The notes under the pieces are model-generated. The model saw nothing but the letters and a program-made list of their open reading frames with translations, made no database searches and was not told the origin of the DNA. Below are positions 1 to 64,000 of a stretch of 64,000 bases of DNA, piece after piece. This DNA is from Chrysomallon squamiferum. Taxonomy: Eukaryota > Animalia > Mollusca. The stretch covers positions 5,084,001 to 5,148,000 of the forward strand of contig CM022674.1 of the NCBI GenBank assembly GCA_012295275.1, read 5' to 3'. The position numbers were made by a program, and so were the translations under genes. Each line of letters starts with the position of its first letter. Within the stretch, counting starts at the first letter, position 1.

Positions 1-58
1 ACTTCTGCACACAGGTTGCAGACTTTCTTTTGAGAGCCGCTGATCCTGAAAATCATGG
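1..58 (+). CDS. UBE4B: UBE4B/Ufd2 coding exon (5'-truncated by window edge)
   Basis: Reads FCTQVADFLLRAADPENHG, similar to the LLRILDP segment of UBE4B; donor GG|GTACTG, phase 2, joins the next exon in frame. Confidence 0.8.
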
Positions 59-371
59 GTACTGTTTTTTAAATACATTTGACATGTCAAGAATGTGACG
101 TTGATTGGAATTACAGTGTAAAATCTCACAGCATTTTAGTCTAAGATTCAGACCAACTGTTGTAAAACTGTTTTAAAAATCTTGTAAAATTTTGTGAACG
201 TTCTTTCTAATGGTGGTCAAACTCAGTATTTATTTTATTTATTTTATTTTATTTATTCTTAATTTTTTTTATTTTGTTATTATTATTTACCTTACTTCTT
301 TATTTTAATTAATTCTGTTAAGATCACCACAGGCAGTAATGATAATAAATGTATATATTTTTTTTAACCAG

Positions 372-470
372 CTCCAAGCTACCACTGCCAACCGAAATAC
401 CTATGCAATTTGCTGCTCTCCCGGAATTCTATGTGGAGGACATTGCCGATTTCTTACTGTTTGTTTTGCA
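372..470 (+). CDS. UBE4B: UBE4B/Ufd2 coding exon
   Basis: ttttaaccag acceptor; [32 protein letters not shown] matches the Ufd2 core motif [11 protein letters not shown]; donor CA|GTAAGT. Confidence 0.95.
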
Positions 471-948
471 GTAAGTGTTACCTTTTCACCTGTTCTTTGT
501 TGGCTCGTTTAAAATATTTTTTCCTGTGAACCAGTGTTAAGTGTGAACCAGTGTTAAGTGTGAAGGAATCTCCCACAGTTTCTGGTTAGCAGTTATTCTA
601 CATTCTGAGCTTGATTTATCTTTAGTTCTGAAAGATTTTTGAAAAGCTTGAATTGTTATGGTGGCTATCAGTTCACACAGTTCTTCTGTTAATTCAGATA
701 CTCTGTACTTTGATCATCCTAAACTGATTCATTTTTCTTTCATTTCTTTTGTTGCAGATAATACAGTTCCATTTATTTTATTCTTTCTTTCATTCAAATA
801 CATATAAATTAAACCAGGCATGATAAAGAACTAAAAATTCTATAGCTGATATCTATATCTATATCTATATATATATACACATACACACACACAGACACAT
901 ACACACACACAGACACATACACACACATCTGTATACATACATACAAAC

Positions 949-1023
<75 letters not shown>

Positions 1024-1285
1024 GATATATATGTTGTGTGTATGTGTGTGTAGATAAACAGATAGAGATTAATTAACCAATTATTTCTTCTAAAATTTAT
1101 ACACGTACCTCAAACAGTGAACCCAAGAATTAACAAACGTTTAATCTGATGTTAATAGTTCTGATGTTTACTTTCATATATATATATATATATATATATA
1201 AACACACACACACACTATACTAATAATGACAAATTATTTATTGATTTTTTTTTTCGTTTTTTATTTTCTCTCTCCCTTGTTCCAG

Positions 1286-1518
1286 ATACATACCTCAGAT
1301 CTTAGATGACCCTGGAACTAACAAAATTCTGCAGCTGTTAATAGTGATGATCTGCAGCTCGTACATCTTCAATCCATACCTGAATGCCAAACTCGTGGAG
1401 GTGATGTTTGTCTTGCAGCCAGCTGTCCAGCCAAAAGCTGAGAAACTCAACGAAGCTTTGCTCATGAATCCTTTAGCCATTGATTTTCTGGTCCCTGCCC
1501 TTATGCAGTTCTATACAG
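1286..1518 (+). CDS. UBE4B: UBE4B/Ufd2 coding exon
   Basis: tcccttgttccag acceptor; ...NPYLNAKLVEVMF...LVPALMQFYT; donor AG|GTTAGT. Confidence 0.95.
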
Positions 1519-2018
1519 GTTAGTGAGAGGGAGAGGGAGGGGGAGAGAGAGAGAGAGAGATTGAAAAAAGAATAATGAGGACAGAGAGAGAACAAAGATT
1601 AAGAATAAGTGATATAATTTGATACTGTATAATCACTGACATTATATCGTTTTATCATATACAGTTTGAAATAAAATGTGAAACTATGGAATATATACTA
1701 AGATTGTCAAAAAATTTGAAGGTATTTTGTCACTTATCTTAGAAGTAATGGGGGGGAGGAGAGAGAGAGAAAAAATAAAGGGATTGTGTGGGAGAGATTC
1801 TGAAACTGTTAATTATAACAATAAAATAAAATAAAATAAAATAACAGTTATAATGAAACAATCAAAACCAAAGAGAATAACAATATCAGAGAGAAAACAA
1901 GAAACTTAAGCATTTTGATTCTTGAACAATTTTTTTTTTATGATTCTGCTCAGAGATTTACAAGAGTATATATATCCCAGTAAATGAGTAAAAGTGTTTT
2001 TTTGTGTGTATTGAACAG

Positions 2019-2145
2019 AAATAGAAACAACAGGAGCCAGCAGTGAGTTTTATGACAAGTTCACCATCAGGTATCATCTCAGCATCATCTTCAAGACAAT
2101 GTGGACAATTCCTGCTCACCAAATGAAACTGATTTCTGAAGCAAA
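2019..2145 (+). CDS. UBE4B: UBE4B/Ufd2 coding exon
   Basis: IETTGASSEFYDKFTIRYHLSIIFKTMW hallmark motif; donor AA|GTGAGT. Confidence 0.95.
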
Positions 2146-2188
2146 GTGAGTTTTCTTAAAAATGAGTCACAAATATAATTAAATACAT

Positions 2189-2276
<88 letters not shown>

Positions 2277-2809
2277 ATGCTTGTTTCAAAAGACAAACAA
2301 ATGTATCTGAATATGTATTAATATAATTACTCTCAAAATAAAAATATAACAAAATTTCTAGAAAATTTTAATCTAGCATGTAAATAAATAAAAATAAATT
2401 ACTTTTAAAAAAAAAAAAAAATTTAAATGACATTTTTGTTTTATTCAATATAAATTTAAGTTTATTAATATAAATTTATGGAGCCTGTGATATTTGTTAC
2501 AGTGTTTTTTGTGTGTGTGGGGTTATTATCTTTTTAAAATTTATTATTCATTTTTAAATAATCTGAATGATTATATTTCAAGCACTCAGTTCAGGAACAA
2601 TCTTTACCATTGTGGATATGACACAGATTAAACTTGTTATTGTATTGGCAAGAACTAAACTAACAAATAGTAAGTTGCTATCACATCTAAAGCAACAAAA
2701 TAAAAAAAAAATTAAAAATAAACACCAGACGGAATAATGAAGAATTTTTTGAAAAAAATTTCTTCTGTTATCTTTGAATTACCAACAAGATCTGTAAATG
2801 TTTTCGCAG

Positions 2810-2954
2810 CAAAGGGAAACAGTTTGTGAAGTTTGTCAATATGTTGATGAATGATACAACATTTCTGCTGGATGAAAGTCTCGATTGTCTTAAACGAATT
2901 CACGAAGTTCAAGAAATGATGGACAACACAGTTCAATGGGAGGCACAGACCAAA
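2810..2954 (+). CDS. UBE4B: UBE4B/Ufd2 coding exon
   Basis: [34 protein letters not shown]; acceptor ttttcgcag, donor AAA|GTGAGT. Confidence 0.95.
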
Positions 2955-3454
2955 GTGAGTGTATTGTACCCTTAATTGTTTGTGTGTCTGGTTATATTTA
3001 GTTTTATCATTATAATTTTATTTTATTTATTTTTATTTTTTTTTTTTATTTTTTTTTATTTTTTTTATTATTTATTTATTTTACTTGCTTTCTTTCTTTC
3101 TTTCTTTCTTTCCTTCCTTTTTTTTTTATTTCATTGTTTATTTATTTTTTTATTTTTTTGTTTTATTATTCTTTTTTTTACGTTTCTACATCATAAAAAT
3201 ACCAGTAGACAAACCCAAAAAAACCATGCAGCTTTCACAAATCACACCAGATGTTTTACATTATTTTAATATTAGCATACATAAGTAAGAGTGAATATAG
3301 TGAATCTTTCCGTCTGTTTCCATCTTTATTTATTTATTTATTTATTTATATATTTATTTATTTGATATTTATTTATTTATTTATTTATTTATTTGATGTT
3401 TATTTATTTATTTATTTATTTTTATTTATTTATTTATTTATTTGATATTTATTT

Positions 3455-3485
<31 letters not shown>

Positions 3486-3621
3486 GTTTATTTATTTATT
3501 TATTTATTTGATATTTATTTATTTATTTACACATTTACTTCATTGTTATTTATTTTTATATTCATTCTTTTATTCATTCATTCATTCATTCATTTATTCA
3601 TTCATTCATTTATTCATTCAG

Positions 3622-3756
3622 GAACAACAGCAGTCGCGACAGCGGCAGCTAGCTATGGACGAACGTCAGTGTCGTTCCTACCTGACACTGGCCACAGAGA
3701 CTGTCGACATGTTCCAGTATCTGACAGAGAAAATACAGCGTCCTTTTCTCACGCCA
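3622..3756 (+). CDS. UBE4B: UBE4B/Ufd2 coding exon
   Basis: [45 protein letters not shown]; phase 0-0; donor GTAAGA. Confidence 0.95.
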
Positions 3757-3804
3757 GTAAGACTTTAATACTTGAATAACTTTATTATAACAGTTATAAA
3801 CCTC

Positions 3805-4055
3805 CAGCGTTTCCTAATAATAAAGTATGACAACCAGTTTAATGTTAGAATAAGTAAATTTTTTGTTTTAAAAGTGTTTCCTAATAATAAAGTATGACAA
3901 ACAGCAAACAGTTTAATGTTAGAATAAATAAATTTCCTAATAATAAAGTATGGCAAACAGTTTAATATCAGAATAAATAAATTTTATTTTAAAAAGTATA
4001 AACTTGTGGTGTTTCCTAATAATAAAGTATGGCAAAGAATAACCAGTTTAATATT
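3805..4055. repeat. Degenerate tandem repeat with core TTTCCTAATAATAAAGTATG (~4 copies); related copies at ~9273..9402
   Basis: The core followed by cagtttaat recurs in two UBE4B introns. Confidence 0.7.
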
Positions 4056-6401
4056 TAATATCTACAAAGAAATATTATAAAAATGGCATCTTGTAGATGT
4101 CTCCTTAGAGATGTTTAAATAATTTTCTGAGTCTTATTTGTCAATATATTAAAATATTTTAATAAATAAAAAAGCAATAACAGGTATTCTTCAGTTTGTC
4201 TAATATTAGGGAGTTCACTAAAAAATTCAAAATTACTCAATTACATTTGAAGCAGGACCTCAAAAGAAACAATTAGCACTTTGAATTTTTTGAACTGGAT
4301 ACATAGTTTATGAGCTGTGTCAAATCAAAGATGCTAAAATGCCCAGAAAAAGTGAGCCAGTAATTATGTTACATCTTGAAACAAATGTGGCACCAGAAAT
4401 AAAAATTTTTTGCTGTTCTTGTACATTTATGTTTCTAGTTTCAACAATTTATATCCAGTTTTAGTCAAATTTTGCATTCTATTAAAACAGACACTACGAA
4501 AGTCAACTATCAACATTTTATTATCCAATGTAATGACCTCAACCTTATTTAAATATAATATAGACCATCTCTCAGCAACATAAATAATTATGTATTGTAT
4601 AGAGTATAAAGTATACTAAATATTATCTCTGATTTTAATAATTAAAAATGTAACAATATAAAACCAGTAGACAAATGAATTGTTTCCAGCCCCTGTAAGT
4701 AAAGTGCAATTATCAACCCAACACCCCTAAAAAATATGGAATAAATTTGCCAGCCACTTTGAAAGAGCAACAGAGTGTTCCATTATAGTATGTAAGGGGG
4801 TTAATATTTTTATAAATTACACCAAAATTTTATTAAATATCAAAAAATTATTTATACATAAAATAAATAGCATTAAACAAAATTAGATTTTGCATTTGTA
4901 AACCATCAGTTATTACATAATGGCATTTAATCATTGTCTGAATTATACAAGTTATTTTCACCACTGCAGATGAAAAATCTGCCATTTTAATATTTTTTCA
5001 CCGTGTGTTCATTATATCGATTCAAATACTTTGCAAGTACTGTTTCAGCTCAACATTATTTTGATCTAGATCTAATATACACTTGTTCAGAAGATATTTT
5101 TTTACATAACAGGAATAGTGATATCATTTTAATTACATTTTATTCTAGGAAAATTTTGTTTTTTCTTTCTTCGAGTGATTTCAGGTTAAAAATAACACTG
5201 ATCTTATTTTTGCTATGATCACGGAATGCAGACAGTATTTTCCTTCAAAACGAATGCTCATTGGTTTATTTCTATGGATGGGCTGAAGGCATAATCATTT
5301 GTTGAAGTGAACGATTTCTTGGCCAAAAAAAAAAAGAAAAAAAAAGAATGCTTGTGTCGATTAACTCACTGTTTTATTTGTTTTATACATCTAAAACACA
5401 GTATTAATAACACAACACAATTACGGTATTATATTTTAATGACAATTTAACAACACTTTTGTTCATTTCTGTAAATAATATTAAAGCTCAGTATGTACAA
5501 TTTGAATTGAAAATGGTGAGCTGTTATTGGTTAAAACAAATGGAATTCGCGCAATGTCATCTGGGTTTAGCGAACTCCATGATAATGCTAACTGACAGCG
5601 CATCTCCAGGCAATCGAAAACATATATCTTTTCATATAACTGCTCAAAACAAATTAAATAAATGCTAAATATAAAATAAATGATTAAATGAAGTATCTTA
5701 GTGTAAATGGTGAATGCATGCCTATCAGCACCAGCTGCTTCAGTGAAATGAAATTATAAATTTAAAAAATATAAAATGTTAATTAAAAAAAAATTCTATT
5801 TTTGTCTTTTCTAAACAAGATTATACACCATTAGTGTCAATCATTTTTTGCATACACATGCACACACACACACACACATACACACACATTTACATGTATA
5901 TAGAAAGAGAGAATTGACATTTAAAGAAAACAATGTTTGACAGACAGACAGACAATCGGATAAATTAACAGACAAATGTATCTTAATATTTATTACTGTA
6001 ATTATATTTGCATTAATAGGAAACTCTAGAAAATTTTGATCTATCATATTAATAATAATTAAATAAATTTATTTACTTATATAATCATTTTGTTTACTTA
6101 TTTATTTTTTTGTATTTTTGTTTTTGTATTTATCATTGAGTCATTTTATTTTTTAATAAATTAATTAATTAATTTATTTATTTATTTACTTATTTATTCA
6201 TTTTTTTATTTTTTTATTCATCATTGAGTCATTTTATTTTTTAATTAATTAATTAATTTATTTATTCAGTTCTTTCTTTCTTTCTTTATTTATTTTTGTA
6301 TTTATCATTGAGTCTTTTTATTTTTTAATTAATAAATTTATTTATTTACTTTCTTATTCATTATCACTGTATTGTACTGAAACATTTTGAACAACTTTCA
6401 G

Positions 6402-6593
6402 GAACTTGCCACTCGTCTAGCGGCCATGTTGAACTTCAATCTGCAGCAGCTCTGTGGCTCGAAGTGTAAAAACCTCAAAGTTAAGAACCCAGAGAAGTAT
6501 GGGTGGGAACCCCGCAAACTGCTAAACAGTCTCACAGATATTTATCTTCATTTGCACTGTGACGATTTCGCTATGGCCATTGCCAGCGATGAG
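6402..6593 (+). CDS. UBE4B: UBE4B/Ufd2 coding exon
   Basis: [41 protein letters not shown]...AIASDE; donor GAG|GTAACA. Confidence 0.95.
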
Positions 6594-7229
6594 GTAACAG
6601 TGCACAAGAATTATGTTATGTGATGATGTCTGTGTTCAGTTTGCATTGATTTTCATAAAGCACCTAGTTAGATGTAATTGAAGATTCAGAAACTGTTTGT
6701 CTGTTGTTTGTTTTTTATTTATTTATTTATTTATTGTTTGTTTGTTTGTTACTTGTTTATTTATTTATTTATTTTGTTTGTTGATTTATTGATTGATTGG
6801 TTTGTTTGTTTATTCATTCATTTGTTATTTGTTTATTTATTTATTTATTGTTTTATTGTTTGTTTGTTACTTATTTATTTATTATTTTGTTATTTATTTA
6901 CTTGTTTGTTGTTTGTTTGTTTTTATTATTCTGTTATTTATTAACTTGTTTGTTGATTTATTGATTGATTGGTTTAATTGTTTATTCATTTTTATTTATT
7001 TATTTATTTATTTATTTATTACTTGTTTTACTTGTTTTACATATTTATTAACTTATTTACTTATCATTTATATAAACACAAACACACACACACACTCACA
7101 AACACACACACACACTCACAAACACACAATCAGACACACACACACACACACACACAGACAATCAGACACACACACACACACATATATATATACATTTACT
7201 TATTTAGTTATCATTTGTCCAATTTCCAG

Positions 7230-7404
7230 CGATCGTACAAAAAGGATTTGTTCGATGATGCTTTGTCTCGTATGACGAAGGCTCGCATCAAAACTGAGTC
7301 AGAGATTCTGCAGTTTGTGGCCCTGCAGAACCAGGTGGAGAAAATAGTTAAGCAGAGAAATCAAGCTGAGCTGGACTATGGTGACATCCCAGACGATTTT
7401 AAAG
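7230..7404 (+). CDS. UBE4B: UBE4B/Ufd2 coding exon
   Basis: RSYKKDLF...AELDYGDIPDDFK; acceptor aatttccag, donor AAG|GTAACA. Confidence 0.95.
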
Positions 7405-8459
7405 GTAACAGAAAGTGAAAACCTGGCACCATTGGGGTGCTAGAAGACATCAAATGTAGGCACTGTGTTTCGTTGGGGAAAAAAAAAAAAGCAGTAAATT
7501 AAAGTTTAAGATATAGAGGGAATTAGTATTGTATATATAAAAAAATATATAAAAATTGTTTTAATAATCTCCTGAAACACACATATATTTTCAAAGAAAG
7601 TAGCAAATTTTAAAAATTTTAAAACAATAAATAAATAGGTATTTTGTATTGTAATGAAAAAAAAAATAATTAAAAATTAAAAAATTAAAAATTAAAAAAA
7701 GGAGGTATTTTGTATTGTAATGAAAAAAAAAATAAGAATACAAAATTAAAAAAAAAAAGAAAGAAAAAGAAATGTCACCATAAAACAACATGATCACTCT
7801 TATAAACACATTTTCAGTTTATATTATCTAAATATTGTTGGGTTTTTTTAAACGAAAAAAAAATAAAGCTAAGAACCTTTTTGAAATAAAAAGTATTAAA
7901 TTCATATTTAAAGCATCCTTCCAAGTTATTATGTTATTGTTTTAGATGACATAATTATCATTCAGTATGAGAGTAAAATAAAATTGTTATAAATTATTAG
8001 AAATTCTGCCATTTTATCCCTTATCAATTATATCAAACCTTCTGTGTCAGATAGCTAACTTGTTTTATTCTAACAGAATTAGAAAAATCTTTAAAGTGAT
8101 GTGACAGGTCTGTATACACTGATGTCGCAGCCACAGAAAAATGGTGACACACTGACATTTTAAAACTGTGAACTCTTTTGTCACTGTACTTTGTTATTAA
8201 TTAAAACTGTATGAAAAGTAAAACAACCAAAAAGAACAAAATAACAATAACAACAAATAAAATACAGCATGGGACGTTTTTGCAGAAACCATTTTCCACT
8301 GTTTCTTTCTATTAGTAACGGTTACGCTTTAAGACATCTCATAGGTTACATACATTATTTTGCATTTCGTGGGGATTACTTAATTAATGGAACGAATCTT
8401 GAGTTAAACAAAACAAATAAACAAATAAAAGAATGATAATTAGAATAATTACTTTGGTC

Positions 8460-8625
8460 TGCAAGTCTGGTGGGTTTCAGGATCAGTCCTGCTCGGATTG
8501 CCTGCCAGAGGATTTTTTTTCCCTCTCTACCTTTCTTTGTTAAAGGTTGCAGCAAGTGTTTTTTCTGTCTATGGGAGAGTAATATAAAAAAACATCCTTT
8601 GCTGCTAATTGGTAAGAGTAAACTA
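8460..8625 (+). mobile_element. Degenerate SINE-like interspersed repeat fragment (related pieces near 12170..12345, 12720..12830, 14425..14500)
   Basis: CTGTCTATGGGAG...TTGC(T/A)GCTAA is shared between ~8566 and ~14441. Resemblance to a molluscan tRNA-derived SINE core is from memory, not from a search. Confidence 0.35.
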
Positions 8626-8728
8626 TTTTCTTTGATGTCTAGAGTCACTGTTAATTCAAGTTTCCATTTAAAAAAAAAAAAAAAGGGGGGGTTTAATTTT
8701 ATTTCAATTTTAATTTTTATTGATTCAG

Positions 8729-8878
8729 ATGCTCTTATGTACACATTAATGGAAGACCCAGTTTTGCTGCCACCTAGTGGCCAAATCATGGATCGACCAA
8801 TCATCATGCGACATCTGTTGAACTCTCAGACTGATCCATTCAACAGGCAGCCCTTGAAAGAAGAGGAGTTAGTTCCAG
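8729..8878 (+). CDS. UBE4B: UBE4B/Ufd2 U-box exon
   Basis: [50 protein letters not shown] is a U-box domain; phase 1-1. Confidence 0.95.
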
Positions 8879-9475
8879 GTTTGTAGGAGCAGTTTCGTAT
8901 TTTCAGGTTTAAAATGTGTTTTTTTTTATTTTTTTATTTTCAGGTTTTAATCAGGTGTTTTGCATTTCCAGATTTTGAGCAGTGGTTTTGTATAAACAGC
9001 TTTTAAGCAGCCATTTTGTATTTCTAGGTTTTAAACAGTTTATTTTGTTTTATTTTATTTTGTTTCGTTTTGTTTTGTTTTGTTTTATTTTGTTTTATTA
9101 TTTTATTTTATTTTATTATTTTATTTTATTTTATTTTATTTTGTTATTTCATTATTTTATATTGTTTTATTATTTTATTATTTTATCATAATTTTAGAGG
9201 AATAATGTCCTATCATTGTTATCGCTCGCTCTTGGTCAAAACAAAACATCTTAACATGCTATATCTCTTTTGTTAATAATAAAATACGGCAAACAGTGAC
9301 CAGTTTAATATTTGAATAACTAAATTTTATTTTTAATAATATAAACTTCCAACTTTTCCTAATAATAAAGTATGGCAAATGATAAGCATTTAATATCAGA
9401 ATGCACCATGATAAGAATTTTTTTTGTAGAATGGCGGTGTTTATTCATTCCTGGTTGTTAATTCACTTCCTTTTA

Positions 9476-9513
<38 letters not shown>

Positions 9514-10781
9514 ATTTTCAAACATGCAGGTGTGTTTTGTAACTAAGCGGAATTTGTTGTTGTGAACTTCATTATTTTGTCCAGAGTCAACAGCTGGCTT
9601 CCATATCACAACTAAGAATTGTAACGTGTACGGAATTCAGAATTCTCTGTTGCAGTTGTTGTTGTAACGAAAGTATACAAAAACAAATATCAAAATAGAA
9701 AATAAAACAAGTAGAATAAGCAGATGTAATGTAAAAGAAAGTTAAACAGTTATGTTTGAGTTGTTGTAATGAAATATATACGAAAATAAATACTAAAACA
9801 GAAAAACAACAACAAATAGAAAAAGCAGTTGTAATGTAATAGGAATTCAAACTTCTGTGTCATAGTTGTTGTTGTAATGAAATTATACAAAAATAAATAC
9901 TTAGATAGAAAAAAAACCCAAATAGAATAACATTACAACTACCAATTTAGCTGAAACCTAGTTGCTGTTGTGTACACAGATACATGGTAAATATTGTATA
10001 ATACATCCATACACATACAACTTTAAAAAAAAAATTATTTTATTGCATAAAATAAAATTTATATGCCCAGACAATCCAAAAACTACAAGGTATTAAAGGT
10101 TTCTGTTAAGCTGAAACAGTTTTGGAATTCAGAGTTTTTCAGATTCCAAAATTTCATATGAAAGATCCTTAATCTGTATCTTAGACTTTTATCATAGTTC
10201 AAATTTTTCCTTTTTTTTTTTCTTTCTTATATTTCCTATTCTTTTTTTTTTTTTTTTTTTTTTTTTTTCCATGTTAGATAACTTTAGCCCATCTCAGTAG
10301 TCAAAAAGTTTAGATTATATACTACATTACATCAGTCAGATTATATACTGCATTACATCAGTCTAATATCAGTTTACCTTACAACATAACATGTTAAATC
10401 ACTCAAATAGTTTCAGTCCTGCTTGTTTAGATTAAGGTAAAATTGCAAAAAGCAGAATGACACAAAATATAAAATTTCCAGTAATTTCAATTTCTTGGAT
10501 CAATGAATTAATTTTCACAGTAATAGGAATGTGCAACCAGTTTTATATGTAGCTTCTTTTTTTAAAAAAATTTTTAGCAACTTATATATCGATATTAACC
10601 TATATGTCTATATGCCTGCACACATGTAAAGTATATATTTTGTTTTATACAGTATGCATGTCTTTCAGTATTTACAGGGCACTTTTAAAATTAAAAAAAA
10701 AAAGATTTTAAAATATTTATTTTATTTATAACATTATTATTTCTTTTCGCATTCTTAACAAGAATTTCCTTTCTTTTGCAG

Positions 10782-10837
10782 TAACTGAACTGAAAGAACG
10801 AATTGAAGCTTGGAAAAAAAGCAAACAAAGGCCATGA
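10782..10837 (+). CDS. UBE4B: UBE4B/Ufd2 terminal coding exon
   Basis: Acceptor tttcctttcttttgcag; VTELKERIEAWKKSKQRP then TGA, similar to the ELKEQIQAW C-terminus of UBE4B. Confidence 0.9.
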
Positions 10838-11200
10838 TTTGTAAAGTGAATGTTACGATAAAGTGTTCCAAACTGTGAAAAATAAGGCATTTATAATGAT
10901 TTTTCATGTTTACACATTTTATTTTTAACCAACTTTCTTCCTGTCTGTATCTTTTCTTTCCTCCTTTTTATTTATTTATTTCTTTTAAAATTAAACATTT
11001 GTTTTTATCATTATTTATTTATTTATTTTTATTACAGTATATTGAAATAATGTGTTCTATTATTATTATTATTATTATTATTTTAATTATTACTTATGGC
11101 ATTAATATCATCATCATTATCATCAGCAATGAAAGAAATAATTAACCACAACATAGTTAATCCACAAAGTGGGAGTAAAATTTTTATTTTTTTTTATAAT

Positions 11201-11253
<53 letters not shown>

Positions 11254-11725
11254 CTTTAAATTTTTTCCTTCCTTTAATTATTTTTTCTTGAGACTGGGGA
11301 GTGGATTAAGTGACTATAGAATTTAAATTTCATTAACTGGTATGAACTGTAGATTTTTCAGAGCTGTGACTGCCAATGCACTGTTTTGATTTTCCTGTCC
11401 TTCCAATGTTTATAACAATTATTTTGTTCAGTCTGAAGTGGTTTTTGATTTTTAGTTTATTTATTTTATTTGTTATTATTTTTTTTCATAATTTCTGAGG
11501 ATGAAATAAATGTGTGTGCATATTATGTATTTTTATTTATTTTGATGTTTTATTTTTCAGTGATTATATTATATGTATCTTAATTATTATTATTATTATT
11601 GTGTTTTTGTAACAAGTATTATTTATTATGATGGTTTATTTTTCAGTGTATATTATATATTTTTTATTATTATTATTATTATTATTATTTATTTTTGTTT
11701 TTTAATTTTTCTATTATTATTATTA

Positions 11726-11760
<35 letters not shown>

Positions 11761-12924
11761 CATTATTATTATAACTACTATCTGAAATTAATAAAAAATA
11801 TATAAAAATGGGTTTCATTTTATATTTTTTTACTTTGAAAAAGAAAATACAGAACTAATCATGAATTACTGAAAGAAAAAACACAGGAGAGAGAGAGAGA
11901 GAGAAAAAAAAAAAAAAAAAGAAAAGAAAATAATTTTTAACCTGAACATAAATAAACAAATTGGATATTCATTCCAATATTTTAATTTTATTTATTTATT
12001 TATTTATTCTAATGTGCACTTGTTTGTTGTTTTTTTGGATGTAATAAAATATTTGCCCAGTTTGTAAAGAAATTAAGACTTACAAAAGTTCATTAGCTTC
12101 TGAAAGTTAATATAAAATTATCTTTGTACGTAATTTGAAAAATCCATTCCTGTTGTGATTTTAACATTAGGTCACTCCTGGTTGGTGGTCTGTTTGTCTT
12201 TTGCCAGTTCTAGCCAGTGCTCTGTGATTTTTCATCAAAAACTGTGGTACATTGATGGGAACATGTCTAAACAATATCAAATAGATGATGACAGAAAATT
12301 AGTCTGTGTGTTCTAGCAGTGGTGTTTAAATATTAAGTAAAACATCAACAAGTTTTTTAATGACACAGTAAATAAAGTGATATAATTAAAAAATTTATGA
12401 TTTAAAGAATATTATACTGAACATAATTTCTTTGAAATCACACACACACGCACACACCACACACACACAGTCACACACACACACACACACACAGTCACAT
12501 GTATGTTTGATAATAAAAAGATTGGATTAGCCTAAATGATTAGCAAGTCACTGGTAAAAATATTCTACCTGTTAAGAGACACCACAATTTTTACTTTTTA
12601 TTATTATTTTTATTTTTTATTTATTATTATTATTATTTTTTTTTTGTAACGTTTCTTCAAAAAAATTGTAATTACAAAATCATACAAATTTAACAGTTGT
12701 AATAAAGCGAGCTTACATAAGTGATGGTTTCTAGGATCAGTTCTCTTTAGGGTTAATAATGGAAAGTGTCCTGTTCCAAACAGTGTCTCATAAATGATTT
12801 ATCAAATGCTGTGCTGTGTGTTTTCACAAGAGAATAATAATAATAATAATAATTTAATAAAAAGTATTTCCTGCCTGTAGAAGAAATCAACCTGAGAAGT
12901 TTTAATTTAGATTAGAGCAGAGTC

Positions 12925-13493
12925 ACTGAATCATTTCTCAGTGAAGTACTGGATCATTTCTCAGTGAAGTACTGAATCATTTCACTGAAGTACTGGATCA
13001 TTTCTCAGTGAAGTACTGGATCATCTCACTGAAGTACTGAATCATTTCTCAGTGAAGTACTGAATCATCTCACTGAAGTACTGAATCATTTCTCAGTGAA
13101 GTACTGAATCATTTCACTGAAGTACTGGATCATTTCTCAGTGAAGTACTGAATCATTTCTCACTGAAGTACTGGATCATCTCACTGAAGTACTGAATCAT
13201 TTCTCAGTGAAGTACTGGATCATCTCACTGAAGTACTGAATCATTTCTCAGTGAAGTACTGGATCATCTCACTGAAGTACTGAATCATTTCTCAGTGAAG
13301 TACTGAATCATTTCACTGAAGTACTGGATCATTTCTCAGTGAAGTACTGGATCATTTCTCAGTGAAGTACTGGATCATTCTGAAGTACTGAATCATTTCT
13401 CAGTGAAGTTTACTGAATCATTTCACTGAAGTACTGAATCATTTCAGCAAATTTCTCACTGAAGTACTGAATCATTTCTCACTGAAGTACTGA
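12925..13493. repeat. 21/23-bp minisatellite (ACTGAATCATTTCTCAGTGAAGT / ACTGGATCATCTCACTGAAGT), about 25 units
   Basis: Directly visible head-to-tail units without spacers. Confidence 0.95.
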
Positions 13494-14730
13494 TTCAGCT
13501 GTTTACTGATGCAAACAGCAAATCATGACTGGGTGCAACAGAGGTGTTTTTAAAAAAATAAAAATAAAAAATAAAATAAAAAAATACTGTGATATAGATT
13601 TGTAATAATAGACCATATTATTGCAAAATGAGTTATCTGACATTGTCATCAAAACCAATGATGTGTTGGCAGCAGATAGGAGTTAGCATGTTAATGTTAC
13701 TAAACCTTCAAACATTGAAAATTAGCAGATACATTTCATATATATATACTGAAAGTGTGTACACACACCTGTATTTATGATCATGCACGGTAATGTAGTC
13801 CAGCCCATCCTATTTATTTTTTTATTATTTTATCAGAATTTTGACATTTACATCCAAGTGGGCATTGTTTTTTCCTTGTTTATTACTTCCATTATGTGCC
13901 AATGAACAGTAAAATATCATTTTGATTCACTGTATTTTATTATACATACATATAAATGGAAATTAAATCTAGTTAATTTGACATCTAATAAATTGATCAG
14001 TGATTATGGGCTATTTTATAAACGTCCTTTTGTTATTGTTAGGTTTCTGACAAATATATGTGTGTAAGCACACACATGCGCGCACACACATACATACACA
14101 CATACACTCTGTAGGTTAATAATTCTGTAGACCTTACTGTACCACAATAATCACAGTGCAACTATATCTTAAAACATAATTTTATAATTTTATAACTGGA
14201 AGTCAAATAGATTTAGTAAAAATAAAATGACTTGGGTAATTCTCTCTTCTAAATTATTAAAGCTTAATGTTGCAACTTCAGGAAAAAATGAGTAGGTTGT
14301 AGGTTCAAATAACAGGTCACATGACTTTCAGGAAGAGGTGGGTAGGTTGAAGGTTGAAATAAAAGGTCACATGATCAATGTTGCTCTCTGAATCATCATT
14401 TCCCTGCTCAACGAGTTAATGGTTTATCAGAGGTATTTTCCTGTCTATGGGAGGGTGCTGGACAAAAGCCATTGCAGCTAAGTGATGAAGAATAATGAAC
14501 TTCTCACTACAGCATTACGTACTGGATGTTTAATCACTGCCACAGATGAAAAGAAATTGATTGTTCCATTAAATTAATCTTTTTTCTCCCTTTCTTTTAA
14601 AGAGAAGTGTTCACTGCTTTGTAGAGACTGCTATTACAGAACTTTTTGACATCAGTTCACTGTTAGTATCTATAGAATAAGATTGGTGTCATTTTGAAAA
14701 CATCACAATGGAACTTGAATGCTTATTTGC

Positions 14731-14763
<33 letters not shown>

Positions 14764-15167
14764 ATGTAAATAGAATAGGATTACATTTATTTATGTCAAA
14801 TTTATTTATTTTTTCTCCATAAAATTTTTGTGATAATCTTTAAGGGTCACGGTGTGTTATTTAAAATTTTGATTTTGCCTATCTGAAACTGTTTTGTTTT
14901 CTCTCTAATTTCCACTGACACTCTCATAAATGACAGTTTTCATTATTTTGAATTGTCGTATGTTTTTATGTGAATGCCAACACATGTCATAAAGGTGGGA
15001 TAAGAAGGCCACTGCTACTGTGTAAACAGTCTGGCACTGTCACTGAAAAGATCAAATAAAAATTTTGTAATTGCAAGAAACTGTGCAGAAAATGTTTTGT
15101 TTAACCAGATGTAAGAGTTTTAGGAAACAACTCACTGGCAGGTTTGGGTTCTTTTTAAATTTAAATA

Positions 15168-15225
<58 letters not shown>

Positions 15226-16452
15226 ATTATTATTATTATTTTCTTTTTCCATTCAACAATTAAAGACTAGATGAAAGCAAAATTCTTTCAGAAATATATA
15301 ACACAATAAAATAAAAAGATGTACACATTGTTGCTTTCTTAATTATAAATAAATAAAATTAAAATATAAATATATATATAAATATTTAAAAATTTAAAAA
15401 TTGTAAAGTAACATTTCTGAGTCAAAAGGAATAAAATATTGAATATAAATATAGCCAAAGTTAAGTTTTGAATTGTTAGTTGTTTAAAACCTCTTTGATT
15501 TGACATTATTCACTGTTTTAAATGATCTTCAAATAACACTAGAGGATGGTAATTTGCATGTGGAAATTATTGATCATGTGTAACTGATCTGGTTCTTTGG
15601 CAAATGATGGTGTATTTGTGTTTTATAATCCAAGCCCGCGAATTTCACACAAGTGGCTCCATCTATGTCCTGTACATTTGGATTAAAAAAAAAAAAAAAA
15701 AAAAAAAGGGACACTTGTCAGGTGTGTGCTAACATCACATGATACCATTTCCAAAGAACTACTGAAATTTAAGACTTGATGATGGAGACAATAAATGAAT
15801 AATATAAGAGGAATTATTATATATATATATAAATTTTTTTTTTTTTTTTTTAAATTGGTGTGTGTGTGTGTGTGTTGTTGATGATTTTATATGCTATTAA
15901 AAGCAAACGCTTTCCATACCTCCATTTAACACATTTATCTTTAATTCGTAGTTTAAACAGGTAACATTAAAGGTGGTTCTGCCACATACAGAAGTTCAAA
16001 GTTTAATCAAAACACAACAACTACGATGAGAATGGGATTGCACTAAAAAGTTGCAATGGCCTATTTTCAGTAGGTCATATAGAAGAGTTATCCCAAAGGG
16101 AATTAATAAATAACAACTAAGGGAAGTAACACTATACAAGCGTCTTCAAATTTTTAAAGAAATATTGATCCAATAATGAAGGCGTAAGCGCAACGTGATG
16201 TGGAATACAGATCACAGCTAAATGTAGCCAACTCTCAACATATATACATGACCACTGAAGGCATACTTGAACAATTGTAAAGTGCTGTTCAACAGAGTGT
16301 GAAATAAAACCATCCTACATTAATGTTGTTTGTTTGTTTTTTTTTTTTTTTTTTTTTTTTTTTTTGTTGCTTAAATATCTGGAAGACGTTAATTATTTTA
16401 TGAGAAAATAGTTATCCTCCTTTTATAACTATGTTATGGCATAATCTATACA

Positions 16453-16500
<48 letters not shown>

Positions 16501-16719
16501 CATAATCATCATAATAACAACAACAACAATAATATATAATACTAATAATAATAGTAATAGTAGTAATATAAATAAATAAATCAAAATATAAATAACTAAA
16601 TTATTAAACCATTTGTGATCATGCTTACTAAATCAACACTTAAAAATATGAAAGCAACTTTACAGAGAAACAAACATTCGATGTAACTAACAGTATCGAA
16701 TATAATGTCTTTAAAGATT

Positions 16720-17096
16720 CGTATTTACCGCTTTCTTGGCTCTGACAGTTACTGCACCGTGACGTAACAATGCCGATCAACGTATATCCGCGGCAATGGA
16801 AACCGTCCTGCGAAAAATTAATTCCCGTGTTTGTTTATTTATTGTCTGTATGAAATTTCTGCCTTTTGTTTCGAAGCACTGTTGAGAAAGATCGGAACCT
16901 GAAGTATCTGATTTGGTTATCATTAGGTACGTCATATTTTTGTTGTTGTTGTTTTGTCTGATCTATTCTTAGTCTTATCACCCGAAAGAGCTTAAAAACT
17001 AATACTAATAAAATACACCGTTAAAATGTTTGACAAAATGTTTATTGTTTGTCAATTATTTAAAAAATCACTGTTTTCTAATTAATTACAAAGTTA

Positions 17097-17137
<41 letters not shown>

Positions 17138-17801
17138 TATTTAAACAAATGCATGGGAAAAAGTGTGACCATTTTCTGTTAGACTGGCAGTTAAATTAAT
17201 CATACATTTCTAAGAAAGAAAATAATAAAAAATAGTTTGAGGTAACATACCCGAAAATATGTATTAAAATGTAGGAAAACGCAATAATGATTTGTTTACA
17301 ATGTATACCCCAAATCATATGATTTTCCCCGCCTCGCAGAAGGTAGGAAAGAGTTCCCGCTCGATACGTTTTCTTATTAAGTCACTAAAATGTTTTATTG
17401 ACTTGAATGAGGCGTCTTTGTGAAGTCATTTTATTATCAATACCAATATCGCTAATTGTAGTTAACTGACAACGAAATTATTAATTTTATCTTATTTTTG
17501 ATAATTTTCACTTTTTTTTTTTCTGTAAGTAAGTCCTTTTAATTTATTTATTTATCTCATTATTTATTTTAATTAGTTTACATTATTTGTATCACCCATT
17601 CATTAAATTTCGATTTGTCTTCCTGACTAAAGGATGTCAGAAAAAAAAAAAAAAAATGTAAAAGAGAAAGACGGTGTAGTAGTAGCTGAAGTATTGATAG
17701 TGGCGATCATAAGAGTAGTAGTTGTGGTTGTGGTTGTAATACACTCTCGTGTATGAAAAAGCGCAAATAAAATTTAGTCAGTTTTTCACAACAACAACAA
17801 C

Positions 17802-17848
<47 letters not shown>

Positions 17849-17898
17849 TGATGATGATAATGATGATAATTATAATAATAATAATAGTAATAGTAGTA

Positions 17899-17947
<49 letters not shown>

Positions 17948-18870
17948 GTAAAATACATTTAAATTTTATTTCGAAATCACAATTTTACTTAAAAGAGCGA
18001 GCGCTAATATCTGTCTAAATAACAAAATGTTCTTGAAGACGAGCTAAAGACAAAAGAATTCGCATGGCATGCAGTGATTATTTGTATCTGTGCAGATATA
18101 AAGCGCATTGTCCAGGAGAGTTCTGAAACGGATAAAAGTCCCACCATCCCTTGCTCTCCCCGCTGAGAAATCGGCTCCAACTTTCTCCTAGGTCGACGAG
18201 TAATATTCGATTCAACTATCTCATTCTTTTGGTATTGATGTTCGCTTCCGAACACACACGAACTGGTAAATTCCACCGTCCGACAACGTCCGAAATTGGG
18301 CGAACAGCGGATTCGACCTTCGCTGACTTCCGGGTTAAACAAAATGGGCCAACAAAAAACAACCTGGAGATGAATTGTCTTGACATGCAACATGGAATTG
18401 GAGTGCAAATCTGCTTCAACCAATTACACTGTGTAAGTTCCGTGTATTTTAATCTTTGTTTTAGATATCTTTGTGTTTAAATGTTTCGGTAAGAAAGGTT
18501 TCCGATGATTATATAACCGCGTCGTGCGAACTTCAAGGCGCTATAAAAAGAAGCTAACAAATGAATACATGTGTATGTATATTCGTGATATAAGTTGTTC
18601 GATTTGATATTAAGTATACTCTTCGCCATCTGTTTCTTCTCAGAAAAGATGTATACACCTTGGAATCAATATTAATGGCGCTATCAAATGTTTATATGTT
18701 GCGAAACAAATCGAACTTTGAATTTATCAGAAAAATCATAGGCATTGTCACAAACGATTTTTACATTACCCATGGCGATCATAACGAGTTTTTTTTCCGC
18801 TTCTTCCATTCTTTTATAGTTATATTGCGAAAATTAAAAACCAAAAGTTGTGTAACCGTTAGTCGATAAC
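16720..18870 (+). promoter_or_regulatory. CpG-rich promoter region, probably of the zinc-finger gene
   Basis: CpG is sharply enriched over the flanks. Motifs: TGACGTAA (CRE-like, ~16760), TTCCCGC (E2F-like, 17354..17360), ACTTCCGG (ETS, 18326..18333). Splice donors AG|GTACGT (16926/7) and GT|GTAAGT (18432/3). Confidence 0.7.
18392..18432 (+). CDS. Probable first coding exon of the C2H2 zinc-finger gene (MELECKSASTNYTV)
   Basis: ATG in strong context CAACATGG; donor GTAAGT in phase 2, matching the phase-2 acceptor at 46741 (GT|G = Val, then EEIPESH...). Confidence 0.55.
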
Positions 18871-19279
18871 TGCTCTTCCAAAAAATATAAAATAATAGAA
18901 ATATGAATCATCTTCATCACTTATCTATTCAAAAAACAACAAGAGGTCAGCTTGCCCCAAACCCAATGCGCTCCATATAAAATCCGTCCCACAATTATTT
19001 GTTTATTTATTATATTAAAATCCAAATTATAAGTACTTTTGGATGAAATCTGACAGTGAGACTATTTCAATTTGACATCACTGAACTGTATAGGTATTTT
19101 TTTTTTTAAACAGTAGCAATATTTACTTTGAGTCGTACATCTGCATCTTCTGACCTCATAGTTTTCTGTTGTTGATGTTAGTTGATGTCTTTGGCTCAAC
19201 TACTTCTGTTACCAAACAGTATTTATAATTATTCAGTTGCTTTACATTTACTTTCTTCTTTTTCTAATTATTATTATCA

Positions 19280-19325
<46 letters not shown>

Positions 19326-20294
19326 CTTTTTATTTATTTTTATCTTTTTATTTATTTTTTTTATTTTTTTATATGCTTACAAGTTTTACTATGAACTTTT
19401 ATACTGAAACACTTCGAGCAAAATTAGAGTTTGCTAGCTATCCCCAAAGGTTGTTACAGTTCTATTTAAACTTCTTTAAATTATCTGTTGTAACCTAGTA
19501 ACAATTTTTTGTTATAATTTAATACTGTGAATTTTTTAATGTGTATTTTTTTTTTATCATTATAATTTTAAAATGTTGTATCTTTTCTTTATAACTTACT
19601 TTTGTTTTCTTTGTCTTGTATTTTTTATTTATTTATTTATTTTTTTAATGTAATTTTTCTGTTTTACTGGTTGGAAAAAACCCACAACAAACACACTAAT
19701 TGAAAACTGAACTAAGAAGCTAATGAAATACCTAGAGTTTTATTAATATATCAGATGTTTCCACAGTGTGTTCTCATTCATTATCGGTAATTTCTTTTAG
19801 TCCATTTTTTTATTGAGGATTTTAAATTTATTTACAGTAAATTAAGTTTAATTTTTAGATGAAAAATAAATTAATTTCAGTTTTTTAAAGTAAAATTATA
19901 TGATTTTAGGATATATATTTCAGCGAAACAGTTAATACATGAAGGTCCATGGCTTTAAACAAGTAACAAATAAAGTAATAATATAATTGTAATTATTATT
20001 ATTATTATTAAAAAGAAGAAAATGATAAAAACATGTAATCACCCTACCCAAATTCATTTTGTTTTTCATATCAAGACGGAATATATCTACTAATCATGTT
20101 AAAATCTGCACAGTGAACTTAATCCAGTATAAAAAAAACCTAAATCAGGGTCAGTTTTTGAAAATTGATTTGATTTTTCATCACTCCATCATGGTCTAAA
20201 AATAGTATTTTAAGTAAAATGACCAAAAGCAATGAATATTCAGAATGTCTTAAATTAGTTATATAGCATTGTTGTTTATCACTGGCATGCAGGT

Positions 20295-20560
20295 ATGTTA
20301 TTGAATTGTTCAGCGTTGGTATATAGATATGTTAATGAATTGTTCAGCATTGGTATACAGATATGTTAATGAATTGTTCAGCATTGGTATACAGATATGT
20401 TAATGAATTGTTCAGCATTGGTATACAGATATGTTAATGAATTGTTCAGCATTGGGATACAGATATGTTAATGAATTGTTCAGCATTGGTATACAGATTA
20501 TGTTAAGGAATTGTTCAGCATCAGCATATAGATCATGTTATGGAATTGTTCAGCATTAGT
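20295..20560. repeat. 34-bp minisatellite (GTTAATGAATTGTTCAGCATTGGTATACAGATAT), ~8 copies
   Basis: Units start at 20331, 20365, 20399, 20433 and 20467, with degenerate edge copies. Confidence 0.95.
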
Positions 20561-22269
20561 GTACATTAATGACATGTTGTTTAATAACATAATTCAAGTC
20601 TCATTCTATTTTGATTCTTTTTGACATCTAGCTTTTAAATTATTTTTAAATTGTTTACCTGTATTTTTATTAAAACTTTTGCTGGTCTAAATAATATTTC
20701 CAATTATATTCATACCAATATTGTTCAGTTTGAAAGTTCAGACAGTTTTTCATTATAATAAACTTATTGAATTTAAACTGAACCCCCCCAGAAAATAAAA
20801 GAAATAAAGGAAAATAAAAAAGCAGAAAAAATAGGGGACCCCCAAACAACAACAAACAACCCCCCCACAAAAAAAGAACTTAAAAAACATTTTGAAAGTT
20901 TACTTTGATCCTTAAATATTTCTAAATTTGATACACAATAAAATATATACTGTCTGGAAAATTTTGGTGGGGGGGTGAATAGAAATAGAGTGGGGGAAAT
21001 AATGTGGTTACCATTTCTCATAAAATAGCAGGTTAGAAAAACTCTTGAATCTCCATTTTAGAAATTAATGGGGTATCATCGAGGCCTTGTTGAGGTACCC
21101 TGGATTTATTGTTAAAACCAAGATTAAATTAGGAAACAGAATTGCTTTGAATGTTGACAATTTTCTTTGAAAAATATTTTTTTATAATTTATTAAAAAAA
21201 AATTATTATAATTATATGCTTGTAGTAATAAAGAATTACAATAGTTAGAGGTAATTAATCTGTATTTTGAAATATATTGATATATTGCATGTGTTTTGAA
21301 ATTCAAATTGTTATGGTTGTCAACGATTTTTATTTTTGAAATAGATTTTTTTTTTTTTTTTTTGTCAGATGGGATTATGTTGTAGCTATACGAGAAAAAA
21401 GTTTATATTTATTTCTGTGCTTTATCCCTTTTTAAAATTTCTTTTTAATACACTGTATTCACACTGATCTGTGTATGTGCGTAATTTTCACACACACACA
21501 CACTCACATTCTAAATTGTTAAAATTTGTAATTCCAAATTTAAAAAACAGCAAATTTGACTTTATTACTTAAAAGTGTTATCAGCAGAGAAAGAAAGTAA
21601 ATGTAACTTAGACACTTCTACAAACTACCTAATAAGATTCAAAATAGACACAAAGGGTGATAGTTATATTTTTTAAGGTTTTTTTCCTAAAATAACAATT
21701 CCCATTTTAATGTAGTTGACATCTGTTTAGAAAGTAGGTGATACAGTATAGACTTTCTAACATGTAATTCACTTTAGATTATATTTTTATTAAACAATAT
21801 AAATGGAAATGCCTAGTTATTTTTGTGAAGTAAACTGATAGAGAGCAGCATAATTTCAGTCTTTGTTTTATTTAGGTCATTTTTATGTTTAAAATCCTAG
21901 TATATTTTTCGTAAACCAAAATTCTTCTTTCATTTTTAAAACAGAAAACTGCTGAATATCAAACTTGTCCGCTTTATTTTTGTATTTCATGTGTTGATAT
22001 CTTACTCAGAAATTTTACAATCTTTTATTTTCAGCATTTTCTTCTACTTCTTCTTCTTTTTTTTTTTTTGTCTTTTTCTTTCTTTTTACTTTTTTAAAAC
22101 TTTTTTTCAACTAATTACAAAAAGGAAAAAAAATGTGGAAGATAGGAACTTTCTCTATTTTTTGTGAAACTAATCAATTCTTGAAAAAGATTGAGATGAG
22201 AAATAAAAAAAAAAAAAAAAAAAAAAAAAATGTTCTGCTGAAATTTTGTTTATGTGACAATCAATACTT

Positions 22270-22750
22270 TTGTCAGTGCCTGGCAGCAATTTTACTGGTT
22301 TGGTGCCTTAGATTATCAACATTTTTAGTGTCTTATATTTTATCTAATTGCGCCTGATAATTAACATATGGCTTTCGTGCCTAATCGTGCATGTTATTTT
22401 AATGCTTGATAACTGGTTTCGGTGTCTGATAATATACATGGTTCCATGGCATAATTAATCTACAGTTTCAGTGAGATGTAGATCATCAACTGTTTTAGTG
22501 CCCATTAACTGATGTACTATGATAATTTAATTACTGATTCCGAGCCAGGTAGCTGAAACTTGATAAAGAATTTGATTTTATTGTTGATAAATAGTTTACT
22601 GTTTAGAGCCTAATTATCTTTGGGTGCCTGATAATTAATCTGCTATTTTTATTGCCTTGTAATTGATCTACTTATATAGTGCCTTAACGTTAATACATTG
22701 TTTTAGTGCCTGATAAATGATGTATTAATAATCATTCGGTGCCTGATCAT
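22270..22750. repeat. Old degenerate ~27-bp tandem repeat with core GTGCCTGATAATTAA
   Basis: GTGCCT(G)ATA-like cores recur at roughly regular spacing. Confidence 0.6.
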
Positions 22751-23443
22751 TTCTGACAATTTTCTGCTACAGAGAGAGTATAAGAATGTTTGAAATATCA
22801 GAATGTTTTACTGTTAACCCTTCGTTACTGTGAATATTTTGTTAAGCATCGATTCGTCATGTGATCTGTACACAGTTCTAGAACGTATTGCGTAATTACG
22901 ACATTCGTGTTTTTGACAGTATTAAAATCTCACAGTTATGCTTAATAAACATGATTTTGTTAAATATAATCTCTGTTTTACTGAGAATAAATTTCACCAT
23001 GTTTCAAGTCTTTTTTTTTTTTTTTTTTTTTTTTGGCAATCATTTCTACTCAGGTAAGGTGTACAAATTTTTAGCTTTCTGTTAGATATCGTACAACACA
23101 AATGCTCACAACTATTTGTTTCTAGGTAGAGGTGATGTAAAATGTTGTTCAAGAAATAGAAATATCTTCTTTTTTTTCTTCTTTTTTTTTCATATTTAGT
23201 TGTATTTTTTATTAAAACTATGTCAGCTTTTCTTACAAATTAAGGTTTGAAATTGCTTTAAGTTCATAAATTATAGAGAATATTTGTAATCCAATTCGTT
23301 GGATGATTCCTGATGTTAAAATTCCTGTCTGTGACGTTGTGTAGGCCCTGGACTGCTAATAACAGGGCCAGTCTTGTTAAGAATAGGACAATGAATATTT
23401 CTATGAAATATGCCTCTTCAGATTTTGTTTGATTCTTGATTCT

Positions 23444-23474
<31 letters not shown>

Positions 23475-26199
23475 CAGCCTCTGGTTAGTTGTTAAAGTCT
23501 AAATTAATGTTGTTATTCTTTGCCTAGAATGGTGTATTGGAATTTTTAAATGGCCCCTTTAGATTGTAAAAGTGATTCATAAGTAAAAAAAATGAAAATA
23601 CCAGTGATTGTTACTCTTATCAGCCAAAATTTTGAAAACAAAAGAAAGCCTTTTGTGTCACTTTATGAAACTTTATTTAATTTTTTTTTTTTTTTCTGTC
23701 TGTTGAAGGGAGTCCATTTCATTAATCTTTACATTAATAGTGCTCAACCATATTTTGGCAGAAATATAATAATGTCAACAAAAAACAACAACAAAAAAAA
23801 AAAAGTCCTTAAAAAGAACTTGCATTTAAACGTAATCCAATTTAACCTTTTCACTTTTATATTTCATTTCATATATTGTATTTTAGGATTAACACATGCC
23901 GAACCAAACAAATAAAATAATTCTAACATGCCAGTTATTTTTTTATTTTATTTAATTTTTTTTTTTTTACCTAGGTATTAAAAATTAGTGCTAATTTTTT
24001 TTTTTTAAACTGGGTAGAATAATAGCACATAAAAGTGTGCTGGCATAAAAAAAAAAAAAAAAAAAATTTTAAATTTAAAAAAATAAAAATTGTTCAAAAT
24101 ATAGAAATATTTAAAAAAAAAAAAAAGAAAAAAAAAAAGAAACATAAAGGAATAATTATTAAAAAAAATGAAGTTGTTTTTACTTCTTGTACAATAACGT
24201 TGAAGATCTGTTAAAATTCATCTTCTGCCATTGCGTACATGGTGAAATTTCATACCTACATGCCATTTAGTACACTTGTTATTTTCCTTTATGTTAATAA
24301 TATATCGATTTGAAACTTATATACATCATGATAAAAGTTGCAGCACAGAACAGTAAAACACCACGAACCTATGGTTTTAAGTGAATGTTTTGATTGATCA
24401 TAGAATTCAGGTTTGGCCATTTTGTTTATTTGTTTTTTGTTTTTATTTTTTTAATTTTTTTTTTATTTATGTAAAGGGAAAAAATACATATATACATATA
24501 TATACATACATAAATAAATAAACAAGTAAATAGAAATAGAGTTTTAGATTTGACTATATATTTTGTTATTACTCATAAACTAATAGTTGATTTTTTTTTT
24601 TTTTTTTGCAAAGAATTAATGAAAAAAGTTTTGGTTTAAATGGTGATTGTGAAAATAGATATTTATTATATCTCTGCAGGTGCATATGGTTTTTTTTTTT
24701 TTTTTTTTTTTAAATTTTAATTTTGAATTTTTGAATTTTCTGTTACAAAATTAACATTTTCCTGTGATACTGTGATCTATAACAGTTATTTGATCAGCTT
24801 CAGTATTGCTTCTATTTTATCTAATGTAAAATTTTAATTTTTACAAAATATTAAAAGAAAAATAATAAAAAAATAATATATTACTAAATTTTAAATTACA
24901 TTTGATTAGTATTTTTCTTATCATTTTTAATTTATGTTTTGAAAAATTACTGTTTATGAATTTTTGTTTTTATTGTAATTTTATCATTTGAAATTTTATT
25001 TTATGATTGTTACCATTATTTATTAATTCTCTCTCTTATTTTTTTTAATTAAAAAAAAAAATACTGTTTTTCTAATTTAAATTTGGTTCTTTTTTGTAAG
25101 TTTGTGATTTTCAGCCATAAACTAACTTTTGAAATATGCATTATTTTGAGAAAATGGAAATTGATATATTTGCATTAACAAGTATATTTGGGTATCTTAC
25201 AATCAGTCAACAAATTTGACATTTGTGTGTGTGTACATCTATATATACAAACCGCAGTGAGAATTTAAGTATGTATTTAAGGATTTATAACTTCAGATTT
25301 TTAAATTTTAAATTATAAATTTAAAATTGAAAATGAATTCTAAAGATCTTTAGAAATAAACATTACATGTTACTAAAACAACAATAACTAGTTAACAATA
25401 TGTGTGTGTGTGTGTGCATGTGCATGTGCATGTGCATGTGCGTGTGTGTGTGTGTGTTTGAATAGATGGAGATATATAAATGACTCTCCTTTACTATCAG
25501 ACCTTCTAGAATAGTTTTTTAATATTAATTAGCACCAATCCTTCATTCGTTTCCAAGGCAATTCATCAAAAAAAAAAAAAAAAAAAAAAAATGTTTTAAT
25601 TGATTGAATTTACTAAATTTTAAGACATTTGAAATTAATAATAAATATAATATCAGCTGTTTTGTTATTGTGACTCAAAATAAAGATGGCTATTTGTGAT
25701 AACAGAATTACAGTTTTTGTAAACAAACAAAAAAAAACAAAAAAAAAACAGTAGAAAAAAAAATGTTATCCAAACAAAGATTACATAATCTTATTTCTGT
25801 AAATTTTATTCTTTTTCATTCTCATTTTTTATTTTTTATTTTTTTTTTTATGCTGATATTCATAACCTTATAAAAAAAATATAAAAAGATTTTTTTTTTA
25901 TTATTATTATTACAAATACATAAAATTAAAAAAACTGGAGGCAGTAAAGATCATGTTCAGTTTAGAACAGGCTGTAGCTGAGGATTTGTTTGTCCCTGTT
26001 TGTCTGTTTTTCCTGTGTTTCTTATCTTTCCCTTTGTTCTTAAGTCTCTTGTCTGTATTTTGCATCTGCCTGTGCATGTCTGTTCACCAATCAGTCCATC
26101 TGCATTGTCTGTATATGTGTCTGTCACGTCTTTCTGTATGGTTTGCCAGTCTGTCTATCTGTCTGTCCATATAGACTGTATATAAAACACACACATACG

Positions 26200-26234
<35 letters not shown>

Positions 26235-26512
26235 TCATAGATAAATATATATACAATGCATTTACACATATATACACAAGTATGTATATAAAACAGGTAT
26301 ATTTATAATCTAGGTTAGAATGCATATTGTGTGCATACACACATACACACATACCCACACAGACAACATACATATATTTTTTACTTGTTTTCTATCCATT
26401 ATCCTTTGTCCTCAGAATGTGTGTGTCTGTGTGTATGTGTGATGTTTTTTTTTTTTTATAAGTTATTCATATTTTCAAGTGGTATAGGTATGATAGATAA
26501 CTATAATAATTC

Positions 26513-26572
<60 letters not shown>

Positions 26573-28034
26573 TATGTGTGTAAAATATTTACTTAGATTT
26601 AATGCCTGAACATTAAATTCATTCAGATAAAAACCTGAGAATTAAAATGATACACATGAATTAAAAATACAATCAGGTAGCACGCAGGTAATAAAAATGA
26701 ACAGGTAAAACTCAGGTACTTGGTTTCTATAATAAAATTTTGAGATAATTAATATGTGTATTATAAACACACATGAGGATTGCTTGCAATATTAATTTCA
26801 TGTGTTAAGAAAAAGTTTTAAGTGTTCAAAAAAAAAATGTCCTTAACTACATGAAAAGGTTTTAATTATACATGATAATGGATGTACATGTTAGAATACA
26901 TTTTTCAAATGTTAACAGGATTTAAAAATACGTTGGTGTTTAACTAGGTATTTGAAGCATGTCCAGGAAATCTGTCTTTGTGTGCATTTCACTGTTATTG
27001 TTTAAATTTAGAAAATGTCATAGGTGTTCAGGCTCACTGAGATATTTAACAGGTGTTAGTACATATGCAAGCAATAATCAGATATTGAAACAATAAAAAA
27101 AAAAAAAAATAATAATAATTTACATATCTTTTTTATAATTGCATATCAAAAACAAATATATAATAATAACTCAGGTGTAAAGACCTATGTATGTTTTGAA
27201 ATGAAACTAAAGAATAGGAATAAAATGCATGTGTGTATATATATACGATCCACCCTTGATTTTAATGTGTACAGTATCATGTGGATGTAACAGATATTAC
27301 TTATTGTTGTATGTGTGTATATAGGTATGTGTATGTATGCATGTGTCTTTCTTTACACAGATATTCATTGATACATCTAACAACTATTCATGTGTATTAG
27401 GATATGGATGACGTATATATCAAAATAATGCTAATTTGTCAGTTCGTATCTCCCTCCATTTAAATATATATAGATTGTTTCCTGGAAAAATATAACTATT
27501 AGATACATCTATGTTAATATGTATACAGTTATTCTTGCACAGTTCAAAGGGTTTGAAAGTATTAAAGATTTAAAACAAAACATTTTTAAATCTAAGAGAA
27601 TAAACATAATTAAGTTTTGGAAAATTAATATGGAAAAGAAATAACAAAACAAAACAAAACTATGCAAATCAAAAATTTAGATATAATATGTAAATAATTA
27701 GCAAAATTTAAAATAGAAATTAAAAAAAACAAACAATAAAAACAACTTACTTCAATCTAAAATAACCATTCATGATTATTAATTTTGATTTTTTAAATTT
27801 TTTTAATTTTAATTTATTTTTAATTTTTTTTTTTTTTTTTATTTATTGTTGTTATTGTTTTTTTTTCTTTTAAACATGAATGCTGGTGTGTATGTTTTAA
27901 AACTAAACCATTAGAAAATAATTTAATACCTTTGAAGTTAGATTAGCTTTTTTTAATAGTTCTAGTTTAATAGAATGGAAATAGTTTTGTTAATTGTATT
28001 ATTTATTTATGTAATTTGGACCATGAACATAGCT

Positions 28035-28086
<52 letters not shown>

Positions 28087-28461
28087 AATAAGTTTTATGT
28101 GGTTTATGTAAACTAAGTTGAATTCAGGTCATCTTCACCTGTCCAGATGCATTACCACCATTTTGAAAACCTACAAACCTAATAAAACAAAAAACTGAAA
28201 TTTGTCAGAAAGGAATAAAAAAACAAACACAAAAAAAACAACCCAGAAAGAACACAACAAAAATTTGTTTTTACACTCAGTTACAATTTAGAATTGCAAA
28301 ATAATAAAAGTATGGAATATGATGTTAGATATAAATATATAAATATTTTGTTATGCTTTTATTTTTTTTATTTTTTTGTTACACATATTTCATATTCATT
28401 CAAAAATATGATTTTTTTTATATAAATATATTACACACACACACACACACATACAAAGACA

Positions 28462-28492
<31 letters not shown>

Positions 28493-28842
28493 CACACACA
28501 CAAAGACACAAACATATATACATACACAAAGACCACAAACAAACGTGCACCAGAAACAAAGAAAATGTTTGAAACAAATTGTGTCCTCGTAAGGCATTTA
28601 AACGATGGGGCTGTCAAAAACATCCACCCAGTGGGCTTGAATGGGTGTGTGTGTGTGTGTGTGATTTATAAATGCAGGGGAATGGTAGGCATTTCACTGA
28701 TAGAACACATGTAACAGAATGTGTGCATTAAAAAAATACACGTATTAAAATTTAAATTCCCTGTCTAGCTTTCTTTTTTTTTCAGTTTCTGAGTTTTGTA
28801 GAAATGGTTCTGTATCTCTCTTTCCATCAGCTGTTGCTGTTG

Positions 28843-28897
<55 letters not shown>

Positions 28898-29958
28898 ATC
28901 ATTGCTGATTCATATTCAGCAAACAAGCAGGCTTGACCATCAAAGTTTAAAAAAATGCAAAACACATCATTATTATTTTTTAATTTCCATTCCATCGTTC
29001 AGGATTAAAACAAATTTATTACCTGCTTGTGGGTTTTATTGCTCTTATACAGCTGTAAATATTTAATCATACTTACCAGTATTCTACTATTCATGTCTGA
29101 TATGAAAGGTATGGGTAATAGATATGTTAGAGTGTGTGTGTGTGTGTGTAATTGAATTTCTGTATGTGTGTACACATCATTTGGTACAAGAAGAAAAATT
29201 AGAATATAGGAAAGTAACACTTTACTTTTTATTTATTTATTTATTTATTTATTAATTTCTGATATTTGTGTAGCGTTCTGTCATTTTTCCCATCTTTCAG
29301 TAAACCAGCAATTTAAAGAGGAAAAAAAAAAATTAAACAGATTACATTATAAAATTCTGACAACAACAAAAAAAATATATATTCTTGTTTTTGCTAACCA
29401 CAATATGTCGAAAATTTGCATTTTATTTTCAGTTTTAATGTATTAACTAGCGAGTGGTTTAAATTAAATGTTAAAAAGATTAAAACAAAATAAAAGTTTT
29501 TTTTTTTTAATTCGTAATTGAAATAGTTAAGGGACAAAGAAAGACAGATTCGGTATCAAATATCAGCTTAACTTGTCAGTAACTTTTGTTTTACTATTTT
29601 AAATATTTTGATTTCTTTTCTTTCTTTTTTTTCAATTTCATCTCTTCTATTTTCATTTTTATTCTTTTCTTTCCATCATCTTTTGTCTTTATTTTATTCG
29701 TATTATCATTTTTATTGCTCTGTTATTGTTGTTACCATTATTCCTATTACTGTTGTTACTATTAATATTATTATTATTGTTACCATTGCCATTATTAGAC
29801 ATTATTCTTTTTTTTATCTTTATTTATCAATTATATTATTACTATATACTGTTTTCATCATCATCTTCACTATTACTGTTGTTGCTACTAGTGTACTGTC
29901 TTAGTTCTTTTGTTACTAACATTGTTACTAGTACCAGTTACCAGAGCTATTCCCACGG

Positions 29959-29994
<36 letters not shown>

Positions 29995-30386
29995 TTACTC
30001 TTGCTGCTGAGAAATATTGATAATAGTCTATATATATATATATATATATGGAAATGAATGAAGGCGTGTATAAATGATAGAACACCATTTGTTTTAATAG
30101 CATTTATAAATATTTTCGTATCTTCATTGTAAATGAATGAGAAATATTTACTAATAACGATTTTTACAGCGAATATGATTTTCAGTTCCATTACATCCAT
30201 AGAGAACTTTAACATTGAAAGTACATTCAGTTCCAACAAATTTTGTGTTTTGTGTAATGTTTCCAACAAACCATAACTGTGCCTAGAAATTGTCTCCTTG
30301 TACCAACATTTAAATATCTGCCATTTCCCCACCTTAGTTAAGAGATTAAATTGTATTTTCGTTGATACAAAGAAGTGGTCTAAATT

Positions 30387-31871
30387 TACTGAACAGGACT
30401 GTAAAACACTGCAAATTGATAACAAATTTTGAAAATTGGCACTGAAAAGATTCGGTGAGTAAGTGCTGAATACCTCACAGACCATGCACGATGTTGAATA
30501 ATTTACAAAAAAGACTGCACCAACACATTTCGTGAAGCACAGCATCCAAATCAGGAACTGAATGTGCAGATCTTGCTGGTTGGTGTGCTGTGATGGATAG
30601 TCTCTGAATAGCCACTTTTATTTGTCAGTTAGTTCTCGAGGAAGTGTTAAATAAGTGTTGACATCTGGGGCTTTTCAAGTAGAGTCATCACACAGTGGTT
30701 TGGATGCTATCATTCAAGAATTAATTTACTATACAAGATATACCAGCAGACAAGAGACACCAGCAGACAAGATATATCAGTAGACAAGATATACCAACAG
30801 ACAAGATATACCAACAGACAAGATATACCAGCAGACGAGATATCATCAAACAAGAGATATCATCAGACAAGATATATACCAGCAGCATGTTACAACACCA
30901 CTAAAAGACAGTCATGTTATCTGTTTCAATATTCATGATCTGCCAGCTGCCTGAACTGCACCAGCTGTTCAAGGTTTATGAGGGCTAGCTTGTCCATGCT
31001 GCTATCTTCACTTTGATGAGCTAAGGATTCTGTGATCATGTCCTGGACCCTGACTGACTGACATTGAAATGAACAATGACATTGGATAGGAAGGTACAGT
31101 GTTGGCACAGTGTGCTGTTCTCTGACAAATCCCTGGCTGGTTGCATGTGTGGCATAGTGCAGAGGAAGTTACTAACACAATGACTGTCTCGTATACACAT
31201 ACACACACTGATGCAGTGGAGAGAGTGTAATGGTGTGGAGTGGGATAAGTTGTCATCACCAAGCATCATTTGCTACTGGGAGAGTTTTCAACTAGTGATA
31301 TTCCCATATCTTTAGCATCAGGACATACACACATTTCAGCAAGACCAAACTGGAATGCGCACACAGTATCTAGCCGTCAGTAATGTCCTTTGAGTTGAAT
31401 AGTCGTCACTCTCCTTCGGTTTATCGCCAGTGGAGTTTCTCTGGGATGCTTTGAACCGCTTTGTCCACATAGCAGTAACTATCTGCACATGAACAACATT
31501 CTAGATAACTGAAAAGTCCTACTGCAGGAGTTTAATGCTGTCCCTGCATACTGTTATTCACAGAACAGTCTGTGAGAAGACATTGCATAGCTTGTGTTGC
31601 TGCTGATGGTCACTCGTGTTACTACTGACGTTTCATTGCGTTTTTCATATGCAGATGAATTAAAACTAGTCAGTGATTGCAACTTTTCTTTTTCATAAAT
31701 CTTTTGTCATTATCAATCATCTGCCTGTTGATGTTCACAACAAAAATATTTATTCATTATTGGTTAGGTTTTTTTTTTGTGGGGCTTTTTAAATTTTATT
31801 TACTATTTTTAAAAATATTTTTTTTTGAAATTAAATATTTTTTGGTGGTATGTTTTCAGTGCTGTTCAGTA
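30387..31871 (+). mobile_element. Decayed Tc1-family DNA transposon (~1.5 kb)
   Basis: Terminal inverted repeats TACTGAACAGGACTGTAAAACA (30387) and TGTTTTCAGTGCTGTTCAGTA (ends 31871, followed by TA). Broken transposase motifs in order: WHSVLFSDKS (31103), GESVMVWSGIS (31218), FQQD (31334), LSPVEFLWDAL (31421), RRHCIACVAADGHSCYY-stop (31628). Many stops and frameshifts. Confidence 0.85.
30733..30885. repeat. ~17-bp tandem repeat (ACAAGATATACCAGCAG) inside the Tc1 transposase relic
   Basis: About 9 visible degenerate units. Confidence 0.85.
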
Positions 31872-32685
31872 TATATTCTGCATACTTCCATATTAGAAGT
31901 GTTTTGCCATCCAGTGTTAGTTAATAATGAAGTATAATAACAAACAAAAAAAAACACCCAAAAAACAAAAAAGTTAAATATCCACTTGTTCTTTTTTTTC
32001 TGTAACTATGACTTCAGTTTTTGCATCCCTCTTCTAGAAAAATAGAAATATCTGTTATTCTCCATGAATAGTGACGTCATAGCTCCATTTTAGAAGGAAT
32101 AAAATGTGTTCAGATGTTTTTAACCAATATTATTTTTGAAAGGGCAGTTATTTTTGTATAATCTTGACAGTATATTGCATATCCTCTGAAAACACAGTTC
32201 ATGGAACTCTAATTAGATTAGTATAAAAACTATATATATAAAATTTAAATAAACATGATTATAAAGTTTACAAACGTATTATCCATCAGTAGCAACATTT
32301 GTGTTTTTTTGTTTGTTTTTTTATCATTTTGTTCGTCATATAGGGTAGAATGTATTGATGGTGTGAAGTTCCAGTTTCAAAGTATAAATGAGTTTTAAAT
32401 GTTTCTAATAAATGTGTGATGTTTGATTTATAGCTGTACCTCAGATTTTTTTTTTTTTTTTTTTTTTAGCATGTTTGAAGTGATTTGTGAATCACACTTC
32501 TCGTTGACAATAATTTTATAAATTTAAAATTAGGATTACTGTTGAATGTGCCAAGCATGAAGGGACGGTTGCGACATAACCTGTTAGTCTATAGCTGCAA
32601 AATACCAAATGAAATGGAACTGGTATTTTTAATTTAATTCTTTTTTTTTTTTTTACCCCTTTTTCAAGTGTTTGTATTTTGTATT

Positions 32686-32716
<31 letters not shown>

Positions 32717-33360
32717 AATGTAAAATTCTTTATATTTTAGTTTTGTCAGTTGTATCAGTGACATAATGGAATATCCTAAAAGTTTGAAGCTTTTAAACCT
32801 TTCCCAAATATTTAAAATAATCCGAATCAGTTTTGTGCTTATGAGCAAATTTTGATATTCTGTACCCTCTGATTATTATCATTATCATTATTGTTGTTAT
32901 CATCATCATCATCTTCTTCTTCTTCTTCTTCTTTCTTTTTTTGTTTATCCTGTTAGAAGAAGTTAGAGAAAGAAGAAGAAATTACATGTGCCTTTTTTTC
33001 TTCTTTTCTTTTTTCAGTTTGTTTTAAAAGACACTAAAATAGTGCTGATTATAAATACAAGAGTGACCTAATCATGCTTCAACCACACACATAATTCTGC
33101 TTTGAAATGTTTGTGAAAAGTTATTTTCATCTTTCATGTTAGAAGTAAAAAAAAAAAACATAAATTACAATACCCTCCCCCCCCACACACACACACAAAC
33201 ATCTATTCACAAATTTTAAAAATTATTATTTATTTATATTTATATATATATTTTTTTTATTATATTTGTTTATTTTTAATTTCATTACTCTTTCTATTTT
33301 TATTTTTATTTTTATTTTATTTTTTTATTTTTTTATTTTTAAATATTTATTATTTTTAAT

Positions 33361-33395
<35 letters not shown>

Positions 33396-33655
33396 GTTAA
33401 TATGCTATTTTATTTTTGTTATTATTTTTTTTAAACATTTATTATTTTTTGATAAAGAATGAAGGAACATTTAAAAAGAATCAGACAGAAAAAAACAAAC
33501 AAAAAAACCCCAACATATCCAGTGTTTCACAAGATTTTCTCTCCAGTTTTTTTATATCCATTTAACTTCTCTTTCAAAATTCAAAGATTCAGGTTTTTGA
33601 CCTACTGTAAATATAGCTGGTTTTAACTACTATTACTACTACTACTGCTACGATG

Positions 33656-33700
<45 letters not shown>

Positions 33701-33719
33701 GCTGCTGCTGTTGCAGCTG

Positions 33720-34238
33720 CTGCAGCTGCTTCTATATATTTTTTATAATTTTGGTGACTGCAGCTGCCACTAACCTATAAAAGAGGTTAATTGTTTCAAA
33801 GATTCCGGTCATGAGTTGAGAAATTTATTACATAATTTGATTTTTAAGTATTTATTAGTGTGGTTATTTCAGTATTTATCTGGGTGTGTTTGTGTATGAG
33901 TGTGAGAGAGTGTGTGTGTGTGTGTGGATATGTGTTTCAGATTTTTAAGATAGTTTGATGTTATTCTTTAAAATTCATTTTATTACTATTTAAAAACTAC
34001 TACTACTACTGCTATTGCTTCTATAATTTTTATTAGTATAACTACTAATACTGTTACTACTGTTCCTACTTCTACAGGGTTTCCAATTTTTATAATTCTG
34101 ACAACTGCAGCTGCCAGTAACCTATGAATAAGGTTAATTGTTTCAAAGATTTTGGTCATCAGTTGAGAATATTGTCATGTAAACTGATTTATAATTAATT
34201 ATTAACATATGTTATTTCAGTATGCATCTGGGTGTGCT

Positions 34239-34285
<47 letters not shown>

Positions 34286-35760
34286 CATATTTTAATATAA
34301 TTCGATGTTATTCTTTAAAATTTGTTTTACTGCTATTTTACTACTACTACTACTATTACTGCTGCTGCTACTGCTAAAGCTTCTACAATTTTTATTAGTA
34401 TAACTAATAATACTATTATTACTGTTCCTACTTCTACATGGTTTCCAATTTTTATAATTTTGACAACTACAGCTGCCAGTAACCTATGAACGAGGTTAAT
34501 TGTTTCAAAGATTTCGGTCATCAGTTGAGAATATTGTCATGTAAACTGATTTATAATTATTTATTAATATATGTTATTTCAATATGTATCGGGGTGTGTG
34601 TGTGTGTGTGTGTGTTTCAGATTTTAAGATAATTTGATGTTATTCTTTAAAATTTAATTTATTACTATTTTACTACTACTACTACTGCTACTGCTTTTAC
34701 AGTTTTTATTAGTATAACTACTAATACTGTTCCTACTTCTACGATGTTTCCAATTTTTATAATTTTGACAACTAGAGCTGCCAGTAACCTATGAACGAGG
34801 TTAATTGTTTCAAAAGATTTCGGTCATCAGTAGAGAATATTGTTATGTAAACTGATTTATAATTATTTATTAATATATGTTATTTCAATATGTATCTGGG
34901 TGTGCTTGTTAGTGTGTGTGTGTGTGTTTCAGATTTTAATATAATTCGATGTTATTCTTTAACATTTGTTTTACTACTATTTGACTACTACTACTACTAC
35001 TGCTACTGCTTCTATAATTTTTATTAGTATAACTACTAATGCTATTATTACTGTTCCTACTTCTACAGCATTTCCAATTTTTATAATTTTGACAACTACA
35101 GCTGCCAGTAACCTATGAACGAGGTTAATTGTTTCAAAGATTTCGGTCATCAGTTGAGAATATTGTCATGTAAACTGATTTATAATTATTTATTAACATA
35201 TGTTATTTCAATATGTATCGGGGTGTGTGTGTGTGTGTGTGTGTTTCAGATTTTAAGATAATTTGATGTTATTCTTTAAAATTTGTTTTATTACTATTTT
35301 ACTACTACTACTACTGCTACTGCTTTTACAGTTTTTATTAGTATAACTACTAATACTGATGATGTTTCCAATTTTTATAATTTTGACAACTAGAGCTGCC
35401 AGTAACCTATGAACGAGGTTAATTGTTTCAAAAGATTTCGGTCATCAGTAGAGAATATTGTTATGTAAACTGATTTATAATTAATTATTAATATATGTTA
35501 TTTCAATATGTATCTGGGTGTGCTTGTTTGTGTGTGTGTGTGTGTGTGTTTCAGATTTTAATATAATTCGATGTTATTCTTTAACATTTGTTTTACTACT
35601 ATTTGACTACTACTACTACTACTACTACTACTGCTTCTGCTTCTGCAATTTTTATAAGTATAACTACTATTATTACTATATATATCTGTGTGTGTGTGTG
35701 TGTTTCATAAGTTTAATCCAATTTGACGAGAAACTTTAAGATTTGTTTTTCTACTACTAT
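33720..35760. repeat. ~300-360-bp tandem array (6 cores) with embedded (TG)n and (TAC)n
   Basis: Core GCTGCCAGTAACCTATGAACGAGGTTAATTGTTTCAAAGATTTCGGTCATCAG at ~33762, 34110, 34472, 34777, 35101 and 35395. Confidence 0.95.
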
Positions 35761-37117
35761 TTTATTACTGCTGCTACTACTACTACTACTACTACTACTA
35801 TTACTACTACTACTAGTGCTATTGATAGGCATTATTAACTACTATGAGCACTAATAATAATAATATTTATTTTTATTTTCAAACTTTGTCAACTGGTATC
35901 CTGGATACAGATTCTGTACGTCAGTGTGATAATATATAATTGTAATACTTTTCTACTTCCCATAACCCAGCATACTGTGGAAGACGACAGTCCGAAAAAA
36001 AACACTATTGGTCTTTTTGATAGCCAATTTGTAAAGTTTGAAACAGGTACAAATTTAATATTTAAATTACCTTCAATTAATTGACTTACGACTAATGTTG
36101 AACAATTCGCTTTCAATTTTATTAGAATGTTGTCGCAATTTTGAAAAGAAAAATATTTTATTAGTATTTCACTTTCTGATATGTTTTGATGATTTCATGG
36201 TATTGCAGTCCACTGTTTGTGCCATACTTCTGGTGTATGTGTTAACAGTGAAAAATGTTTTCTTTTTGTTTTGTTAAAATACGTTTTTTTAAAATTTTTA
36301 TTTTGCATTTCAAGAAATGTTTAATTGTTCTTTCGCTGTTTCTCGTGATTTCTAGAACTATTTGTTTTGCACTTTGTATATTTTGTTTTGTTACATTTCT
36401 GTATGGAGTTGTGTTGATTATCAACTGCCTAGTTTGGAAATTTGAAAATACAATAATTTGGTGGGTTTTTTTTTCAGTTACTTATTTCAATGTATGTGTT
36501 TTCAGGATTGTGTGTATCGTCTACTTCAGCTGTTTTCTTTTTTCTTTCTCGTATCATTAATGACATGTGTTTTCTTATATGAATGTCAGATTCCTTGGAT
36601 TTGTGTCTTTTGTTATTACTTTTTTTATTTATTTAGTTTATAAAATACGAAACAGCATCTGTTTCTTGTTCATCGGATATACGGTGAATCTTTAAAATTT
36701 GAACACCACAAAATATGAACTGTTTCACTTCATCTGTATTTCTTTCAGTTTTTTTAAATTAATAATTATAATAATTTACTTTTTATTTTTCTAAATGTCT
36801 TTTTAACTTTATATTAAATTTTGTTTTAATATCATGTCACTTTGTATTAGGATTGTTTCAGAACCATTTAGTCCTGTCTTCTTTTTTTTTTTTTTTTTTT
36901 TTCATTCTTTATTATTTTAAGAAATTTCCAAAATGTTGACAGTAATGATAAAGAAAATCATTTGTCGTTAATTTGTTTAAATGTATTTTTTTTATTTTAC
37001 TATTAATATTTTTTAAAATTTATAATTTCTCTTTTTGTCGCGTATTTCCATTATTTTTACTTTTTTCAATCAAGTGTATTTTAATAAGTTTTCATATTAT
37101 TTTTTGTTTACAATTTT

Positions 37118-37149
<32 letters not shown>

Positions 37150-38757
37150 CAAGAGAAATAAATGACATTCTAAGAATGTTTCTGGATGTGATGAATGTTA
37201 TTAATTTAATTTCTTTCACTGGGTTCCTTATTTCCATGACAACGAAAGAAAGCCTGCTAAATGGTTACTGAATTTTGCTGTGACTGTGATTTTTGTTCTC
37301 ATTGCTGATAGGATATGCATATTTTTAATTCATCCACTCCCTTGTGTACCCGATATTATTTTCAAAAGTTAGGTGACATAAAAGGGTAAGACATATGACT
37401 CTTATGGCTGTTAAGGGTTGAGATAGCTTTAAACTGGTGTATTTTCAGCATGTGCAGAGCATCTTTCAATAAAAAATATCTAGATTTGTTCTTTACAAAA
37501 TGTATGTTAACGAATCATATTAAATATTGTGTAACGCATGGATTCCTGAACATCTCTCTTGCGTAAACTGTACGAGGCCAGCGAAAAAGTGATAATGTCA
37601 CAGCGCACACATTAGCACACATTAGGACACGTGTAGACACACGTGAAAAGCAGTACACAGACAAAGCATTGTGTGTTTTTTCATTACACGGCAACTATTC
37701 CTGTTTCTGTTTCTAACCTCCTGAAACGCAAAACACCCACCCAAGGCTGTGGTTTTGAAATATCTTCTTCTTTTATTTTTTTATTTATTTATTTTTTTTA
37801 AATTGTTATGAAGGAAATAGCAAACCATTTGTTGTAGTTTTTCTCTCTCTCTTTTTTTTTTGATCTATATTTTATGTATTTTTTTTTTTTCCCATGCACT
37901 TTTTATGTAATTTTTATTTTTACATTATTATTATTGAATTATTTATATTTTGTTAATATTATTGTTATTATTTTTATTTTATTTTATATGTGTGTTTTTA
38001 TATATATATATATATATTATATAGTTTAAAGTTAACTGGAATTGATTGGTTTTTAAAATCTTTGTATTCTTTGTCTTTCTCATTTTTCCCTCTTTCTTTC
38101 TTTCTTTCTTTCTTTCTTTTTGCGAATATTATTTATTTGTCTTTTTTTATCCTGATTGTTTTTTGTTATAACAAAAAAACTAAATAAAAAAAAAACCTTT
38201 TAGTTCTGTTGTAATTTTGAAAGTTTATAATGGGAGACAACTCAGTGCATTTTTTTTTTTTTTTTTTTTTTATTTTTTTTTTTCTTTTTGCATAAACAAA
38301 ACATTTGTAATGTTCTATATTTATTTTGTTAATGATTATATCCATAAAATATTTTTATATTTAGAATATTGTTATTTCTCAAATTGCATTAATGAATCAC
38401 ATTTCTTTTTCAATTTTTTTTTTTCTTTCTTTTTTCTCATTATTATTATTTTTTTTTTTTAAATATATTTTTGAAAACTGCTTTGGGTATTGAATGTTAA
38501 ATATTAAATATTTCTGGAAACTTTTGCCTAGTAGAAATGAATTTCAACAAAGTTTATGAAATGTATTGAAATATTTATAGACTTATGAATATTCATGTTT
38601 TATGTTACTTGCCATCTCGCCAAAGTTGCGGTTGCCCTTAGCAACCATCAAAACCAATATTCAAAAATATATTTTGCATATATGTAAACAGGATATATGC
38701 GTGGTTATGAAGTTTCCCTTATGAAGTTTCACTTATTTGTTTGTAATTGGTTCTTTT

Positions 38758-38788
<31 letters not shown>

Positions 38789-38919
38789 ATTTATATTTAT
38801 TTTATTTCAGTGTTTTCTTTATACAAAAAAAAATATATATATATTTATTTATTTATTTGTTTATTCATTATTCTTCCATTTATGTTTTCAAAATAATTAA
38901 CATTAATTACCAAATTGAC

Positions 38920-38953
<34 letters not shown>

Positions 38954-39282
38954 GATTTTAAATGAGTAGTGAATTTATATTTTTAAATACAAGCCCAATT
39001 AATTTATGTATATGTTTAGTAAAATTAATAGCAGTAGTGATAAAATACTAGCAGAAGTACTAATGTTAATAAAATGATAGCAGTGGTGGTGGTAATAGTA
39101 GTAGTAATAGTAGTAGTAATAGTAGTGGTATTGGTGGTATTAGTAGTAGTTGTGGTAACATTGACAGTAATTGTATTAACACTGACAATACACTGTAGTT
39201 GTAGAGGTGGTAGTCATAATAGTATTAGTACTAGCAGCATTAGTAGTAGTAGTAGTAGTAGAAGCAAAAGTTGTAGTAGTAA

Positions 39283-39314
<32 letters not shown>

Positions 39315-39318
39315 TTGA

Positions 39319-39636
39319 TACTGGACCAATTATCTGGTGTCCTGAAATCCAGAAAGACCAGAAAAGCAGAAGTTTTTTCCCAAGACGCTATTTTCATAGT
39401 TCATGCATGCGGCTGTTGTCCTGACCAGACTGGAACTACTCGTTCAAGCCACATGGCGTTCATTCACTCGCCACATTGTTTACGTGCTGAGTCGCCACAT
39501 TTTCTTCTTTTTTTTAAATTTTAAATGTTTATGCCTAATTATTTACATATTTAGATGCATTGGTATCAGAAAACCAGGAAAATCCAGAAATCTGGAATTC
39601 CTCAGGCCCCCAGGAATCCAGATAATTGGTCCAGTA
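39319..39636. mobile_element. Non-autonomous MITE (Tc1/pogo-type ends) inserted in a (TAG)n microsatellite
   Basis: Perfect 19-bp inverted termini TACTGGACCAATTATCTGG (39319..39337) and CCAGATAATTGGTCCAGTA (39618..39636); no coding capacity. Confidence 0.85.
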
Positions 39637-40999
39637 CCTGTAGTTGTAGTAGTAGTAGTAGTAGGAGGAGGAGCCAGGAGCTGATTTTCTAGAAGGATAC
39701 TGTAGGCAAATGGTTTTATAAGTGCACTCCCTATGGTTTTTTTTATGTTATTATTATTGTCATCATAATTCATCCCAGACAATTTTCCAGATGGATGTCT
39801 ATCACTTATTAGACATCTTTTTGAAAAATCAGTTTGCCAGTTACAACAATAATATTACCTGGGATACAGATGGCAACCAGCATCTACGTATTGTAATTAA
39901 CGTCATTTAATGCATTTTAGAATGATGTTTTTTTTTTTTGTTTTTTTTTTAGGATTTTTATAAAAAAGCTAACATCATTTAATTTGAAATTATAAAGACG
40001 AGTAAGGGACTTAAACGATACCTACATGTTTTTGTTGCAACAGTGGTGAGTATTAAAAAAGAACCAAGTAATGTCAATTATAATATAATTGTAATTCCTT
40101 TATAATGTTACAGATCACTGTATGTGTGCATGTGAAGAGGTTTGATTCTTTAATTTTCTTAGGACACAGCAAATGTTGCCAATGTTTTGTTTTAAAAAAA
40201 AAAAATTTTTAAGACCTTCAAGGCATATTGAATAGGCACCAAAGGGAACATTTCCTTCAAAGTAATGTCACCAACGAAGCTTTATTTTGATAATGTTTTC
40301 ACGGAAGTCATTCAGTTTGCTGCAGTTTGTGGTCAAAAACTAATCAGAACTAAATTTATTTTGAATCAGTCATATCTTTAAAAAAAAAAAAAAAAAAACA
40401 TTTGAACTTTTAGTGGCCCACGAGCAAGAAGTATTTTTTTCTGTTTAATCTTGCCATTGTGTTTTGAAAGTTAAGCGATACCTCCTTAACATAATGTCCA
40501 TTCCATGAAGTAAGGTACGATTATGCGTAAATGCTACCTGAACCAGTTGAGAATTCGTCTGTTCACTGGAGTTGTAACAAAAACCACCCGAGAAATATGT
40601 GTTTACTGTTTTTATTCAACAAAATATATATATATATATATAAATATGTACATTCATCATCATACATCAATCACTTTTTATAGCCAACTGTTTGTATATT
40701 ATCAATAATGGCTAGTCACTAGACAAGGTTGTTCTGATTAACATACACATTAAACGTTCTGCTGCAAAACGTAATGTTTCATTTTTTATTGTTAATTGTT
40801 GTCCTGCATTGCCCTTTTTTTATGCATTTTTTTGCTTATTTTTATATCTACCTACCCATACTAATATGTGCTGTCGGATACAGAGACAGATCTAAGGGTG
40901 GGTTGTTCATCTCCACCACTTTATTGCTGCTGCTTTTTTTTTTTTTTTCGTTTTTGAATTCAACTGTAAATTTTTGATGTATTTTATGAGTGTCATTAA

Positions 41000-41033
<34 letters not shown>

Positions 41034-42803
41034 CTTTTTAAATTCTTCTTTGTAATGTCTCACATAGAATTGTGGTTAAGACGAAAGGGTTTGAATTGAA
41101 TACCATTTGCTGCAGCAGTTTTTAAAATGTCTTGTATAGTGTCAGTTAATATGTTCAGAAAAACAAAAAAAAAAAAAAAAAAGAAGAAGAAAAAGTATGT
41201 TTGAGAGAGAAGGAAAGAAGAAAACAACAATAACCCCAAAACTACCAGGGAAGGAGAAAGATACAGAATGAAATAGGGAGGGTGGAAATATAAAAAAACA
41301 ACAGAGTGAGATATAGGGGAACAAAATACAGGGGAAGGAAAATAATGAAAGAATTAGGGAGTGAGATACAGAATGAAACTGTGAGGGGTGGAGATTTAAA
41401 AAAAGCAGCGAGGGATATACAGAAGTGAAAAAAAAAATAAGCAGGGACATTAAAAGAATTATGGGGGAGAGAGATACAGAAGGAAGTAGGTAGGGTGGAG
41501 TTCGAAAAGAATCGGGGATAGAGAGGCTGAAATAAATACATAGGGAAGATTATGCAGAAGGAACTAGTGTGAGATACATGAAAAAAAAAAGATAGGGAGT
41601 GGTGTAAGGAAAGAATTAGGAGGTAGGGATTTGCAGAAAGAACTAGGAAGGGTAGGAAATGTGGAAAGTTAGAGGGTAGCCCTCAGTGAAAATTGGTACT
41701 CCCGTAACAAGTTTTAAAACATAAATGATCCTTCTTCTCAATCTCCAGACTGTGATTTTGTACACGAACATCACCCATTTGGAATCTTTCTTCCAGTAAA
41801 GCCACGAAACTTCTTCATCATTTACTTGTTTCAGTTTCCATTTTTGATCACTTTGCTGGTGGCGTTTCCAGTATTGTCATTAAATGATGGCCTAAAATAT
41901 GCAGTGATGCTAGCATAACTGAAACTAACTGCCATTTTTAAAAATATGAATGCCTAGCTAAACCCCCAAGATAGCAACTTTACTATTGGCCTCATACCTG
42001 TAAATAATACTCTTAGCTCAGTTTAATACAGATTTTGTTTTTATCAGATTGTTCGATAAACTTAGTGTAATTTTTTTTTTTTTTTTATTTTTTTTTTTAT
42101 AAATGATATTGCACAAGTGCCATGTGTGATTGAGACCATAGAAATAATTAGCACTATTACAGTGATTAATGCCAGGAGAGTGCTTGCACATTAAAGGAGG
42201 AATTTCAATCACAGATCAACAGAGTGTCTTGATTACTCTGTAGTCCCTGGTCAGCAAGGAAGAATTAAAAAAAAAAAAAATTAAAAATTAAAAATTAAAA
42301 AGAAAGAAAAAATTAATGTCAGTGAATGTACAGAGATTTGAACTCTTTTACCCCAGGGGAAATGAAATTGAGATACAGCATGTGTTTGTTTTACACATAC
42401 TCTTGTTGTTGTCCGAAAATATTGTCAGGATTGTGTCGGTTGGTCAGATATCAACGGAATCTCTTATTTCAACCAATCGGCGACCTCTTTACAAACACGT
42501 ATGGCTCTTACATTAGGGAATTTTTAATCTTACATAAATGTGTGTGTGGCTACATACTGTACATGTGTATGTGTGTGTGTGTATGTGGTTATATATAATA
42601 TAGGTATGTATGTATGTATTTTTTTAATTATTATTATCTTATTTTAGTGATTTAAAAAAAATTAATTTGTAAATGATAGGTATGTAGGTAGTTATGTGTT
42701 TTTAAACAAAGACACAGACATACAAACATACAGAATATGTGTGTGTGTGTGTGTGTGTGTCAGTCAGTGTATGTATTTGTTTTCAGTGTGCATGAGAAAG
42801 AGT

Positions 42804-42843
<40 letters not shown>

Positions 42844-43275
42844 GAGACTGATAACAAAGAAATGAGTACACCAGCACTCAGATAAGTATTTCTGTTAACA
42901 AGTTTAAGCAGATACTGCCCCAGTTCTATAACAGATTGATGGCTGTTTTTTTTAAAACTCTTCTTTATTATTTTTTATTTCATTTAAAACAAATTTCATT
43001 GATGGAACAGGTTATTTAGTTTGATATTCAGATTTAATAGTTAAAAAAAATAATAATAAAAAAAAATGAAAAACATTAAATAATAAAATAAATAAATAAA
43101 ATACAAAATAAAAATACATAAATTTATGTATTGAAAGTTAGGTAAGTTACTATTTCCACTACCCCAAAAAAAAAATATATATACATAAATTATATAATAA
43201 AATAATCATAATAAAATTGTCATAATGAAATTATAATAATAATGATGATAATGATAAATAAATCATAAATTTAAT

Positions 43276-43314
<39 letters not shown>

Positions 43315-43754
43315 TATTTGCAGGTTGGCATTTTACTATTTTTGATTCTGATTTTCATCTTTTGGAATTTTTTTTTTTTTTTTTTTTTTTTTTTTGACAG
43401 AGTAGAAATTTATTATTGTGTATTGGGTTAGTTGTATGTTGGTGTTTCTGATACACTGGAATTTTGTATTTTTGTATTGGGATTTACAGTTATATGAATT
43501 ATATATTATTATTATTTGTTAGTTTGTACTTTTGATTTCATTTTTGTTGTTGCCTATTTTTATTACATTAAAAAAAAAAAAAAAAATTATTGTTACAAAT
43601 ATTTTCATTCAAAACATGTTTTTCTTACTTTGTATTTCCTCCTCGGGTTGGATGTCAAGGTTTGAACTTGCTATTCTGCTATTTCAGAAGGCTTAATTCT
43701 GAAACTTGTACAGTATAATTTCAAATAAAATTACAAATAAAAGGCAGAACATGG

Positions 43755-43813
<59 letters not shown>

Positions 43814-44758
43814 CGCAAATATACACATATTCACACACAAATGCACAATATATATATACATAATTGTATAAAATATATATATATATTTATATATAAATAC
43901 ATGCACATACACACACACACACTCACATACACACAAACATTACACACAATACATGTAACAACAAACAATATTTGCTATTTTTAGTGCAGATAAAGAGTGA
44001 CACTGATAGAAGAGATAAGAAAGACAACTTGTGTAATTAAGTGCTGAATATCAGTCTAAATAGATAAGTGAGTGGGTGGGTTAAAAGAGTCATATGGTGC
44101 AGTACAGTTTTAAAAAAAACAATACATCAGCACATTATGTAACACAACACATGTAACACAGTGTAAAAATAAATGTAACACAACAAGACAAGGTACAACA
44201 CAAGACAACCCAATACAACAGTACAATATAAAACAATTTGATACAACACAGAAAACTTTATCACAATACAGTGCAGCACAACACATTATTGAACAATACA
44301 ATTCAATACAATAGAAAACAGTGTAATATAATATAATATAATATTGCAACACAACATTAAAAACTATAATGTGGTAATAACACAATGTAGAACAATATAA
44401 TACTACAATATAATACAGTAATACAATACAGAACATATACTGCAGTGAAAATAAAAACAATAGTTACACAGTGCAGTGCAATAATACATACCTACACAGA
44501 TATGCATAATAATAAGTAAACACTCAGTATTCATTTTATTATTTTATCATTTTCCATGCAGTTCTCAGTATTCATTTTATTATTTTATCTTTTTCCATGC
44601 AGTTCTGTCTTGGTGAAATATTATATACTGTTCACAAATGATTTAGAAATGTACTGTATTTTACTTTTGATGATTTCATTTATAACATCATACAGTTATT
44701 AATTGTGAAAATAATTTTTATGTTACATACTTTTAAAAAATGTTGTTATTACACATGA

Positions 44759-44794
<36 letters not shown>

Positions 44795-45656
44795 CATCAT
44801 CGATAAGTATGCAAGAAATTTCTAAATATATTAATATATTTTTCTTCATTTCATAATTAAATTTGCGAATTGATACTATAATTATTTCTGGATACAATTA
44901 ATATTTTATAAAAATAGATTTAGATTTAATATTTACTATTTAATTTTCTTTCTGTTGTGCAGAATTTTTATAATTGTGTGTGTGTGTGTGTGTGTTCAGA
45001 TTTAGATTTCAGTGAATTCTAGTCTTAATTGATTCTTTCCACTGTAATATAAAAATCATACAATTATTATTTATACTCTCTATACAAATAATTAGTAAAT
45101 ATTATTTTAAATTGTTTCACTTAAAGATCAGATTGACCTGAGAACTAATCTGTAGCAACATCTGTCATTTAAAAAAAAAAAAAAAAAAAAAAACAAAAAG
45201 AAAAATATATAATTTCAGAATCTGAACCTTCTTCTACTGTTAATCTTAATGGTTTCTTGAAAATTCTTCTTTTTTAAAATTTCTTCTTTCTTTTTTTTTT
45301 TTTCTTTTTTTTTTTTTCTGCTTTGACTCAAACATCTTTTAATGGATTTGAAAAATGAAGAACTCAACTACAATAGTTCTGTAGATTTAATTTAGTTTCT
45401 TTTCTTTCTTTTTTTCCTTTTTTCCCTTTTTCCTTTTTATCTTTTTCTTTCTTTTTCTTTCTTTTTTTTTTTTTTTTTTTTTTTTTTCAAAAGAGGAAAT
45501 GAAAAAAAAAAAAAAAAAAAAAACGAAAAATGACATTGGAGAGAATATTTCTGCTTAATGAAAAAAAAAAAGAAAAAAAAAGAAAGAAAAAGAAAAAAAT
45601 GTTTCTGTGAATCGATAGAGCTAGAAAGTTACTGTGACATAACCCATGAAGCTGTG

Positions 45657-45669
45657 GTTGCTAGGCAAC
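45657..45669. promoter_or_regulatory. RFX X-box-like palindrome GTTGCTAGGCAAC
   Basis: Matches the RFX GTTGC-(N)-GCAAC pattern, ~1 kb upstream of exon A. Confidence 0.5.
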
Positions 45670-45831
45670 ACACCAAAGCAGATTTAATGAAACAGACTAT
45701 AACTCAGCATGCCACTTTTAAATATTTCGTGTTCAAATTTTTTATTTTTTTCATTTTATGACTTACCTGATTTTAAAAATATTTTTAACAACCACAGAAA
45801 TAAACTTATATTAAATTTATACATTACTTCT

Positions 45832-45862
<31 letters not shown>

Positions 45863-46100
45863 ATAATAATCTGTTTACATTATCTAAATTATAATAATAA
45901 GAATTTTTTTTTTTTCTTTCCACTCCATCTTTCTATCTCTCTTGCTAAGCCCTAAATATACAATGGTGTTTTCTTTTTGAACTATTTATACAATGCATTG
46001 GTCATAGACTGGACTGATGTCATTCCCAAGTGAAGTTTGAAAATAATACCCCAGGTCTGGGCTATAACTGTTTAAAGACATTTTTTTTTTTTCTTTCTTT

Positions 46101-46159
<59 letters not shown>

Positions 46160-46269
46160 AATCCCTTTTATACTGGTATTAAATAAACATTGTTTGTTTG
46201 TGTTTAATTATTACTGAATGGAGCATATTGGATTGGAGTAAGGCAACAGCCATAGTTAACAACAGCTGT

Positions 46270-46316
<47 letters not shown>

Positions 46317-46433
46317 ATAAAAAAAAAAAAAAAAAAAAAAATTTAAAAGGAAAAAGTCTAAGACACATTCAAAGCCAAGCATTTTTTTCTAATCATGACT
46401 GGTTTTATGATTGAAAGCTGTGGAGTTTTTTAT

Positions 46434-46549
<116 letters not shown>

Positions 46550-46740
46550 CTGAAGATATTTTTATTTTGAGTTAACTAGGTTATGTGTTGAACTGCCATA
46601 GCTACTGCTGTTGGCGAAAAATATTTTTACTTTTGAAAGATTATGGAGGACTTTATATGTACTATGTGGCAGCAGGATTCCGATCCGTATTTTTTAAATT
46701 TCAAACTTTTCCTAACCTACTGGTTAATGTCATCCAACAG

Positions 46741-46855
46741 GGAGGAGATACCTGAGTCACATCTACAGGAACAGATGTCTTTGCCAACGTTACCACACCC
46801 CCCTCTGCCCATGGCTGCTGCTATATCAGCACTGCAGCAGCAGCACCAACAACAA

Positions 46856-46911
<56 letters not shown>

Positions 46912-47135
46912 GCACCAACAGCAACAGCAGCCACCACAGATACCTGCAACGTCTTCAGCAGGATCACCTGAAAAGTCGCACCTGTGTTCGGTGTGCCTGA
47001 AGGGCTTCAGGAGTAAACAACAGTTAAATCAACACAGCTTGGTGCATTCTGGGATACGTAAACACGACTGTGCTTACTGTGACAAGTCGTTCAAGCAACT
47101 TTCTCATCTGCAACAACACATTCGGATACACACAG
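46741..47135 (+). CDS. C2H2 ZF gene (LIN-29/rotund/ZNF362/ZNF384-like) exon A: polyQ plus fingers 1-2
   Basis: Branch point CCTAAC at 46711, acceptor ccaacag; Q3HQ22HQ5; CSVC...SKQQLNQH...H and CAYC...KQLSHLQQHIRIHT; donor AG|GTTTGC, phase 1. Confidence 0.9.
46835..46930 (+). repeat. Coding CAG/CAA polyglutamine tract (Q3-H-Q22-H-Q5)
   Basis: Counted from the sequence, in frame within exon A. Confidence 0.95.
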
Positions 47136-47447
47136 GTTTGCTATGTTACTACTACTACTCATTGTGTCGTTGTTGCCAGTGTTGTTGTTGTCGTTGTCGT
47201 TATCGTTATCGTTACGTTGACGTTATGTTGTTACGTTGTCGGTATTGTCAGTTATTACTAATGTTATTATTATTATTATTATTATTCTTCTTATTATTAT
47301 TAATCTTATTGTTATTTTTATTATTATTCTTATTATTATTAATAATAGTGTCATTATTAATATTTTTATTATTACTATTATTGTTATTAATATTATTATT
47401 GTTATTATTATTATAAATAGTGTCATTATTAATATTCTTATTCTTCC

Positions 47448-47490
<43 letters not shown>

Positions 47491-47685
47491 AGTGTTATTA
47501 TTAATATTATTATTATTATTATTTGCGTAGATTATGCTTTGGTGTGGGAATTTATATATTGTGTATGAGCGTGAATATAGCTGGGTGTGTGTGTGTGTGT
47601 GTGGGTGTGTGTCTGTATGTATGTATGTATGAAGATAAATTGACAGGTACAGGTCTGTATTCAGTTAGGCATAGGTATTTGTAGA

Positions 47686-47727
<42 letters not shown>

Positions 47728-47977
47728 AGTTTGTGTAGATAGGTAGGTGACTGGGTATATGTGTGTGTGTGTTTGTGTGTTTTTTTGTTCTTGTATGTGT
47801 GAATATGTATTGGTTTGAAAAGTGAAATAAATTAACTAAATCATAGTTTTGATTAGAGAAATTAACTAAAACTGAGTTAGTTTCTGAGTTTTGAAATGAA
47901 TGAATAAATGTCTGAATTGACTGAGTGAAAGAATAAAGAATTAGTGCATTGTACAAATAAATTAATTAAATATATGT

Positions 47978-48010
<33 letters not shown>

Positions 48011-48017
48011 CATATAT

Positions 48018-48055
<38 letters not shown>

Positions 48056-48400
48056 TGACATATAGGTTTAACTTTTTTTATGTATGTTGATGTATGACTT
48101 GTTGTGTATGTATTTTTAAACGCAGATAGATTGGTAAATAATATTATGGGTTTTTTAATACTCTACTACTAAAATAAATGATTAAATTACTATTTATTTA
48201 TTAATTTTTTTTTTTTTTTCACAATTAAATTAAAAACATCCATCCATCCATTTATTCCGACAGTCTGTCATACTGTTAAAATATACCATTCGGTTTTTAT
48301 TGTTCATACTTGTAGAAAAAAGCATGGAACTTAGAATCATCAGTAAAAATTATTAAATTGTTTTCAGATATAATGAGATGATGCATTTATGTCATTACAG

Positions 48401-48441
<41 letters not shown>

Positions 48442-48955
48442 ATTTTAAATTAAATTTGCATTTTGTTATTTTTTTTTTTTCAATTAAAGCTGAAGAATAT
48501 TGATTTGTCAGAAACATTGTATTTTTATTTTGTTATTTTTTTATATTTATATTTATTTTTATTTCAGTATTATTATTATTACTTTTTTATAAAAACATTC
48601 TAATTTTTTTTATCCATCATTAATTTATCTTATGCTTCATGAAAAGTATTGAAAATTAGAAAAAAGAAAAAAAGAGTGAAAAATAAAATAAAAAATAAAT
48701 TAAAATTTTTAAAAAATTTTAAATTAATAAAGTAGAATAAATTAAAAAGTAAAATAACATAAAACTTGTAAAAAAAATATAAATTAAAAAAAAAAAAGAA
48801 AAAAAAAATATGAAAATAATAAATGAAAATGTAATAGAAAATATATAAAAAGTCAAATTAAATGAAATACATAAAAATAATTTATAGCATGAATAAAATT
48901 TAAAAATATAGATATAAATATCAAAACATTTAACAAAAAGACAAAGAATTAAAAA

Positions 48956-48991
<36 letters not shown>

Positions 48992-49282
48992 AGTAGTAGT
49001 AATAGTAATAACAGTTTAAGTAGGACAATTAAAATTAATAATGATTAAAAAAAAATCATTAATTAATTAAAAACGGAATTAAAAAAAAAATATTAATAAA
49101 ATTATATGTGTTTTTCTTGATCTAAAAATAATTATAACATGCATGTTGAGGTTTTTATTATTATTTTTTCTTTCATTTTTTGATATTTGGCTAGTGGGCA
49201 AGTCATATGAAGTGCAGTAATCAATAAAACTGTAACGTGCTTATCACACACAGATTTTTATTACAAATTTTATTTTTTGACT

Positions 49283-49317
<35 letters not shown>

Positions 49318-49518
49318 TTCAGCTAAGAGCAGAATTGTTTATTATCTCCAGCTGTAAATAGTGTTCTGGGACAGTTATCTGCTCCTTCTACTGGACATAT
49401 GCACTGCATAATATTCTCTGTGTCTTTCTGTTTGTGTGTCTGTGTGTGTGTGTGTGCATGCTTGTGTGTATATAAATGCACATACATATGTATATAAACA
49501 CATTACATATATACACAT

Positions 49519-49555
<37 letters not shown>

Positions 49556-49900
49556 AAGCATACAAATACACACCCTAACATATGCACATATGTACATACA
49601 CACACACATATACACATACACACAGCAAATACACATACTCATGATTCAGATACACACACGATACAGACACACACACACAAACACATATGTACACACACAC
49701 ACACAAATTACACACACAGCAAATACATATACTCATAATTCAGATGCACACTCAATATAGATACATACAGAAATATATATAATCAAAAAAACACACACAC
49801 AACAAATACACATACTTATAATTGAGAGATACACACACAATACAGATACATACACAAACAGAAACACGGGGAGTAAATACACATGAAGACACACATAATT

Positions 49901-49940
<40 letters not shown>

Positions 49941-50089
49941 ATACATACACAATCACACGTGTGATTCATACTTAGGTATACACACATAATATGCACATTA
50001 TACATACACATATGAAAATATACATACACATATGAAGCATATATACACATATATACATATATACAGTAATAAATATGTGTATATATATA

Positions 50090-50120
<31 letters not shown>

Positions 50121-51635
50121 GTGTGTATATATATATATATATATTTTATATACATACACACTCACATACGATACACACATATATTTACACACACAAACAC
50201 ACATCACAGACAGACAGACACATTTACGCACAAACAGAATCAGATCATCCCGACATTCATACCACACTCTGTCCATCCGCCATTAATTAAAACACTTTCT
50301 TTTTTTCCTTCAGTATAATTTCACTCTCCGTATTTTTGAATTCTGTAATAAAAAGAAGACTTGTCACGCTGACCCAGATTTTATGTGTTGCATAAAAATC
50401 TCCGAAGAACTATTAAATGCATTTTTATTTTTATTTCTTTAATTTTTGTATAAATTTTTATCTTCTGATCTCTAATTTGACGACTCCCATTTCTGTCGTT
50501 GGCACTTTTAAGAAAAGGTCACAACGACCATCTCCCAGTGAATCATTTATTGTTGGCTTCTCATTTTTATTTTATTATTATTATTATTTTATTTTTTTTC
50601 GTTGTTGTTGTTTTAAATTAAAATAAAAAATAATGAAAGGGAGAAAAAAATATAAAAAATACAACCTTAATATATATTTTTTTTTTTTTTAGAAAATCAC
50701 TTTTGTTAAGATTTTTTAAAAATATTATTGCTGTTTTCATTTATTAAGGTTATCATGACCAGTGTGTTTGATTTGTTATTTTGTTATTGTTATTACTGAC
50801 GTTATTATTCATTTATTGTTATTATGATTATTATTGTTATTATTGTTGTTATTATTAATGTTTTTATTTATTTATTAACTTTATTATTATTATTATTCTG
50901 ATATTAAAAATTAAGTATAAATGATTTTTATATTTTTGTTATTAATTTTTTATATTTTTATTTATTATGATGATTATTATTTTTACAATTAGCTGTCAAA
51001 AATTTAAAAAAAAAGAAAATAAAGTATTGTAGTTTTGTCATCTTCATCATCTTTATTATTATTATATTTTTTTTTAATAATTAATTTTTTTTTTCTAATT
51101 TAATTTTAATTTCATTTTTAGTATTATGTTATTATTATGATTATTTCATTTGTATTTTATTTATTTTTTATTTAAAATTTTAAAAAAAATAAAATTAGGT
51201 CTTGTTGACATTTATTTTTGATGCGTCATGTCATCACATTTATGGAGGATTTAATTAAATTATCTCTGTAATCTATTGGTTTTTGTATTTCTAATTTATA
51301 TGAGAGAAAATGAAACAAGCTTCATCAATTGTTCTAATTAATATATTTAGTAGTAGTAAATATGGTAATATACAGTAATACCATAATAAATATAAAAATA
51401 AGAAAAAGAATATAAGAATAAATGTTGTAGGAAAACATAACTAGTAATAATGTGATGATATTAATGATGTGACAAAACAATATTAATAATAACAGTAATA
51501 GTAATAAATAGAACTAAGAATAAAATAAATAAAGTAATAAATTGCTATGATGATAATAATGACAGCAAGAACATCAATAATAATAATAAAAGACCACACA
51601 ATAGCAATAAGTGTGTGAACAATGTAAGCAACAGT

Positions 51636-51669
<34 letters not shown>

Positions 51670-51805
51670 GATAATAATAAAAAAGATATGACAAAAAAAA
51701 ATATTAAAATAAAAATACTAGCAGCAACAGCAATAATAATAATAATAAATAAAAATAACACTTAAATGCAAAAATAATAATGATTATGATTATTATTATT
51801 ATTAA

Positions 51806-51875
<70 letters not shown>

Positions 51876-52791
51876 TTAAAAGGAAGTCATTCCTCTTTTC
51901 ATAATACGATGGAACTAATGCATGAATCATTACAATGGAACAGAATATTTTTGAATTAAAAAAAACCCACAAGATTTTCAAAAATGTATCATTTAATCAT
52001 TTAAAACGTCAATTAAATGTGAAATTTGCAAACTGCTTGTATTTATAATAATGTGTCTTTGTGCCCATCTACCTTACCTCAGCATTACTTGCACATTTCT
52101 ACGACCATTCGTAAAAGGACAGAATTAAATTTCTACAACTAAATTATGTAATTGATAATGATGTTGTTTAACACGTATGCCAGCTAGAATAAAAATAGAA
52201 GATGATAATTATATAAACACTAAATGATTATTTTAATTTTAAATAAATTACACACATATTTATATATATTACTGGCATACTTGTATGAATCTTCGTGAAA
52301 GAACAACTGTTTTAAATTTTATGAATGGAAATGTTTCTACAACTATAAATAAATCAGAATTCGTATGGGCAGCATTAGAAAGAAGAAGTGATAATGAAAT
52401 TGTTAAGTAATTGTTGTAGAAAACGAAAAGAGCAGAAAATTAGAAATTGGAAAATGTTAAAACTATTTTTATCTCGAGAAATGCCAATTATAACTGACAT
52501 CGGTATTGTGAGAAACATATGATAATAGTGAGTATGACTGCCTTTAAATTCAAAACTTACAAAGTAAATGCATTAAAATAGATAACAAGTTTTGCAAAAG
52601 TTTAATAAGATGAATACATGTCAATTAAAATAGGTAACAAATATACATAGTGATTGTCTTTAAGTGTAAAAACGTATGAAGTTGAAAATAAAAATAAAAT
52701 TATAAATTAAAAGGTTGCCAGACTGATTCTCTTTAATATTTAATATTGTTGCCTGAAATTAGTAAAAACACATTCAATTTAAGTAATAATA

Positions 52792-52862
<71 letters not shown>

Positions 52863-53375
52863 TGATGATGATGACACTAATAATAATAACAATAATAATA
52901 ATGACAATAATAATAATAACAATAATAATAATAATAAAAAACATTGAAATAACCTCATTGTTATTTAAAACATTGTTTGGCTTTGGTTTTTATTTTTATT
53001 TTTTTTTTTTTTTAAATTTTAAAATCTGTAAGAATGAACATTTTTATACATATAATTGTATTCTAGAACTGAAGGTAAGGGTTTTGTCGGTATGTCTTTG
53101 TGTATGTATGTGGTTGTTCTGTTTGTATAGTTAGACATGGAATTTGTATGTTCGCACTGATGTGTGTTTTGATTTGTTAATGTTATTTACATCTCACATT
53201 TAATCTTAGAAAACACAGAATTACCATTAATTTTAATTTTATTTGTCCTCAAGGCAGAGTAGGAATAATTATATGTAATATAATATATTATATTTTTAAT
53301 ATTACAGATTTCATTTTAATTAGTTATTGTTTGATTAATTTATGTGTTTATTTATTTATTTATTTATTAATGTTA

Positions 53376-53418
<43 letters not shown>

Positions 53419-54160
53419 GTTGCTTATATTGTTGCAGTTAGAAATTTGGCAATAATTCTAATTAAAAAAGAAAAAAAATGTCTACCCATTACATATTATA
53501 ACTGTTGCTTGTACATGTTGTTATTAAATACTTTTGGGGTGCACCCCCCTTGGGCTTTGAAAGAGAAGGTGGGTAGTGTTTGCAGGAAAGGAATGTTTCA
53601 TTGAGCAGAAATGAGCCAGATCCACAGAAAACAGTTCTTTTCAGATTTCTTTTAATTTAGAAAAGAAAAAAGAAAAAAAAAATAAAAATTGAATGAAAAA
53701 AATAGCTACAAAAATTTGAAGACGAAAGAATAAAAACAAGACACTGTTTGAACAGTAACAATTTATTTATTTATTTATTTATTTACTTATTTATTTATTG
53801 ATGAACTTATTTATTTGCTTAATTTAATTGGTAGTATAGAGAGAGAGACAAAATGGCTAACGGAAAAGAATTATTTCCTCTTATAATAAAAAATTGCTGC
53901 ACGTTAATAAAAGATTTATTGTTGCTGTTTGAAAAGAGTATCTCACGTCTTGTTCTAGTCCATGAGTTAACTGTTGGGAAAGAACAGCTTGTGAAGGAAT
54001 TAAAAGTACAAAAAAGAAATTAACTGTTTGAAAAAGAATAGGTTGTGTCAGTACAGCTCTCATGAACATTGTTTAAAAAAAAGAAAAGAATATTTGCTGC
54101 TGTTAAATGAATCTTTTAGTGTTTAATTTTTATTTATTTTTTTTTATTTTTTAATTATTT

Positions 54161-54191
<31 letters not shown>

Positions 54192-54361
54192 TAAAAAAAT
54201 ATTGTATATAACCATGAGAAAATAAATACATAACTGTCTATGGAACAATTGCTGTAAATGAAAATCATTAAAAGACAGACACACACACACACAAAAATAG
54301 ATAATGATTCATCGAACTGGTAAAAATACTGATAGAACAATGTACTTGGAAGTTTCTGAAA

Positions 54362-54421
<60 letters not shown>

Positions 54422-54618
54422 GAGTAATAAAAAGAAACTTAAAAAATGGAGCATTCCTTTCCAGAACTGAGCTTCTTTTCTTCTATGTTTTTCACCAATG
54501 CTGCTGTATAATTTAATTACAAGCTTTTGTAGGCTATGCATTTTGATGTTGTATAATGCAAATAATATATATATATACATATATATATATTTTAAAAGTA
54601 TATAATCTATATATAAAA

Positions 54619-54649
<31 letters not shown>

Positions 54650-54788
54650 GAAAGCAAAAAAAAAAAGAAAAAATAAGTAAAATAAAACAACGAACTCAGA
54701 CAGAACAAACAATTATTAAAACAAGTTTTAATTTATAAAATTTAAGATTTAAATCGTAAAACTGACCAGCAACCATCCTTGTCGACAG

Positions 54789-54965
54789 GCACCCCTTCCG
54801 AAAAGGGCCACATTTGTCCCACGTGCCTAAAAGGGTTTAGGAGCAAACCACAGTTGAACCAACACAACCTGGTGCATTCTGGGATACGAAAACACGAGTG
54901 TCCTTATTGCGACAAATGTTTCAAACAGCTGTCCCACCTTCAGCAACATGTACGGATTCACACAG
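54789..54965 (+). CDS. C2H2 ZF gene exon B: duplicated finger pair, 177 nt, symmetric phase 1-1
   Basis: Branch-like ACTGAC at 54761, acceptor ccttgtcgacag (54788); TPSEKGHICPTCLKGFRSKPQLNQHNLVHSGIRKHECPYCDKCFKQLSHLQQHVRIHT; donor AG|GTAGGG. Other possible acceptors are at 54746 and 54769. Confidence 0.85.
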
Positions 54966-55330
54966 GTAGGGGCATGTGATTTTGGAGAAGGAAAGAAAAA
55001 AAAGAAAAGAAAAGAAATGATTCTAAGTATTAGAAAAAATATATAGATAAATAAATATAGTGGATTTGTTTCACAAACTGTTATATCTGTGTGTGTGTGA
55101 CTTGGTAATGGAGAAAATGAAATTTAAAGAAAATGAGAAAACGAAAAAGGAGGATGGAAATTTGAGAATCGTTTTATGGTTGTTGTTTTTTTAAACTTTT
55201 TATAAGGATATTTGAAAGGGATAATTATTTTAGAACTGGTTTCAAGGAAAATTATGGAATTTAGAATTATTGTTGTTAATAAAATTTTTATTTTTTTTAT
55301 AGAATATAATTTTTTTTTAAATTTTATTAC

Positions 55331-55361
<31 letters not shown>

Positions 55362-55378
55362 GATTATTATTATTATTT

Positions 55379-55410
<32 letters not shown>

Positions 55411-56479
55411 TTATTGTTTCTTCTTTTTTTTTTATTTTATTATTTGGTCTAAGATATTTAAGGTTATATTTAAAAAAAAAAAAAGAAAAACCTACCATTC
55501 AACATAGATATTATAGATATATTAATTAAGGTCCAGTTTTTGGGGTGCACCCCATCAATTAGGTGTATGGATAAAACGGTTAATGAATTAATATAATAAT
55601 GATAAGCTAGTAGTGAACAGAAATAAATAAAATTTAATAACTGCAGATTTAACCAGTTTGGCTGTTTTAGATTTAACATGAGTAGCATCTGAAATCTTAT
55701 TTTCAGTAAGGCATGGCAGCACATACCAAAATGATTGATATACATTATTTATTTATTTATTTGTTTATTTATTTATTATATATATATATATATTTTTTAT
55801 AACAAAGATATCTGAAATTTTTGAGAATTAAAGAAAATCTATATTGAAAATAATACTATTTCGGTATTTATTTTATTTTATTTCTTTTGATTTTATTTAT
55901 TTATTTATTTATATATAAATAAGACTTTAACTGAATAGATGATGAAGGCAGAGATATATAAGATCACTTTCTCATTTCAAACATACCTCTAAATATACAA
56001 GCACGTCTGTCATGGGCAATTAAATGAGGAGGCTAATTATTTTAGTGTTAATATGTTACACACCTTACAGTGGACAGGAAAACACAAAGCATTACCTTTG
56101 ATTAAATTGGTAACAGAGCACTTGTCGGATCTGGATAAAAACCGATACTAGTGCTGCCTCATCTGTAGTTATTTTATTTACTGATTTGTTTTAATGTATT
56201 TGTGTTCATGCTAACAAATTCTGTGAAAATGTGGGAACGGGACAGCTGATCAATCCATATTTCTTTGTGTTAAGTTGTTGTCAAACTTTATTGTCAGAAA
56301 AGATTGTTTGCCAGTTGTAAACAAATTATATGCTCTGTTTCCTTGTTATTTTATTGTCATACTTTTGTAGTTAGCAAAGATTTTTTTTTTTTTTGATAAG
56401 TAAATTCCTGCAGTTATGTTTTCTTGTGCTTTTTTGGTGTTATTGTCAACTTTATTATTAGCAAATGTTGTTTTCATTA

Positions 56480-57915
56480 TACATAATTCCATCATTTATG
56501 TTTTCTTGTGGGTTGTTAGTATATTGTCATACTTTGTAATTAGTAAAGTTTGTTCTTATTTTAAATCGTTCCATCATTTATGTTTTCTTATGTGTAGTTA
56601 TGTTATTGTCATACTTTGTAATTAGTAAAGATTGTTCTCATTTTCAATCATTCCATCATTTATGTTTTCTTGTGGGTAGTTATGTTATTGTCATACTTTG
56701 TAATTAGTAAAGATTGTTCTCATTTTAAATCATTCCATCATTTATGTTTTCTTGTGGGTAGATATACTGTCATACTTTGTAATTAGTAAAGTTTGTTCTC
56801 ATTTTAAATCATTCCATCATTTATGTTTTCTTGTGGGTAGTTATGTTGTTGTCATACTTTGTAATTAGTAAAGTTTGATTTTTAAATAATTTCATCATTT
56901 ATGTTTTCTTGTGGGTTGTTATGTTGTTGTCATACTTTGTAATTAGTAAAGTTTGTTCTCATTTTAAATCATTCCATCATTTATGTTTTCTTGTGGGTAG
57001 TTACGTTATTGTCATACTTTGTAATTAGTAAAGATTGTGTTCATTTTAAATAATTTCATCATTTATGTTTTCTTGTGAGTAGTTACGTTATTGTCATACT
57101 TTGTAATTGGTAAAGTTTGATTTTTAAATAATTTCATCATTTATGTTTTTTTTGTGGGTTGTTATATTATTGTCATACTTTGTAATTAGTAAAGATTGTT
57201 TTCATTTTAAATAATTTCATCATTTATGTTTTCTTGTGGGTAGTTATGTTGGTGTCATACTTTGTAATTAGTAAAGTTTGTTTTAAATAATTTCATCATT
57301 TATGTTTTCTTGTGGGTTGTTATATTATTGTCATACTTTGTAATTAGTAAAGTTTGTTCTCATTTTAAATAATTTCATCATTTATGTTTTATTGTGGGTT
57401 ATTATGTTGTTGTCATACTTTGTAATTAGTAAAGTTTGTTTTAAATAATTTCATCATTTATGTTTTCTTGTGGGTTGTTATATTATTGTCATACTTTGTA
57501 ATTAGTAAAGTTTGTTCTCATTTTAAATAATTTCATCATTTATGTTTTCTTGTGGGTTGTTATATTATTGTCATACTTTGTAATTAGTAAAGTTTGTTCT
57601 CATTTTAAATAATTTCATCATTTATGTTTTCTTGTGGGTAGTTATGTTATTGTCATACTTTGTAATTAGTAAAGATTATTTTCATTTTAAATAATTTCAT
57701 CATTTATGTTTTCTTGTGGGTAGATACACTGTCATACTTTGTAATTTGTAAAGTTTGTTTTAAATAATTTCATCATTTATGTTTTCTTGTGGGTAGTTAC
57801 ACTGTCTTACTTTGTAATTTGTAAAGTTTGTTCTCATTTTAAATGATTTCATCATTTATGTTTTCTTGTGGGCTATTAGTATAATGTCATACTTTATAAT
57901 TAGCCAAGTTTGTTC
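56480..57915. repeat. ~77-82-bp tandem array, about 18 copies, between exons B and C
   Basis: Unit CATCATTTATGTTTTCTTGTGGGT...TGTCATACTTTGTAATTAGTAAAG... is directly visible. Confidence 0.95.
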
Positions 57916-58169
57916 TTTGTTTCGATGAATTTTGGTATGGTTTGTTGGCATAAATACAGGTATATTTAATCCAGAAAGAAATAAAATAATTAACTATATG
58001 AACCACAGTTTACATTTAGACTGTCTAGTGTACCCAGTAGTTGAGTGATGATGTAAAAGCATAGGAGATATTTCATTCTTTATAAAGCACATAGACAAAG
58101 AAACAAAAGATGCAAGCCCACCCTACGAAAAATAGACAATTTGATTTGTTAGATTTAAACGAAACATAA

Positions 58170-58221
<52 letters not shown>

Positions 58222-58355
58222 ATTGATATTACAGACAATATATTTTGCATTTTTACAGATATTATTAACCATATAATCTATAGCTTACAACATCTCATTT
58301 TTTTTTTTTTTTTTTTACTAAAGTGTTTACTTTGTTTTGTTTTGTTGTTAAATAG

Positions 58356-58540
58356 GAGAAAAGCCGTACAAGTGCGCCATCGATGGATGTGACCGGGCGT
58401 TTGCGCAGCTGTCGAACCTGCACCATCACCTGCGTAACCACGACGACCAGGTGAAAAAGGCGGAGACGCGACTGTACAAGTGTGTGATTTGTCATCGAAG
58501 CTACACAAACGACAGCAGTTTAAAAACACACACGTTGAAG
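58356..58540 (+). CDS. C2H2 ZF gene exon C (missed by the ORF track on the + strand)
   Basis: Acceptor ttgttaaatag, phase 1: GEKPYKCAIDGCDRAFAQLSNLHHHLRNHDDQVKKAETRLYKCVICHRSYTNDSSLKTHTLK; donor AAG|GTGAGC. It completes the TGEKPY linker with exon A or B. Confidence 0.95.
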
Positions 58541-58949
58541 GTGAGCACAAGATTAATTAGTTAATTAATTAATTAATTAGTATTTTTGTTCTGCAGCCCT
58601 ATCAAATTTGAAAATTTGAATCATAATTATATTTTAATTTTTATTATTATTATATTATCAAATTTTACTTTGTAACAATATGAGAAAGGATTTTTTTTTT
58701 TCATAGTTACATCCCTTTCTCTTTGGAATAAAATAAAAAATTGCTGTAGTGGCATTTATAACAAAATGATCAACAAAGCAGTATTATAAGCAAGGAATCT
58801 AGCTATCTATCTATCTATCTATCTGTCTATCTATCTATCTATCTATCTGTAAGCATAACAATATATCACTATTTATCTCTATCTATCTACATATCTAGCT
58901 ATCTAGCTGTCTTTCTATATATATATCTCTCTCTACCTGTCTATCTACA

Positions 58950-59011
<62 letters not shown>

Positions 59012-59084
59012 GCTGCATATGCATTTACAATTAATATATAAAATAAATATGTATAAATAATTCAAATTATAATGATCCTTCTAA

Positions 59085-60703
59085 ATCATAATTCACCCAA
59101 AAGCCAAAAGGTTTTGTTTTCTTTCTTTTTTCTTCTTTTTTTTTTTTTGATCTTGGGTATTTTTAAACATTCATTCTTTCATTCTAAATCTTAAAAATGA
59201 TGACTTTCATAATTCCACTACAGCAATTTTTACCAACTACAAACTCCGTCTTTTATTTGTTTGAAATGAGGAAATTTTAGTATCTGAATTTCTTTTTGTG
59301 TGTGACTTTTACTCACCTTGTAGACTAAACATAACCACTTACAACAGAATTTTTGATGTGTAATATATCATGTTTGCATTCGAAGCTGCTGGCCCTCAGA
59401 TGTTATTGTTGTCTGTTATTTTCACTGCAGCAGAAAGTTTCAGAATTTGCTCATTAGACAGCAACAGTCATCAGCGAAGCAGTTAATATGACTCTTCGTA
59501 GTAACTAGAAATGAAAAAAAATGGACGAATAATTTAGTAATAACTCCCGAGTATTTTTTTTTATATATTAAATGTTACGGCTTTAGCATATGGATGATAA
59601 GAAGATTATCCTGTGCCAATAATCCTGTTCCACTAATCCTATGCCACTAATCCTTAACCTGAATTCTTAGCCCAAATAGAATCTTCTGTGTGCATCTTCA
59701 TAACAGAAATAATAATAATTGAATGATGATGTCTTGGAGGATGTTTAATGACATCTTGCAGACTCTTAATGGATGTTGGATGATATGTTTTTATTATAAT
59801 TATAACAGTGAGGAAATCCATTTGTTCATTTTCTAGTGACATCTTCTTAAAATAGTCATAAAAGTGAGTTTGCTTACTTGCTGCTTCTGATGAGAAGAGT
59901 TGAAAAGAAAAATGTATAAACCAGTGAATAATTAATTAATCAATCATCAGGCTTGTTATCATTGTGGACATCCTTCTGTTGGTGTTTATTATAAAAATTG
60001 AATGTAACACTAATTTTTGATATCAAAATACATAAATGTTTTAAATAATGGTTGATGGGTACAAGTAAAATAGAGTGGTTTGTTTTAATGTTAATTTAAA
60101 AAAAAAAAATAAATAAATAAAAAACTGCATACAGGAACATATTTGGGGGATTATTAAATATATATATAATAAATATATTGGAGTAGAGTAATATATTTGT
60201 TTACCAAAGACAGGTGCTATCTTTTCTCAAATTACTACAGTCCGAATAAAGTATAAACAAACTTTTATATTTCAGTAATATTCTGCAGCTTTTCCCCCAA
60301 GTGCTATTTTTTACATTTCTTACATGTAATGATTTCGCCTTTTTTTGTTGTTTTTTTGTTTTTATTTATATATATATATATATAAATTCATCCATAAGCT
60401 AAAAAAGTTTTTTTTTTTTTTTTCTTTTTTTTTCTTTTCTTTTTGTTTTGAGCTTCGGTATTGTTAAACATTCATTCTTTCATTCTAAATCTTAATATTG
60501 ATCAATTTTACAATTCCACAACAGCAATTTTTACCAGCTACAAACTGCTACTTTTATTTGTTTGAAATGAGGAAATTTTAGCATCTGAAATGCTTTTTTG
60601 TGTGACTCTTACTCACCTTGTAGACAAAACATAACCACTTACAACAGAATTTTTTACGTGTAATATATCATGTTTTCATTCGAAGCTGCTAGCCCTCAGA
60701 TGT
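59085..60703. repeat. Local direct duplication of ~240-320 bp (59085/59164..59403 vs 60384/60465..60703) in the last intron
   Basis: TAAACATTCATTCTTTCATTCTAAATCTT...GCCCTCAGATGT is present twice with scattered substitutions. Confidence 0.9.
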
Positions 60704-60822
60704 GTGTGTATATATATATATATATTATACCTGAAATATAATTTTTTATACACACACACACACACACATATATATATTATCTTTTCTAATTTTAATTTTT
60801 ATTTATTTTTATTTATTTTCAG

Positions 60823-61806
60823 ATGCACATCCACATAAAGCCCATTGACATCCTGGCTGAGATGAACCGAGGCGGGCAGCCACGCCCGGACAAACAGAAG
60901 TTCTTCGGCAACTCAACCCTCCAGTCCGACCCGGGGGCCGCTGAATCCCTGCTCCTCCCCCAGGTGCTCGGCCTGCAGAAGACGGGGGGCGGGCTGGGGG
61001 ACTTCCAGCCGGGCCGCATGTCGCAGGTGTCCAGCCTCGACCGCGGCATCGTGCGCGTGCCCAGCGTCAGCGCGTGCCAGAAGGTGATCCGCGAGGAGTG
61101 CATCGAGCTCGATGAGAACGGCGACGTCATCAACGTCACCGTCGACCACCGGAAGCTGTCGCACGGCGCCGGCGACATCGTCCAGAACCACCACCACAAC
61201 AACAGCAGCGGCGGCAGCAGCAGCAGCAACAACAAGAACTGCGACAGCCAGTCGGCGAACGACAAGGGAGGCAACGGCGTCGCGATGCGGTCGAGCATCA
61301 TGTCATCACCCGTCGCGTCGCCGCCGGTCGCGTCGTCGCGCGAGAACCACCTCTCGCAGCTGCAGCATCAACAACAGCAGCAGCAGCAGCAGCAGCACGG
61401 AGGCGTCCAGTCGTCCCCGCCCGACAACAAAGGGATGAGGTCGCACCCGCACTCGACATCGTCTTCGGCAATGACGTCATCGGTCGGAGGCCTCCACGGC
61501 ACCGACAGCATCGCGACGTCGTCGCAGAACAGCCGCTTCACGTACCTCGACCAGCACGGGGTCGTTCCTGAGTCCTACCTGATGTCGATGGACGCCACGC
61601 TGAGGAGGAACGCTTTTCCCATTCCGCTCGGCAGGGGCTCGGTCGGCATGGAGCACCTCCCGACTGTCTCCTCTCACCAGCCCCTCGACGGGCACGACTT
61701 CTACGGGGCCCACCTGCCCCGCCTTCCTCTGACGAGTCACATGCATCTGTCGAGCGCCTCGGCCAGGATGGTTGAGTCGAGGACCTTCACGACGCTTGGG
61801 AATTGA
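60823..61806 (+). CDS. C2H2 ZF gene terminal exon D: last His of the final finger plus a long low-complexity S/Q/H-rich tail
   Basis: Acceptor atttattttcag|ATG, phase 0, giving HTLK|MH; 327 open codons with strong GC3 bias; TGA at 61804..61806. Confidence 0.9.
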   Translation: MHIHIKPIDILAEMNRGGQPRPDKQKFFGNSTLQSDPGAAESLLLPQVLGLQKTGGGLGDFQPGRMSQVSSLDRGIVRVPSVSACQKVIREECIELDENGDVINVTVDHRKLSHGAGDIVQNHHHNNSSGGSSSSNNKNCDSQSANDKGGNGVAMRSSIMSSPVASPPVASSRENHLSQLQHQQQQQQQQQHGGVQSSPPDNKGMRSHPHSTSSSAMTSSVGGLHGTDSIATSSQNSRFTYLDQHGVVPESYLMSMDATLRRNAFPIPLGRGSVGMEHLPTVSSHQPLDGHDFYGAHLPRLPLTSHMHLSSASARMVESRTFTTLGN

Positions 61807-63769
61807 CTATTTGAAAGAGATTTCATGTAACAGTGAGAAATGGAGAATAATGATGGAAAAGAAAGAAAAAAAATGTTGGTTTTTTTTTTTATCAAAATTG
61901 TGGAAGCGCAAAAAAAAAAGTTTAAAAGGCTTTTGGAGAATTGACTTGACGAGGAAGAATTTGTTTTAGAAAAAAAAAGTTTTTTTAAAAAAAGATTAAA
62001 TTGTGAGTTGTGTAGAATACAAGTATCAGATAAATATTAAATTTATAATAATAATAAGAAGAAGAAAATGATATCTTTTTTTTGAGAAAAAAATTTCAAA
62101 CATTTTTCATAAAGTTGATTAAAAGAAATTGCAGTTTTTTAAAAACTAATTACTATAATATAAACATTTTTTTGTTATATAAATTTTAATAATAATAATA
62201 ATAATCACTAAATAATAATCAATCAATCAATCAATGAAATCATTTTCAAATGAAGCCAAGCTAAGATTTAAACTTTTTAAAAACTTCACAAAAGTCAACA
62301 CGGACTTCCAAACATTACACAAGATTTTTGTCTTTTTTTTTTTTTCTTTCTTTAAAACAAAAGACAGGACTTCTGATTCAAATGTGCTAACTCCAAAGCC
62401 TTTTTATTTGCATTTCTTTGAGATTTCAAGAATCCAGTGTGAAATTTGAGACCTGCGGTATACTATACCGTACATTTGGCACATACAGTTGTTCTAGTTT
62501 GCCTGCCAAAGCCCAAGAAGGAGAGGAATCTGTTGTGACTGTAACGAGTCAGTTTTTAGCAGAATATATGGTGTAAAAAAACAAACAGGCCAGGTTTTCC
62601 TTTTATCATAGTAGTTAATAACTTAAAAGGGCCAGAATTGGCTAAAGGATCTTTTAAAAAAAAAAAAAAAAAATGGACTAAACAAAACAACAAAAACAAA
62701 AATAATAAATCAGCCAAATGGTCTTTTGCAAACATTGGTGAAAAAGCCCAAACTGGCAAAGTGGTCCATTACAGACACAGCATTTTTTTGTTGTCGTTGT
62801 GAAACATTAGAAATGCACCCAGACTTTGCTTAGTGGTTTACGGTAAAACATTATTTCTGGCTGTGTGTTGTCTAATTGTAAATAATCTTGGACATGTCGT
62901 CTGATTGTAAATACTTTGGACACACTGTCTGCCATGAAAAAAAGAAAACAACAAAAAAAAAAACATCATCACAAACAGTCCATATGCTGTCGACTGCTGT
63001 GGACTTCTGCTGTTCAAAACAAACTTCACCTTATTATTTTTTTTTTAGTTTACAGTGTTTACGCTATACATTGTGTTTACACAGACAGAAGTGTGTCTAA
63101 ACAGAAAGTGTGACTACTATAGCTGACCACTGTGAAGTGACTCTGCATGCCTTCATCAGATGACTATGAAATGACTTGTCTACTACACCCCCCACGTATG
63201 GGGTGACTATGGAATGACTTATATCGACATCCCCTGTTAAAGGGTGACTGCGAAACGACCTAATTACATCCCTTGAAAATGGTGACTGTTAAATTCACTT
63301 TCGTTGGGTGACTGTTACCGAGTGACTGTCACCTGCAGGTTTACACTGGTACAGAACGAAATTTGAGTACTAGGACAGTCCCTTTTGATATTGCAAACAA
63401 GTGACAAAAAAAAAAATTAAATAATAAATAATAACAATAACATGAGAATATGATGCATTTCATTTGAATCAACCAGTTAGAAACAAGATGTTTCTCTGTC
63501 ATTGACATTTTGCCATGTTTATGATGTTTTATCTGCTGCTAATGTTAAAGATACTGAAATGAGATCATCATTGTTATTAAAGGAGTGTCGGTACTGGACA
63601 AGGAAAGAAGAAGAAAATAATGAATTTCAATATATTGTTGAAGAAGATACAGGCTCCCCACTATTTTGGGCTGTCGAGCCTGGTATAAGTTGAATACTGA
63701 AATGAGTCGTTTTCATCATGAAATGAAATAAAATTGTATAAAGAATACTAAAAAAAAAAAGAATTAATG

Positions 63770-64000
63770 TAAATTAAATGAAATGAATTTTATTTATTTA
63801 CATCTAAAATTGAAATCGGTTTATATCAAGAACTGAAATGAATATTGTTTACATCAGGAGTTGAAATGAGATTGTTTACATCTGGAACTGAAATGAGTTG
63901 CATTGTTTACACCAAGAACTGAAATGAGTTATATTGTTTACATCAGGAACTGAAATGAGTTACGTTATTACATCAAGAATTCAAATGAGTTGTATTTACA
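63770..64000. repeat. 27-31-bp minisatellite (GAACTGAAATGAGTT...TTGTTTACATCAG), truncated by window end
   Basis: ACTGAAATG at 63887, 63918 and 63949 shows a 31-bp period. Confidence 0.85.

Follow-up and report, generated by a model that had tools for sequence, protein, structure and literature searches.

The window analyzed here, a 64,000-nt stretch of Chrysomallon squamiferum DNA, contains a zinc finger gene in which a two-finger exon, exon B, is an old duplicate that is both included and skipped, probably giving rise to a six-finger protein and to the ancestral four-finger protein. By analogy with relatives, the two forms would likely read the same A-rich site at different length or strength. 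Two protein forms are expected because the RNA contigs show both splicing outcomes. The features of the gene are collected in Table 1.

Table 1. Exons and other coding features of the gene, in window coordinates
Feature	Coordinates	Length	Phase (5' to 3')	Strand	Description
Exon E1 (predicted; 3' part)	18392..18432 (approx.)		2 at donor	+	True start possibly further upstream; donor GT/GTAAGT; joins exon A in frame
Alternative in-frame N-terminus	46643..46740			+	ORF in the intron directly 5' of exon A, overlapping the exon A acceptor; conserved peptide
Exon A	46741..47135	395 nt	2 to 1	+	Pro/Gln-rich stretch, then fingers 1 and 2; finger pair at 46970-47134
Exon B	54789..54965	177 nt	1 to 1	+	Duplicated finger pair; most likely a cassette exon; T-poor acceptor
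Exon C	58356..58540	185 nt	1 to 0	+	Finger 3 and most of finger 4
Exon D (terminal coding)	60823..61806			+	Last His of finger 4; 327-aa low-complexity tail and stop codon

The original prediction, made from the letters of the window, had located exons A, B and C, and these coordinates stand; its end of finger 4 does not, the last His lying beyond them in exon D, and it had missed both the upstream exon E1 and the alternative N-terminus. Exon E1 was located by tBLASTn with the N-terminus of the Gigantopelta aegis X2 model as query (11 of 16 residues identical, E 3e-6), and conceptual joins keep the frame intact for both A-C and A-B-C, with E1-A-B-C-D open over 593 aa and E1-A-C-D over 534 aa. 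The alternative N-terminal peptide matches the N-terminus of the Gigantopelta X1 model, and its motif is present in 23 proteins, gastropods and bivalves among them. Exon A is bounded by CAG/ and ACAG/GT, and RNA contigs of three runs (X1, X2 and X3) cease matching the window at 47136, at its 3' edge. Exon D aligns to the Gigantopelta C-terminus at 57% identity (E 9e-111), and its tail matched no Pfam family. The fingers form a classical C2H2 array (C-x2-4-C-x12-H-x3-5-H motifs), with PF00096 (zf-C2H2) scores of 37 bits for A, 43.6 for B and 40 for C, against a cut-off of 25.2.

Exon B arose long ago by tandem duplication of the part of exon A that encodes fingers 1 and 2, and it is under purifying selection. 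Recomputation gave the same figures as the original prediction: from EK to HT, 45 of 55 residues are identical and 21 of those 45 codons differ synonymously, all Cys and His ligands are intact in a motif check, and B (177 nt, phase 1-1) follows an exon A that ends ACAG/GT in phase 1. Nucleotide identity over the finger pair is 77%, and the dN/dS calculation that had been proposed as a check gave a ratio of about 0.03 (Nei-Gojobori pS 0.745, pN 0.10), the dS of 3.8 being rough since pS is near saturation. The flanking introns had been said to share no similarity, and a BLASTN comparison of 1.5-kb flanks bears this out, because the matches it gave are short (101 nt at 74% for the best) and coincide with, or lie close to, simple repeats or A/T-rich runs. 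An HMM built from 51 mollusc fingers detected no further finger copies or remnants, and no degenerate extra finger exons in the introns, within the window. Over 18 positions the acceptor of B contains 4 T, compared with 12 for C and 14 for D; the idea that this acceptor is a leftover of exon A coding sequence was unsupported, since equally good scores were reached by 958 of 2000 shuffles and by 169 of 829 other sites.

The duplication predates the split from a second genus, in keeping with the age originally proposed, as Gigantopelta aegis, the nearest named relative, holds an orthologous B copy that shares its four diagnostic residues with the Chrysomallon copy. Across the two genera A matches A at 46/52 positions and B matches B at 47/52, compared with 42/52 and 41/52 for A against B within species. 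Four informative columns group the sequences by copy and none by species, and a species-specific duplication was rejected (p-AU 0.006). Both Gigantopelta models, X1 and X2, include B, and no four-finger model was among those found for this genus. By contrast, the models of abalone, limpet and bivalves have four fingers, and gastropod models range from 4 to 11, these counts and the isoforms below being those of annotation models rather than RNA. Extra, partly optional fingers are found at the same HT/GEKPY junction in Pomacea, Babylonia, Littorina, Nucella, Bradybaena, Biomphalaria and Aplysia, and in Pomacea, Babylonia, Littorina and Bradybaena one finger inserted there is the only difference between paired isoforms. 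Most of these additions are single finger-2-like units, unlike exon B, and a two-finger duplicate is present only in Nucella. A single clade of the Nucella duplicate with the Chrysomallon and Gigantopelta B copies was rejected (p-AU 0.009), and the Nucella duplicate arose independently. Judged from these models, gastropods thus seem to have gained such fingers repeatedly within this same intron. Exon B itself is restricted to Chrysomallon and Gigantopelta among the models compared, and therefore was not inherited from a cassette shared by vertebrates and molluscs.

At the base-contacting positions (-1/+2/+3/+6), the fingers of A carry SQQQ and QSHQ and those of B carry SPQQ and QSHQ, the sole change being Q versus P at +2 of the first finger, as originally noted. 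Both B fingers are conserved at these positions between genera, and the inserted fingers of other snails keep Q-x-H-(Q/K) contacts; this conserved contact code indicates selection on the DNA-reading surface. In the A-B-C join the linker is stretched to 10 residues, compared with 7. The residue at +2 normally couples a C2H2 finger to the subsite of its neighbour. In the proposed mechanism, the weak, T-poor acceptor of B would let the spliceosome skip B, and joining A to C would then yield a four-finger form like that of the abalone, limpet and bivalve models. When B is included, its fingers, repeating existing contact residues, would lengthen the A-rich site and not alter the motif, and the longer linker together with Pro at +2 may make the front finger pair a loosely hinged add-on. 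The presumed preference for A-tracts is borrowed from group relatives: CIZ, which has five to eight fingers, binds (G/C)AAAAA (PMC2213105), and schistosome ZNF362.1 binds AAAAAA (PMC12965309). The first and fourth fingers of group relatives carry other contact residues, as in tick module 1 compared with the snail gene.

Since it is spliced into RNA, exon B cannot be a pseudo-exon; most likely it is a cassette exon. The RNA evidence consists of assembled contigs from four runs (X1-X4) of a single study, and A-B-C is joined in three of them: by single contigs in X3 (1789 nt, depth 22.8) and X4 (1839 nt, depth 14), and in X2 by an A-B contig (55 nt, depth 4) and a B-C contig (204 nt, depth 10.8). 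X2 also contains a 52-nt contig of depth 7.9 joining A to C at the exact splice sites and in frame, the A-C junction being seen in one of the three runs with contigs aligned on exon A. This contig covers 30 letters of A and 22 of C, below the 31-letter threshold for calling a bridge, and its identity with C was deduced from a mixed loose-end consensus (agreement 0.72), which no sequences other than the starts of B and C reproduce at 25/25 positions; neither strand of the window offers a 22-nt partner besides position 58357, and the lengths of both X2 junction contigs are those expected for k=31. The cassette option of the original prediction is accordingly supported in X2, by inclusion contigs and by one short skip contig, the 177 nt of B keeping the frame. 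Contig depth is a poor gauge of level, estimates of inclusion in X2 ranging from 34% to 58%, and a missing alignment is not evidence of absence: X4 gave no match on exon A though its contig contains A, and the same caveat applies to X1, in which no contig aligned to exon B. The runs differ in their assembled paths, from which no inclusion levels can be read.

The possibility that A and B are mutually exclusive, which the original prediction had left open, and that of a B that is never spliced in, can be practically discounted. The two exons are tandem homologues that share their donor context, and X2 has an intron-B contig (depth 3.95); however, three runs contain a direct A-B join, the 5' phases of A (2) and B (1) differ, and a transcript running from E1 to B, C and D would lose the frame and meet a stop at codon 31. 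The intron-B contig fits unspliced background, because X4 has intron contigs of similar depth (about 3.5) downstream of B. It is improbable, though not negligibly so, that B is effectively constitutive, with the six-finger protein as the sole functional product and A-C as leaky splicing or an assembly by-product. X3 and X4 show the A-B-C path only, both Gigantopelta RefSeq models include B, and the skip was found in a single short contig of one run. Contigs drop minor paths, however, so that X3 and X4 do not demonstrate absence of the skip, and the depth of the A-C contig in X2 exceeds that of the A-B contig, the A-C join using exact, in-frame splice sites; the T-poor acceptor of B and the match of the skipped product to the four-finger form of other molluscs also speak against a constitutive exon. 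A source of the A-C RNA in a B-deletion allele or a separate four-finger gene copy, instead of a splicing choice, is very unlikely. The skip was seen in one sample, and the search for further finger copies covered the 64-kb window, but the letters of the skip contig are those of the window (99+ alike on exon A, and 25/25 in the deconvolution), a further run, X5 (type unrecorded), covers B together with flanking intron at each end, and B is conserved between genera.

A larger share of the doubt falls on the consequence for binding. It is a real, though minority, possibility that both isoforms are made and the site length is unchanged, the extra fingers serving stability or RNA or protein contacts, or the splice choice acting mainly against circularisation of exon A. 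The stretched linker and Pro at +2 may uncouple the two arrays, the fingers of ZNF384 have further ligands in T-rich single-stranded DNA and DNA ends (PMC8589989), and in X1 the 3' end of exon A is joined back to its 5' start by a contig of depth 88. On the other hand, the contact positions of B are copied from A and conserved between genera, and the added fingers of other snails have the same code, which speaks against this alternative. Among the inverted repeats around exon A, the 25 longest (of 3506 pairs) were all TTA/TAA microsatellite pairs lying in the A-B intron, and none of these would account for the back-splice. A wider and more tentative proposal treats the intron as a hotspot that independently acquired optional fingers of the same code (separate two-finger units in the vent snails and in Nucella, and single-finger cassettes that reached as many as 11 fingers in land snails), convergent with vertebrate ZNF384/CIZ; splicing might then act as a ruler of A-tract length or affinity, rivalled by exon A circularisation as an off state.

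On sequence criteria, the gene is a gastropod member of the ZFAM4 group (rotund/squeeze/datilografo/LIN-29/ZNF362/ZNF384). The original label of a LIN-29/ZNF384-type factor thus holds for membership of the group, but one-to-one orthology with LIN-29 or ZNF384 is not established, since the second module of the two-module tick protein P0221 is matched better than the first. The four-finger core is 46-54% identical to both tick modules, with 147-150 bits for the second and 116-124 bits for the first, and the second is preferred by 7/7 queries in this comparison with one arthropod protein; it aligns to the core without gaps, long finger 3-4 linker included. The contact codes of finger 2 (QSHQ) and finger 3 (QSN-) are common to the tick protein and the snail gene, which has a single module. 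We take P0221 to be like Drosophila datilografo (dati, CG2052), from its two modules. According to PMC4188565, it is rotund, not dati, that is the LIN-29 orthologue. Structure rows of the abalone orthologue fall in ZNF384 and ZNF362 clusters in 6/10 cases, and in ZNF384, ZNF362 and rotund clusters in 8/10, and RefSeq and GenBank names given to orthologues include squeeze, ZNF384-like, ZNF362 and lin-29-like. Other searches were less specific: a feature-based atlas search returned generic C2H2 clusters only, the best 120 of 303 sequence matches were nearly all many-finger proteins with no named ZNF384, rotund or LIN-29 sequence (P0221 being the sole useful one), a motif scan of a second set of 150 proteins found 0/150 group members, and no group member was among the PDB matches listed.

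Isoform-dependent finger number is already known in CIZ/ZNF384, and in the eight-finger form a duplicated two-finger exon, used optionally, occupies a similar position. The vertebrate ZNF384/CIZ/Nmp4 protein belongs to the same C2H2 group (ZFAM4; PMC2889900), and its finger number likewise varies, from five to eight in CIZ, with six in ZNF384 isoform 2 (PMC8589989); the portions of this literature that were available do not address the effect of finger number on target choice. Most ZFAM4 members have five or six fingers (PMC2889900), but the six of the snail protein are of a different origin, because the ancestral mollusc form has four and the six arose through duplication. In rotund, lin-29 and schistosome znf362, by contrast, the isoforms described in the available texts vary at the N-terminus and have all fingers in common, and no finger-skipping exon is described in the available parts of PMC3586390 and PMC8579251. 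A literature search, which most subscription papers lay outside, found no paper on the mollusc gene or its cassette. Nature provides forms of this gene with 4, 5, 6, 7 and 11 near-identical fingers, built repeatedly at one junction, and so a clean system for asking whether finger number sets A-tract length or affinity, as well as a clear example of a conserved developmental regulator whose exons were duplicated convergently. ZNF384 and ZNF362 are absent from the one supplementary file searched of a study of tandem duplicated exon substitutions (PMC8373072), and ZNF384 from its main text. Exon B shares with those exons a tandem duplication origin and long conservation, but differs in being an in-frame insertion beside the original exon, not a substitution for it.

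Exons A, B and C, three zinc-finger exons, lie exactly where the original prediction had placed them, between an upstream coding exon (E1) and the terminal coding exon D of the same gene. Exon B duplicates the finger-1/finger-2 pair of exon A with 45/55 identical residues (EK to HT) and 21 synonymously different codons, as predicted, and the dN/dS proposed as a check was found to be ~0.03 (pS 0.745, pN 0.10), with dS close to saturation. The reading frame is open in both the A-C and A-B-C joins, and the predicted products starting at E1 comprise 534 aa without B and 593 aa with B. A finger HMM run over the window detected no fingers beyond the known ones. The acceptor of B contains only 4 T in 18 positions (6 for A, 12 and 14 for C and D), a T-poor sequence that would fit a skippable exon.

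Positions of the zinc-finger gene features in the window
Feature	Position	Strand	Remarks
Exon E1	end at 18432	+	upstream exon
Alternative N-terminus	46643-46740	+	in frame with exon A
Exon A	46741-47135	+	AG/GT ends
Exon B	54789-54965	+	177 nt, phase 1-1, AG/GT ends
Exon C	58356-58540	+	AG/GT ends
Exon D	60823-61806	+	terminal exon; contributes last His of finger 4

The duplicate exon B is conserved, keeps the reading frame and occurs in RNA with both types of junction. The region is covered in part by five sequencing runs, four of RNA from one study (X1-X4) and one of a kind not on record (X5), all as assembled contigs, and contigs were compared over the finger-coding part of exon A for X1-X4, where X4 yielded none, and over exon B for X1, X2, X4 and X5, where X1 yielded none. 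The A-B junction is present in three of the four RNA runs, with single contigs running through A, B and C in X3 (1789 nt) and X4 (1839 nt), and the A-C junction in one of the three RNA runs with contigs on exon A. That run, X2, contains the body of A and, branching from it, one contig of 55 nt at depth 4 and another of 52 nt at depth 7.9, both of the length expected for k=31. The two loose ends were merged into one consensus in the contig output; this consensus is matched 25/25, at the printed agreement of 0.72, by the beginnings of B and C, and by no other 22-mer in the window. On exon B, the X2 contigs comprise one joining A to B (55 nt), one joining B to C (204 nt, depth 10.8) and one with intron adjoining B (depth 3.95). 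The depth ratios in X2 give a rough figure of 34-58% inclusion. In X5, B is flanked by intron sequence on either side.

Two splicing modes had been proposed for B. The cassette reading is likely correct, both junction types being present in RNA contigs, but the skip is seen in a single X2 contig, below the 31-letter bridge bar, in the data of one study, and is absent from both RefSeq models of Gigantopelta (2/2 include B). Mutual exclusion of A and B is ruled out for E1-led transcripts, because A is joined to B and an E1-B join breaks the frame. In run X1, the donor of A is joined exactly to its own acceptor (3' end to own 5' start) in a contig of depth 88.4, which ends 30 bases into exon A, as expected on merging with E1-A. 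This back-join, found in one of three runs, is the sole path out of A in the X1 contigs placed there, and suggests a candidate 395-nt single-exon circular RNA of exon A; read from the first ATG, the frame of the circle stops after 206 residues.

A query with exon B matched 29 proteins, the named ones all molluscan, the closest being from Gigantopelta aegis (91% on B; 57% on exon D, E 9e-111). The Gigantopelta isoform models X1 and X2 (unrelated to the runs) differ solely in the N-terminus, and both have six fingers and share with the window gene the stretched linker and the Pro at +2 of the second copy. Four fingers are present in nine full-length models from Haliotis, three from Patella and the bivalve models examined, and four is therefore the ancestral state, as judged from these sequences. 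Across the two genera, A-A and B-B identities are 46/52 and 47/52, compared with 42/52 and 41/52 for A vs B within a species, and four alignment columns sort with the copy, none with the species. In a tree of 18 rows of the 52-residue finger pair (7/25 alignment rows omitted, long branches among them), forcing window A and B together was rejected (p-AU 0.006), in keeping with the old duplication originally proposed, as was forcing the B copies with the Nucella second copy (p-AU 0.009). Window B and Gigantopelta B group together at 86/80 (not starred); uniting all four copies in one clade is neither established by this tree nor rejected (p 0.25). Other peltospirid genera are reported to have split from G. 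aegis ~40 and 116 million years ago (PMC7895826), dates that likely give the age scale of the duplication. Pro at +2 of finger 1 also occurs in four-finger orthologues of freshwater mussels (P0067, P0068); the substitution therefore has an independent origin there, and the first finger tolerates it.

The fingers are classical C2H2 by Pfam, and the gene is a member of the ZFAM4 group, in which ZNF384, ZNF362, CG2052, rotund, squeeze and LIN-29 are placed together (PMC2889900). It is probably of the second-module type, because module 2 of the two-module tick protein P0221 matches better than module 1 in 7/7 queries and aligns gap-free to the mollusc four-finger cores. For an abalone orthologue, 8/10 structure neighbours in the atlas belong to ZNF384, ZNF362 or rotund clusters, and the atlas feature search gave a generic result. 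LIN-29 is named as an orthologue of ZNF362/384 in one source (PMC6312707), and rotund, not dati, as the orthologue of LIN-29 in another (PMC4188565). The LIN-29/ZNF384-type label of the original prediction holds at the level of ZFAM4 but stops short of strict orthology.

The contact residues are, in order, SQQQ QSHQ (A) and SPQQ QSHQ (B), followed by those of C; inclusion of B would thus repeat the code and add no new one. A-rich sites are described for related proteins, including (G/C)AAAAA for CIZ with five to eight fingers (PMC2213105), AAAAAA for schistosome ZNF362.1 (PMC12965309) and homopolymeric dA.dT for ZNF384 (PMC8589989). In the simplest model, advanced tentatively and at slightly less than even confidence, the six-finger form would read a longer A-rich site, or bind it more tightly, via a hinged extra pair.

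As annotated in database gene models, the paired isoforms of Pomacea (X1/X3), Babylonia (X1/X3), Littorina (GenBank vs RefSeq X2) and Bradybaena (25911/25912) differ solely by one extra finger, inserted at the junction where B also lies. Finger number is four in Biomphalaria X13, seven in Nucella (including its own two-finger copy) and up to eleven in Bradybaena, and the inserted single fingers all keep Q at -1, H at +3 and Q or K at +6 (17 mollusc models). Up to seven extra single fingers occur at this junction in P0004, P0007 and P0035 (Bradybaena), P0006 and P0008 (Candidula) and P0054 (Biomphalaria), the subset varying by model in land and freshwater snail orthologues; two partial Candidula models, on different contigs, look like paralogues. 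Finger-number variation is an already known principle, and the eight-finger ZNF384 isoform has a duplicated two-finger exon. What is new is an independent, RNA-supported, repeatedly evolved version of it, with a function that is predicted only; searches of the open-access literature listed nothing on this gene.

The alternative N-terminus, encoded by intronic sequence overlapping the exon A acceptor, contains a short hydrophobic peptide whose conservation spans gastropods and bivalves (23 retrieved proteins); a Pfam search gave no family above cut-off over it, and it may serve one isoform as a cofactor-binding motif. Poly-glutamine tracts flank the finger array at 46834-46931 (~30 codons, much shorter in Gigantopelta) and 61356-61397 (~14 codons). 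The B-C intron contains an 82-bp tandem repeat (56343-57916; 19.5 copies, 86% matches), which might influence B-C splicing or differ from one individual to another. Within the A-B intron, complementary TTA/TAA microsatellites (47252-47533 and 52776-52977), 5.3 kb apart, could base-pair with each other so that most of the intron is looped out, or may be there by chance, such repeats being frequent in the window. The upstream neighbour of the zinc-finger gene is a UBE4/Ufd2-type ubiquitin ligase gene, the 3' exons of which lie at 1245-8886 on the + strand (Ufd2P_core and U-box matches).
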